From contig CM060732.1 in assembly GCA_030704615.1 (NCBI GenBank), forward strand, positions 61,938,001 to 62,002,000: 64,000 nt of DNA, read 5' to 3'. A program made the position numbers and the translations under genes. Origin of the DNA: Takakia lepidozioides (taxonomy: Eukaryota > Plantae > Bryophyta). Each line of letters starts with the position of its first letter. Within the stretch, counting starts at the first letter, position 1. The notes under the pieces were generated by a model. It was not told the DNA's origin. It saw nothing but the letters and a program-made list of their open reading frames with translations, and made no database searches. Positions 1 to 64,000 of the stretch are shown here, piece by piece.

Positions 1-2556
1 CATCACCCAACACCAAAGTCCGTGATGCACTGTCCAAGGGATTTACCAATTTTTTCCCATTGTGGATGAAGTCCTGATCATGGAGTCCGTATATATCTCC
101 CCCGTTGCACACTCGACCTGTAAACAACCATCCTTCCCAAGGGATGCAAAGTCTACTTCCAGCCCCATTGGCATAATCTTCTAACATCACTTTTCTCCTC
201 CTACTATCTCCTCTGAAGCATGCCCAATTATAGGCCCAACCACGTCCCTCACATATTTGTCCCACAACTGTCTCACCACTTCCCATTGTGATCTCACAAA
301 AAATTGTTGTCAAATCTATTGCAAGTGAGCTGGATTACCAATACCAATCGAGGTAATCGTACATGTAGAGGATTTGCTATCAACACTCTGGCGTAATGGG
401 CAACCACATTGTTTTGAATGCCTCCACAATATGTTCGTACCCTGATTCCCCTTCTCCCACTTGCACCACAAAAATTTGAAATACATACATGGTTGTCTTG
501 AAGCCCACAGAACCCGAGAAGGGTGTCATCCCTAGCAATCCAACGTACCAATCGCTTCACAACAGTTTCATCTTCGGCCACCATCACTAGGATGCTTCCC
601 ATTGGAATATTTGCATCTTCCATCACATCTCTGTAAATTCCAGCCACATGCTGAGATATATCATCCCTTTCTCCCGCTCTGTACTTCAAACCTTTCCTCA
701 AAGACCGTCTTGTAGTATCAATAGAAGGACCCCCCACATTTGAAGCCAAAAAATGATGCAATCTCGGACCCCCCCAAAGCTGCACAGTCTCAAACATTGT
801 TTTTGTGCTAGTACCATACCTCTTCCCTTGTGGAGACCTGTCAATATTCTTGCCCATATCAACAAGAAAATCCCACAAACTTTCTTTTCCTTCAAAATCC
901 CCCCTCCTATGTGCATCAACAATATCACGACAAAATTTGAGAACATCTCCTCTTTCAATTGCCTCAATCCCAGACTCCTTCAAACTCCTACATCGCACAG
1001 AACAGGATGCCACTTTGGTCTTGGCCTCCCACAATTTGAACCTCAACTGTCTCAACTCCTGTCTGTTTTTGTAAACTTGTTTGACAATCTCGGCATTTCC
1101 AAGATATGACAACCTTCTTCCCTTGCCAGTATCTCTCTCCCCTCTACATTCCATGGCACCTCTTTCTCTATATACCCTCATTCGGCTCGACATACCACTT
1201 CTTTCCTCCCTTGCTATCTTGAAGGAATGGTTTCAGACTTATTCTCTGCTGGTTGTACTCCCACCATTCATCCCATAGGCCCCAACACAACTGTCTCTTC
1301 CTTTGTTGCATTGGGACCTTTGCTGTGATTGTCAATCCTCGATCAGATCTGCCCATTGGGCAGCGTCAACACAAGTGTATGGAGTTTGTGACGAGGATGC
1401 TCCCATTGTTGATGCCACAATTGGATTGTCAAGTGGTGGGGACGGCAACACAGGTTGACTGACCAAGAAAGAGCTTAGATCCCGTTGCTTTACATCTTTG
1501 GCAATCATAGGCTTTGGAGGCCTTCCTCTCTTTTTGCACAGTCCTTCACTACTTCCAACCTTCTGGCAAATCTCTGCATCGACATGAGTTTTTCCTTTCA
1601 CATGCTCTGTCAAAGAAGATTGCAAAGAACCTGTCCTTGGAAACAAGAGTAGCCACTTCGAATCAAGTGGGCACCTAATCCTTATGGAACCCAACTGCGA
1701 ATAGTCTCCAATTGTGGCTTCCACAATCTTAAATCTGTTTCCAGGATTGTCCTCTCAAAACCGAGCGACTTCCTAATGCCTCCTTCACCCTGTTCTTCTT
1801 TGCATCAAATGCTTCATCTGCATTTACAGGGCTGATGACACATTGTGATGAGCCCTTCCCATGACGCCTCTCATAGGCTATGCGATGCCCCTCACTCCTC
1901 AAATGAGATCTCATAAAGTTTGCACATGCATCATATGGTTTATTTTTCCCAGACCCTGCATAAACATCCTCACACTCAACACACCATATGTGGAATTGTT
2001 GATCCATTGTCATCAGCTCAAACTTGTCACATCGTCCTTCTGCAGAGATTTTCCTTTCAACGGCTCTAATCTCTTTCTGCCATTTTTGAATATCGTTGGA
2101 TGTAGCCAACGTGCTGCACAATCTACCAGATCTCTGCTGAAGTGCATGCTCATGTGCATGGTCTTCATTTCCACCATCGCCAGCAAAGGGTGTATCAGGG
2201 TCCATCCTCATCTTGGTAGACATTGGTGCCGAGTCCTCGCCTGGTCTGTCCTCATGCAAGATCGTAGAACCACTGGAAGATAGAGGTCTTTTCAATCCTT
2301 GGTCCCCATCATTTTGGTCTGAAATCTTAATGTGTACAGTATCCCCTTTCAGAACCATCCTCTCTTCCTGCTTGGCTGAAAGGACACTACCCCCCATGGA
2401 AAGGAAATGAAATTTTGCTGAGACAAGCTCATCACCTAGAATTTCTGCTCGGATGCATTTGTATGTGACACCTTGCATAGTGAACACAGAACCAAGCCTG
2501 TTGGGTGATGCATCTCCTCCAATGAGCAGGACTTTTACTTCCAACTCTTCTTCCAT
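1..2556 (-). pseudogene. P-element-like DDE transposase with N-terminal zinc-finger-like motifs; multiply frameshifted and runs off the window edge
   Basis: ORFs 1729-2589, 1332-1724 and 294-1193 chain together through frameshifts. Motifs appear in P-transposase order: GGPSIDTTRR, then AEDETVVKRLVRW...DTLLGFCG (first D). Manual translation below 294 adds IIGHAS(D)GDSRRRK and QDFIHNGKKLVNPL (DxxH). Zn-finger-like CVEC...HLRSEGH and CPLD...HVKGKTH lie upstream. Confidence 0.65.
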
Positions 2557-3293
2557 GATGAGTTCACCTGCAAAATGCAATGAAAACATTTCAAATCAGA
2601 CCTTGATAGACCAATAACAAAGCACCCGGGTTGGAAGGTTCCAAAGTCCTGTTTTATACAACCCTATAGGCTGTCCAAGCAGGGACTACGTTGATAAGAG
2701 GATGAAATGTATACAGAAGCAAGTACCTGATTGATGAGTTTGACGTTGCTAATTCTTGCTGCAGCTATTGACCAAATGCTGCTACTTCCACTGCTGGTAG
2801 CCCTCTTGGGTGATCCTGAACCCACAGTCCATCCTTGCATCAGCGGCTACCCCTCCCTCCACACTAACATATTTAAATACAAAGTTCTGTCAAACTCCTT
2901 ACGATGTTGCATGAAGAAAGCTCACCTTGTTGACAATATTGTCCCACCGTTGTGGATCATATTTATAGAACTCCTGCCAGCGCTGTTCCTTGCTCCAAAT
3001 CTGGCCCTTGGATGATTTTGCACCCACGATCCTCTCCCTGCATCAACAGCTACCCCCTTACAGAATTCAATACATATGCTTCAGGGCTGAGGAGGATGAG
3101 AGGAAAAACAGGCTGAAACAGGTCAAACCAAAAGGTGCCCTCAGGCTGAAATGTGTTGAGGAAGGTACCTTCATCAGCAATGCCTTGCTCTATCAATTGT
3201 GCTGTTGCGCTGCTATTTCCAATTGACCATCCACCCACATTGTCCCACCATTGACTGGGGTCAGAAAAGTGTCAGATTCCAAAGCTTCTCTTC

Positions 3294-3460
3294 ATGTCTG
3301 TGGTGCTATTGCAAGGTGATTTCAATGCCCAAGTGGGCAAAGGGCTCCATCAGGACGATATCATTGGGTCTTATGGTGAGGACGAGCTGAATTCTAATGG
3401 CAGACGGTTAATTAACTGTCTGGAAGAGCTTCAGCTTTTGACCTTGAATAACAAGACAAG
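3294..3460 (+). mobile_element. LINE apurinic-endonuclease fragment
   Basis: LLQGDFNAQVG...IGSYGEDELNSNGRRLINCLEELQLLTLN contains the GDFNA and NG..L motifs of the non-LTR retrotransposon APE domain. Confidence 0.75.
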
Positions 3461-5615
3461 AGGTGATATCTACTTCTGTCTCTCCCTCTCTCAGTTTAGA
3501 CTGGAAGCAAGAGCCAGTAGGGAGTGTTGTGATTGGAGAATCAACTAGTATTAATACGCTGCTGCATATTGTTGATAAACTCCACTCACATGTAAAATAT
3601 CTTGCACAGGTCTTTTAACACACAGCTGTGGACTGCCAGCCACAATTACAGGCTGGCTCTACTATACCACATGTTTAGCATCCTCACAGACTTGGAGCTG
3701 CTGAAGTCTTCATTACTTTCAAGATAACACAGTTTCACCACCTTCTTGCACAAAAATTGATCAAATTAAGATAGCAAGAAGAGAAAGGCAGACCTTGCCA
3801 GGTGTCGAAGGAAAATTGTCCTGCATGGACGGAGACATTTTCAACAAGGGACTCTGTAAAGTCTTGGTGGGAGAGTCGAGGTACATCCCCGGAGAACCAC
3901 AACCCCTCTTTGCGTGTGACGGGTTCCTCCCCTTTCTTGCCTGGTCTACCACCCAGCAGTGGATCTCAACCCGGTCTTCCAGACTTTCTCCTCGTTATTT
4001 CCTGCATGCCACAGCCGAACCCAAGGAAATTTAGCATCATTTTGGCACATTGAATCTAACTCACAACCCTGCAATATTGATCTAAAAGAAGATCCAGACA
4101 CCCAAATGACAGGAGAGGATAGACCCACATACATAAATAAGGTCTAAATATGTTATGTAAACAATCAAAGTCAAACACAATAAACATGTTTCTCACTGGA
4201 CATCTAGCAATGTGATTTCTTTGCTATGCCCCGTCTGTCTAACACCAATTTAGGTGAGGAAAATGTTATGCCAAATAGTCATCATGTATTCAAAGGTGCC
4301 ATTACATGGATATGATTGCTATGGAGGTACACTCGTAAATATTCTCCTGAAGCTTTAACTTTTTCAGTTCCTGATGGGTGAAGTGCTATGTCTCTCCACA
4401 TCCATTCATGCTCACACTGTCTCTTTACCAGCAGATATTGGTCACTGCTAAACCATCAGTTGTGGCAGCAAGAACCTTGTATTTCATGTCACAAGTAGGA
4501 ACAGGGCATAGTGGTCCAGAGAGAAACATGAGATGGGGATCTTGGGAGTGACATGTGCAAAGGACATCCAAAGCATAAGCTTACCCAAGCTTCACTTCTA
4601 CTTGGACAATTCTCATACTTGTCAAGATCGCCATGGACTCTCAGCTGGGCTTTGGACCCTCTCAAGGCCAATTCAGGAAGTATGCCTCCGGCAGGCAAAC
4701 AGAATATGTCACCTTAAGAGGATAGCAGATACTGTCAGCTATTCAGAGACCTCTATCCTAGTCAAGGTCCGAGCAATTGTTTAGACTAGAAGGATCAACC
4801 TTCCTTAAATTCGGGCAACTACTTGCCCAATAAGGAAGTGGTGGAGAAAAAGCAGAATGTTAACAGCCGGACATGGAGCTCAAAATTGAGATCAACAGTG
4901 TTGACGTTGAGATTCGAAAGGAGACAAAACAGGCAGACCATAGGACACACCCCCAAATCTGAGTAGAGATAGACATCGAAAAGACAAACCTGGAGCTAGA
5001 CATGGGCATTGAGTGAAGGTGATGTCAAACAATGTCATCGGTAGCCACTTGTACACTCAGCAATCTTCATTGTAGCCTCCACACGTAATCACCAACTCTA
5101 TTACCACCTACAGGAAGGATAACACAACCGATTAGTGGGTAATTAAGCTGGGTTGAGCCAGGTGCATGCATGGAGAAAAAAAAAGGGTGCCCAAGAATTT
5201 AATCACAGAAGCTCTCCACTGCCCTACACAGTCCGCAACAGTCTGCTGCATGTTCTCATGAAAGATTCCTGGGCATTAGTAGGTACAACCGCAATTCCTG
5301 CAGTCGCAAAGCATTCACACTGCCTTCGAGCATGACCAATGTTGTACGAAGAGTAACCACAAGAAATGCTAAGGTTCCGCATATTCTCAAAGAAAATAGT
5401 AGGTAGTAATCGCCTGCATTATCCCACCCAGTTGACAAGGGACCATTAAATTAACTGCCGCAGTCTCCATCCGAGAGCTCTCATTTCTCTGAGAACTGCC
5501 AGATGATTGGCGTTCCCAAACCGTGAGTTCCAACGGGCCAGTTCTAACACCGAGACTCTATTATCGCTGGAAAGCGCTACATGCAAGCAGAGAGTACAAT
5601 AAGTTTCAGTTCCTT

Positions 5616-5895
5616 GGCCAGGCCTTGTTCTGGCAACTGCAGCACCACAAGACATGTGTAAAAGAAGTAATCCTTCACAACTCACAAATCACAAATGAAG
5701 TTAGGGTTCCGTAAATTGTATACATCAAAGATCTAGTCTACTGCAGTTGTGAGGGCTAAGATGCTTAGATGAACTCACCTCCAACGTTGCTGCATACACA
5801 GAACCCAGTTCATCACCACCAACATGCACCAGTTGAGTATGCTTAGGCCATGGAAAGGTGCCACTATTCCGCAAACGCCAAATCTTGGTAAAATG
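5616..5895 (-). pseudogene. NBR1: Fragment of the NBR1 autophagy receptor (FW domain): two partial exons with their intron
   Basis: 5895-5779 translates HFTKIWRLRNSGTFPWPKHTQLVHVGGDELGSVYAATLE, followed by a GTGAG donor. After a TGCAG acceptor, 5636 onward reads LPEQGLA and then similarity ends. Confidence 0.75.
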
Positions 5896-6539
5896 CGATC
5901 ATACTTCACAATGGTTGCAGGAAGCTCAAAGATCTTATGGGATAAGAGGAAAAAAGAAACAAGAAAGAGAGGGGGTCACAAAGCTCATGGCCTGCTAAGA
6001 CCATGCTGACACGGAAGGGGTGCGGGGGAGGAGGGAAAAAGAGAGCCTGCGGGAGACAGATCGCGGGGAGAAAAGAAAAAAAAGAAAAGCAAAACAACAT
6101 TGCATCGCGATTTGATCCCGCGGTGCGTCACGACACATTCTACGCCCTTACCACTAGACTACTCCTAAAATTCTATAACCCCCTCCTGTAAGATTATATT
6201 TAAGGTGATATAAACCCCCCTCTATATGTATAATGTTGTACATGGAGGGGTTTAAAATACCCCCTCCTGTGCACGCACGTGGCGGGTACATATTGGTAGG
6301 AGTGCACCCCCCAGGGTACAAAACCACTCTCATGGAAGGCAGGGTCCTCGTCCGCGGATGCGGCATTGAACGTGAGATACATATCCACAAACGCACAGGT
6401 ACAACAACTCGACGCGCCCAAATAGGGAGGGTATAGTACAATTCGGAGGGTTAGAATTGTTGGGGATCAATTCATTCCTCCGTCTTGGGAGCTAGCAGGG
6501 AAAACGCCCAGGGAAACAAATGCTGAGCTTGCCAAAGTC

Positions 6540-7035
6540 CAACATAACAATGAGGCGTTGGCTGTAAAGTTCCATCATTTCGGCATCATAAAGTATTTTG
6601 CGTTGCATCCACGTCGAAATGAAGGTTACACACATTTGTGGAATGGGAGGACCATACGATCATGGTTGAGTATTGACAGGAAATGGGGGGGAATGATCGG
6701 ATAACAGGGAGTTAATGGAACGACGGGGGACGGAGCAGAAAATGCAGGAGGTCAACCGACTGGTTCGATTCCGACAAAATCGCACCCAATTGGCATGGGC
6801 GCTTTTGCACATCATGCTCAACGTCCATAATCACCACATCTTGCACAACGACATGTCCCCCGACAACATCTTGTTGCATTTTTCACAAGGGTCTGAAGAT
6901 GTGTACATCGGGGTATGCGATTGGGGGATGGCCTCCACCCAAAAACCACGTTGTACATTTTCGAGAGCAGCGACAAGATGATAAAGACTCTCGCACATAG
7001 ATGGTGGATTGCACCTGAAATTGCAATTGTTCATA
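6540..7035 (+). pseudogene. Degenerate protein-kinase domain fragment, probably transposon-borne
   Basis: EALAVKFHHFGIIKYFALH, ILHNDMSPDNILLHF (HRD-like), IGVCDWGMA (DFG-like) and RWWIAPE (APE) occur in order across frameshifts. Confidence 0.7.
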
Positions 7036-7062
7036 ATGTAGCCAACAACCAGTCAGATGGCA

Positions 7063-9090
7063 CAAAATCATCTGGATGACCAACCATCCGTTGAGCCATC
7101 GAAAGAATTTCGATTTATCTGATATTAGTCTGGGACCTCTAAGAAGGTGTCTCAAACGTACTGGCAAAGTTTGGAAGCAAACAAAAATGATTTGGATGGA
7201 CAACCATCCGTTCACCTGTTGAATGTATTCCGATGGATCTGCTATTGCTTTCGGACCTGTTGGACTGTGTTTCGCGTGCTCACGATTTTTTTTTCATTCA
7301 GTTTTTGAATGGGGCGTGTAATGTAGCCATATGCAACGTGCGTGCCAAATTTGGGAACGAACATAATTCATTTGGACCCAAAACCACAGTTTCTTCCCTG
7401 TTTTGCACTCCAAACTTGATTTGTGTTCAACTTCATGCACTCTTTATAGAGAGTTCTGCAATAGTGAGCGAAGAGAACACTTTTTTTTGGGGCATTTTTT
7501 ATTGGTTCAAATTTTGGCGGGGGAGTAGTGGTGGGATGCTGGAAGCCGCAGAACAAAATTGAGCCAAAAACAAAATCGATACGTGCCAGAAACCCCCAGT
7601 GAAAGGCAGTGCAAACCTATTTATTGGCTTAAAATTAATTTAAATTCAATTACATTATGGAATGGCTGGTGTCGAGGGGGAGGCAAATGATTTATTCGTT
7701 GTTGTGTCTCGCACATGTGTCGCACATATGTTCAAGCACATGCGGGCAAAAGAGGGGCTTCAACCACATCCGTTCAATGGGTGCAATAGCTGTGCACGCA
7801 TTGCAGGATTTTTTTTTCGCAATGAACAAAAACCAAATGACAACTGAACGCCTCATTGGCCCATCGAATGAATTTTGATTGATCTCATATTATACAGGGA
7901 CCTATCAGAGGGTACATTGAACACACTGGCCAAGTCTCAAAACGAACGAAAATCATTTGGATGGGCAACCATCCGTTGGCCCATTGAACGAATTTCGATT
8001 GATTTCATATTACTTTGGGGCCTCTTCCATGGCACATTGAACATACTGGCCAAGTCTCAAAGCGAACCAAAATCATCTGGATGGCCAACCATCCGTTGAG
8101 CCATCGAATGAATTTCGATTGATATGATATTAGTCTTGAACCTCTGAGAGGGTGTCTCGAACGTACTGGCAAAGTTTGGAAGCAAAAAAAAATGATTTGG
8201 ATGGACAACCATCCGTTCACCCGTTGAATGTATTCCGCCGGATCTGCTATTGCTTTGGGACTTATTGGACTGTGTTTCGCGTGCTCACGATTTTTTTTCA
8301 TTCGGTTTTTGAATGGGGCGTGTAATGTAGTCATATGCAACGTGCGTGCCAAATTTGGGAACGAACATAATTCATTTGGACCCAAAACCACAGTTTATTT
8401 CCTGTTTTGCACTCCAAACTTGATTTGTGTTCAACTTCATGCACTCTTCATAGAGAGTTATGCAATAGTGAGCGAAAGATAACACTTTTTTTGGGGGGCA
8501 TTTTTGATTGGTCCAAATTTTGGCGGGGAAGTAGTGGTGGGATGTTGGAAGCCGCAGAACAAAATTGAGCCAAAAACAAAATCGATACGTGCCAGAAACC
8601 CCCAATGAAAGGCAGTGCAAACCTATTTATTGGCTTAAAATTAATTTAAATTCAATTACATTATGGAATGGCTTGGTGTCGATGGGGAGGCAAATGATTT
8701 ATTCGTCTGTTGTGTCTCCGCACATGTGTCGTACACATGTTCAAGCACATGCGGGCAAAAGAGGGGCTTCAACCACATCCGTTCAATGGGTGCATTAGCC
8801 GTGCACGCATTGTAGGATTTTTTTTCCGCAATGAACAAAAACCAGATGACAACTGAACGCCTCATTGGCCCATCGAACGAATTTCGATTGATCTCATGTT
8901 GCACTGGGACCTATCAGAGGGTACATTGAACACACTGGCCAAGTCTCAAAGCGAACGAAAATCATTTGGATGGGCAACCATCCGTTGGCCCATTGAACGA
9001 ATTTCGATTGATCTCATATTACTCTAGGGCCTCTTCCATGGTACATTGAAGATATTGGACAAGTCTTAAAGCGAACCAAAATCATTTGGA
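7063..9090. repeat. Tandem duplication of about 1.0 kb containing ~120-bp subrepeats
   Basis: Units start at 7063, 8068 and 9077 (stub) and are near-identical. The subrepeat caaaatcatttggatgggcaaccatccgttggccc...attgatctcat recurs within them. Degenerate inverted copies lie at about 9190-9510. Confidence 0.9.
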
Positions 9091-10679
9091 GGCAAATGAT
9101 TTATGCGTCTGTTCATTTATTTGTGATTTAATCGTTAATGGTGAAAATGATAAACAAAAGGTTCATTGATAAAAAAAAAATTGAATGATTTGAAATTTTG
9201 CCAGTATGTTCTACATGCCTCTTACATGGACCGGAGAAGTATGAGATCAATAAAAAATGGTTCATAGGAGGAACCAATGGTTATTTGATGTGCCGATTTC
9301 TGAATGCTTTCAAACTTTGCCATTGCATTATACATACCCTCTTAAAGGTATCAGACAAGTATGAGTTCGATTTAAAATATTGCAATGGGTGAACCAATGG
9401 TATCTTCATTCAGCAATTTTTGATTGTTTTGAAACTTTGCCAGTATATTGTACATGCCGTCAAACAGGTATGGAACAAGTATGAGGTCATTCAAAAATGG
9501 TTCAAAGGATGAACTTCGTATTTCCAAAAATTACGTAGACTATACAGTGGGTTGCACATTTAAGTTTTTGCAACCTGAGACCTTTGGCCTACTCCCTACG
9601 TTTCTAGCCTTTCTAGTCATCTTCATCTAGATTTATTTCTTGTACTGTCTCTATTTGCCTTCATGTTGCGGTTCTACAACCTATGTGATCTATAATATAA
9701 ATGATCTCAACTTTAATTTTTGAATAATATATTTAAGATTATATAATAATAATTTAATTAATAAAAATTATGTATTGATTAAATTTTAAAAAATGTCAAC
9801 AATAATATTCCTCAAAAATATAGTTGAGGTACTATATTTAATAAAATAAAAAGATCTAAATATAATTTTGGAGTATAAATGGTACAACTGATGTAGATCA
9901 ACACTAAGACATCATTGTATTGGCATCTGGGTCTAAGGTTCAGTCCTATGTGGTGTCTTTGATTGTGGCTGTACTTGTTTACGTTTTATGGCCTTGAAAA
10001 TGGACTTATTTCTCCCAAGCAAAGCCTAGTTTCTGACATGATGTGCAAGTGTGGTCTTAGGCTCAAATCAACCAATTCAGTTTGTACCAGTGTTGGGCCG
10101 GGTATGGATGGTGATCTCCAGTATCAAGTATCAACAAAGTTATCATCCCAAAGGTCAAAGAACCTAATCAGCGGGTCCCACTGAGGGAGACACCATGGCT
10201 GCGGGGTAGCAACTTTGAGATAAACCCCCCATATCCGCCACCCTGCATGGATATGTCTAGGCTCCTGATAGAAACTCGCATGGGGTTGTCTTCCCAAGGG
10301 CTCAAACCGAGTATGCATGCAGAGGGTCAAAGGGTGTAGGGAGGCATGTGAGCCCCTTGGCAGCAAATCCATACTCAATTTTCTTATTACTTCACAATTT
10401 TGTTTATTTATGGTACATGTGGTATTTATGGTATTTTTGCCATCTCAAAGATACAATTTTCATACATGTATGTCTTGTATGTGCATGCAAAAGTAATACT
10501 ACTAGACCCTGATTGATAACCGGAGGTTCTTATTAAGTGTTTCGCATAGGTCCGCTTTGCTGCATTAGTAAGCCACTTCAATGTTGATAACCTATGGGAG
10601 TAGCCACAAGTTGAAGTGGCTTTCTCATCCTGGCTTTCCAGGTTGTGGTGTTGGATCTTCTAATTCATAATATGCCACT

Positions 10680-12320
10680 ACAAGTTTTTCTCTCGCATAT
10701 TCCTCAATACAAATTGGAAAGATGATAATTTGGACATAAGCTGGTGGACAGGTCGAATATCATCTCCACTAAAACGATGTGGCCTCGGATTTAAGATATG
10801 CATAGCCAATAATGGATGGACAAGTGCATATTCACTGTTTTGACTTACTGGCCGGACTTTGAACATAATACTCTCTGTGGAAGAAAACACCAATTTCTCC
10901 AACAATTTCATGTTACAAAAAAGATGTAATACGTGCCTTCCATACCCAATCATGACCAAGAAACTGTCTCTCAAGTTTAATCACCACATTATCTCCAATT
11001 CTGTATTGTGTACCACCATGTAATAAAGGCGTTTTTGTCATCACCACCATGTCATCACAACTTTTTGATTATCCGTAATCCATTGTCCCTCCATTACCGT
11101 TCCAGAAATACTTGTGTTTCCTCTGACTTTCTTATCCATTTTGGTCATTTACGCGCCACAAATATCCCTTTCTTGGCTATCATAGTCAAACAGGGATTAT
11201 AAATCATACTTGTCATAGTTTGAATTAACTTCCACATCTCCTCACATCTATACTTTGTAGGCAGTTCCCATTCTGCATTTGGATTCCAGAAATCTTACAA
11301 TTTTCTCATTTTACTTCCATCCCAAAACTCATGTATACTTTCAGGTTGCCGTTCTATGTCACAATCTAACCAATGGTCTTTGTTCCTCCACATAGGAAGA
11401 AACTCCTGACAGAAACTTCTACTTTAACATAATTCACGAATCTGAGATGCAAATAATAGATAATCAAAAGCTAAAAGAAATTTTCTTTAATTCTGACAGA
11501 CTACACATTTTTGACAACATTGGGGACAATCTTGCTTCAGAATACTTTTTGTAGATGTACCATATCCACATTTCAAAACTTGTGATCCTTCATATAAATC
11601 CCTCACTAGATGGATGCATTAAATAAGGTACGTGAGGTTTCGATAAATATCATGTGCACAATCTCCATCTATTTGGTTCAACCATTCCCCAGGATTTATG
11701 TATTCCACACAATTGCTTAAAAGAGCCTGGTACTTGTAAACCATCCAAATCCCCACTCCAATCTTGGGGAACTTGATATAAGAGTTGCCCTAATGATTGA
11801 TCTCCATACTGACCAGTATGTTGAGATGAAATTCTGTCAAGCTTTGCCAAGGAGCCAAACAAACTTTTTAGTATAGAGTCTTGGAGTTCGATAGGACATA
11901 TGTCCCATTCAGCTTGAATTTCAACCACTCGTAATAATATACTCTGGTTTACAGACAATTGTTTTCCCTCTTCAGGAACAATACTATTCTCATAGGGAAG
12001 TGGATTTCCCAATGAATGGTGTTGTCATGAGGAGACTGCTCAGATTCAGAAATATTATAATCAACCACATCTACAGATTGATTGAATGTAGAAACATTGG
12101 TAGCAACAAAAGTTCTGGGTGTAGTTGTAGATACTAGATACCCTGTTAAGATCCAATGCCTTATGCGTATAGAAGGTGCTTCTTCCCACAATCTTTCCTA
12201 GTACAAACTTTACAGAAACATAGCATTTGTTTCCATTATCGGCCCTTTGTTCAGTTGCTTGTAATTCATTGTTTGAAACTGACATTGATGTCTCTTGGAG
12301 TAGTGCTCTGTTCTCCATTC
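10680..12320 (-). mobile_element. Degenerate CACTA/EnSpm-like transposase remnant
   Basis: A stop-riddled frame includes FCQEFLPMWRNKDHWL...IHEFWDGSKMRKL*DFWNPNAEWELP and a Cys-rich CPQCCQKCVVC. It resembles the E.WDG region of CMC/EnSpm transposases, judged from memory. Confidence 0.45.
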
Positions 12321-13305
12321 GTCCATGGTCTGTATTATCCTCAGCTTCCTATCTATGCTCTGTCAGAGGTATGGCCAATCCTTTTTGTACTTCATGATAA
12401 TACTCAACAGTTCTAGTGTAAAATACTCTGCCCTCCTTTAAAGCTTTCATGTGATTGTAATATGACCTTGTAGGGATCATATCAAAACCAGCTAGCTTGT
12501 GAATACATTTGTATGTACATTCATATCTGATTTTTTTCTCTATTATTCCTATATAGTCACTAATCTATACAAGTTAGAGAATGATGGGACAACGAGCAAG
12601 CCTATTCGGTCTCCCCAGAATTTGACAGATCGGATATCAATTGGAGGCACATCAGACCAGCATCGGCAGTGAGGCTACACTTCCACAGATAGATAATGTC
12701 ATGCTTAATCCCTACTTTCCACCTTCCTTCCCTCCTTTCTGGATCTTCTTCTAATCTCCCTCTTCTATGAACTCTTCTCTCCCTCCCTGCTTATCTATCG
12801 CCATTCCGTCCCAGTTCCACGCTACGCTAGACACCTAGGGTTGCACCTGTCACACTAAGCCGTTATGGCCTTCTCCTTCCGGATGGGAGTTCACTTCCAT
12901 TAGGGTCCCCTCTTCAATATAAAGAGGGTGATGCCGATGATGCCTGTTGATGAATAGGAGTCTCTATCGCTAGCTTATTTTCTAGCTAGGTGAAGTTTGG
13001 TTCTTCGTTACATGAATTGTAGCTTCAGGTCACATATCTGCGAGAATTTTGGCATGGTCTCCATGCGAAAAGCCTTATGGCGGCCTTGGGGGCAAACAAA
13101 AGTTTTAATTTTTTTCCCTTCAATAATCTTCTCAATAAAGTCTTACCAGGGTCCTGCTCCCTTTCCTTTAAATTTAAAATAAAATAAAACAAAACAAAAT
13201 AAAAATAATGGAAGAAAGAGGACTGAAACAAATCTCAGAATGGTGGAAGAAAGAAGATAGAAAGAAAAATCTCTGTGTAAGGCTAAACGGTGACAAAGCC
13301 TTTAA

Positions 13306-14433
13306 CCCTTCAAGGACGAGGCGACCCGTATCGGGTCGGGTCGAAATTTCGATTGGATGATAAATGCGCAGATCATGTCGGATGAAAACGATTCCTGAAC
13401 GAAAAGTGTAGCCCATAAATATTTACGGCCCCCTGTGTTGATCGCACCCTAAAAAATCTAATCCCCCGCCGTCAGGATTTTTTGGAATCTGGAGGGGTAC
13501 CCGAAATCCTGTGGTTTTGGGCCCGTCAGCAGGTTGACTGGCAGACGTGGCAGGCAGGATTGGGGAGGGTGGGCGTTTGCCGGCAGCGGGTGACAGCGGG
13601 GGGCTGCATGTCCGCCCGTGCGGACAGCGGCGGACCCCCGGCACGCGCGAAACGCCTGGCACGTGGCCCAATCAGGTGGCAGGTGGCGGGGGCGGGAGAT
13701 TCTCACCCGCGTAAGGGTTTAGGTGCGTGGCCCAATCAGGTGGCCGTTGGCAGGTCATGGAGGGAGAGCGCTGAAACGCAGGGTGGAGGGCCCCGTGACT
13801 TCCTTGGTTTGTGATGACGTGGCCGGATTTTTGGCCGGAAATATCCACCGGCTCCGGCAATTCTTTGCCGGAGCTGGGATTCAAGTAGGGATTCGGTTTT
13901 TTGGCAATCTTAGCCTACAAACAGCTTAGAATGTGGAATTTTTTTTCCAGGGTAACTCGGTAGGTAGGCAAACAACAACATGACCAGAGGAATTTGGATT
14001 CCCTCACAAATTGCCCCACATTTGGGGGTATGTGTTTTTCCCATGAGAGACATTGGCATTTTGACCCCCCTGTTTTTCCATACAAAGCAACCATTATGCA
14101 TTTTTGGAATTTGGCTCTGGAATTTTGGGAGGCTTTGCTGTGGGTGCCATATAATCTGAATCTGGGTAGGCTGTATCAATGAAAAATAAAAAAGGTTGGC
14201 AATCTGCTTGGTCAAACCAAATTTTCATGTTGAAAATATATCTAACAAAAAACAAAAAGCCTAGAACTTTTGTTATAATCTTCCACTTTAGACGGTCAAT
14301 TCTCCTGAAATTTTTACTTCAGGTGCATGAAGTAGGTAGGATGACTTTGGAACGGTTCATCCCCTCGGATGTTTGTCCAATGGGAGATACACCCTCATCC
14401 GTGAGGGTATGTCTGGTTTTAGACGGTGAAGGG
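13306..14433. mobile_element. Non-autonomous piggyBac-like element
   Basis: The ends read TTAA|CCCTTCA ... TGAAGGG|TTAA, with TTAA at 13302-13305 and 14434-14437. The interior is GC-rich and non-coding, within AT-rich flanks. Confidence 0.55.
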
Positions 14434-15664
14434 TTAATATAAATTTAATTACATTTAAACCTTAAATTATTTTATTTAAAACATAACTAATAAGGATAAT
14501 AATAAAACTGATTAGAACCGAGTTAAATATATGTAATATTAGGTTTTTTCTTACTTATGTACTTTTTATTGAAAGCTCAAACTAAAGTTTTGAGGTACCT
14601 CATAAAGTTACAGTTGCAGATATATTGATAAAGGGGAAAAATAAAATTTCAAAAGATGTTATGTATAAAAACATACACAGTGGGTAAAGAGTAAGCCCAG
14701 AAAAAACTGGTTGTAGCTGAGATTCAAATTCAAATAATTACTGATACAACTAAGGGCACCATAGGTACAGAACAAAAAAAGGTTTCTCAATGTATGTGTT
14801 GAAATATCTAAAACTTCTCTACTATGGCCTGTGAAGGTCCAGATTCCTCATATGTCTTTATTCCCCTCAATAGATGACACAGGTTAGGATGAGGCCCACT
14901 GTTACAGTTGGATAGACCTTTGAATAGTTAGTAAACTTGTCTTGGGCTTACCTTGGCTGGAAATATGGGTGACCAGACAGAAACTGCCATCTGCCTAACA
15001 TGCTTAGCATTAGGTTTTCTATTTAAACCTGGGGTTTGAGACTCTGGGGCGTGTGTTTTGGAGTGTTCAACTTTGTGTACGGTGGTGTGGATGAATGCAG
15101 CAGGAGTCCTGGTGATGTGGGTTGGCAGGCAGATTCATCCCTGTGGAGCATCCAAAGTCCTCTACAACAGCCTTGCATGCTTGGCTATACGCCCTAACAA
15201 TAGCTGTCACTGGAATCATTAGTTAGCAGGAAATTGGCTGGCCCCTAAGTTTTTTTTTTAAAAAAATAAAATAAAATTTCTTAAACAGGGGGATGGAAGC
15301 CCTGGTTAATTTATTAAAGGAAGTCTGGGGGAAAAAATAACCTCAGGAGGCAAGCTGTCCCGACCATGATGCCCATATTATCATCAAGGATTCCTGTATG
15401 TAACGTGTGTAGTTTGTACACATTTGTTGCTGCAGTTTTTGTAATGCAGTTTTTAGTGTTGTGCTTGTGAGTGGCTCTTGTTAACTTTGTACAGTCAACT
15501 CATTTGGGTCTTTTATAAATTTCCTGTATGATATGCACGGCTTAAGGCAGCGACGCTTTAGAGAAACAAGTCTATGTATGTAAGGAGAGGGCCCTTGAGA
15601 GGGCCGCCTCATTTCCTGTTGCAAGAGGAGGGGGGGAGGGCAAGAGATCGTGAAGGAGAGAAGA

Positions 15665-15804
15665 GTGGGGCGAAAGGCTCATACAAGTGGTAGAGAGACC
15701 TGAAAAATAGGAAAGCTACCTACCTCAAGAGATGGAATGGATTACTCAAGAAAGCCATGCAATTGTCAGGACTCGGCGATGTGGATTAAGCGGTCATCCT
15801 CTTG
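15665..15804 (+). pseudogene. MADS-box pseudogene
   Basis: 15706-15804 reads NRKATYLKRWNGLLKKAMQLSGLGDVD*AVILL, against the MADS consensus [32 protein letters not shown]. There is an in-frame TAA at 15787 and a frameshifted start (GTG GGG CGA at 15665). Confidence 0.85.
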
Positions 15805-15889
15805 ACCTGCAATACCTCTCGACCGCCTAATCAACATTGACCATACTGCTATGCATCCGTTTTTCTGCGTCTCTTCTTCTGGGTCTGAG

Positions 15890-16110
15890 AATGGTCGCGT
15901 TGCTCGCCATTTCTGCCTTTGTACCGTCACTTTAATTTGTCCGGATTGTACTGAGCAGCTAGCAGCATTTTGGGGTAAACTAGTTATCCAGGAGGTCTTC
16001 CCAATTCAATGTCATATTCTAGATACTGTATCTCTCTCTTGTGATTTGGTACTCTGCATCCATCTGCAGAAGCTGTGTTCATTACTTGGTGTTATTAGTT
16101 GATTGAATGC
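15890..16110 (+). repeat. ~220-bp direct repeat, copy 1 (copy 2 at about 20675-20900)
   Basis: Both copies share agcagcattttggggtaaact(a/g)gttatccagga.gtcttccca...ggtactctgcat.catctgcag..gctgtgt. Confidence 0.85.
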
Positions 16111-18638
16111 TGTACAGGGAAACGAACCATAATTACTGTGATCTGTCGCGAGTCGCAGAATTACTATTACTTTCTTTTTGCCCATGTTCAAAGGATAGCT
16201 TGAGTGCCAAAGCCTGCACTGGCAAAGCTCGTCTAGCTACAAGGAATGTATGTGATAACAGAACGCATCAATCCGATCCAAACTATGTCACACAGTATTG
16301 TGGATTGAATTCCTATCTGGGAAATGTACTCTATCACAAGAACAACATTATCATGTATTGCAGAGTATTATTGACTTGTGTTGCATCGACCAGAGACTCG
16401 AGATTGGATGGATGAGTGGGAGGAAACGGCTTAACGAACGTTGGCGTGGTCACCCACAAGAAGAAGCCAGCCCGAATTTGCGACAATCCTCTAACATATT
16501 CATCAGATACAACACTGTGGTCGTCTTGCGGGAAGAGGGTCCAAGTTTTAGGGGCCACAGGCAGCTGGACTGTCGGAAGACGGTCGGAAGGCAGCCTGAG
16601 CCTTAAGTGGGTCAAGCCAAAGGAATCACCAATTTTGACTTCCGTTATGAGAGAACTTTCCGTGCCCGCAACATCTGGAGCCTTAAGTTTACACTCCTCT
16701 GCTTCTACACTCATAGAAAACAAACAGAAAAATTCAACATGAATGGGGGGGAGGAGGAGCGATCTCAAAATCCACTACTTTGCTGTTGCGGTTCAATCCT
16801 TCTCTGAGAACTCGCACTAACACTGTAGTAGGCAGTTTTCCCTAATCACGCGTCTGACCTGTGATATGATTCAGAGAAAACGAACCTTGCCCCCAAAAAC
16901 ATGAAGTCGGGTCATTTACAATCATCGTATCCTTACTCGCATGCCTAGTCTCACGACGTGCTGTTGAATCTGAGTCAGTAGTCACGCGCTTCTCACCGCC
17001 TCACAACCAGACAACCCCTGCGTTAGTAGCAGCAAATCCCGGACAAGGCCAATCTAGCAGCCATAAGAAGAGCTCGTCAGGGATCAATGGCTGACATTAC
17101 AGTAGGCGCTTGACGTGCCAGGCTTCATGGTCTCCTGTAATTGTCCTTTGTCCTTTCCTTCAGAAAAGAAAAACCAGCAGCCTGCAGGCCGAGCCTTTGA
17201 GACTCAATACATATCAGCAATCCATGTGAGCACGGTTATGGGGGTAATATAACGGAAAAAAAAGTCATAAGCGGACATAGGGTTCGGCTGCATCAGAGGA
17301 AACCCTATATACTATATACCATACATTACCGACCATAAAAGGAAAGGTATCTGAGCGACTGCCAAGTGGCGGAAAGATATTTTCTGTTTCTGTCGTATTC
17401 ACTGAGCAACAACTGTATGCCACGTCTCGGTCTCCTGTTTGTGAGCTGTTCATCCAACTTTCATCCAACGCCGCAGAGTGACCACGTAGGCAGCGACGCT
17501 GCGGTTACCGCGCACGCGTACGTGGTCGCATGGGGGTCGCACTCACAGTGACTTGTTCCCATGTTCTCATAACTATACGTATATGTACGATTTGTACATA
17601 TATGTACACATGTGTGTAGATACGTATACGTACAGGCTATGGTGGGAGGACAGGAACAGCACACAGGACTGGACGATTGTCAAGGAGAGAGAGAGAGAGA
17701 GAGAAGGGCAGACAGCATTTGGCATGCTTAGGGCGGCAGGAGATTTTTCTGCTTGGTTCTACATTTTTTGTGTGATCTGGGCTGCGTTGATAATGCATTT
17801 GTGGAGGTGTCTGATGGTGTTGGGATCAGAGAAGCGACGGCATTCTTGATGGTGTATTTGGATTTGTGGATCCTTTCGATTTACTTCAGATCAGCTGACA
17901 GGAGGACGGAAACTCTGAGAAGCATACTTTTGCAACCGGATCAAGGTCCCTCCCGATGGTGGTAGACATGTAGCGCAGTTTAGAGTATGCAACAAGTTGA
18001 GGACATTATCTTCAACCTCGCTGGTATACTGCCTTGACCCACCTTTTCTCTCACCCCACACTATCTGTTTCTCTTTTCTCCTTTTTATTCACCCGAGCAT
18101 GCATTTTGGCGGGAGGCCCTCTCCATGGATCTGGCATTTGGGAACGTACTTACTGGGATTGTGATTTCATTTAGGACGTCAGAGGCAGCTGCCATTCCTC
18201 CACTTTCCCCACATGACGGTTTTGGTTCAACCCCAAATCAGGGAAGTTGTAACATGAACTCAAACCTCCAAACAACTACAATGGGTGATACAGCCCAAGT
18301 TGCTTGACTCAGCTTCGTCTTTCCTTTCAGGTTGAATCAAGACTAATGTTCGCAGAAGGGAAGAATTTCCTTGTAGCGATGCAGTGGGCGAAGAAAAAGG
18401 TTGAGGGAGAAGGCAGAATTATCAGCAGACTTCAATCCGCTGTGAAGAGCGAAAGTGGAGGGATCGATTTGCATTTGTAGTCCTCGCTCTTTGGATAAGT
18501 CCAGATCTCTTCATCGTTATGCCTGTTGCTCCTTGTCCTCTGGTCTCCTAAAGATTGGAGCACGTTAACAGTGGTATCACTGAGATAGGTTTCTTCTATC
18601 TGTCCATGTAGCTTAGTTCGTTGCCAGGATTGTTCTCT

Positions 18639-20762
18639 ATGCAGCCTTTTCCAATGGCTTCAGAAGGTTCCTGCTTCACAAGCCGCATGATGGATGCGCT
18701 CTTCTACTCAATGGCAGTGTATGAGCCAACGCTGGAAGCTGTCCTTACTGATCTTCACAGCAGATTTGGCAATGTTAGCCCATTGATGGAGTATGGCTTT
18801 GACAAAGATGGAAAACAAGCTATCTTTGCTGCAAGAAGTTCCGAAGGCCACATAATTGTTGCCTGCAGAGGAACTGTAGGTGTGAAGGACGTTTTGCAAG
18901 ATCTCAAGTACTTCCACACGCGGCTTGCTTATGCCAGGGGAGCTGCACACTGGGGGTTTGCAGAGAGAGCCCAAAGTGTCCCAATTGATCTCTTTTGTAA
19001 GCTGTTGAGCGCCGGAGAGCAGATCGTCTTCACAGGACACTCTCTGGGCGGGGCTGTGGCCTCTCTTCTGAGTCTCAGGGTACTGGAACAGAGCAAAGGG
19101 ATGTATCAACAACAAGTGCAGTGCATTACATTTGGATCACCCCTCTTTGCTAGCCAGAGTCTGGCTGAGGTCATCAACGCTAGCTACAAGGATGTGTTCA
19201 TTCATGTAGTTTCAAAGAGAGACTGCGTCCCCAAGATTTTACCAGTTGTCTCTGCCATCCAGCGATTGCTGTACGCCAGTGAGGATCACCTCAAGGGTCT
19301 TTCGGTGTTAACAAAGTGGCTAGAGTGCATAAAATGGCTGCCTGTAGCACCCCTTATAAGAGGGATTGAAAGAAGAATCCCCTCTCCGCTTAAGTTTCTG
19401 CTGCGGTGCTTGATGAAGCTGGCTTTGCCTTCACATGTGACAGGGTCTTATGCATTTGCAGGGCATGTTCTGATGCTGGACTCAGATGCCACAATTGAGA
19501 GCTCCCTGAAACTGACTAGTGCAGACGACCTAAATCTGTGGCATTCGCAGCTTAGTTTTGCTCTGGGCACAGGATTTGATGCTTCCATGATTCAAGAGCA
19601 TGCGATGGCCAGCTACCATGATGGCATTGTGCGTGCATTTTCTCATGTGTTTCTAAACCACAAGGTTAGCTCAAGTGGCCTCTGCGTGGAGGCTAGCTCC
19701 TTGCTTTTGGAAGAGAAGCGTGAATGCTACTCAGGTTTGTCTTGTAAGAGTCATGCTGTTGGAAACCAAGACATACAATGGAGGAGCTGGGAGGACGGCT
19801 CTAGGGAGAGCCTCGTGGAACATAAAAAGAGCATTCTCATTCGGATGACTACGAAGGAAGGAGATTGGAAGGAAGTTCGGTTTGTCGGTTGTGAAGTATG
19901 TGGGGTGGGCCAACAGTTGGTTGCGAAGGAAGTTTCTGCAACAACCTCCCTTCAGGATATTGACGTATGGCAGAAAGATCAGGATGAGGGAAAGGAACTA
20001 CTTAATCTTTTCAAGTTTGTGCAACAATCTGGCTCAGGGATAACTCGTGGAGATGGGATCGACTCCAGAAGTGTTCACTTCAATGAAATATTTCAATTCA
20101 AATTTTGCAGCTTCATTTTTTCCTCTGGAAGCAGTCTAGAATTGCACGATTCAATGGAGGATATTAGCTCTGCATCAAGTGCAGAGATCGACAGGAGTGG
20201 GAAATGGATATCAAAGAGCAGGAGAAGTCTTGACAGTGGTTTGGTTTGTTGCAGTGATGAAGACAATGAAGTTTCCTCTGTAGGATATGCAACTGTGACA
20301 CTGTCTTCAATGACAAATGTTGGATGTTGTGCAGCTAGTCAGAGCCTTATTTGTGCTTCTTCCATAAAGACAGCCACAGATTGCACATGTTTTCACTGGG
20401 ACTCTACATACACGAAGCGATTGCCTGGCAAGAAACATGGAAGTGATGCTATATTGTTGAGATCCATGACTTTCACTGGAGATTTTGGTTGGCCTGCCTG
20501 TCCAAGGATGGAGGGCAAGCATCTCTTGAGATGTCAAACTAAAGTAAGCAACTGCCGGGCTTGCCCTTCCCTTGAAGTTTGCAAACATTTCAATGGAAGG
20601 AAGGCTGCAGGGAAAGCTCCATCCAAGGAGGCTCGACGATCACAATTTAAATTTGGGTTGTTCGTTGGAACAATTGGTCGAGTTGCTGGCCATTTATGTG
20701 CCCTTGACAACATTTGTCTCTTCACTTTCATTCGCATTGTATTGAGCAGCATTTTGGGGTAA
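18639..20762 (+). CDS. Class-3 (Lipase_3) alpha/beta-hydrolase in a single long ORF; start codon uncertain (ATG 18639 or 18654)
   Basis: The 713-codon ORF contains VACRGT, AHWGFAERA, the nucleophile motif FTGHSLGG, CITFGSP, DCVPK and EHAM. The C-terminal half is not recognisable. Confidence 0.85.
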   Translation: MQPFPMASEGSCFTSRMMDALFYSMAVYEPTLEAVLTDLHSRFGNVSPLMEYGFDKDGKQAIFAARSSEGHIIVACRGTVGVKDVLQDLKYFHTRLAYARGAAHWGFAERAQSVPIDLFCKLLSAGEQIVFTGHSLGGAVASLLSLRVLEQSKGMYQQQVQCITFGSPLFASQSLAEVINASYKDVFIHVVSKRDCVPKILPVVSAIQRLLYASEDHLKGLSVLTKWLECIKWLPVAPLIRGIERRIPSPLKFLLRCLMKLALPSHVTGSYAFAGHVLMLDSDATIESSLKLTSADDLNLWHSQLSFALGTGFDASMIQEHAMASYHDGIVRAFSHVFLNHKVSSSGLCVEASSLLLEEKRECYSGLSCKSHAVGNQDIQWRSWEDGSRESLVEHKKSILIRMTTKEGDWKEVRFVGCEVCGVGQQLVAKEVSATTSLQDIDVWQKDQDEGKELLNLFKFVQQSGSGITRGDGIDSRSVHFNEIFQFKFCSFIFSSGSSLELHDSMEDISSASSAEIDRSGKWISKSRRSLDSGLVCCSDEDNEVSSVGYATVTLSSMTNVGCCAASQSLICASSIKTATDCTCFHWDSTYTKRLPGKKHGSDAILLRSMTFTGDFGWPACPRMEGKHLLRCQTKVSNCRACPSLEVCKHFNGRKAAGKAPSKEARRSQFKFGLFVGTIGRVAGHLCALDNICLFTFIRIVLSSILG

Positions 20763-20900
20763 ACTGGTTATCCAGGAAGTCTTCCCAGGGCACAACATTC
20801 AATGTCATAGACTCTAGTATTGTATCTCTCTCATGTTTTGGTACTCTGCATGCATCTGCAGAGCTGTGTCATTTCTTGGTGTTAGTATGTTGCAGATGAA
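20675..20900 (+). repeat. ~220-bp direct repeat, copy 2, overlapping the end of the lipase ORF
   Basis: Homologous to 15890-16110. Confidence 0.85.
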
Positions 20901-22177
20901 ATGCATGTCACACCAGGTGATTATTTGAATCCCATATGCCACACTCTTCCAGGTGCCCTGGTAATAAAGATACAGGCTAGTGCACAGTGGAAGTACTTGG
21001 CGACTGGCGTTAGAACCTGGCTGCTGCAGAACGTACTGCCAGCAGGACATATATCTAAACCAAGAGTTGGTTGCAAATGAAGAAAGAGCAAACCCAAGTT
21101 GGAAGAAACAAACTCTAGATTGTTACTCCGCACCTGGAAGCATTTTCTGGCTAGAAAAAGGGGCCCACACATCGTCTGGGTTGAAATCCCTCATTGCAAA
21201 GCCAGACTTCCCACTCGGAGATTTGCGAAAACTCACAGACATTTTTCTTTGCTTTGATGATTGCTGGAAAAAGATGGAGGACTCGTTGCTTGCCAATTGA
21301 TGTTGCTAACGATGTGTATATCTTCCCTGCAATTATAACGTCCGTAGCAGTGCAGCAGGAACGTTACAACGGCTGCTGCAGAGACGGTGATGAGCGAGCG
21401 GTGGCAGAGCTGGAGCGTCAGCGACAAATTGGGCTGGAGCTAACCATGTGCAGGGCCCACACATGCGTGTGACCGTTGCGCCTTGTGGCAGGACGTTGGT
21501 GGCTGCGCCACAGCTTCCTCATTGAAACCAAACATTACCTAGCTATCCGTGGTTTCGAGAAGAGAAAGAAGAGCTTGAAACGAAGCACATTACGTAGCCT
21601 TGATTACACTGTTACCACAGTTAGTCTTAATTCCCTTGATGTTTCATTTATCCTGGGAGCATCGAATGCTTTCGGCGGTCTAGAAACATTCTGATTAAGG
21701 ATTTGTGCAAGATAGACAAACAACAAGCTCAATGATCTGCAAGGTAGGAATTAGGCCGAAGCCTGAGAACCTGCAATGAGGTACTGCACAACCTCCCGGC
21801 TAAGCACACTAACAGCCTCCTAACAGCTGCAGTGACTATACTGGCTGTCTCTATGCAGAGTTCGTCCTTCGGATAGATTGATGGTGATTTCTACCTCGTT
21901 AATGAGTCTCGTAATGAGTGCTTCGGAAGGATAGATCGAGGCCGACTCAGTGTGTATAATCCTCTATTGTAAACTTTCAGTTAGAGTGAATCCTCATAAG
22001 TAAGGTTGTAGTGTTGTAACAGTTATTTACAAATGGCAGCTCTGCACCCACCTTGATGTAAGCTTAGAACTGCTGGATAGCCCAATGTCTGTCATAGAGT
22101 ATATATATATATGCTAGACTCGTGCACAAGATCCAGTATGGCAGTAGGTCACGGGCTTGAAACTTCTCATCAAGAAA

Positions 22178-22307
22178 GCCATGGAATTGTCGGTTTCTTT
22201 CCCTAGTTGATTTCGGCAGTCACCATGAACAATTCGCCTTGCAAACTGTGTACATAGCACTTGACCCTGGAAATCAACCTGGGGAAGAAAACTGGCAACT
22301 CCATGGC
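22178..22307. ncRNA. Candidate MIRNA or hairpin RNA derived from MADS-box sequence
   Basis: Arm 22178-22222 pairs with arm 22262-22307 over about 45 bp, with G:U pairs, about 5 mismatches and one bulge. The 5' arm region encodes LIKKAMELSV. Confidence 0.55.
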
Positions 22308-22319
22308 GAGCGCCTTTCC

Positions 22320-22444
22320 CTCACGTCTTTCGCCATCTTCCCTCGCTTCTCCCTCACCATCTCTTGCCCTCTCCCCCTACTTTTGCTCGTCTATCTCACG
22401 TCTCTCTCTCGCAACAGGAAACGAGGCGGCGCTCTCCCACAAGG
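22320..22444 (-). repeat. Inverted copy of the MADS pseudogene 5' flank (15593-15680)
   Basis: The reverse complement ccttg..gagagcgccgcctcgtttcctgttgc...gagggcaagagatggtgagggag..atggcgaaag matches 15593-15677. Confidence 0.8.
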
Positions 22445-22878
22445 TTATGGCTAAAAAGGGAATGTATCAATTGTTCCCTGTTGAAGACATGGCTATAAAT
22501 GGGAAAAATATTTTCCGTTTTTTCTTTGTTTTTCTTTTTGGGAACAGGAGACCCCTTTTATTTTTATTTTTTTACCCCTATTCAACGTTGGGAAAACTAT
22601 AAAAACGAACGAGGGATTTTTATTACAAAGGGAACTTGTCAATTTTTTTACATGTCCCCGTGTCTTCTGGGACGGGGACATCTGAAGTGGACAATGGATG
22701 ATCGGTCCCTGTCAGCACATGACCTACATTTTACATTTTTTTTATCACTATATTTCACATATATAAAACTCAAGTTATGATTGGCATTCTCCAAAAAAAA
22801 GAGATATATATAGCACAAAATATCTGGCCATCACTATTGTGGGTCTGGAAGCAAGAGATTATCACATAGACTATTCAA

Positions 22879-23064
22879 CCGTGTAGCCCAGTGGTAATGG
22901 GCACATACCACCTTGGAAGTGGTTGTGGGTTCAATCCACTGATTGGTGTCACAAAGGTGTCCAGTGTCCACCTTCCAGCCGGAAGACAGTAGCCCTCGGG
23001 GCCAGAGATACCTTGTAACTTACGCTTCCTTGGGGAGGCGTCATATATATTATTATTATTATAT
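22879..23064 (+). mobile_element. tRNA-derived SINE
   Basis: A-box TAGCCCAGTGG at 22884, B-box GGTTCAATCC at 22928, about 185 bp long, ending in a (TA)/(TTA)n tail. Confidence 0.65.
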
Positions 23065-23811
23065 GGTCAAGTTAAGAAGGTAAACTCTTTTAATTATTAT
23101 ATTGTTTTAAACAAAAAGGAAAACGCAAGCATAACTTACGGTGTCACTTCACCGGTGAGGCTACTCCGTTCAACCAGAGTTGGAGGCGCAAGGGCAGGGA
23201 GCACAAAAGGTGGTCGATCAGCTCACATTATGGAGGAGAAGTCGGCTGGGCCTCTCAGCTTCTTAACTACTCACTCAAGATACTCATGAGCGCGATTGTG
23301 AAGTTTTCAGAAAGTTGCAAGAGTGTTGTGCAGTTGTCTGAGAGTCCTTCTACAACACAGTACTGATCGCAGATTCGTTCCCGGTCAATTGCAACTGCAG
23401 CGGGTGCTTCGTGCGCAATTTCGATGTTAGTCTCTATTCTGTCTCTTTGGGAATTCAACGCCCTTCTCCACTCCTTGCTCCTCCATCTTCTTTGTCCTGG
23501 ATATTTTCTTCTTCCATCATTATAAGCTCTAGCTTCAGAATGTTGCTGCAAATTAAGTGCTTCGTGAATTGATCCAAAGACTCTCTGTCCCCCTTGCGGC
23601 CTGATGTCTCGACGGCCCCTTCTCTCTTGAGCTGGTCTAAGTCGCGTCAGTCCTCCTCTCCGGCTTTGAAAGACCTGTAGCTTGAGATTTTGCTGCTTAT
23701 ATCAGAGTGCAACATTTCAACTGATAGTGGTCACCTTATTGAAAATATTCCAGGGACTCCTCTGAAGATGTCGAAGGGACGCAGAGCCCACAACGTCAAC
23801 ACAGCGCCCAG

Positions 23812-26107
23812 ATGTTTTCTGTGGATATGGGGAAGCCACTTGTACCCCAGGTGCGAATTCCAACCCTTTACTTGCAAAACACACTGGAGTCCATTCTCCT
23901 GACGGATTGTCCCTGAGAATTGACCCAAAGCTCGTCCCATATTCACCCCCAGCCCATCCACTTATATATATGTTTCGAACTGACTCTCTCTTAATTCAGT
24001 TATCTAGAGATTCGACTCTTTTGAAAGTTACGTTATGTACTGTCTTGGATTCTTATCCACGGGAGAACGGGAGACGCCAGGGAGGAATTTCACATGTAGT
24101 ATCAGCAGGAAATTGAAGTAAACTATGGCATGGGAGATAGCTTTAACAGTATTTCTGTACTTGTATTTTTCAGGTCGGCTATCTCGGTGCAGATTACGAC
24201 GATTGGGTGCACCACGCAATCACTCGCAAAGAGAGCCCTCGGTTTTTTCAGAGTAACATCCTTGAGGTAGGCCTGGAGGACCATTCGTGAAGTTTGAAAC
24301 TGCGTCAAGCTGTTCATTTCGAGAGAACGCACATAGTGTAGCTCTCGTAAATCAGATCTACATTGGGCCCAAGTATGATACAGATGCATACTCGGGCCAA
24401 GGTGTAGAGCTTAATGCCGATGTCTATTGTCGGGATGGATTTTGTGAAAGAACTCAGACAAATCTAGCATTCCGATTTGCTGATGTCGATGATCGATCTC
24501 TGCGGAATAGTAAGTTCTGGTGTCGTTTGATGTACATGCATGATCTTTCTTTTGATGTTTCAAGTCCAACCCGATGAGGCAATAGCACGGATCAATCTCT
24601 GCAGTTTTTCACTCGTACAAGGTGGTGGATCATCCCTATGATCTGGGGACCAGTTGTCGTCTGGACACAAGTGAAAGCGGTGGCTGATGGCCTGCCTACC
24701 TACGAGATTCTGCCATCAATGACTGTAGGGCTTTTGCTCTGGACATTTGCTGAGTACTGCGTTCACCGCTTTCTGTTCCACACCAAAACTTCTACATACT
24801 GGTACAGACTGCTCTGCTTTTGCACCAAGTTTCCATGGAACCATAGGGGATATTGGCATTCAACGCTTTTCATTGTGGTCATTAAGAAACGTGTTGCTTC
24901 GAGCAGCTATGAATATTGCTGCTGCTTGCTAGAATATTACCCAGTATCAGATCGCATTCTTCACTTGAAGCTAGTATGCAGCGATCAACTGACCTCGTGC
25001 TGTCGTTGGATGCTTGAACAGGCCAATAACGGTTCATTACCTGTGTCATGGTTTCCACCACAAGCACCCCATGGACCCTCATCGCATCGTATTTCCTCCT
25101 CTGTTCACACTTTCACTTGGATTTCCTGTAAGTTGCTCACCCTTTCTTATTACATTGATCTCATGGAAATCCTCTTGCACTTGATAGAAATTCAACGGGT
25201 ACTGATCACCACGAGGAAGACCACGAGGAAGACCCGCACTCAGCTGAAAGTGGACCAAGGTGGCCTTTGCACGGATCCACCATGCAGAATTTGAACTTAT
25301 TTGAACTTCCATACTGTAGCTTGTTTCACTAATATCGGTACTGGACACCTCTTAGAAGCTCTATCTCCTCAGGACCCTGGCCGGAGCAGATGTCTACTTT
25401 CTGCATATGTCTTCAATCGGACCAGGGGAAACATGTGATGCATTGCTGACTGTGTGTAGATCTGGCATCTGGGGAAACTCATTTTGCCACACGGTGTGGC
25501 TCCTTCCTTAACCGGAGGCGTGCTCCTTGGGTACATTGGGTTTGACCTCACTCATTTCTTCCTGCACCGTGGTACACCGTCCAATGACTGGCTTTACAAC
25601 CTGAAGGTTTGTACATCGTTTCCACTCTTCAAAGGTTGACTCGACTCTGAGACTAAAACTCGAAGAAAGTTCCAATCTATGCTCGTGTCCCCTTTTGCAG
25701 GTCAATGTGACAAGCAGTGAGGGAGGAGAGCAGTATCGGTGAGCATAAATCAAGCGGTAGAATTAGCGGACTCTCTGAGGACTTATCTCTGCTAATCAAC
25801 CTGCCTAGGGAATAGAGCCGGAGATCTAAAAATTATACTGTTGGTTAGGTTCTTCTGATCTCCCTATTGGTTATATCTGATACCCTTCATCAATCTTACA
25901 GGCATGTACTAGAACAAATTGCACACAAAGAGTTGTTGTTCACATGGACTCCACTTACAGATTCTCGACTTGCTGCAGAAGTTGCACATAAATCACCATT
26001 TCAAGGATCAGATGCAAAACTACAGCTTCGGGATCACCAGCTCGTTCTGGGATAAGGTGTTCCATACTCTACCACCCAACAAGCTGTATGCAACACAGCA
26101 GTTGTGA
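23812..26107 (+). CDS. FAH: Dihydroceramide/sphingolipid fatty-acyl 2-hydroxylase
   Basis: Exons 23812-23850, 24174-24266, 24605-24801, 25022-25127, 25460-25606 and 25979-26107, all GT-AG. His boxes HRFLFH, HGFHHKHPMD, THFFLH and HINHHF are present. An extra upstream coding exon is possible. Confidence 0.93.
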
Positions 26108-27267
26108 CAGGTCTGCGTGGAATAAGCGGCAGAATGTCTGCCCAGTGTTTACTGTCTACTAGTTGTTCAGAGCATGGAGAGACTGTAATCCAAACAAAAG
26201 GTGCATGAAGTACCATGATACTCCATTTCTGAACTTAACAGAGCTAAACCACCTGTCTTCCTAGGCATTGCTGCAAGCTGAAGAGAGTATGTCAAGTTCT
26301 CATGAGTGCCTGGTCTCCAATTCCCTCCTCTGAACCTAATAAATCTCCATTTTCCAAGAAATCATATTAGGATACAATGAGCATGGTCTGGAAATTGCAC
26401 TGTCTTACCGCGGCTGTTTTCCCTGTAAGAACTCTTCAGCAACAGGTAAGTACATTGAAAATACCACTTTACTGGAACTTTGATAATGGAAACAGCTTCA
26501 ATGTGTAAGTACAGATGCCTGAATTTGGTTAAGGCTTTTCTAGCCACAGACCTTGACCAACATCTCTAGTGGCATGCTCAGGCATTTTCATCTTGCCCAC
26601 CACCAACACAATACTTCCACCAACTCTGTTTGCGGACACCAAGCTACCAAAAGAATCAGAGTATATTATTACAAATACAAAAGGGTTGGTTGCAAGTAAC
26701 AGGCAACACAAACCTTGAATAACCATAATTTCTCACACTTGGCAATCCTTGCAACTTGCAATGGCGACACTCATATAACCCTAGACTGCGAGTGTATCAT
26801 AGACCATTGTACTTTGCATCTTCCACGCCTCGGACCAAATGTGACATGTATGAGTATGATCTCCAATAGCTCCTTTTGAACAGGCTATCAGGTAACTAGA
26901 CTGCTGCTGAAAGACAATGGGGGACTAAACAATTGAACTCCCAAGAACAACCCCCGCACATTGGCTTCAAGCCCTGCCCCTGTCCCAAGAGTAGTAGGCA
27001 TTAATCTGGGCAACTGTTGTGCTATGCAAGGTGGCGCTAACAAAGACAAAGAAGCTTCCACAGCTGACGATGTGTCAGTGCCACCATTAGACAACTTTGA
27101 AACACCAGCAGATAGACGGCCCCAACACAAACACTTGTTGAAAAATGCAATATCAAGAATCCCTTTCCCGTGTGCTATTCCCTCCGCTCCAAATAAGGCC
27201 CCTTGCAAGGACAAACTTCTGGAATCAGAAAGGAAGTAGACATTAAGAGTGGACGTCAAGAGACAAG

Positions 27268-30200
27268 TCAGGCAGCCCAAAATGGTTTGCCATTAGAGAA
27301 TGGAGGAGTGGGAACTTGTTGGGGCTGTAGTTCTGGCCTCCCTTCAGGTTCATCGTCTTCTTCACCATATTCCACAAGCTTCAGACCTGTCCCTACTTCA
27401 ATAGAAAAGTGAACCACATTTCAGCTCATTTGTACTTCAAACAACAACAGAGGATTGGAGAATTAATCAAGGGGAAGTAATTGGCTTGTCTTGCCACAAA
27501 TTCACTGTAAGTTCTGTAGTAATAAAACCTGGCAGAGCCATTGGCACAGCACTTAGCATCTACTTACAACCATCTCAAGGGTTACCAGGTGAGTTAGACA
27601 CATCGGAGACTACAACTGAGGGGTGCGGTGCCGCTTGCAGATGCAACCAGAAACTAAAGCAACAAACCTAACCTCAAATTTCACAACCGCTAGACCAGAA
27701 CAAAAAGACTTCACTCCATTCCCCAATCAGAAAAGGTGACAAGGAAAGTAACCACTAAAGAACTGGCATTCATTTTCACTTGAGAAATGAACCACTCCTG
27801 AAGAACGTACCCTCTTTATCAGGTTGGCTAGAAGCTGATGCAGCTTTTGAAATATATTTAGGTGGAAGTGGTGGCATCTTTCTCGGGGGTGGCAGACTTC
27901 TCGGTGGTGGCAGTGCTTGACCCATTCTGCTTTGGCCAGCTTCTGATGAGAGAGATGGTCCATCCAGCCTGAAGGGACCTACGCCCTGAGCCCACTGTGG
28001 CTACAGCAAGAATCACCTCATCTCAAGTAAGTAGGGATTACAGATGACGTCTTAAATGAACATATCATCACAATTGTAACTGTAACACCAAGGACATTGG
28101 AAAATGTTGTGGTAGAGGTACCACTTGACACACAAGCTCACAAATTAGGGCAGAGTACGCATGCCACAGCACATCAGCACGTATGCCCTCATCAGCAGCT
28201 GGTATAGTTATCATCAGCTCCAGAAGTGGAAGACAACTGGGAAATGACAGTTTCACCTGATTGGGATCTTGAATGTTTGAGTTCCCAGCATGAGACAATG
28301 ATGTCTGGAAGTGACAAAATCACTAATATCCAAACAAGCCCCATACAAGGAAGCAAACCAAGAAAAGCTACAGACAACTACCAATCCTGATAGAGAAGGC
28401 TCATAACACCACCACTGCTAAGCTCATAAGGCATATCAAACAAAATCTGCAAACAAGACGTCAGCAAAGACAGTTGCGCCCCATCCCATTCATGTCGCAC
28501 CAACATCGCCACAAAACTCCTACGTTCCTGTGAAACATAGAAAGGTGAGTCCACAGTGACCGCGCCGCACGAGTCAGCCTCGGATGGCAGGGCAAGAAAG
28601 TAATACCTGGCACACGCACTATGCCTTGTCAGGAAGGAAAATTCCTAACTACGCATTAGTCCACTTGACGTGCTTGCCAGTCTCAAGAAGTAACTGTCTT
28701 TGTGTTGGCTATCCAATGACATGAAGCAATCTGACATAAAAACCCTGGAGGGTAAAAACCCTACATATGGTTCTAGGAGGGTTCCAGGAGAGGATATGTC
28801 ATACCCACTGGCAAACAGTCAATGAGGGCACCCATATTAAAGAATCAACTACACTTTGAAAAGCTTAGAAAACATAAAGACGGTCTTCAATCCATGAAAC
28901 CATCACTTCTATAGGCATGACTAAGTAAGCTTTTGTGGCAATCATGTGCCTCCGTGCTCTAATGGTACAGGGGAGTTGCAAAACTGACAACAGCATGGTA
29001 GTGAGAGTCTGCATAACCTTACAACTAGAGATGGCTATTCCTCTATAATTCATGTAGCCATAATCTTTTTCTCTTTTAGAAGTGGGCCTGCCCTTGAGGA
29101 CCCATAGGTAGCTGCCTAAAATAACACAGTTTGGGAGAAAATTGGTTGGAGTTCTACAAACCACAAAATGTGCACACATGTGGTAGATGTCTCACTGTGT
29201 CTCCTATGAATATTTGGAGGCTAGAGTATTCCTAAGCCAACAATGAAGAAGTAGCACTTAAAATGACATGGTCAAAATCAGGCATCATGGCATGCCTTCT
29301 TGCTTATGAAAGTTGAGCTTGCAACATTTACAACCAGCTCTGATATAAGCTACTAAAGAAAGACACTAAAGACATCAACAATAATTGAAATGAGGACTTC
29401 CAAAAGCCACCAAATCAATCCTAAAAGAACAGGAAAGGTGGAAACCAACAAAAGCCATTGAAAATTCCTTTGTCCGTCGGAGCTTGATTCTACTGAATCA
29501 AAATATGCATGGGATGGAGCTATAAAGCAGACATAGGTTGAGGCACATGGCAAATTAAAAATGGATATCATTCTTCCCAGTAAATTTCAAACACGACTTA
29601 TTCCTTCATATCTACGTAAATTTGGGACTCTACTTTCACCTGAAATTCGTCCCTTGCTGTCAGCTTGCCAGCAACTGGAAACTCTTGGAACTTGCGACGC
29701 TCTTTCTGTGGAGGGCCACTGAATTGCTTCTCAGAGTGCCATTCACTTTGCCTATGGTTGCTGACAATCCCCTGGGCCTTTGTCGCTGGCGGTGCACCCA
29801 CTGCAGGGCCAGATCCTGGCCTTATGGACACAGGAGGGGGTGGCCTTTGCAGCACTGATGCAAATTGTTGTTGAGGGGCTGCCTGGGGATAGACAGCACT
29901 GTAGCCACTATAGCTCGATGGGGCCGGACCTGAAAGAGCTGGGTTGTGGTGGTGAGTAGCACCACCTGCTACCTGGGAATACGGAGGAGCACCCAACATG
30001 TAGTTGGCTCTCAACCCTGCTTGAAGAGGTCCTGCAAGGGAGGGGACCAAAAACCCTAGCAACACAGGAGATTAATCAGAGTAAATATCTACAAGTCGGT
30101 CAGAATAGTTGAACCGTCCTCAAGTTCAAGCTAGTGATCCAAGTGACATCGTTCAAGAGCAGAATGCTGCAAACTCCATCAAGTTTCGCCCTTACTGCTG

Positions 30201-33200
30201 GACCCTGCATGCACATCCTCAATTGTTGCACTTGACTTAAAATCAGCTTAGGTGCCACAAACCTGCCCAGGGGAGGGTTCTACAGATCTAGACATGCAGT
30301 CCCAATCCAAGTGGTCTGGTGTTGAAAGATCAAGAGAAGTTTCAAACCAAGAGACCATCCTCTATCCCATCCTGCCGTTTCTGCTCAAAAAGCATGACCA
30401 TGCAAACACAGACACATCTACTACACAATTCAGATTGTGCAGGAATATTCTGTGCTTTAGTTGAGTTTCATAAAACCTTGGCGGGCTGAATACCCATAAC
30501 CCAATCCAGGAGGGTTCGCAACTCAGGGGGACCATGCCCTCAAGGGACCAGCATAACCAGTACGGAACATTTACCGAGTACAGAATCTTCTCAATGCTGC
30601 TGAAGGCACAATGGACATGATTAACTATAACAAAGCAATGAAGTTAGTTACCTTGGTTTACAGAACCACAAATCTGCGGGGGTGAAGGTGCAGCTGCTGA
30701 CTCCATAGCAGGTCTCCCTACTTCGATGGAGGAGTCAATGGTGCTGGCCATGTTAGTCCCATAAGTCATTTCACCTGCTAGCTGTCGGGGAGGTGGGACT
30801 GCACCATAAACCTTGGTTGGAGGCAACCTGCAACAAACCCAAGACACCAGCACCTGAAAATCCTACACAGGCTGGTGGACATGCCCACATAGATGGTTCA
30901 CTAAAATGATGGCATGTAATTCACTGATAAGCAGACCACCCAGAAGGTATATGCTTAAAACTGATAGTCTGGTCACCTCAATACGCAGAGGCGAAAGAGA
31001 AAAATAAAAATGAGAGAATCAATTTATGACAACAAACAGCGTAAATGTCCATAACATTAACAAACAAAAACAAGGCCAAATCACTGCTCAAGAAGTACCA
31101 CCTCCTATTGGTGTTTGGTGTCAATCTCAATATGAAGCAGTCATGGCTCTCTAATAACCAACAACATTCCGAAAGATTTTGCTGGTTTCGAACAGAATCA
31201 CATCAAGTGACCAGTGGAGAAACAAAACAAATATGCATAATTTCCCTCATCATGCTGCCAAGGTTATACGAAGCAAGATGACTTACATATTTGTGTATGG
31301 GTTCACCAGATTCTTATCGAAGCCACCAAGTTGTGGAGACACCATAGGCATTGACGCAGCTGGGACAGGAGGGCAAACTGGGGGGCCCATGGGATACCCA
31401 GAGGCATAAGTGCCCCAAGGGTTTTGCATGCCCGGTGGGACTGGGTATGGAAAGTTTGGATGTTGGTAAGGCAGCTGAGCAGCACTTAAAACATGGGGGC
31501 CGGCTGAGCCTGGAGGAAAGCTCAATGGGGGCCTGTCTGCCCGTGGCTGATAGGATGGAGCCCTGTATACACACATTACCAGGGAGCTGTGTTCAACATG
31601 TGTTTGGATGGGAAGGAAAGCAGATGCATGTGTCATTAATTCAAGTAACCCTGACTTACACAATGTCAAAGATCATATCACAGAGCAATAGCCCATACCT
31701 CAAAGCTAGACTGTCAGAGCGAATCGTGTCCAGCAGATTCTCTGAAAGCCGCCTAGCATCATCCAAGCTCTTGAGATTGTCGCTAGAAATAAACAGGTGC
31801 AAAGATTGTGGCAGCTCTGCCCAACCGACATCCCCAACTTTTATTAGTCCACCATAATTGGTAACCACATCCACCCAGATCCAAAGAAGTGTATATGGTG
31901 GTGAAGGATTGAAGCAGACTAGGTGTCTGGTGGTGGTTCAAAAAGAGGCAAATTGTTGTTCTGAGCAGATGACAAGAGAATGCCTAACAAAGTGAGAGAC
32001 GTGAGGTTTCCAATGCCTACCTTCGCCACAAGAAGATTCATGATTGCCAGATCCTCTCCCGCGAACAACAACTTCAGCGCCTGTCTCAGTAATGATATGA
32101 TTTATGAACTGATCCTGCATAAGTTGCAATCCCGAATCCCCCACGGAAGCGAGCAACCCCACCACACAATCTCTCCCAAAGATGTGGAGATGTCAGGTAC
32201 TACTTTTTACGTTTTTAGCAGAAGGGTCAGGATTTCCCAAATGTAAGAGTATAAAAGGGAGACACCCAAGACAAGTAACATCCCAAGAAGCCTCACATAT
32301 AAACACCGGTGCGCCAGGGACTTAGGATTTTGTGAACAAGGAGTCTGGAAAACCCAGACAGCACCATCTACCATCCCACAGGGCATCCACTTTATCCCGT
32401 CCACACTGATGCTCTTTTAAGCTAAGACTGTCTCCATCACAGTATAACAGACGTTTCAAAATGTCAAAACATCTGGACAGTTCCTTGCGAACAACTCCTA
32501 ATGATAGACACAAGACCTTGTCTTTCTCTCTCTTCTGCCCAAACTGAGCACAGGGTCTGTGGCCACAAGGTGACAGCAAACAACGTCTTAGATTACATTC
32601 TCTCTAGCCTGTAGTCCCTGAACTTTTTTCTAGTTTGTGACATGGCTGAGGACCTTAAGGATGATCTGAAGTGCCTAACTACCCTCGGCACTAGACAGAA
32701 ATTTAAACTTGGGAAGGGAGGTAACCTTTGAATAAAAAACAGATGCAGAGAGGAAAGGGAGATTGTCAATGCCCGAAGTGCGGGAAGCCTGAAGACAATC
32801 CCCAATTTCTGATAGAACGTCCTGGGTATTCTCATCAGAGAGTGACCCTCTTCAGGACCATCAAGAGCATAGTATCTGCACCTCTGTTCACCAACTTTCA
32901 AAATCTCGAGGCTAAGCCTGAAGCCCTGGCCCTGGTGGGGGTCTAATTGCTGGACAGCTCACACACAGCACATTGATGCTTGTGTGAAGGGCTTTCTAGA
33001 GGAAACCTGGAAAGCCTAAACTCATTGTTTACATCAAGGTAAGTCCCACTACTGTGGAGACCCCCTCACAAAGGTAGTGTCTGTTCCCTTTCGTTCTGCC
33101 CAGACTGCATGCGGGGTCTATGGCCACAAGGCTACGACAAACGTCTCATGAGTACATTTATTTCTCTTTTCCCATTCTGTCTCTTTTCTTTTCTCCTCTC

Positions 33201-36200
33201 TAGCTATTTTTGTTTTTCCCTTTTTCTCATTCAGAACCCACACGCAAGAAACACAACGAAGAAAGATAAGAGGATGAACCAACAAGCAGGAGAAATAGAG
33301 CGAGAGATAGTCCAAGTGAATGCAACATACAGGGGAAGTGGGAGACCAAACATGATGCCATATAAAATGAGAGCGACAACCGAATATTTGAAACTTTACT
33401 TATAAAATTGTGTCTTTCCAGAATAACCAGGGTTGTCCACAGAAGCCTACATACTATCAAGCCAAGGGCCCCAGGGCTTACATTTGGCCCACGAATTCGC
33501 CCAACAAGATTGAATGATGGCTCGGTATCAAACCCCGCAGGAACAACCACAGTGAAGGGTGGACCTCCCTGCAAAGAGGCACACATGGGAAGGTCTGCTG
33601 ATCATTGTGCAAAGGAGAAAACCACTTTCCTGTGGCATGAAGCTTCATCTCATAGCTTTTGTCATTCAACATACAGCTACAACAAAACTAATGAAATCGA
33701 CTCAATCTGATTAGCATTACAACTCTATCCACCTCAGCAGATTTTTAACAATGCAAGAAACCAAATTGCCACTTCTGCTGAGAAGTTCACATACCATTCC
33801 ACTTGGTATGGTTCCTGAAGATGGGGGGCCTGAGACTCCACCTTGCTTCATCATCTCTTCTACCAGCGCTGCAGCTGCATCCACTGATTTGATACGTTCT
33901 GCAGTATCTTTCAACTGCCATGTCCTTCACATGTAGATTAGATTCTGACCCACTCAAATTTGAATAATAGCAACTGTCACCACACAATGGTTGGGCTGAT
34001 TGGCTCAAGTCCCTGTAACCTTCTCTCAGCTGTCATTCTCTTGTTCTCTCCACACGCCGGTTTCAAACTAACAGTTACAGTGTACAGCACCAGCATCACA
34101 GAACAACATCAATGCAAGTGCAGGATAAAACTCCAGACTGAATGCAAGAGGAAAACGACAATACTGAGAAAAGAGGAAGAAGCGTGCATCATGTAACTAC
34201 CATAAAACTATTTTTGAACTCATATCCACGAATCCACATACACTACTGTGTTCCTAAATCCTTCAAGACCATTTATCCATATGGGTGGTTAAAACCACAT
34301 GAAAACTGACTATATTCCAAATTTCCAATATTACAATGGATCATTGGATAGCCGCATGACGTCTAAACCCACACAACAAAACAAACAGGATCCTCTCCTT
34401 TCCTGCCTGCACATATGTAATGATAGATGACCACCTGCCCCTACTCATTTACATGCTAACTTCGAAGCTCTCTCTCACAGGCAACCGTAAACAATACCAA
34501 ACCTTCCAAACGATCACCAAACTTACATGGACACCAGCAGAAATGTGAAGATAAAGAGGCTTCTCGCAATCAACAGGTCCGTTTGGTCCCCTGTATCGAC
34601 CTCTGTTGGATGCAAACACACAACCAGTCACAGTCATCAAAGGTTACCTTCTCCAGTAGATCAGCAAATAGAAGAGGTATGGCTGACTACCATCACCATA
34701 ACTAGAGTCAAAATATTCAATGCTATAGTCAATGATTCACTTGTCAGTTCTGTTAAACCAATTCACCAATTCAATGGTCAGCTATTGCTACTAACTGACC
34801 TTGTAATCACCACAGCACCAGTCTTCGCTTGAATCTGCAGTACAGTGTAAACTGGTCAGTGCCTCTAAAATCAATGAAATTTCTCTAATGGATTGACATC
34901 ATCGACAATGAACAGGTCTGCAGAACCGAAGACTTGACCTCATCTGAAACTACCCAATTGATGAGCTACAAGCCCTCAAAGTGCAAGGGATCTACACGAC
35001 CTAGCATGTCAACTCATACTCTTGATCCAGCTATCGTGAATAATAGCTACACCCTTTATTAGATATCATGATGTGAGCAGATAGAACACCTCAGCTGCAA
35101 CCAGATGAACGACATTTGCCCCTACACACCCTGAAGTCTCTCATACCCACATTCTATCCCTTGACCCAAGCATGTAAAGCTTTGCCGAAGAATCGGATTT
35201 CCCTTCGGGTCGGCTAACCGGTGCATGCCTTCACAATCTGCCCAATGAAATTCGAGATAATAGCACCAGATCAACTATCAACCTAATTACAAACTTGGTG
35301 ACTGTTTTACAGGTACACTCAAAAGTTCCACATACTTCTTCCTGAGTTTGACGCTTGGTGAGTTTGTATCGGACTCCAGGCTCCGCATCATTGATGATAA
35401 TCTCGCGTGCAATAACTTCATCATGTATCTTGACATGAGGTATTAGCCCCTTGGTTGCTAAATCCTACAGATCCAAGAATTAGACCTACTTTCCTTATCT
35501 TATCAAAACAAGATACAAACAGGATCAAGGGAGAGGACCATATGACGCTCTGCATACACACACCAGGCACATGGGTCGTTCTGAAGCAATGCCGTCACTT
35601 CGTTGATACTGAGAGTAGGGTAATTGATAATTTCTAAATCCGTGGAGCATCGAAGCCGACGGATGAGAATGTGGTAAATGTGCTTGCAGTGCGTGTGAGC
35701 TCCCTTTGCGTTTTTACAGACCCGGCAGTGGACATGTTATAAACTCTTCCTGGACGCGAGACATCCTGAAATTCAGCAGGAAAATAGAGAAAAGACAAAA
35801 CAACAGCAACCTGGTTGATCTTTTGGACGATAGCTGCTGCTGCGCTGTTAGGCACTGCCGAGGGTGCAGAGTATGGAAAAGAGGGCATAGGGACTGCCAT
35901 GGATGGGAAGACACCCATCAATGATCCAAACATGCCTGGCATCCCGAGGGCTGCTAGAGGGCCAGCACCTGGAAAGGAAATGAGACCCGGCATGGGAATT
36001 GATACAGCTGCTGAGGCTACACCTTCTGCTGGTTGATCCCATTTCCGCTTCCTCCTGTAAGAGCCACCATTCATGTGTACTTACTCATTACTCATGACAA
36101 AAGTAGTATATTCCTGCCAAGGCTACTATTGGTGATTAGGTCAGTAAGGTAATAAACAACCACTACTGTTGCAAGGTATTTACACATTCGATTGCTCCTG

Positions 36201-37117
36201 AGTGATACCTCTCCCTCCCCATAGATATTGAAAAAAGTCGAGTGTCTCACTAGACGGACATAAGAACGATTCAGTAAGTTTAGGTCATTAATGTGATAAA
36301 GGCTGGTAAACATTCCCTTCCATTTTGTTTTCGAAAACTCTGGTGTGCTCAAACGGCAAATGCAGCACATCTGTCCTATCATCTGACCTTATCATATCTG
36401 ACCTTATCAGGCAACCTTCATCCATACTGTGGTCTGTTCTAAGCCTCCCCTACCCGATCAAGCTCATAACTGATATATATTTGAATACAGCACCAAATTG
36501 AAGGTGAAAATCCAAACAAGGAAACAGTGGAACAAACAGCGATTCCCTGAAATGGCATGATCGCCGATAGAATTGATAATTGGGGCCAATCATACTATTT
36601 TCAAACCCTAAACTCTCTAATAGGAAGTCCCAGCACCCTACATCCGCGGAATGAACCATGTGCCCATCCATGGCTAAGCTCGCGTGGCACTGGTTAACAG
36701 CTTTTGTGATATGCGTCAAATTCATCCCGGGACATACAGGACAGCCAGCAGATCCAAGTAGGAGCCCCCTAAATAGAAGCCCTTCATCTTCGAGAAGAAA
36801 CAGACTCACAAAGATAGTCTGCATCTACTTAGGCCATGTGAGGTGTCTGTGTAAAACCCTCGCAATCAATGATTCCGAGACTGCGCTATGAAAACTGGAG
36901 ATGAAACACAGAGATTCCAAAGAAACTGAGGAGTCAAAGACATATTTAATCTTGTGAAAATATATTGCAGAAGCTACGGGTAACTAAATCACTAACCAAT
37001 TCCCCTCAGGAGAACAAATCATACTCACACATAATTTTCAAGTAGCCATCTGTCTAGCTTCTCAAATCTAACATCCTCCTACCTCTGGCGAGGCGTTGCA
37101 GTTGTCTCGTCCCCCAT
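27268..37117 (-). CDS. RIK: KH-domain RNA-binding protein RIK (RS2-interacting KH protein), about 13 exons
   Basis: Exon 37117-37083 (MGDETTATPRQ) splices to 36054 (RRKRKWDQPAE). Later exons give IAREIIINDA..RYKLTKRQTQEE, EKPLYLHISAG, FNLVGRIRGPN and HIITETGAEVVVRGRGSG. The last exon reads KLVEYGEEDD...GKPFWAA*. Confidence 0.9.
32660..33180 (+). mobile_element. LINE 3'-end fragment inside a RIK intron
   Basis: CQCPKCGKPEDNPQFLIERPGYSH resembles the CCHC knuckle at the ORF2 C-terminus. The segment is homologous to 52230-52720, including the tail tggccacaaggctacg.caaac..gtct.atgagtacatt. Confidence 0.7.
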
Positions 37118-37744
37118 CGCCGATACAACACAGTCCGATGTGCAGATTATCGTACTTCGTTCGCCACCTTGAGAGGTCTCTCCCACTCCTTGGTGTCTCG
37201 CCCCAGAGCTCGTATAGCCGACAGGAGCTTTCCGGCGACCTACTCGCACTCCGGCAGGGATCCTCTCATCCAATGAAAACCCACAAAATGGATGAACGTT
37301 CTCATTTTCAGACAAAAGAGATAAGTGCCGCACGTCAGAAACGAAATCGAACGGTTAGATCCTCTGAAATCGGACATCATCCAACGGATTTAAACGAGCA
37401 GTGAATCAGATAGACAAGGTTATAATAACTCATCCGACGGTGGATCGTGTTCTCTCATTCAACGGTGAAGATGGAAGAATCTGCATCTGAATCGAGGTTC
37501 TGACTTCTGACAGGAGAATGTGAATCGCTCAATTCCTGGCCCCATCATCATGTAAGTACGCGCAACGTGGCTTTCCTTTTCACTGCCTAATTTCACTGTG
37601 CGATTTACTGCACGTGTCACGGGTGATGTTAATTCACTATATTTTATTTATTATTTTTTAAGAGACAAAATATTAATCTGTTTTATTTTTCATTTTTTCA
37701 GTTTTTTTATTTTTTATTTTTTTCAAAAGGAGTGACAGCTCACA

Positions 37745-39145
37745 TTGTTCTTATTTTACGGCCCGGAAGTTCAGTGGTGTTATATTATAGAACTCGCAGT
37801 TTGGGGGCACTGCTGCACTCGGGCTCTGGATTTGATCCGGGCGCCTTCCATTACATACCCCATTTTTTTTTTTTTAAGGTCCGATTACACACTAATGAGT
37901 GTGGGGGAAGATGAAACTGAGGTCGATATTTTTGGTTTCCACGATGAGAAGAATATCAATATGTAGAGCAATTTCATTCGGGCCCTGATTCTAGAGTGGT
38001 CCAGGAATTACTGTGGCCAGGAATTACAGGGGGTGCTTATGTAGTATGGCCACGTGTATTAAGGAATGAGATCAGGGGGTCAAAAAAAAAAGGGAGGAAT
38101 TGGCCAAATTTAGAGTAGGGAGTCTTGTAGGGTTGACATGTGTCCAGGGCCTTCACCCTGAGAGGGTATATAAGGGAGGCCCCCCTCTTACTACCTACTA
38201 ACTTACTACTTATTAAATTAGTAAATAGTGGGCTCTGCAAAGGCAGGGCCCCCTAAAAAAAACAGCAAACATGAATCAATTTCTGGTGTTTGGGGGAAGG
38301 TCTTGCATATCCACGAGCGTCAGCATGATGTAGGTCTTTTGAGAATCTGACATATCGGCTGTTGGGTCTGAATTTGATTTTTGAAAAATATTCAGTTATG
38401 TGTGCAAATGTACATCCAGCCCCTATGTTTATCCAAAAGGTATAAGGGTACCTTTTAGGGTATAAGGGTATATAAGGGTAAATTTCCATTATTATTACTA
38501 TTATTATTATTATTATTATTATATTATCTCTTTGTAATAAAATCAAAAACAAAATCCACTTCCTTTTTGTATTTCATTTCTCACCCCTTTTGTTTTCTTT
38601 TTTCTTGTTTTTTTTAAACAGAACAGGGGACAGGGGACCCCTTTTTCCCCCCAAAAAAAAGGTTTAAAACAGACAGAGCCTGCTCTGTGTAACTTACTAG
38701 AAAGTTACAAGAGTTCCTAGAGGAGTAGGTGGCGGTGCTCCAACGTGCTAGGCGTTGGCTGATGTTATTCCATTTTCTTTTATTTATTATTTGTTTTGGA
38801 AGAGATAAAATATCAAATTGTTTTTATTTTACGGCCCGGAAGTTCGGTGGTGTTATATTATCGATCTGCAGTTTGGGGCACTGCTCTGGATCCGAGCGCC
38901 TTCCATTAGATACTAATCAGTGTGGGGGATACTTTTGGTTTCCATGTTGAGAAGAATATCAATTACTGGTGTTGGGGGAATGTCTTGCATATCCACGAGC
39001 ATCACTATGATGTAGGTATTTTGAGAATTTGATGTATCGGCCGTTGGGTCGGAATCTGATTTTTGAAAAATATTCAGTTAGGTATGTGTGCAAATGTACA
39101 TCCAGCCCCGATATTTATCCAAAAGGTATAAGCAAATAAGGGTAC
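37745..39145. repeat. Degenerate local tandem duplication; copy 2 resumes at about 45330-45475 after nested insertions
   Basis: 37750-37960 matches 38825-38962, 38280-38450 matches 38965-39145, and 38530-38750 matches 45335-45470. Confidence 0.8.
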
Positions 39146-39984
39146 TTAATAGTCGTATGGCTGTTTTATTTTTCCCTGAATCAGGTCTGATATTATCATC
39201 GATAACTGTCTCCATTGACATTATCTAATGTCTCTCATTTTTGAATAATTGGGAGTTTATGTCGCGCGTGTGGGAGGGCGCGCACGCCCGCACGAACGCG
39301 GGGTCGCCCTCCCCCGCTCCGCCCACCCCCACCTGCCAGCCGCGCAGCGCGGTTGGCAGCCCCGCAGCCGCCCGTGGCCTTGCCCGCACGCCGCCCGGAC
39401 CGCGGCCCTCGCCCGCCCGCCCGCCCGCCCTCGCCGCTGGGTCCGCCCGCTATCGGGTCCCAGTGGGTCTGCATTTGCTGGGGTCTGCCCAAGCTCGGTC
39501 TGCGCGGTTTGCCGCCAAGCAGCCCGATCCGGCAGACCCAAACGCACCCCAGATGATGTGCCGCCCATCTCACCATGATGTCGCACTACTATCGTAGCCG
39601 CCCGGATTTAGGGCATGGCAGCCGCCGCCAATCGTGGGCGAAGACTGTTTCATCGATCTTTTCCTCCCTCTGGTCTGTTCCTGCCAACGCGCTTCCGTCC
39701 TGCCAAGAACGTGAGTGTTGTCGTCCTTCGCTTCCACTTTTCCAGGTCGTATTGCAGGTGCTTTCGAGTGCGCGAAGGGGTACTGCAATGTATATGGCAA
39801 CGGCCATCGATGCCCAACCAGAAAGCTTTCTTATACGTCGGCAGAAGATGTTGGACTTGGGCCATGCGCGCTACATCCTGTGCGTGTTCACCAAGTTGCA
39901 ATACACCATGTGCGTTTTCACCCTATTGCAGTAGACCCTGTGCCTGTCGATACGACCCTGGTCTGCTAAGGTCATTTCATGCAG

Positions 39985-41960
39985 TTCCCCTTGTACACGT
40001 TGATGGTGTTCGACCAATGGTTGAACGGAATCAGCATGCAATCGAACATTAGACCTTATCCCGTGGATGCTAGCATTGCGTGATGCCCTCCTTCTGGAAA
40101 AGCCCAACTGGCGGCCAAATGCCTTAATTGTCGACGACGCTGAAGCAGAAATCAATGCAATCCGGTATGCCACATCTCAATCTGCCCTATGGTCTGCTGT
40201 ATGGTCTGCTGCAAGGTCTGCCATGTCTGGTCTGGTATGCCACATCTCATTCTGCCCTATGGTCTGCCCTATGGTCCGCTCCAGGGTCTGCTATATGGTC
40301 TGCCCTATATGGTTTGCCCTGTTTATCTCATGCTTGTGGCAGTGCCGAATACGAATGCCCGGTTCAGGCACTTCTGACTTTGTGGCTGCATGCAGGTCTG
40401 TTTTCACAGGAGTATGCATTTTTCTTTGCCTTTGGCATGTACGGAAGGCCTGGGTCAAGCAATCATGCCAGAAAATCAGTGATCCGGTGTCGCGCACCTC
40501 ACTTCGGTAAGCTCCCCTTCAAGTCATAATTACTCGCCTTGATGCGCGCGCCTAACTCCCAACCTAGCCGCCGGGCCAACTCGGAGCTTCGGCTGCTCAC
40601 CGGGACATGACGGTCCCCCTTTCTTCCCCCAACAGACCCTCCACCAATTTGGGCCTAGTGGAAATTCCCTTTGGTAGATGGCAGTCCGGAATAGCTCCCC
40701 ACTCCTTGGTCGCTTTCCGGCTCGCTTGCTTACTCACTAGTTTTTGGTCACCAACGGGCTTGCACCATTCTCGGGGTTATTACTCCCTATATATACTTCT
40801 ATGACTGTCCGCGGGGGTTCCACAAACAACACCATCCTTCTATGGCAAACCACCACGAAGACCCTTGATTCCCGGTGATGAGTCGCGGTGAGTCTTGGCC
40901 CACCCACCACGGCCCCATTGGACCGTGATGAGTCCCAAGACTCCCCACGACTCCCACCACAAGGTCTCCGCCCCATGTGCCACCCCCACTAAGTCCCACT
41001 AAGCTACCACCACCCCTTGTGGAGCCACCCCCACCGCAACCTGGTGTGCAGGGCTCCACCTAGTGAGCACCTCCGCCTCCTTGAGTGCCTTGGGCACTCA
41101 AGGGTGCTTCAGCCCCCCCGTACCTATAGCTGTCACTATCCCCACCACAGGGGCAGCCCCTCTGCGTCCCGACCCCCTGCCCTCAAGGCAAATGGCCGCG
41201 ACATCTGGGAACATCCTCGAAACTGTTGGCAGATATGGGTGACCTTATGTACTGCAGAGGTGGACCGCAAAAAGAAGACGAAGCTGTGAAATGGGTTAAG
41301 AAAAAATTGAATGCAATGAAAAAGAAATATCCGTCTGGTCAGTTGTTCATCCACTACATTCATGTGTACTGGGTTCCCAAAATCGCTATGTGGTGTACTG
41401 CTGCCCGCAACATTCCACATGCAAGCCAAGATACTAATGCGAGCATCGAGGCATACCACGGAAACTTAAAGGCGAGACTTAATATGGGCAAAGGCAAAAT
41501 GACCGGTCGAAGAGCCGATTGGCTCATATGGGAGTTGACTGGGCATGTACTGGTCCACTACTGGTACGGCATTCATCTGAAGACGCATGGGTTTATTCGC
41601 AACGATAAACAGGAAAAACACATTTCCAGTGCAATATGTGCAGCCCGTGACATACCTCTTTCACGTGTGACTTTGCCTACAGCGCCTGGGCAGCCTACTT
41701 ACGTGATCAACTCCTCCGATCCAAATACAACATACACCGTGTTCAATCCAGAGTCGTAGTGGGCCTGCTGCACCTGCCCGTGGGCTTTGAAAGGCAATCT
41801 GTGCAAGCACCAGGTTCGGGTCATAAAGTTGCTAAAACCAGACCTGCAAGACGGTCTCATTGTCCGGACATGTGGTTCCCACTTCAGTACTGTTCACGGT
41901 GGGCTGGAGAATTTGGACGAACACGACGACATGGCAGCATGCGACCTCGAAAACGGTAAC
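39985..41960 (+). pseudogene. MULE transposase with SWIM zinc finger, disrupted
   Basis: Motifs: FPLYTLMVFDQWLNG, IVDDAEAEINAIR, CLWHVRKAW, DTNASIEAYH and the SWIM finger CTCPWALKGNLCKHQ. It has an in-frame TAG at 41757 and a solo-LTR insertion, and the 5' region appears deleted. Confidence 0.9.
40488..41203. mobile_element. Solo LTR (716 bp) inserted in the MULE transposase
   Basis: The ends are inverted (TGTCGCG...CGCGACA) and flanked by a 5-bp TSD, TCCGG/TCTGG. Removing the LTR restores the frame KISDPGTSSKLLADMGDLMY. There is an internal TATATA. Confidence 0.88.
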
Positions 41961-43399
41961 GTGCGTGCAAGCGCAACCCCGAACACAACAGAGTCATTGC
42001 TCACGGCAGACCTGTTGGAAGCTATTTTGAAACTGGATATAACCGACTTGCTTGACCTAACAACGCATACCTTATACACCATTGCTTGTATGCGGTGCGT
42101 GTTTGCCGAGGGCAGATGCAGGACATCCTCGTCAAAAAAGCTTCCGGCATGTTACACCCGGCTGCAGCACGAGCGTTCAATCGTGTAAAAGACAACAACA
42201 ACATATCATTGAAGAGGAAAAAAGATTTTGTGGAACATTTTCAAGCTCTGCGGAAAATAAAACTAAATGGGGGGAAACGTGTGTCTGCCCTTCCCCCTGT
42301 TAGCCATATTTACTCGGCTCTGAGGCGGGTGTCTCATCGTCCAAAACTGAGAAAGATGGATCAATCTAACTAAGGAAATGACATGCAGTTGTCCAATGCG
42401 GTAGATCAATTCTCACCTGCAGTAGACCAATTCGGCAGACCATTATCGCAGACCACCTGCAGTAGACCAGATCGGCAGACCATTATTGCAGACCATGATC
42501 GCACACCACCTGCAGTAGACCAGAACTGACTTGTAATAGACCAATGCGGCAGAGCATCTGCGACTCCCTTAATGTGTTTTTTAAAGGTTTGATGAAGGAG
42601 ACCATGAAGTCAAAAAATGAGCCAAAGTGAACCAGATAAATGTAGCAGAGTAATGTAGTAGAGTAATGAAGCAAGCATAGTTCAATGAAGCAGACCAAAA
42701 ACAGTACACTCGACTAACGATGGGACTGACTTGTGCCCCATATTTAGCCGACCACCGAATTTAGTATACCACTATCTCACGGAGCAGACCAACAACTGTG
42801 GTCCAAACTCAGTCCACTCCGTGGAGGTAGCAGACCAATAACATTAATTCAGTAGCAGACCACGTCGAGGAGTACTGCATACATCGACAGATCAATAACA
42901 TCGGACCAGCACACCACGTGGATCACTACTCAATACAAAACGTCGACCAGAAGTAGTAGCAGTAGACCACGACAACAGACTCATGAAATGTTCCACAGAC
43001 CATATGAAGCAGACCAATACAGTACAGGGGTAGCCCAAGACAGTACACTCGACTAACGATGGGACTGACCTGTGCCACCGAATTTGGTATACCACTATCT
43101 CATGGAGGAGACCAACAACTGTGGTCCAAACTAAGTCCACTCCGTGGAGATAGCAGACCGGTCAGTTCAAAAGCAGACCACGGCCAGGAGTACAGCATAC
43201 ATCGGTTCACAAGCAGACCACGTGGAGCACTACTCAATACAAAACATCGACCAGAAATGTTTAGCAGTAGACCACGACAGCGGACTAATGAAATGATCCA
43301 CAAAAGTGTACATCATATATAAAAATGAACAGACCTGCATCACAGACCACATGAGTGAATTTTCATTTATAGCCAGGCCTAGATGAAATAACCCGGACT

Positions 43400-44840
43400 T
43401 CGGAAGAGTCTGACACGTCCGAAATCTTCCTAGATGACAACTGCCTTTCTACAACTACATTCTCCATAGTACTGAGTGCTTTCAAAATGTACTCAACATA
43501 TTTTAGGCGTTGTCTGCAAGCATAGTGGAATGTAAACCACTTTGAGGTAAACTACTTTCCTCTCTCTCTAAGTCCTTTGCCACGATCGCCCTTCAACCAA
43601 TCGTAGAACCCCTCGATAAATGACATGACGTAAAAGCCACATTCCCAAGAGAAGGGTTACTGTGGCACTTCAGGGACATGAAAATTGAATCCAAGGGCCT
43701 CGTCCCACGACGCAGTGTGTGGCTCCAAGCCGAGACATGCTCCATACACGTTTCGAACCCATGGCAATATCTCCACGGGTTTGTGCATATCCTTGATTGA
43801 GTTCAGATGAGTGAACACACGGAGCACCTGGTCAATAATCACCAAACTCCAATGAGACCTGCCACAACGCAGGGCGCATCAGCACAAGGGAACAACTGCA
43901 AATCAAAATGGCAGACCCATTGAGCAGACAAGTAGACCTGGGCAGACCAATGTTGTAGACCAGTGATGGTGGACCACTGATAAAGGGTAGAGAAACAGTG
44001 GTACGCACGAACGCAGAGCACTTACCCATCAACTATTGGTACCAGTATGTACTTGCAGGTCTTCAGGTCCTTCCCCATACGATGCACTGTCAATCCGTGC
44101 TCCACCTGCGAGCAAACCCGTTCCTAACCTGCACTCCAGTGAATCTTCACTACACTCCAAACCCACGTCGGCAAAATAACAACATCATTATATGTCTTGA
44201 CATCCAGATCCTTCTGATAAAACCTACACCACAATTCAAGCAATCGGTCTGTAACCTCGGATTCCTATTTCTCTAGCGATTTGAGGTCCTCGGTGGAAAT
44301 ACTGCACTCAAACTGTGGTCGTTTTCAAAAAAGTACAGCATTGCTTTTCCCTCAGAGATATGTGCGTTGAAAGTGGAGCCAAATCGGGTAGTGAACATGC
44401 ACAAACTCGGAAAAACCCTTTAAGAACCGGGCTGGCGGACCCAAAAGGACCAGACCTACAACGGATACGGTTCCAGACCCAAGGACCAGACCAACGGAGC
44501 AGGCCAATGGAGCGGACGAACGACAGCCACATCTAACCCAGCAGACCCATGAAGCAGACCCATACAACCTTTTTGCTGCAGACCCATAGACTTGGTGTGT
44601 TTAGAGCATCGCAAGCAGACCAACGACACTTATTTTTGTTTGTTACGCAGCTTCGCAACTTCGCTCTCCACTTCCAAGCAGACCTTCCGGTCAGCACTCA
44701 TGTATACTCCGGACTTCAGTTTTTTTACAACGCCTTTTTGGGGGGAAATTGTTTTTAGCCTCGGGTCTGCCACGCCATCTGGTATGCGCTTCTTCCCAGC
44801 TCTATTTGGTGAAGCAGGTTCCTCCAACTTCTTTTCCAAT
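43400..44840 (-). pseudogene. Ulp1/peptidase C48 (SUMO-protease-like) gene carried by the MULE
   Basis: EDLKSL...KYILVPIVDG, then an intron (GTAAG..AG), then SHWSLVIID...HLNS...VPQ*PFSWECGFYV. The catalytic H and C are present, D is changed to N, and there are several stops. Confidence 0.85.
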
Positions 44841-45190
44841 ACAACAGCGCCGCGGTCCAGGGGCGGGCAGGGCCGCGGGCGGCTGCGGGGCTGCCGACTG
44901 CGCTGCGCGGCTGGCAGCTGGGGGTGGGCGGGGCGGGGGAGGGCGACCCTGCGTCCGTGCGGGCGCCCTGTCCCACACGCGCGACATAAACTCCCAATTA
45001 TTGAAAAATGAGAGGCTTATCTAATACGAAAAAACCTAGCTAGTGTAGTTTTGGTGCACTTTTAATAGCATAAAATCCCGATTGTCCTGTTACGCCGTGG
45101 AGCCCATGGGCTCACCCCGTAATCTCAGATTTCGGGCAGATAGGCAAGTAATTTTCTTTTCACGGTCATAAATGCGGTTTTTACGTGAGC

Positions 45191-45287
45191 TAAAGTCCTA
45201 TAACTCAGGCTTTAGGGGATTCAAGATTCCCACGCCCTCAGGGCTGTGGAACCTTGAATCCCCTAAAGCCCTCGTTGCAGGACTTTA
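45191..45287. repeat. Near-perfect ~95-bp palindrome
   Basis: taaagtcct..ggctttaggggattcaag..cac gccc tca gggc tgtg..cttgaatcccctaaagcc..aggacttta. Confidence 0.9.
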
Positions 45288-45502
45288 CCTAATACATAAT
45301 ACATAACCTCGGATACAAAAATATGACATTATGTCTTTGTAATAAAATCCACTTCCTTTTTTAATTTCATTTCTCACCCCTTTTTCCCCCGAAAAAAACG
45401 CGGCTTATTAACTTACTAGAAAGTTACGAAACTTACTAGAGGAGTAGGTGGCGGTGCTACGACTTGCTAGGCTAGCGTGGCAGCCCCATGAGCGCCCGAT
45501 AG

Positions 45503-45735
45503 GCCACGTGCCAGAGAGAACTGCGGTCAGTGTCTGACCTGACCACGGTTACAGTAACACTGTCTCTCTCCCCCCCAGCGAAGGTTTTTGTGCGCGCGAG
45601 TAAATGTTGTTGGAGGTTTTTACTTCATTTTTCTGCTCTGACCCCCAAGTGTCACAGAGATTCTTGACGCGCTTCTGCATTTTTTACTTTTTCTACCTGT
45701 AGTCTCCGCAAATCCTCTCTGCCCCCTTATAAGCG
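45503..45735 (+). promoter_or_regulatory. Likely SDC promoter elements (G-box, TATA-like element, CT-rich leader)
   Basis: GCCACGTG at about 45503 and CTTATAAG at about 45726, followed by a pyrimidine-rich tract upstream of ATG 45992. Confidence 0.4.
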
Positions 45736-45991
45736 GTCTCTCTCTCACTCCCCCTCTCCATTGTTCCCCTTCCTATCGCAGCCTCCTTCAGTTTGCGGCT
45801 CTGAGCCGGAACGCTCTGTTAGTGCTCAGATGCGGCACACTTTTCTTGCTACAGCGCAACATCTAGTTGCCGTGACTCTGCATTAGCTGCGATTCTTGAA
45901 CGAAAGGGGCTACAAGTTTGTACCCGGTTTTGAAGGGAGGGAGATAGTTCTCTTGGAGGAAGAGAAAGAGGAAGAGAGAGTTAGAACGAAG

Positions 45992-46896
45992 ATGGTGAGA
46001 AGTACGGGGGAAACAACTTACTGTGTGCAGTTACCGTCCACCGTCCTCACGACTTCCTTGAAGCAATTTTCGTCTCCACCTCCTGAACCTCTTCCTGAAG
46101 AAATTCCTTTGGACGCACTCAAGACTGTACTTCCTGTATTGGATGACAGCGGGAATGGCCATGCTAAGGAACGCAGTCTGGCCATGGGAAGAAACATTCA
46201 CGAGAGCTGCTGGGAAATCACTGAGCCAGAGATCGACGACGAGGTCACTGGAGAGAAAGATGCGTACATGGCGAGCATTTTGGCTCGATACCGAAAAACG
46301 CTTGTGGACAGAACAAAGTTCCATCTAGGTGCGTTCACTCTTTGGTACTACCGTGCGGTGCTGGAAGCACCGTGGCTAGAGAGAAGTAAGTACGATCGTG
46401 ACAGGACAGAGAAATGTACATAGTGAATGTTGTGTGGTGCACAATGGGTGCGACGGATAGGAGATACAAAAATGTACTCGTGAGTCCAATTCTGCCTCCT
46501 TGCTAGATACTGTAGCCTTCCAGTCCTGGACCTTGCGAGGACAGACCTCCACTCTATGTAGTTACCATCGCTCTGCCATTGCCCTCATCATCGGTTCAGG
46601 CGAATGAATTTAGATGCACTTGGTTTTTACATAAATGTGAGGTTGTAAACAAAATGGCAATTGTGTGCCGAGAGTCACAAAGAGCAGCTTTGCAAGGTTT
46701 AGGTGAGTGCTCCCTGAGGAAAAAAATCCATTGCAGATATGTAACGCTGTGAGTGGCGACTACGTGGACTACCAGTATAACGCAATCTAGGTGCTGAGTT
46801 TGCCTTCCTTTTAAACCGGGAAATGGAGTTCACGTGCAGTTGTTCCTAGTCATTTCAGTAGCAAGTTGAACTCGCCTTGTGCGCTGCAAGGTGTCT

Positions 46897-46931
<35 letters not shown>

Positions 46932-49866
46932 ATGATGCAATGACGTCGAGCTCCTACCTTGCCTTTAGTGCGGAAGATCAGAGAATGCCAAATATGATAA
47001 TGCAAAGAAAGAACCATCGCAGCAGTGAGAAAGAAGCGGAGAAAGAGACCAGGTAAAGAACACTGGTCTGGCGAGAGTTGTGACCACTACACCACATTAG
47101 ACAACTAAGCATGAGTGCTCCATGTTGGAAACTACGAATGCTTGTTGTTGGGAGGCTATGAGTTATGATTCAGTAAATACATGGCCTATCAGTCCAGAGA
47201 AGTGGTTATAGTGTTGCATGTCTAATTACAGACATTTTGGAAATGATTGTCTCTGTGCAGGATATCCCTACAACCTGGACTTTGACTATGGTGCGCTATC
47301 ACAGCTGCAGCATTTTTCTATCAACAATCTGGGGGACCCTTTTATCGAGAGTAACTATGGTGTACATTCCAGGCAGTTTGAGGTAGGTGTGTTGGACTGG
47401 TTTGCGCGTCTCTGGGAGCTGGAGAAAGATGAATACTGGGGCTACATAACTAACTGCGGCACTGAGGGGAATCTTCACGGCATATTGATCGGGTTTGTTA
47501 CTATTCTCTTCTCTCCCCCACTCTTACCCCTGCTGAAAGTAGTATAGAAGTGCAATGACATGCCGTATCCTGCTGAGAGATCTTGAGGGGGTTCAATGCG
47601 GAGTGATAAGGGGTTTTCATTAATACGAAGGATTCACTCATCCCCACATAGGTTCAACCTCACACACCCGGAGGTTGCAATCACATGCTTGTGATATTGG
47701 GTGTATCCGTAAGTTGTCTTGATGGGTTAATTTTATTCCTGGTACTCTTCTCGACAGTTTTTTGTATTTGTTTCATGGACTGTGATCACTTTTGGCAGGA
47801 GGGAAGTGCTTCCAGATGGCATCTTATATGCATCAAAGGATTCACATTACTCAGTATTTAAAGCTGCACGGATGTATAGAATGGAAGTGGTGAAAGTGGA
47901 CACGCTGTTGTCAGGGGAGATTGATTGCACAGATCTTTGCTGCAAGCTGACAGAGAATAAAAACAAACCTGCCATCTTGAATGTCAATATTGGTAAGCAG
48001 AGGTGACTCCACCAGAGTGGATTGTTTCAGTGACTCTTTGTCTGATGGAGAGAGTGTCAAACTGGATTACTTGACTTCAATTTAAGTCTTGTATCTATAT
48101 GCCGCCAGTTTATGCTTATACCCTCTCATGAGTGAGGCAAGGGTTTATGTATGGGTTTATGTAAGGGGTTATATATTGTGCTTCATGTCCATGGTGAAAG
48201 AGCTTTGTAGTCGTCACCATGCACTCTTGATTATTGCATTTCTGCTTTTTTAGCAATCCCGAGCATGTATCTGCTACATCATTTGCACGTGTAGTCCTCC
48301 AAACAAGCATTTTAGCCTTCCCTGGAAAGAATGCAGGGTCAGCAGCACCTAAGCAGGTGGGACATTATAGTTGATGAGGAAGGTAAGCATGTTGGATACA
48401 TTTCCAACATCCATTTTGAGATGTGGCTCATTTGCAAGGGTAGGAATTAATATGGAAATTTGCTATGTTCTGCATGCTTGCAGGCACAACAGTGAAAGGG
48501 GCAGTGGATGACTTGGACATGGTGTTGAAGACTCTCAAAGACTTGGGCTTCACTGAAGATCGTTTCTATATTCATGTTGATGGTGCACTCTTTGGACTTA
48601 TGATGCCCTTTGTTAAAAAGGTATTGCGCATACTGCATCACTTTCCCCTGCTATATGCAGTAGCGATACACTTGCACCAATCTGGTAGATCTTTTTCTTT
48701 GTTGTATTTTCGGTTGAGCCATCACCCAGAGGTCAAAATTCCAGTTTGGGAGTGTTGATGGGGACTAAACCATTTCACCTTGTGGGTGTTTGCAGGCTCC
48801 TAAGGTGACTTTCAAGAAGCCAATTGGCAGTGTGAGTGTGTCAGGTCATAAGTTTGTTGGTTGTCCAATGCCGTGTGGTGTCCAAATTACACGCATGAAG
48901 CACATCAACACTCTATCTCGCAATGTTGAGTACCTAGCTTCTCGTGATGCAACTATTATGGGTAGCCGGAATGGCCATGCCCCTATCTTCCTATGGTACA
49001 CCCTCAACCGGAAGGGTTATGGTGGATTTCAAAAGGAAGTGCAACGGTGCCTTCGAAATGCACACTATCTTAAAGACTGCTTGCGAGATGCTAAATTTGG
49101 AGTCTTGCTTAATGAGCTCAGCAGCACGGTTGTGTTTGAAAGGCCTCAAGACGAAACCTTTGTTCGCAAATGGCAGCTGGCATGCCAGGTGAGAATTCCC
49201 CCTCTCCTTTTTTAAACAGAAAATTACTCTAAAGGCTACATAAGACTATCTCCTATGCCAGTCCAGATTAGTGCCGGGCTTAGTCTTCAAGCCTCCTTTT
49301 TATTTAGCTATCTGCATTTGTATCAAGCATGCAATTAGGCTGCCACCTAATCTTTTTAATAGGTCTTTTGTATACCCTGGTTTCCTGTTTGCACTAGAAG
49401 CCTCTTCTCTTGAAGGAGGAAGATCTTTTATGATCTTAAGAGTAGTTCAAATGAGGTATCTGACATTAGTCAAGACATTACATATTTTGCAATGTTTGGG
49501 ATTTTACATCTTTTTGTATGGAAGGCTTAGACAGCATATGAAAGATTCTTTAATCTAAACTAAGAACATGGTGGGAGCTAGCTGTCCATCTGCAAGTGTA
49601 CATCATATGTCTATGTCGGCACTAACAGGATCATGTTTTTCCCTTGCCAGGGCAAGATTGCACATGCGGTTGTCATGCCAAGTGTGACTGTCGAGAAACT
49701 TGATGATTTCATGAAAGAGCTGATTGAGAGCCGGAACCGCTCTTTTCCAGATGGTAATGTTGTTATCCCCTGTATTGTGGAGGAGGTAGGAGAACTAAAT
49801 TGTGCTTGTGCGCAATGCACCTGTGTTGACCTCCCCCAAGGTCACAAGGAGAGGAATTTACACTAG
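45992..49866 (+). CDS. SDC: Serine decarboxylase (group II PLP-dependent)
   Basis: Exons 45992-46328, 47261-47492, 47799-47992, 48484-48620, 48796-49188 and 49651-49866. Motifs [29 protein letters not shown] and SVSGHKF (PLP lysine). Confidence 0.96.
46899..46929. repeat. (CT)n microsatellite
   Basis: About 15 CT units in SDC intron 1. A similar tract lies at about 51614-51649. Confidence 0.95.
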
Positions 49867-51611
49867 TATTCAACATGGAATGTCATTTCAAAATGAAGAC
49901 TCCCCCAAGAGTTTGTAGTTATTTCTGCGAGAAATATATCGGTTCAAGATGTCTTTACGCGGGAAGCCTGATGTCAGCTATATCTTTGTCGCACGGATTA
50001 CTACTCCCATCTCCAGGTAGTCTTCTCGGTCTCTCCCTCCCTCCTTCCACGTGTGACATTTTTGTTACTGAAAAGGAAGGATGGTTGACGGCTTTAGTTA
50101 TAATTGACGAGAGAGAACCGCTATTGGTATGACTTGCATTTCTGCTTAAGGAACATCTTCTAGTCCATGGCACATGAATGCTATCATACCTCAATTTATA
50201 AATATCTTGATGGTGGTAGCATGGACTGACAGTTCACAGGGCAAGCGCAGATATCACCAGATCCTCGAGTCTATCATCCCTCCATGAGGCAGTGCAAAAG
50301 CGAGAATCTTGTTTTTCCAGTTTTCAGATCACTATTTTTTTAGCTGAATGGAATTTTGAAGAGCTTCTACCAACCACTGAGAATAGCTGGGTTACGAAAC
50401 TAGATTTGATCATGCACACTTTTTGTCTGGAAAGATTTCCTTCCAGGTTGTCAATACCCTGATTTGGGATTGCTGCCAAGAGCTGTATGTGCAATAAAAG
50501 AGTGTCAACCCCATTGCGAGATTGTCAGTATATTACTTGTTGGTATATCAAATACACTGTTTTGTTCTGAGTTTTGCTGTAAGAAAGAGATGAGCATCAT
50601 TGTGGTCCCCCTGCAAGCTTAGAGTGCCTGGTCGTTTCTTAACTATAGTAGACAGAAATTATTGCTAAGCAAGGGCCAAATCACAGTGATGCTCTGTGAG
50701 GTGCGAGGACAGAGAAACATTGGGAAGAATCCTGTGCAGTCACCATGGATGCTATCTCCATGAGAGCAGCTGCCACACGATCTGCTTAAGAGAGTGCTTT
50801 GCTTCTTGCCAGTCTTTTCCTCCTTTCCCATTTGCTGTGTGTGCAAAACCTGCCCTTCTCGCCTCTGCAGATATGGAAGCTTCTCTGCAGCACCATTGTC
50901 CTGCTGTTGATGTCATTCAGGTGCTATGTTGCAAGATTGGTTGTCATGGGGAACAATCATTTAACTTCTTTTCAGATGGTTAGTGCACACTATCATGTGG
51001 ATTACAAGAGGCTGGTAATCCTCTGCATTGAATATGTGGGAGAAGAGTTCTCTTGCTTACGAGGCATTGCAGAAGGAGAAAGTAGACACTAAAGAATGGA
51101 AGCATCTGCTTCCCACAGTCAAGACATGGAGCGTAAAATCTGAGGAGATGAAAGAACCAAGGCTTTCAAGAACATCATTATGGGGATGAGTATGACACTA
51201 CACCTATGATATACCATTGGTGGCTGGCTCCAACTCACCACGCACCACTAATGGGGCACTGTAGCTGTCTCTGCTCTAGTTTTTGGGTACGGAAGGCAAC
51301 ACACGGTGCCAATCGTGGAAGATGTATGAAGCTCCCCACGTTTTTTCCTGAAAGTGGTTGATTAAACGCAACTTGGTAAGTGTGAAGGTCAGTTGATGAT
51401 GAGTCCATGTTGAAAGTATGGAAAGATGTGGCTTCATTGAGCTGAATCGTAGAAGCCCGAGGATGTGGCACCCACACACGGAGCGAACCTGTATGAGGAG
51501 GACGCACTTAACCATTTCCTGTATATGAGATGAAATACTTTCTTATGCTCCTAATGACATCCGCAGGGGTTTTGCTTTACTTTTGGTTTGTTCTCTCTTT
51601 AAACATTTTGT

Positions 51612-51657
<46 letters not shown>

Positions 51658-51659
51658 CC

Positions 51660-52720
51660 AAGGGCAGGGACTTCAACTCGAAAGTTTCTAACCGGTTTGA
51701 TGCACTGGATGAGGTTGATTCCAAACAGCCAGACAGACAAACTGCCCCTAAGTGTGCTGAGCCTGAGCGTCCAGTGACTGAAGGATTTGGTACTCTGACT
51801 GTGGCTGACAAGATCATTGGGAGGAAACTAATTGTCTGCGGTAAGCTAATTGGTGGACCAATGAGATTAAACTCAAGATAGCTGAGAGACGAGTCCTCTA
51901 TAAAGAGTGCTGCACTTTGAAAACCAACAAACAATTGTGGGCCAAGTACTACCAGATCCGCAAAGATCTCAATCAGCTTGTAATATCTTGGAAACATAAT
52001 CGCCCTGTCAAACAGGCTGTCTTGGCGGAAGAAAGTAGAAGAGATTCTTAAGGATCTGAATCTTAATTCGCAAGTCTTGACCCTGCTGGATAAATCTGAC
52101 TTAGAGGCTGTAGTGTCCAAAGCCACGTCTGTTGCGTCTGATGAAAATGAAGTTAGGCAGAAGACTTCCCTGAACTTGTTTCCCATCTGTGACGACAGGG
52201 GAGGACATCATGGATGACCTCAAGGGTCTACCCACTCTCGGCACTAGACTGAAATTTTAACTCGGGGCGGAAAGCCTACCTTTGAACAGCAAACAGAGCA
52301 GAGAGGAAAGGGAGAGTGCAATTGCCCATCGTGTGGGCAACCTGAAGACAATGTTCAATTTCTGATTCATTGTCCGGGGTTCTCTCACCAGTCCTCAAAT
52401 CCATCAAGGGAATTGTGCCTGTACCTCTGTTTACCAACTTTGAAAGTCTCGAGGCTGAGCCAAAAGCCCAGGCCCTTTTGGGGCCTAGTTATTAGGTAAA
52501 CCACACACAGCAGATTGATGCTTGTGTGAAGGGATTTCTAGAGGATATCTGGAAAGCCCAGATCAATTGTTTATTCCAAGGTAAGTCTTACTACCAGCGT
52601 CAGCCCCTGACAAAGGTAGGTTCTGTCCCTTTGTGTTCCGCTCAAAACTGGGCGGGGGGTCAATGGCCACAAGGCTACGGCAAACAACGTCTTATGAGTA
52701 CATTCTTTCCCATTCTTTGG
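51660..52720 (+). mobile_element. Internally deleted LINE remnant, same family as 32660-33180
   Basis: VSNRFDALDEVD near the 5' end, a stop-interrupted ORF2 C-terminus with CPSCGQPEDNVQFLIHCPG, and the shared 3' tail. Confidence 0.7.
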
Positions 52721-53254
52721 CATCAAACACTATGCCTCTTAGTTCCTTGAATTCCAACATCCACTCAACCTGTTTCTCCTCAGCTGTGCACGACAAGGCT
52801 GATGAGCTAACATACCCTGGTGAATCATAAACCGAAGTATCATAAACCGAAGTACTTGATTACATCATTAGCAATGTTGACAGGGAATAATAGTTGAGAG
52901 TACATCAATTACTGGTTGATTGTATTTCTTATGCAGGCTCATTCCTGCATTCTTATCAGTGCTCACTATAATGATTTGAGGACAAGAAAGTTGATTGTGT
53001 CATGGAGAGCTTCGATATGTCGATTGCAGACCACAGTATTTTGGCTTACCTGCTATGCCTTGAAGTCTTAATCTGCAATTATCTGACAATTTGCACTGGA
53101 AAAGCAAATATCTCAGCATTCCTCGTGAGAATCTGTACTGCACCAGCCCTGTACAATGGCAGGTGACATGGTGAGACTGACCTCCAATCTTCCATTATCC
53201 TTCATCACAACGTCCAGCTTGTAGGAGCAGTGCAGAAGATGCAGGGATAGTACT

Positions 53255-56200
53255 TCAAAGTTTGCTTGCAGGCTGGCCAGGTATCCCAACTTGGGCAACC
53301 CTTTCAACAACCCGGGATGCCTCAACAACAGCATCCCTAGAGAGCCTCTGAGGTTTTGAGAGCCAATGCCCACCATCGACGACAAGTGTTTCCCCGCTGA
53401 TCCAGCTGCCTCCAATACTCTGAAATGGAAAGAACCATGTAGACAATAGGTGAGCTTCCAACACAACCCATGCCCAACCAGCATTATTCAGAAGTATCTA
53501 AGAGACATATCAAAGCATTACGAGTAACTCCACAGATATGTTAATTTCAAAATACTCTTCTAAACCATTCTGGAAGGACCTTCATACTACAGAAAAGTGA
53601 TGGCAAAAAAATGTTCCAAATCTCAGGCCTTTAACATGCATTGGCCTAGTTGAAGCCTCATAGATGTCACCTGGCCAGATGAGTGACATGAGTGACTTTC
53701 AGTGACTGACAATCGAATGACCTATGACTTCTGAAGCATAGACCCCATCTTACCCAGAACCCACTGCGAGCAAATACAAACATTTGTTCTCCTTTTTGCA
53801 TGGCCATGGAAACCTTATATATCACATTGGAGATAAGAACGAATAAGCAAGTACTATTATTTATCATTGCAACAAGGGAATAATAGAAATGTGCCTACCA
53901 CAAGAAACAATGCGGCCATAGCAATGTCCCACGTTGTTCCAAGGCGGCCCAAGGGAATCTCTGACGAGAGTTCTTTTTGGAGAGTCTCAGAACTTCCACC
54001 AGATACTAGCTTTACCATGCCTGCTGTATTTGCAATGGGACCAGGGGCTACACCATTGATTCGAATGCCATATTCAGGGCCCCACTCCAAACATAGGCTT
54101 CTAGTCAAGCTATCCACTGCCGCCTGCAACATGCAGATTACCAGTGTGTTAACCAGATCAAGAGTAATATCACTGACCAGAGAGCACACCACTTACAATG
54201 CTCCTCAATGCATTGGAACTACTTGCCGGCTATTAGGAATGGGTCCTGCGAACAAGCAATATAGAGTGGCCCAGGCATCATCTGTTCTGCCCCAATCGTT
54301 TTTGCAGCAATGTACATGTGACCTTTGCAAACCTCAAGTCATATTTCAGCCAAATTTTAAGGGGAAAGTTAGAAGAAGCTATCACCTGTTCTTAACTACT
54401 TGGTTTTTAATACCTTCATGTAGAAAATACATACACTCATGTGGCCTACCCAAATCTTGTTTAAAAACCTTGAGCATTATGACCAACCTTTGCAGCAGAG
54501 GCATGCGACTGATACCATGTTGCGCCATAGTGCAAAGTGGCACTGATGTTAACAATGACTCCATCTTCTTCACTATCTGGGGAGCGCCCCTTACCTCCTC
54601 TTCGTAAAGCAGGGAATGCAGCATGGCACATATTAAATGTTCCCACTGTATCTATCTCTAGCACTGCATCACACACCACAGAAAGACCTCAGATAGTATT
54701 AGTGCAGAGAGCTTACAAAATGGATGGAGGATCGATCATCAGAGTTATGTACTGTCATAAGACTCATAGCCACAATAAAAGCCTCAAAGGTATGATCCAT
54801 CCAACTTTCGTAATAATCTTAGTATGACCTCTACAGCTCTCTGAGAGTCAAGTGGCCTCCAGTTTCCAAGATGGATAAAGGTGACCTTGAGAACCTAGCA
54901 GAGAAAGGGAGTCAATACCACTGTGGAACTACACTGACAGTAGTGATATTCCCTGAGGTAGAGAGCAGAAACACAACCGGAAGGGAAGGGGTAGGAGGAT
55001 GACTACACCTAGACAACAAATACTCTACAAGCTATATACTAAAGAGATTTACCAGTGGAGGGGGACAAGGTGGAAAGGGGAAGTAAAAGGAAAGGAGAAT
55101 TCAGACACGTTTCTTGAACCTCAAGCTAAACACCTGTCATGAAGCCTTTTGGTGTGAGTGTCTCTGCTGGAGCCAAGAAGTTTCCTGCTGCCCCATTGAC
55201 CAATATGTCAAGCCGTCCGAATCTTGAGAGCGCAGCATCTACAGCCCTTTCTGCATCTGAGGAGGACCTTACCTCTCCTTGCACAATTTCAACCTGCAGA
55301 ATGGTGTTGATTCACTCAGGCATCCAAAAGAAAACACTCCATCCATCTACCAAAATTAGAGTAAATTGGAAATTTATTTACACGAGATGACATCTCCTGC
55401 CGATGTTCTTTTGTTGTCCTACTTTTTGCCATGTGGCCTCAGGGATCGTTAGAAAGTTCCTTTCTTTCGCGCTTCCCCACACCATAAGCGCTCTTTGAAC
55501 TCCGTGGATGATATAAAGCTTCTCAATGTCTTCCTTTCTTTCCAAGGAATTAAAACGTTTATTTGTTTCTTTCACTAAGAGTTGCTTGGACATGTCATTT
55601 CAGAGGATTGATATGCAGGGACCACCTTACTTCTTGCTATTGTCTCCTCCATCTGTTCCAGTCGCTTTCTTCAACAAGGTCTGTGATCTTTCAGCGGATG
55701 TTATCAAGATTCTTTCTTCTCTTTCTTTCTTTTTTTGTTCTACAGTGTGACTGCAGTGCAAACACAGCCAGTTTTATCACCTCTGTGAGATACAGTACCA
55801 GTTCTGACCTAAACATGATGCTCTCTGGTATGAGGTCGAGGCCGCCCTGAAATGAAGAGCCAACTCCCTACACATATGTTGTCTGCGATGAGCTAGCAAT
55901 ATGGCAATGTCGGGCTGAATTTACATACCCTGGTGGGTTGGAAACCCATAATCTGCTTGTAGCCCTCAGGCAACTTGTATCAAGGGTAAATCATAGCCAC
56001 AATCTGCAAGGAATGATCAATGCATGCATTTTGCAGCGAACTACATCAGCAGCATGGAATTCCATAATCCCTTCTCTGATGATATCAATGCCAGCTCGCC
56101 TGTAACTAGATTATCGTTGACCATGCACTAGCACAATGGAACTTTCACCTGGTGAGTGAGAACCGCATGACCAGCTCGGGAGAGGTTAGTATTCTGACGG

Positions 56201-56956
56201 GACTATGTCAGCTAAGACATGTCATCACAGCCACAGGAAACTGTTCTATAAATCATCTCTTTTCTCCGCCCCCCCATCCCTTCCCCATTGTCCCCATCAA
56301 CCAGGGTTGATATTACCCTAGGCCCAGTGAGTATGCCTCACGCTCTGGCACTTCCCAAAATGAATCTCCCGAAAAAAATTCGGCTACAGGTTACAGTCTC
56401 TCCCGAGAAACAACCCAACATTGTGCAGGATTTTTAAAGTGTCGTTCCTCTAGATGGCTAAAAATGAGAGGGGCGAATTCATGAGGCGTTTGGTAAGAGA
56501 TAGTGACTTCAAGCTACAAGATCATCCATTGGTGGAGAGAATGGTGAAGAATTTACTAATTGCAGGGCTAATGCGAAGGAACCACACAAGACTTCGAGTG
56601 TGATTCTAGACCATCACTTTCTCAAATCGCCAAGAATTGGAAAGAATCTGGTGAAGTAGTACAAAATTGAGCTATGACAGAGACATAACAGGAAAATTAG
56701 AGAAGAAAAGGTGATGACGATGATTTGACGAAGAAAAGACGAAGAAGAAGAGAACCTGGATGCCTTCACTTTCCAGAGGCTTAGATGCACTTTCGAGGAC
56801 TGCGAGGCGCCGTCCCATGAGCACAAGATGAGCACCATGTCGACCAAACTGGTGGGCGACTTCGTATCCGATACCCGAGCCTCCCCCTGTGATCAGTGCC
56901 ACTTTGCCTTGCAAAATGGCCTTCGAAAATGGTGACTCTGGCATCTCTGTCTTCAT
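53255..56956 (-). CDS. DECR2: Peroxisomal 2,4-dienoyl-CoA reductase (SDR family)
   Basis: Exons 56956-56756, 55293-55134, 54663-54488, 54123-53899 and 53419-53255. Motifs TGGGSGIG, NGAAGNFL and YQSHASAAKAAVDSLTRSL, with a C-terminal PTS1 (SKL). Confidence 0.95.
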
Positions 56957-57204
56957 CTTCCTTCCTCGCACTAATCTTGTGAACCCACTCTCCCTCCCGT
57001 CACAACGATGCAAGCGAGAGCGAGTCCATGGATCCGTCTGACCTCAGATCAGATTCACTGCTCCGTATAAATAACTACGAGTATACGTATTTCGCTGTCT
57101 TTGTACCCTTCCTAACGGTAATGATACCTTCCTTATAAATCTACTAAGTTTTTACTTTTGCATCTCCACAGACTACATATGTCTACTAACTTACAAAAGC
57201 AAGG

Positions 57205-58010
57205 TTTTTTTTTTTTTTTTTTTTTTTTTGAGAAAGGGACAGAAGCCCTGTTGATCAAATTTAAATAAGAAGGAGTTACACTGGCGTGGAAAAAATAACC
57301 ACTTTGGGGGGGGGGGCGCGTAAGGCTTACTAAGGGGGAACTTCCCCGGAACCATAGCGAACATGCTAAGGGAAAGGGGCAAGGAAACTGAAAGAGATGA
57401 CTTTGAGAAGGAGGGGTCAAGAGAGTGGTGCGAGGGGGCTGAGAGAGATGTGGTGGGGGGGGGGGGGGGGGGGAGATTAGAAGCAAGGATTCATGGTAGG
57501 GAAGTAGACAATGTCAGGAAAAAGCAATGAGCTAAGTCTTGAAAAAGACTTGAAACCAGCAGGGGATGTCAGGGGATGGTGGTAGTAGATTTTGAGTGTG
57601 CTGCAACTCGGAACCGTCGCAGAGGTGAATGCAGATGCCAGACTTCTAGAACATTAGTTGCACGCGGAATTTGGGGGCTCTAGCACGTTTAGGGGAGAGT
57701 ATCCCTTTTTCACCGAGTATGCAAAGAAAAGGGTCTTTTTCTTATCCATCCATCTCCACTCCCCGGGATCGAATTGCAGGTCTACCAGTGGGCAGCTCAA
57801 AAACTAGGTGAGGTTTTCTTGTCTTGCCCATTGGGTCTCCATGCCTTGCGGGGGCAGCAGGTTTGGGTTGCCCAGATTATCTAGAACTCTGATGTGAAAG
57901 AGGTCAGCTTTATCTACTTCCATTCTTCCTTGATACTGAAGAAGACCTTCCCCATCTGCCGAGAATCCCAGACCTGTTGCTCTAACACCTTGGCAGGCTG
58001 TGGCAAGTTT
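57205..58010 (-). mobile_element. L1-like LINE 3' fragment with poly(A) tail (poly-T on the + strand)
   Basis: A long T run is followed by a ~140-bp block repeated at 60790-60940 and then decayed coding-like sequence. Related tails lie at about 15250-15365 and 59075-59150. Confidence 0.5.
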
Positions 58011-58061
58011 CAGAGTAACTTGAAACCAATCTTATGATTATTGAAATTAAATACCATAGTA

Positions 58062-58955
58062 TAGGGGCAATTTTGACACAAATTTTAAATTTCAAAGATT
58101 GTTCAAAATTTTGGAAATTGATTTTGTGAAATTAAATAACTTTGTGAATGATAATAAAATATCTTTGAGAATATTCCATATGTCGAATTGGAATTCCCAA
58201 AATAAAATAAATATTTGACAGATGGCTGTCGATCTTGCCAAGGTACTATGGTAAATAAATTTTGTGTATTTTTATTTTCTAATTTTTCGGTTCGGCAAGG
58301 GCAGGCTTTTGAGCCCCTTCACTGAGGAGGACGGACACTTCCATGGATTTTTCTCCGGACAACATGAGAGAAAAGGTGGATGATTTTAGTTGAACATTTG
58401 TCTGGTCGACCATGAAATCACCGGACAGCAGAATGTGAAGGCATTGGGGTTTTCAGGTCTGGGATGTCTTCAAAGACAAAATTCCTTTTTGGATAGCATT
58501 ACAGGGGGTCCTATAACCAAATTGGAGTGAGCAAGGGGACCTATTAGATGGGGCGGGCAGTGACCCACCCCCTTTAGACTACAAGAAATTTGGAGGACCT
58601 CCTCATTAAATTTTCCTTGACATTTTAAAGGAGAGGATACCCCACAGGGAACAGTTTCCTGTGGTTGGATCACTGTTCCCTGTGGGGTATCCTCATGTGG
58701 GGTACCCCACAATTTTGTTTGTATTTATCGTGCCATTAAAAAGCAGAAATCATCGGAATGCACCCCATCAGCTCCCTCGGAGTGCATTCCGAAATGCAGA
58801 ATACACCGGCCATTAGATTTTTTATTTTTTTAAATTGGCATTTCTTTACGCAAGGGAACTCCCCTCGTGTGGGGCATTCCCGGATTTTCTTGACGGAGGT
58901 TCACACTGAGGTCCTAAGAATTAAGATTTTATATAAATTGTCAAAATGGCCAGTA
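58062..58955. mobile_element. Putative MITE with imperfect 17-bp inverted ends and internal palindromes
   Basis: The left end taggggcaattttgaca matches the reverse complement of the right end, tactggccattttgaca, at 14/17. Hairpins lie at 58633-58694 and 58754-58790. Confidence 0.45.
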
Positions 58956-60787
58956 TGCAAATAGTTTTGGGGTCATTTGTGTAGGAGAAGGAGAGAGTTA
59001 TTATGTTTGAGATCAGGGTGTTAAGAATTTTATTTTATTTTTTAGAAAAAAGTCTAAACTTGAAGCCGTATATTTATTTATTTAACAGGGGACGGCGCCC
59101 TGAAATTTTATTAAAAAATAGCGAGGAAAAAATAACCTCGGAGAAACAACTATATTTTGGATATAGCATATTATGTGTATATCTTCATATTATATTATGT
59201 CCTCATTCATAACTTATCACCTGCCTTTTTGGCAATGAGGGGGAAAACAAAATGGATTGTGGGAGTAGAACACATAAAGAACATGAGGAACCTCTGATCA
59301 CTTGGGATATTATCATTTGATCTATGAATAGATGAATATACATATGGCAATCAGCCATCATTATAAACATAAGGAGCATGTGCCCAGCTGGACCCACTCC
59401 AGGTATAAGCATACATACTAATGTAATCACTGCTGAAGGAAGGAAAAATGAGTGCAACATGTGCCCAACTGGGAACTAAAAACTTTCATGTTCCCATTAA
59501 GTCTCATGGGAACAACCCATGATATAAGTTTAAGGGCACTTTGGCCAACTTGATGCGTAGTCCCTACCTTGACGGGCAGGGCCAATAAATTGTCAAAGTT
59601 TTTGACTAGGTGGGCCAATACTTATTCCGTGGGGGATGAAAAATGCCAACAATCTCTTGCAATCTGAATTGAATTATGTTCAACAATCTATTATGAATTT
59701 AAATTTAGTCTACAACTGCTGACAATGACACGTGTCAATCATATATCAAGAATATGAATGTCACCTACTACATTTGGGGGCTTTATAGGTGATTTTAATG
59801 GCTTAGCTATGATAATGGGCCCCCCCACCATAAGTTTGATCCAAGGCAATCATGCTAAACAACCTCCATTATACCCTTCTCAACAAGCTATATGGCAAAA
59901 CATATGAAAACCTTGCAATGAAATTGCGCAGGTCTCAGATTTATTTATTTTTAAATCAATTCTAATGGTTTTAATAGGGACTCATTTGTGTGTCGGTGAA
60001 GGTGTCTCAAATCTGTCTCAGGCAAAGTAATTGCAATTTTGAGCCCACCCTCATAGCATAATGATCAACTACCCTCTTACCAAATGTATTCGGCTACGAT
60101 CTATAGCCACATGTATTGTTTGCAGCAAAATAAACATGACTCCACGTACTAGTAGTTTTTTTCTCTTGGCATAATCAATGTGCCGTTCAATGTCGCCAAA
60201 AGTAGAAAGTTATTTTGTGATTACTGATGGTGCTACGTCTACATACATCATTGTCTAATCACACTCGTGTAGTATAACACACTAGAAATCCATGCTACGT
60301 CATTAATAGCCCCCATAACCCAAAGTTCTTTTGAGAGAGTGTGTGTGAGGGTTAGTGTGGTTCCCAGCTAGCGGGGCTAAATTGGCTTGATTTACGCATA
60401 GTAATAGATTTGTTAATTACACTTGGAAAGACTAGGGTTGGTGATCCTTAATGTGTTTTGATTTTGAGTTGAGAGTACATACATTGTATATCTTGGAGTG
60501 TATTATCTGTCTTCTATTAAGATGAGCATAAGGTTCTACACATTCTAAGGCGCCTTATCGTCATCTCATTTGGTTTTTGGGAGGTCCAATTAAATAAAGT
60601 TTCAACAAAATATAAAATAAATGTAGTAAATAGATCAATCATAAATAGCTAAAGACTATTGCAGTTAACCATGACTAAACATAGGACATGGCCAAGAGAC
60701 ATAAAGTGCTAGCAATCTTATAAGCCCAACCACCAAAATCCGAGACATTTTGACCTTGTTACCCTCACCACAGATCTCAGCTCACAA

Positions 60788-60940
60788 TTTTTTTTATTTT
60801 TTTTTTATTTTTTTGAGAAAGGGACAGAAGCCCTGTTGATCAAATTTAAATAAGAAGGAGTTATACTGGGGTGGAAAAAATAACCACGGGGGGGGGGCGG
60901 GGGGGCGCGTGAGGCTTACTGAGGGGGAACTTCCCCGGAC
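60788..60940 (-). repeat. 5'-truncated copy of the retroelement tail at 57205-57350
   Basis: Near-identical ttttgagaaagggacagaagccctgttgatcaaatttaaataagaaggagtta...gggggaacttccccgga. Confidence 0.85.
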
Positions 60941-63900
60941 AAATTGCCGTGTCGATTGGAGAAGATGACCACCTCGGTAGTCCCTCCAGATGACACTATT
61001 TGTATGGTTGGATTTTGTTAAAATCCAGGGCCGTATGGGCAGTTTTAAGTAAAATGGCTTTCCAGGGCTAAAGAAGTATAAAAATCAACTCAAATGGGAT
61101 AACAAATGGCAAGGATAAAGCTTCAACAGAAAAACAATGTGCTAGAAAAAAATTTGGGCTGAGCGTATAATCTAGATAGAAATGAAGTCTTCAAAATCTA
61201 GTGTCTTTCTTATACAAATAGACATCAAGTAGCGTCATGGTTGCAACTTATAGATGCCCTACTCTGCAAATATTGTTGGCATGATCTAGTAATCATTTAC
61301 AGACTTTGTTTGAAGAAATATTTATTATCGTGCACAAATCCTACAAGAAGAACCTGACTATTGATTAAGTCATTTTATTGACCATTTTACCAAGCCTAGA
61401 ATCAAACAACAATAAACCTACGATTTGTTGACCTCCCACTGATCAATTACCAAAACATTAAACCATGTTTATCTATTAGCTCATGCCATTGTCTTTGACT
61501 CACTTTGATGTGCAACTCTTTGAAATGAAATGAATGAATGAATGACCACTCTTTGGAACATCCATAACATAATCACTTCAACCTGAACTCATGGGAAGAA
61601 ACTTGTCTCTTGAGCCTCAAGTCTATTGTAGATTTTGCACTATATTAAGGGATATTATGCAAGAGCTTTTCGCAAAATGAATGCATCTAGACATTCAATT
61701 GTTTGTTCAATGGACACAATTCGCCATTGGTTTGATTCATCAAATTTTGACAGGGATGTAGTCACATTAAGAGAAAACAACGCGCTAGACGTAGCTTTGT
61801 TAGTTATGGTTGCTTATGGGCTGAAGTACGAAGTCAAGATTTTATTTTTTTTATTTTTATGTCTATTTTCGTTGGCTCTATGTGATCCGTATTGTTTGAG
61901 ACTTGGCTTAGGTTCTTTGTGAGGTCTGCTTCTTCCAATTTAGTTGGTAAATTCTCAGCTGAAGCGTTCTCTATTTATGAAGTTTTTCTCAAACTGTTGT
62001 ATCATTCAATTTGTTTCTTCTTTTGAACTTTTGGTCACGGGGTGATTTCTCTATTGTTAGTCTCGTGGTAGGTCAATTGAGTGGTTTTTTTTTTAATTTT
62101 TTTTAATTTTTTTAAAAATTATAAATAATTATTTATTTATTTTTATACATTTTTAGTAATTGGGTTCTGTCCCTTTTGTGGGAAATCTCATTGGCCCAAA
62201 ATGGATTCAGCAAACAAAAGAACACTAGAGATATATACTTGAACATGTAAAATGTAAATCTATACATATGAACATGTTTCAGCAATACTATTCTTTCATG
62301 TAGACATGTCACTTAGAGAGTCATGCATTTCATTTATGTTTTTCTCGCCTAGATGACGTCGTTTACCTCGTACTCCCCGACTATATAGGTACCGTCCTCC
62401 ACTTGAGCTTCATCGGGCCGATAATCTAAACATCCGGGACGAGAACGATAGAAGGTTGTCATATTCAAGCATATGACCTTGAAAGATCTTGCTGTTTGTT
62501 GTCTTCTGGACGAGGAACCCGTCCAAAGGAAACCACCTTGGAATAGAAAACTCTGGTGCACCTACATGATTACACTAGATGATCACATCAAGGATAATAC
62601 TTGATTTCTCAATACACCAACCATCAAGTCTATCTAGAATTTGGACAAACCCTATCAGCTTTTGTAGAGAGTACAAGAACTGAAATTGAGTGTCATGTTG
62701 CTTTCCTCAGTGAAGCCCTAGATCTCGTTTTCCTAAGACCCGAACAGTTTGTAAAAGCCCCGAGCCAGGAGTGTTTGCTTGCGGGTGGTGTAGAGTACAT
62801 AATGTTGGGGCAATCCCTGGACCAGCAAGGGAATCTTGCTGTAAGGAGGGGAAACCAATAGTACAACCTTCATTTTGGGACAGATCAAAGGGTCATCCGG
62901 CTGCAACGACGGCGACAGCGGGGCATGTCTCTTTTCTTTTCCGGATGGGAGCTTCATAGGGATGAATTTAGGGAACGATCGCACTCCAATTTCACTTGAA
63001 ACTACCCTAGGTACATTCGGGAGTCGAAGAGCACCCCGAAATCAAATCATCAACTCTGCATTTTTGAGGCTCCTAGCATTGAATTTACCCAAACAAGTCC
63101 CCCAAGTATTATGAGGCTTTAATATCATAGGGATGGAGACACCACTTGAAAGGCGAAGTCTCGGGAAGTTACTTTCACAATTGCCAGCAAATTGGGATGG
63201 ATGTCTAGAAGGAATTCAAGCCCTTCCAATTGAGCACTATAATATTTTCTCTTGTTCTTTTGTTAGTACAGTTTGGTTTTGTTTCCTGACAGTTTTGTGC
63301 AACGTAGAAACTACTAAACTATTCAATTCGTCGTCCACCTTTTAAACTTGAATAATTACAGAATATGACGGTCCTATGTGCTATGGGCTTCCTAAGGGTA
63401 TTGACATTATAATATATATGCAGAAAGGTCAGGTGCGTCAGATTCAACAACACCCATTGTCTTTCCTTTGTATTACATATATGAATTTTTTTTACTAACA
63501 GAAGGGAATAAGACATAAGTCACTTTGTTTGTAGCTTTATTCAAATGATCTCAAGAACGAGAGACAAAACGTATAAACACACGTGGACTCCTTTTGCGTA
63601 AAATGGGCCGACATCTTTTACTTTAGAAATGGTGGACATTGTAATCTCAAATTATGTGGTGGACTCTTTGGAACTTTATAACTTGCCCAACATCAATAGC
63701 AATAGACCAAGATATTAATCGGTGGCACTTGAAAGAATCGCAATTAGAAGACAAATGTTGATGTTGAATATCAAACCGACTCTTTGGTAGAGATGTTCAA
63801 GAACTGTTTTGCTCATCTTTCACAAGGTTCCAAATTGGTTGTTACTCTCAGTGGTTCTAATATCTTGATTATGGTCACTGAATTCCAAATCTGGCTTCAA

Positions 63901-64000
63901 TTGGAGTTGATCCAGTCACTCAAATCTTAAAAAATTGCCAAAAAATGCTATGATCAACTCTATTTTAATTATATGTGTACTGTTTGTTTTCCATGGACAA

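Follow-up and report, generated by a model that had tools for sequence, protein, structure and literature searches.

A stable fold-back of tail-to-tail MADS-box fragments in Takakia lepidozioides: MIRNA gene or pseudogene debris?

Introduction

Is a hairpin whose two arms both consist of MADS-box sequence a new MIRNA gene directed against the family from which it sprang, or is it only what a rearranged pseudogene has left behind? MADS genes are targeted by miR444 in the grasses and by miR824 in the Brassicaceae. The question is posed by a locus in a 64-kb stretch of the Takakia lepidozioides genome (contig CM060732.1, 61,938,001 to 62,002,000, forward strand; hereafter the window, with positions counted from its first letter), where an earlier note had proposed a young or lineage-specific regulator of MADS genes. 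The inverted-duplication model of MIRNA origin goes back to Allen et al. 2004 (cited in PMC1790633), and Fahlgren et al. 2007 (PMC1790633) traced 16 MIRNA loci of Arabidopsis, all of them non-conserved, to protein-coding sequence that had undergone inverted duplication. [quoted passage not shown]

Structure and stability of the hairpin

The hairpin has a stem of about 45 bp, in which 22178-22222 pairs with 22262-22307, and a loop of about 40 nt.

22178-22222, no strand assigned: left stem arm, the 5' arm on the plus strand and the 3' arm on the minus strand (repeat search and folds)
22223-22261, no strand assigned: loop, partly self-paired (folds and sequence reading)
22262-22307, no strand assigned: right stem arm, the MADS-box part of the minus copy, which reads AMELPVFF.. 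on the minus strand (repeats, folds and alignment)

This geometry, together with the G:U pairs, mismatches and partly paired loop, had been described in the earlier note from the letters alone, and folding of both strands reproduced it. Each strand of 22160-22320 yielded a single long stem-loop, with a free energy of -57.5 kcal/mol on the plus strand (z -5.73) and -65.3 kcal/mol on the minus strand (z -4.97); the z scores derive from 200 dinucleotide shuffles per strand, none of which (0 of 200 on the plus strand, 0 of 200 on the minus) matched the stability of the native sequence. Read inwards from 22178/22307, the plus-strand stem contains 36 pairs, four of them G:U, and is interrupted before it frays by a single A.C mismatch, a 1-nt bulge and a 2x2 internal loop. 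The minus-strand stem, followed to equal depth, also has 36 pairs and four G:U. Since the G:U pairs number four on either strand, the stem shows no asymmetry between the strands, and thus no sign of selection on the fold of one of them. The repeat search located an inverted-repeat core of 21 nt (22194-22214 versus 22270-22290) with 86% complementarity.

How exceptional such a structure is was gauged by a sliding 160-nt fold across the whole window, which gave a mean of -36.0 kcal/mol and a standard deviation of 10.0 kcal/mol. About ten folds were as stable as the hairpin or stabler, the stronger ones lying mostly at 39-45 kb. The hairpin is real and non-random; as it is only about the tenth most stable 160-nt locus of the window, it is unusual yet not unique, and structures of such strength are not rare in this genome. 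The stabler 160-nt windows, at -71 to -95 kcal/mol, fall at 39261-39640, 40841-41160, 44841-45340, 13561-13880 and 58541-58700, and palindromes are found within the stronger-folding regions at 45188-45290 and 58633-58694.

The two MADS-box copies

Two features describe the sequence from which the arms are drawn, the second of them continuing the right stem arm outwards.

22148-22255, plus strand: 5'-truncated MADS-box fragment, the plus copy (weak SRF-TF match at E 0.07, alignment and translation)
22308-22440, minus strand: rest of the minus copy, with a start codon, a 2-nt loss, an internal deletion (about 85 nt) and 5' flanking sequence (about 100 nt) (alignments)

That both arms are MADS-box sequence, as had been claimed, is upheld by the alignments, with a weak Pfam match on the plus arm. 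The plus arm reads KLLIKKAMELSV; the plus copy as a whole reads ..GLKLLIKKAMELSV, then a frameshifted LSLVDFGSH (+1 frame), and then AVTMNNSPCKL through the loop. Within it, the 22-nt stretch 22170-22191 is 95% identical to positions 15746-15767 of a paralogous pseudogene that lies in the same window. The loop (22223-22261) is the 3' continuation of the plus copy's MADS box and has no counterpart in the minus copy; since the plus copy reads on through it in shifted frames, the loop is simply the part of this copy that the other one is missing.

The minus copy has its ATG at 22336-22334 (A at 22336) and arrives after gaps at AMELPV. Compared with the pseudogene at 15.6 kb, it has lost 2 nt at codon 2 and, through an internal deletion of about 85 nt, the codons that lie between the start region and KKA. 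Its 5' flank, about 100 purine-rich nucleotides, is homologous to 15597-15676 and aligns in two blocks, one with 15597-15627 at 90% identity and the other with 15621-15659 at 87%, so that the earlier description of the minus strand as a copy of the pseudogene's 5' flank followed by the ATG and AMELPV proved accurate. In the SRF-TF gene test both hairpin copies turned out to be truncated and frameshifted, and neither is able to encode a MADS domain. These comparisons support a picture in which tail-to-tail MADS-box fragments form the hairpin, one of them having brought along its own 5' flank.

The paralogous pseudogene and the neighbouring genes

The surroundings of the hairpin include the following features.

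15593-15830, plus strand: paralogous MADS-box pseudogene, with 5' flank, GTG in place of ATG, a frameshift and an in-frame stop after DVD (SRF-TF)
15892-16101, plus strand: lipase 3' fragment, a 76% copy of about the last 30 lipase codons plus about 130 nt of downstream sequence
18639-20762, plus strand: class-3 lipase gene, intact and intronless (open reading frame, Pfam Lipase_3)
22100-22115, no strand assigned: (TA)n microsatellite, TATA-like, a palindromic repeat about 65 nt upstream of the plus-strand stem base
22492-22500, no strand assigned: putative TATAAAT-type element, some 35-55 nt beyond the 5' limit of the minus-copy homology

Positions 15694-15786 of the pseudogene match Pfam SRF-TF significantly (E 3.1e-8; 33.4 bits, where the cut-off is 26), and a protein-atlas look-up of its peptide returned SRF-TF again and nothing beyond. 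It reads ..NRKATYLKRWNGLLKKAMQLSGLGDVD, a stop, and then AVILL; in the SRF-TF gene test the Pfam match thus comes with a stop and a frameshift, and there is no intact domain ORF. About 60 nt behind it the lipase 3' fragment is fused on, making a chimera of two gene pieces, and no transposon ends were detected at this chimera (15892-16101). Because a MADS pseudogene is joined to a lipase 3' piece at 15593-16101, the neighbourhood clearly looks patched together from short gene fragments. Searching the window by tblastx and tblastn with the MADS and lipase pieces turned up neither an additional MADS fragment nor a K-box remnant.

The intact lipase gene encodes 707 aa (Lipase_3, E 2.8e-22), and its stop codon lies 1.4 kb upstream of the hairpin. 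Its closest relatives are bryophyte sequences, the liverwort proteins being 58-65% identical, and one relative, found on RNA-type contigs, is about 80% identical in the N-terminal half (an estimate from the alignment); one JGI contig with this relative presumably belongs, by its numbering, to a peatland metatranscriptome. The best match reaches 51% identity overall and about 72% DNA identity in the conserved half. The protein collection contained no lipase entry from the same or a near species. The relative's contig extends about 1.3 kb past the stop codon, and the sequence after the stop in the best relative's contigs has nothing in common with the window; to judge by these alignments, the nearest lipase relative is too distant for a comparison of non-coding sequence. 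The long C-terminal region of the lipase ends in a conserved hydrophobic tail (..GTIGRVAGHL..LSSILG), which is common to homologues from a moss-like transcriptome, liverworts, Selaginella and Closterium; no Physcomitrium homologue was among the matches listed.

On the other side, about 2 kb past the hairpin, the start of an open reading frame (24638-24800, plus strand) resembles exon 1 of a fatty-acid hydroxylase gene (..LWTFAEYCVHRFLFH..), the remainder of the 218-aa frame from 24638 resembles intron read-through, and the whole ORF has no Pfam match. The hairpin itself apparently sits in a gene-dense, non-repetitive intergenic spacer. Self-comparison of the window also revealed a tandem array at 7063-9514 whose units, about 1 kb long, are 94% identical, with internal sub-repeats of about 120 nt. 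Within the spacer, the (TA)n tract that had been reported at about 22100 is present, and the element at 22492-22500, which aligns weakly with TTTATAAAT upstream of the 15.6-kb pseudogene, could conceivably serve either strand.

Age and history of the duplication

Aligned globally, the arms agree at 35 of 48 positions (73%), the differences comprising six transitions, six transversions and one gap column. Over the same stretch of the box, each arm is only 59-66% identical to the 15.6-kb pseudogene. Two elements of the earlier proposal give way at this point: the arms diverge too far for the hairpin to be called young, and the pseudogene, distant from both arms and itself a lipase chimera, does not qualify as a source locus still lying beside it. 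As a direct donor it was rejected, for the arms resemble one another more closely than it resembles either of them.

What the arms share is telling in another respect. Both have an additional T behind GTT as well as a CCCYAG patch, which the 15.6-kb pseudogene lacks; there it still reads SGLGDVD, close to SVLCDVD, the MADS family consensus. Since derived frameshifts and a non-consensus patch occur in both arms and not in the pseudogene, the copy that was duplicated was probably dead already; that is, the inverted duplication would have copied a pseudogene. Alternatively, the arms could owe their common features to conversion between them. The proposed origin by inverted duplication of MADS-box fragments is well supported by alignments in which both arms are homologous to one protein-coding gene family, a feature expected of MIRNA genes of inverted-duplication origin. 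A single tidy series of events for the locus could not be reconstructed.

The hairpin considered as a plant MIRNA

The criteria of Axtell and Meyers from 2018 reportedly call for a single fold-back of at most 300 nt whose duplex is free of secondary stems and large loops, for no more than five mismatched positions in the miRNA/miRNA* duplex, at most three of them in asymmetric bulges, and for precise excision, with reads that are mostly miRNA and miRNA*, 2-nt 3' overhangs and lengths of 20-24 nt in at least two libraries. On the structural side, a stem-loop of about 130 nt forms on both strands, and 30 (nearly) consecutive 21-nt windows per strand have acceptable duplexes by structure only. 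As acceptable duplexes are thus found everywhere along the stem and on both strands, the structural criteria do not discriminate. The Rfam 15 families produced no match at gathering score across the 64-kb window and no miRNA family in 21800-22800 at E values up to 10; the searches gave only two matches, both at chance level and neither of them a miRNA.

A more searching test is whether a product of the stem would recognize MADS-box transcripts. The 3' arm had been described as antisense to the conserved KKAxELSVL region on whichever strand is transcribed. The paired overlap takes in AMELSV..; the KKA codons, the best conserved of all, lie outside the stem on both strands, and the conserved codons thus fall on either side of its base. 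A plant target score was computed for each 21-mer of either strand on the MADS box of the 15.6-kb pseudogene, the only other MADS sequence in the window. Only minus-strand 21-mers of 22165-22194 score about 5.5-6 or better, and these reach 4-13 nt beyond the stem base. The best of them, within 22167-22193, pair with the pseudogene at scores of 2-4; because they run 5-11 nt past the stem base, they are not duplex products of the hairpin. No stem-internal 21-mer on either strand scored 6 or better on the pseudogene. In the usual base-to-loop mode of processing the precursor is cut about 15 nt above the stem base (PMC3787264), and a duplex excised in this way would represent the degenerate patch instead of the conserved KKAMELS codons.

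A plausible parent or target was also sought. No intact MADS gene was found in the 64-kb window, and a search of metagenome contigs with a degenerate KKAM(E/Q)L codon pattern, which returned 22 loci, did not find the parent gene. Only one of the 22 (L016) is SRF/MADS-like, and it is not plant-like in appearance. Its SRF/MADS-like stretch at L016:87-106 (..KRKKGLIKKAMELSLLTGVKIFLTIF..) contains exact KKAMEL codons; by its looks it was taken as a non-plant SRF-type gene, and the KKAMEL match as coincidental.

Origin and likely status of the locus

The hairpin structure, the homology of its arms, the degeneracy of the copies and the chimeric neighbour are matters of observation in this analysis. 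From them a scenario may be drawn in which two already degenerate copies of a MADS exon 1 (5' flank and MADS box) would have landed tail to tail in the spacer between the lipase gene and the downstream gene. The plus copy is missing its 5' part, and the minus copy retains its 5' flank and ATG alongside the 2-nt loss and the deletion of about 85 nt. The overlap of the two, spanning the codons AMELSV..VD..AV, can pair into the imperfect stem, which would become a Dicer-like substrate if a transcript crosses the locus, placing it at best at a "proto-MIRNA" stage of the birth-and-death cycle. On balance, and by a modest measure, the sequence evidence favours regarding the hairpin as a structural by-product of local rearrangement, that is, as inert or nearly inert pseudogene debris. 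Speaking against debris are the plant MIRNA structure, the 5' flank retained on the minus copy and the TATA-like elements on both sides, as well as the gene-dense, non-repetitive spacer and the MIR824 precedent of a MADS-born MIRNA. We infer that the locus is mostly or wholly inert, and a regulatory function appears the less probable of the two states.

Several other accounts deserve consideration, the most serious of which grants the locus transcription and denies it an effective target. A drifting proto-MIRNA or hairpin-siRNA locus might be transcribed on the minus strand from a remnant MADS promoter, or on the plus strand, with the TATA-like tract as its promoter or as read-through of lipase transcription, and Dicer-like cutting would then release low-abundance, imprecise RNAs of 21-24 nt. 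The geometry and stability of the hairpin suit this account, as do the 5' flank copied along with the minus arm and the TATA-like elements; moreover, if the contig of the lipase relative is an mRNA and the 3' UTR is equally long here, the lipase transcript would end near the hairpin, and drifting, non-conserved loci of just this sort were described in Arabidopsis by Fahlgren et al. (PMC1790633). The homology upstream of 22440 to the 5' region of the other MADS copy is weak, however, so the promoter is putative, and we regard this account as unlikely. Quite unlikely is the idea of a genuine MIRNA, specific to the lineage, with a 3'-arm product that would cut the mRNAs of a MADS subfamily within their KKAMELSV codons. 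The MADS origin of both arms and the low scores of the minus-strand 21-mers of 22167-22193 on the paralogous pseudogene speak for it, and MADS-targeting miRNAs have arisen independently in Physcomitrium (MIR538) and Marchantia (miR11687, miR11681) (PMC4788410); yet the 21-mers that pair well overrun the stem base, the interior of the stem is a frameshifted, non-consensus patch, and a matching intact MADS gene was found neither in the window nor by the codon-pattern search of metagenome contigs.

One further version of a functional locus may be considered: a working lineage-specific bryophyte MIRNA or phased hairpin-siRNA gene, in which both arms and the 5' flank can still be traced to the donor, processed from loop to base, could yield a base-proximal small RNA antisense to the AMELSV codons that trims the transcripts of a type-I-like MADS subfamily. 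We hold this to be very unlikely; were it true, the locus would be an independent bryophyte parallel to MIR824/AGL16. Placing the hairpin within a multi-copy mobile element, such as a MITE, a Pack-type element or a gene-capturing Helitron, strains belief most of all. The joined MADS and lipase fragments at 15593-16101 do resemble transposon capture, and strong hairpins occur at 39-45 kb of the same window, but neither the hairpin nor its flanks have a second copy in the 64 kb, and terminal inverted repeats and target-site duplications are absent around both the hairpin and the 15.6-kb locus.

Comparison with known systems

Among established systems, the locus invites comparison with the endogenous hairpin-siRNA loci that arise from long inverted repeats, such as IR71 and IR2039 in Arabidopsis. 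Like these, it consists of sequence copied locally in inverted orientation, whose transcription would produce double-stranded RNA; unlike their stems, which are hundreds to thousands of base pairs long and nearly perfect, its stem of about 45 bp is mismatched and closer in size to a miRNA precursor. The general class of hairpin-siRNA inverted-repeat loci has been described (PMC1790633).

The bryophyte MADS-targeting miRNAs form a second reference group, comprising Ppt-MIR538a-c in Physcomitrium and Mpo-miR11687.1 and Mpo-miR11681.1 in Marchantia, where the target sites lie within the first 120 nt of the MADS genes (PMC4788410). Like them, the hairpin would give a lineage-specific bryophyte small RNA antisense to the MADS-box part, at the 5' end, of MADS mRNAs; whereas they are backed by read counts, degradome peaks, Northern blots and reporter assays, the hairpin is described from sequence, with no Rfam match. 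Should the stem in fact release small RNAs that cut a MADS mRNA, the locus would stand as a clear case of a bryophyte MIRNA born from its own target family with the donor's 5' flank still attached, and would add a further independent origin to those by which MADS-box genes came under miRNA control. Even so, such an outcome would extend a known pattern, as both MADS-derived and MADS-targeting miRNAs are already documented.

The closest parallels are with MIR161, MIR163 and MIR824, young Arabidopsis genes that arose when gene sequence was duplicated in inverse. As in these loci, the homology of the arms to a protein-coding family extends beyond a single 21-nt site, the arrangement is tail to tail and the stem is imperfect; as with MIR163, the minus copy brought along 5' sequence of its gene of origin, and as with MIR824, the donor family is that of the MADS genes. 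The three were established through the sequencing of precisely excised small RNAs and the validation of targets, in contrast to a hairpin read from genomic DNA; moreover, its donor, unlike theirs, looks like a pseudogene, and the conserved codons straddle its stem base. The locus fits the birth-and-death picture of Fahlgren and colleagues, probably at its non-functional end. It shares with ordinary rearranged and chimeric pseudogenes the frameshifts, the internal deletion, the lost start codon of its paralogue and the fusion of that paralogue to a fragment of an unrelated neighbour, and it differs from ordinary pseudogene fragments in that an inverted juxtaposition happens to give a stable fold-back. 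At present, it offers a textbook-style case of how the rearrangement of a pseudogene makes raw material for MIRNA genes.
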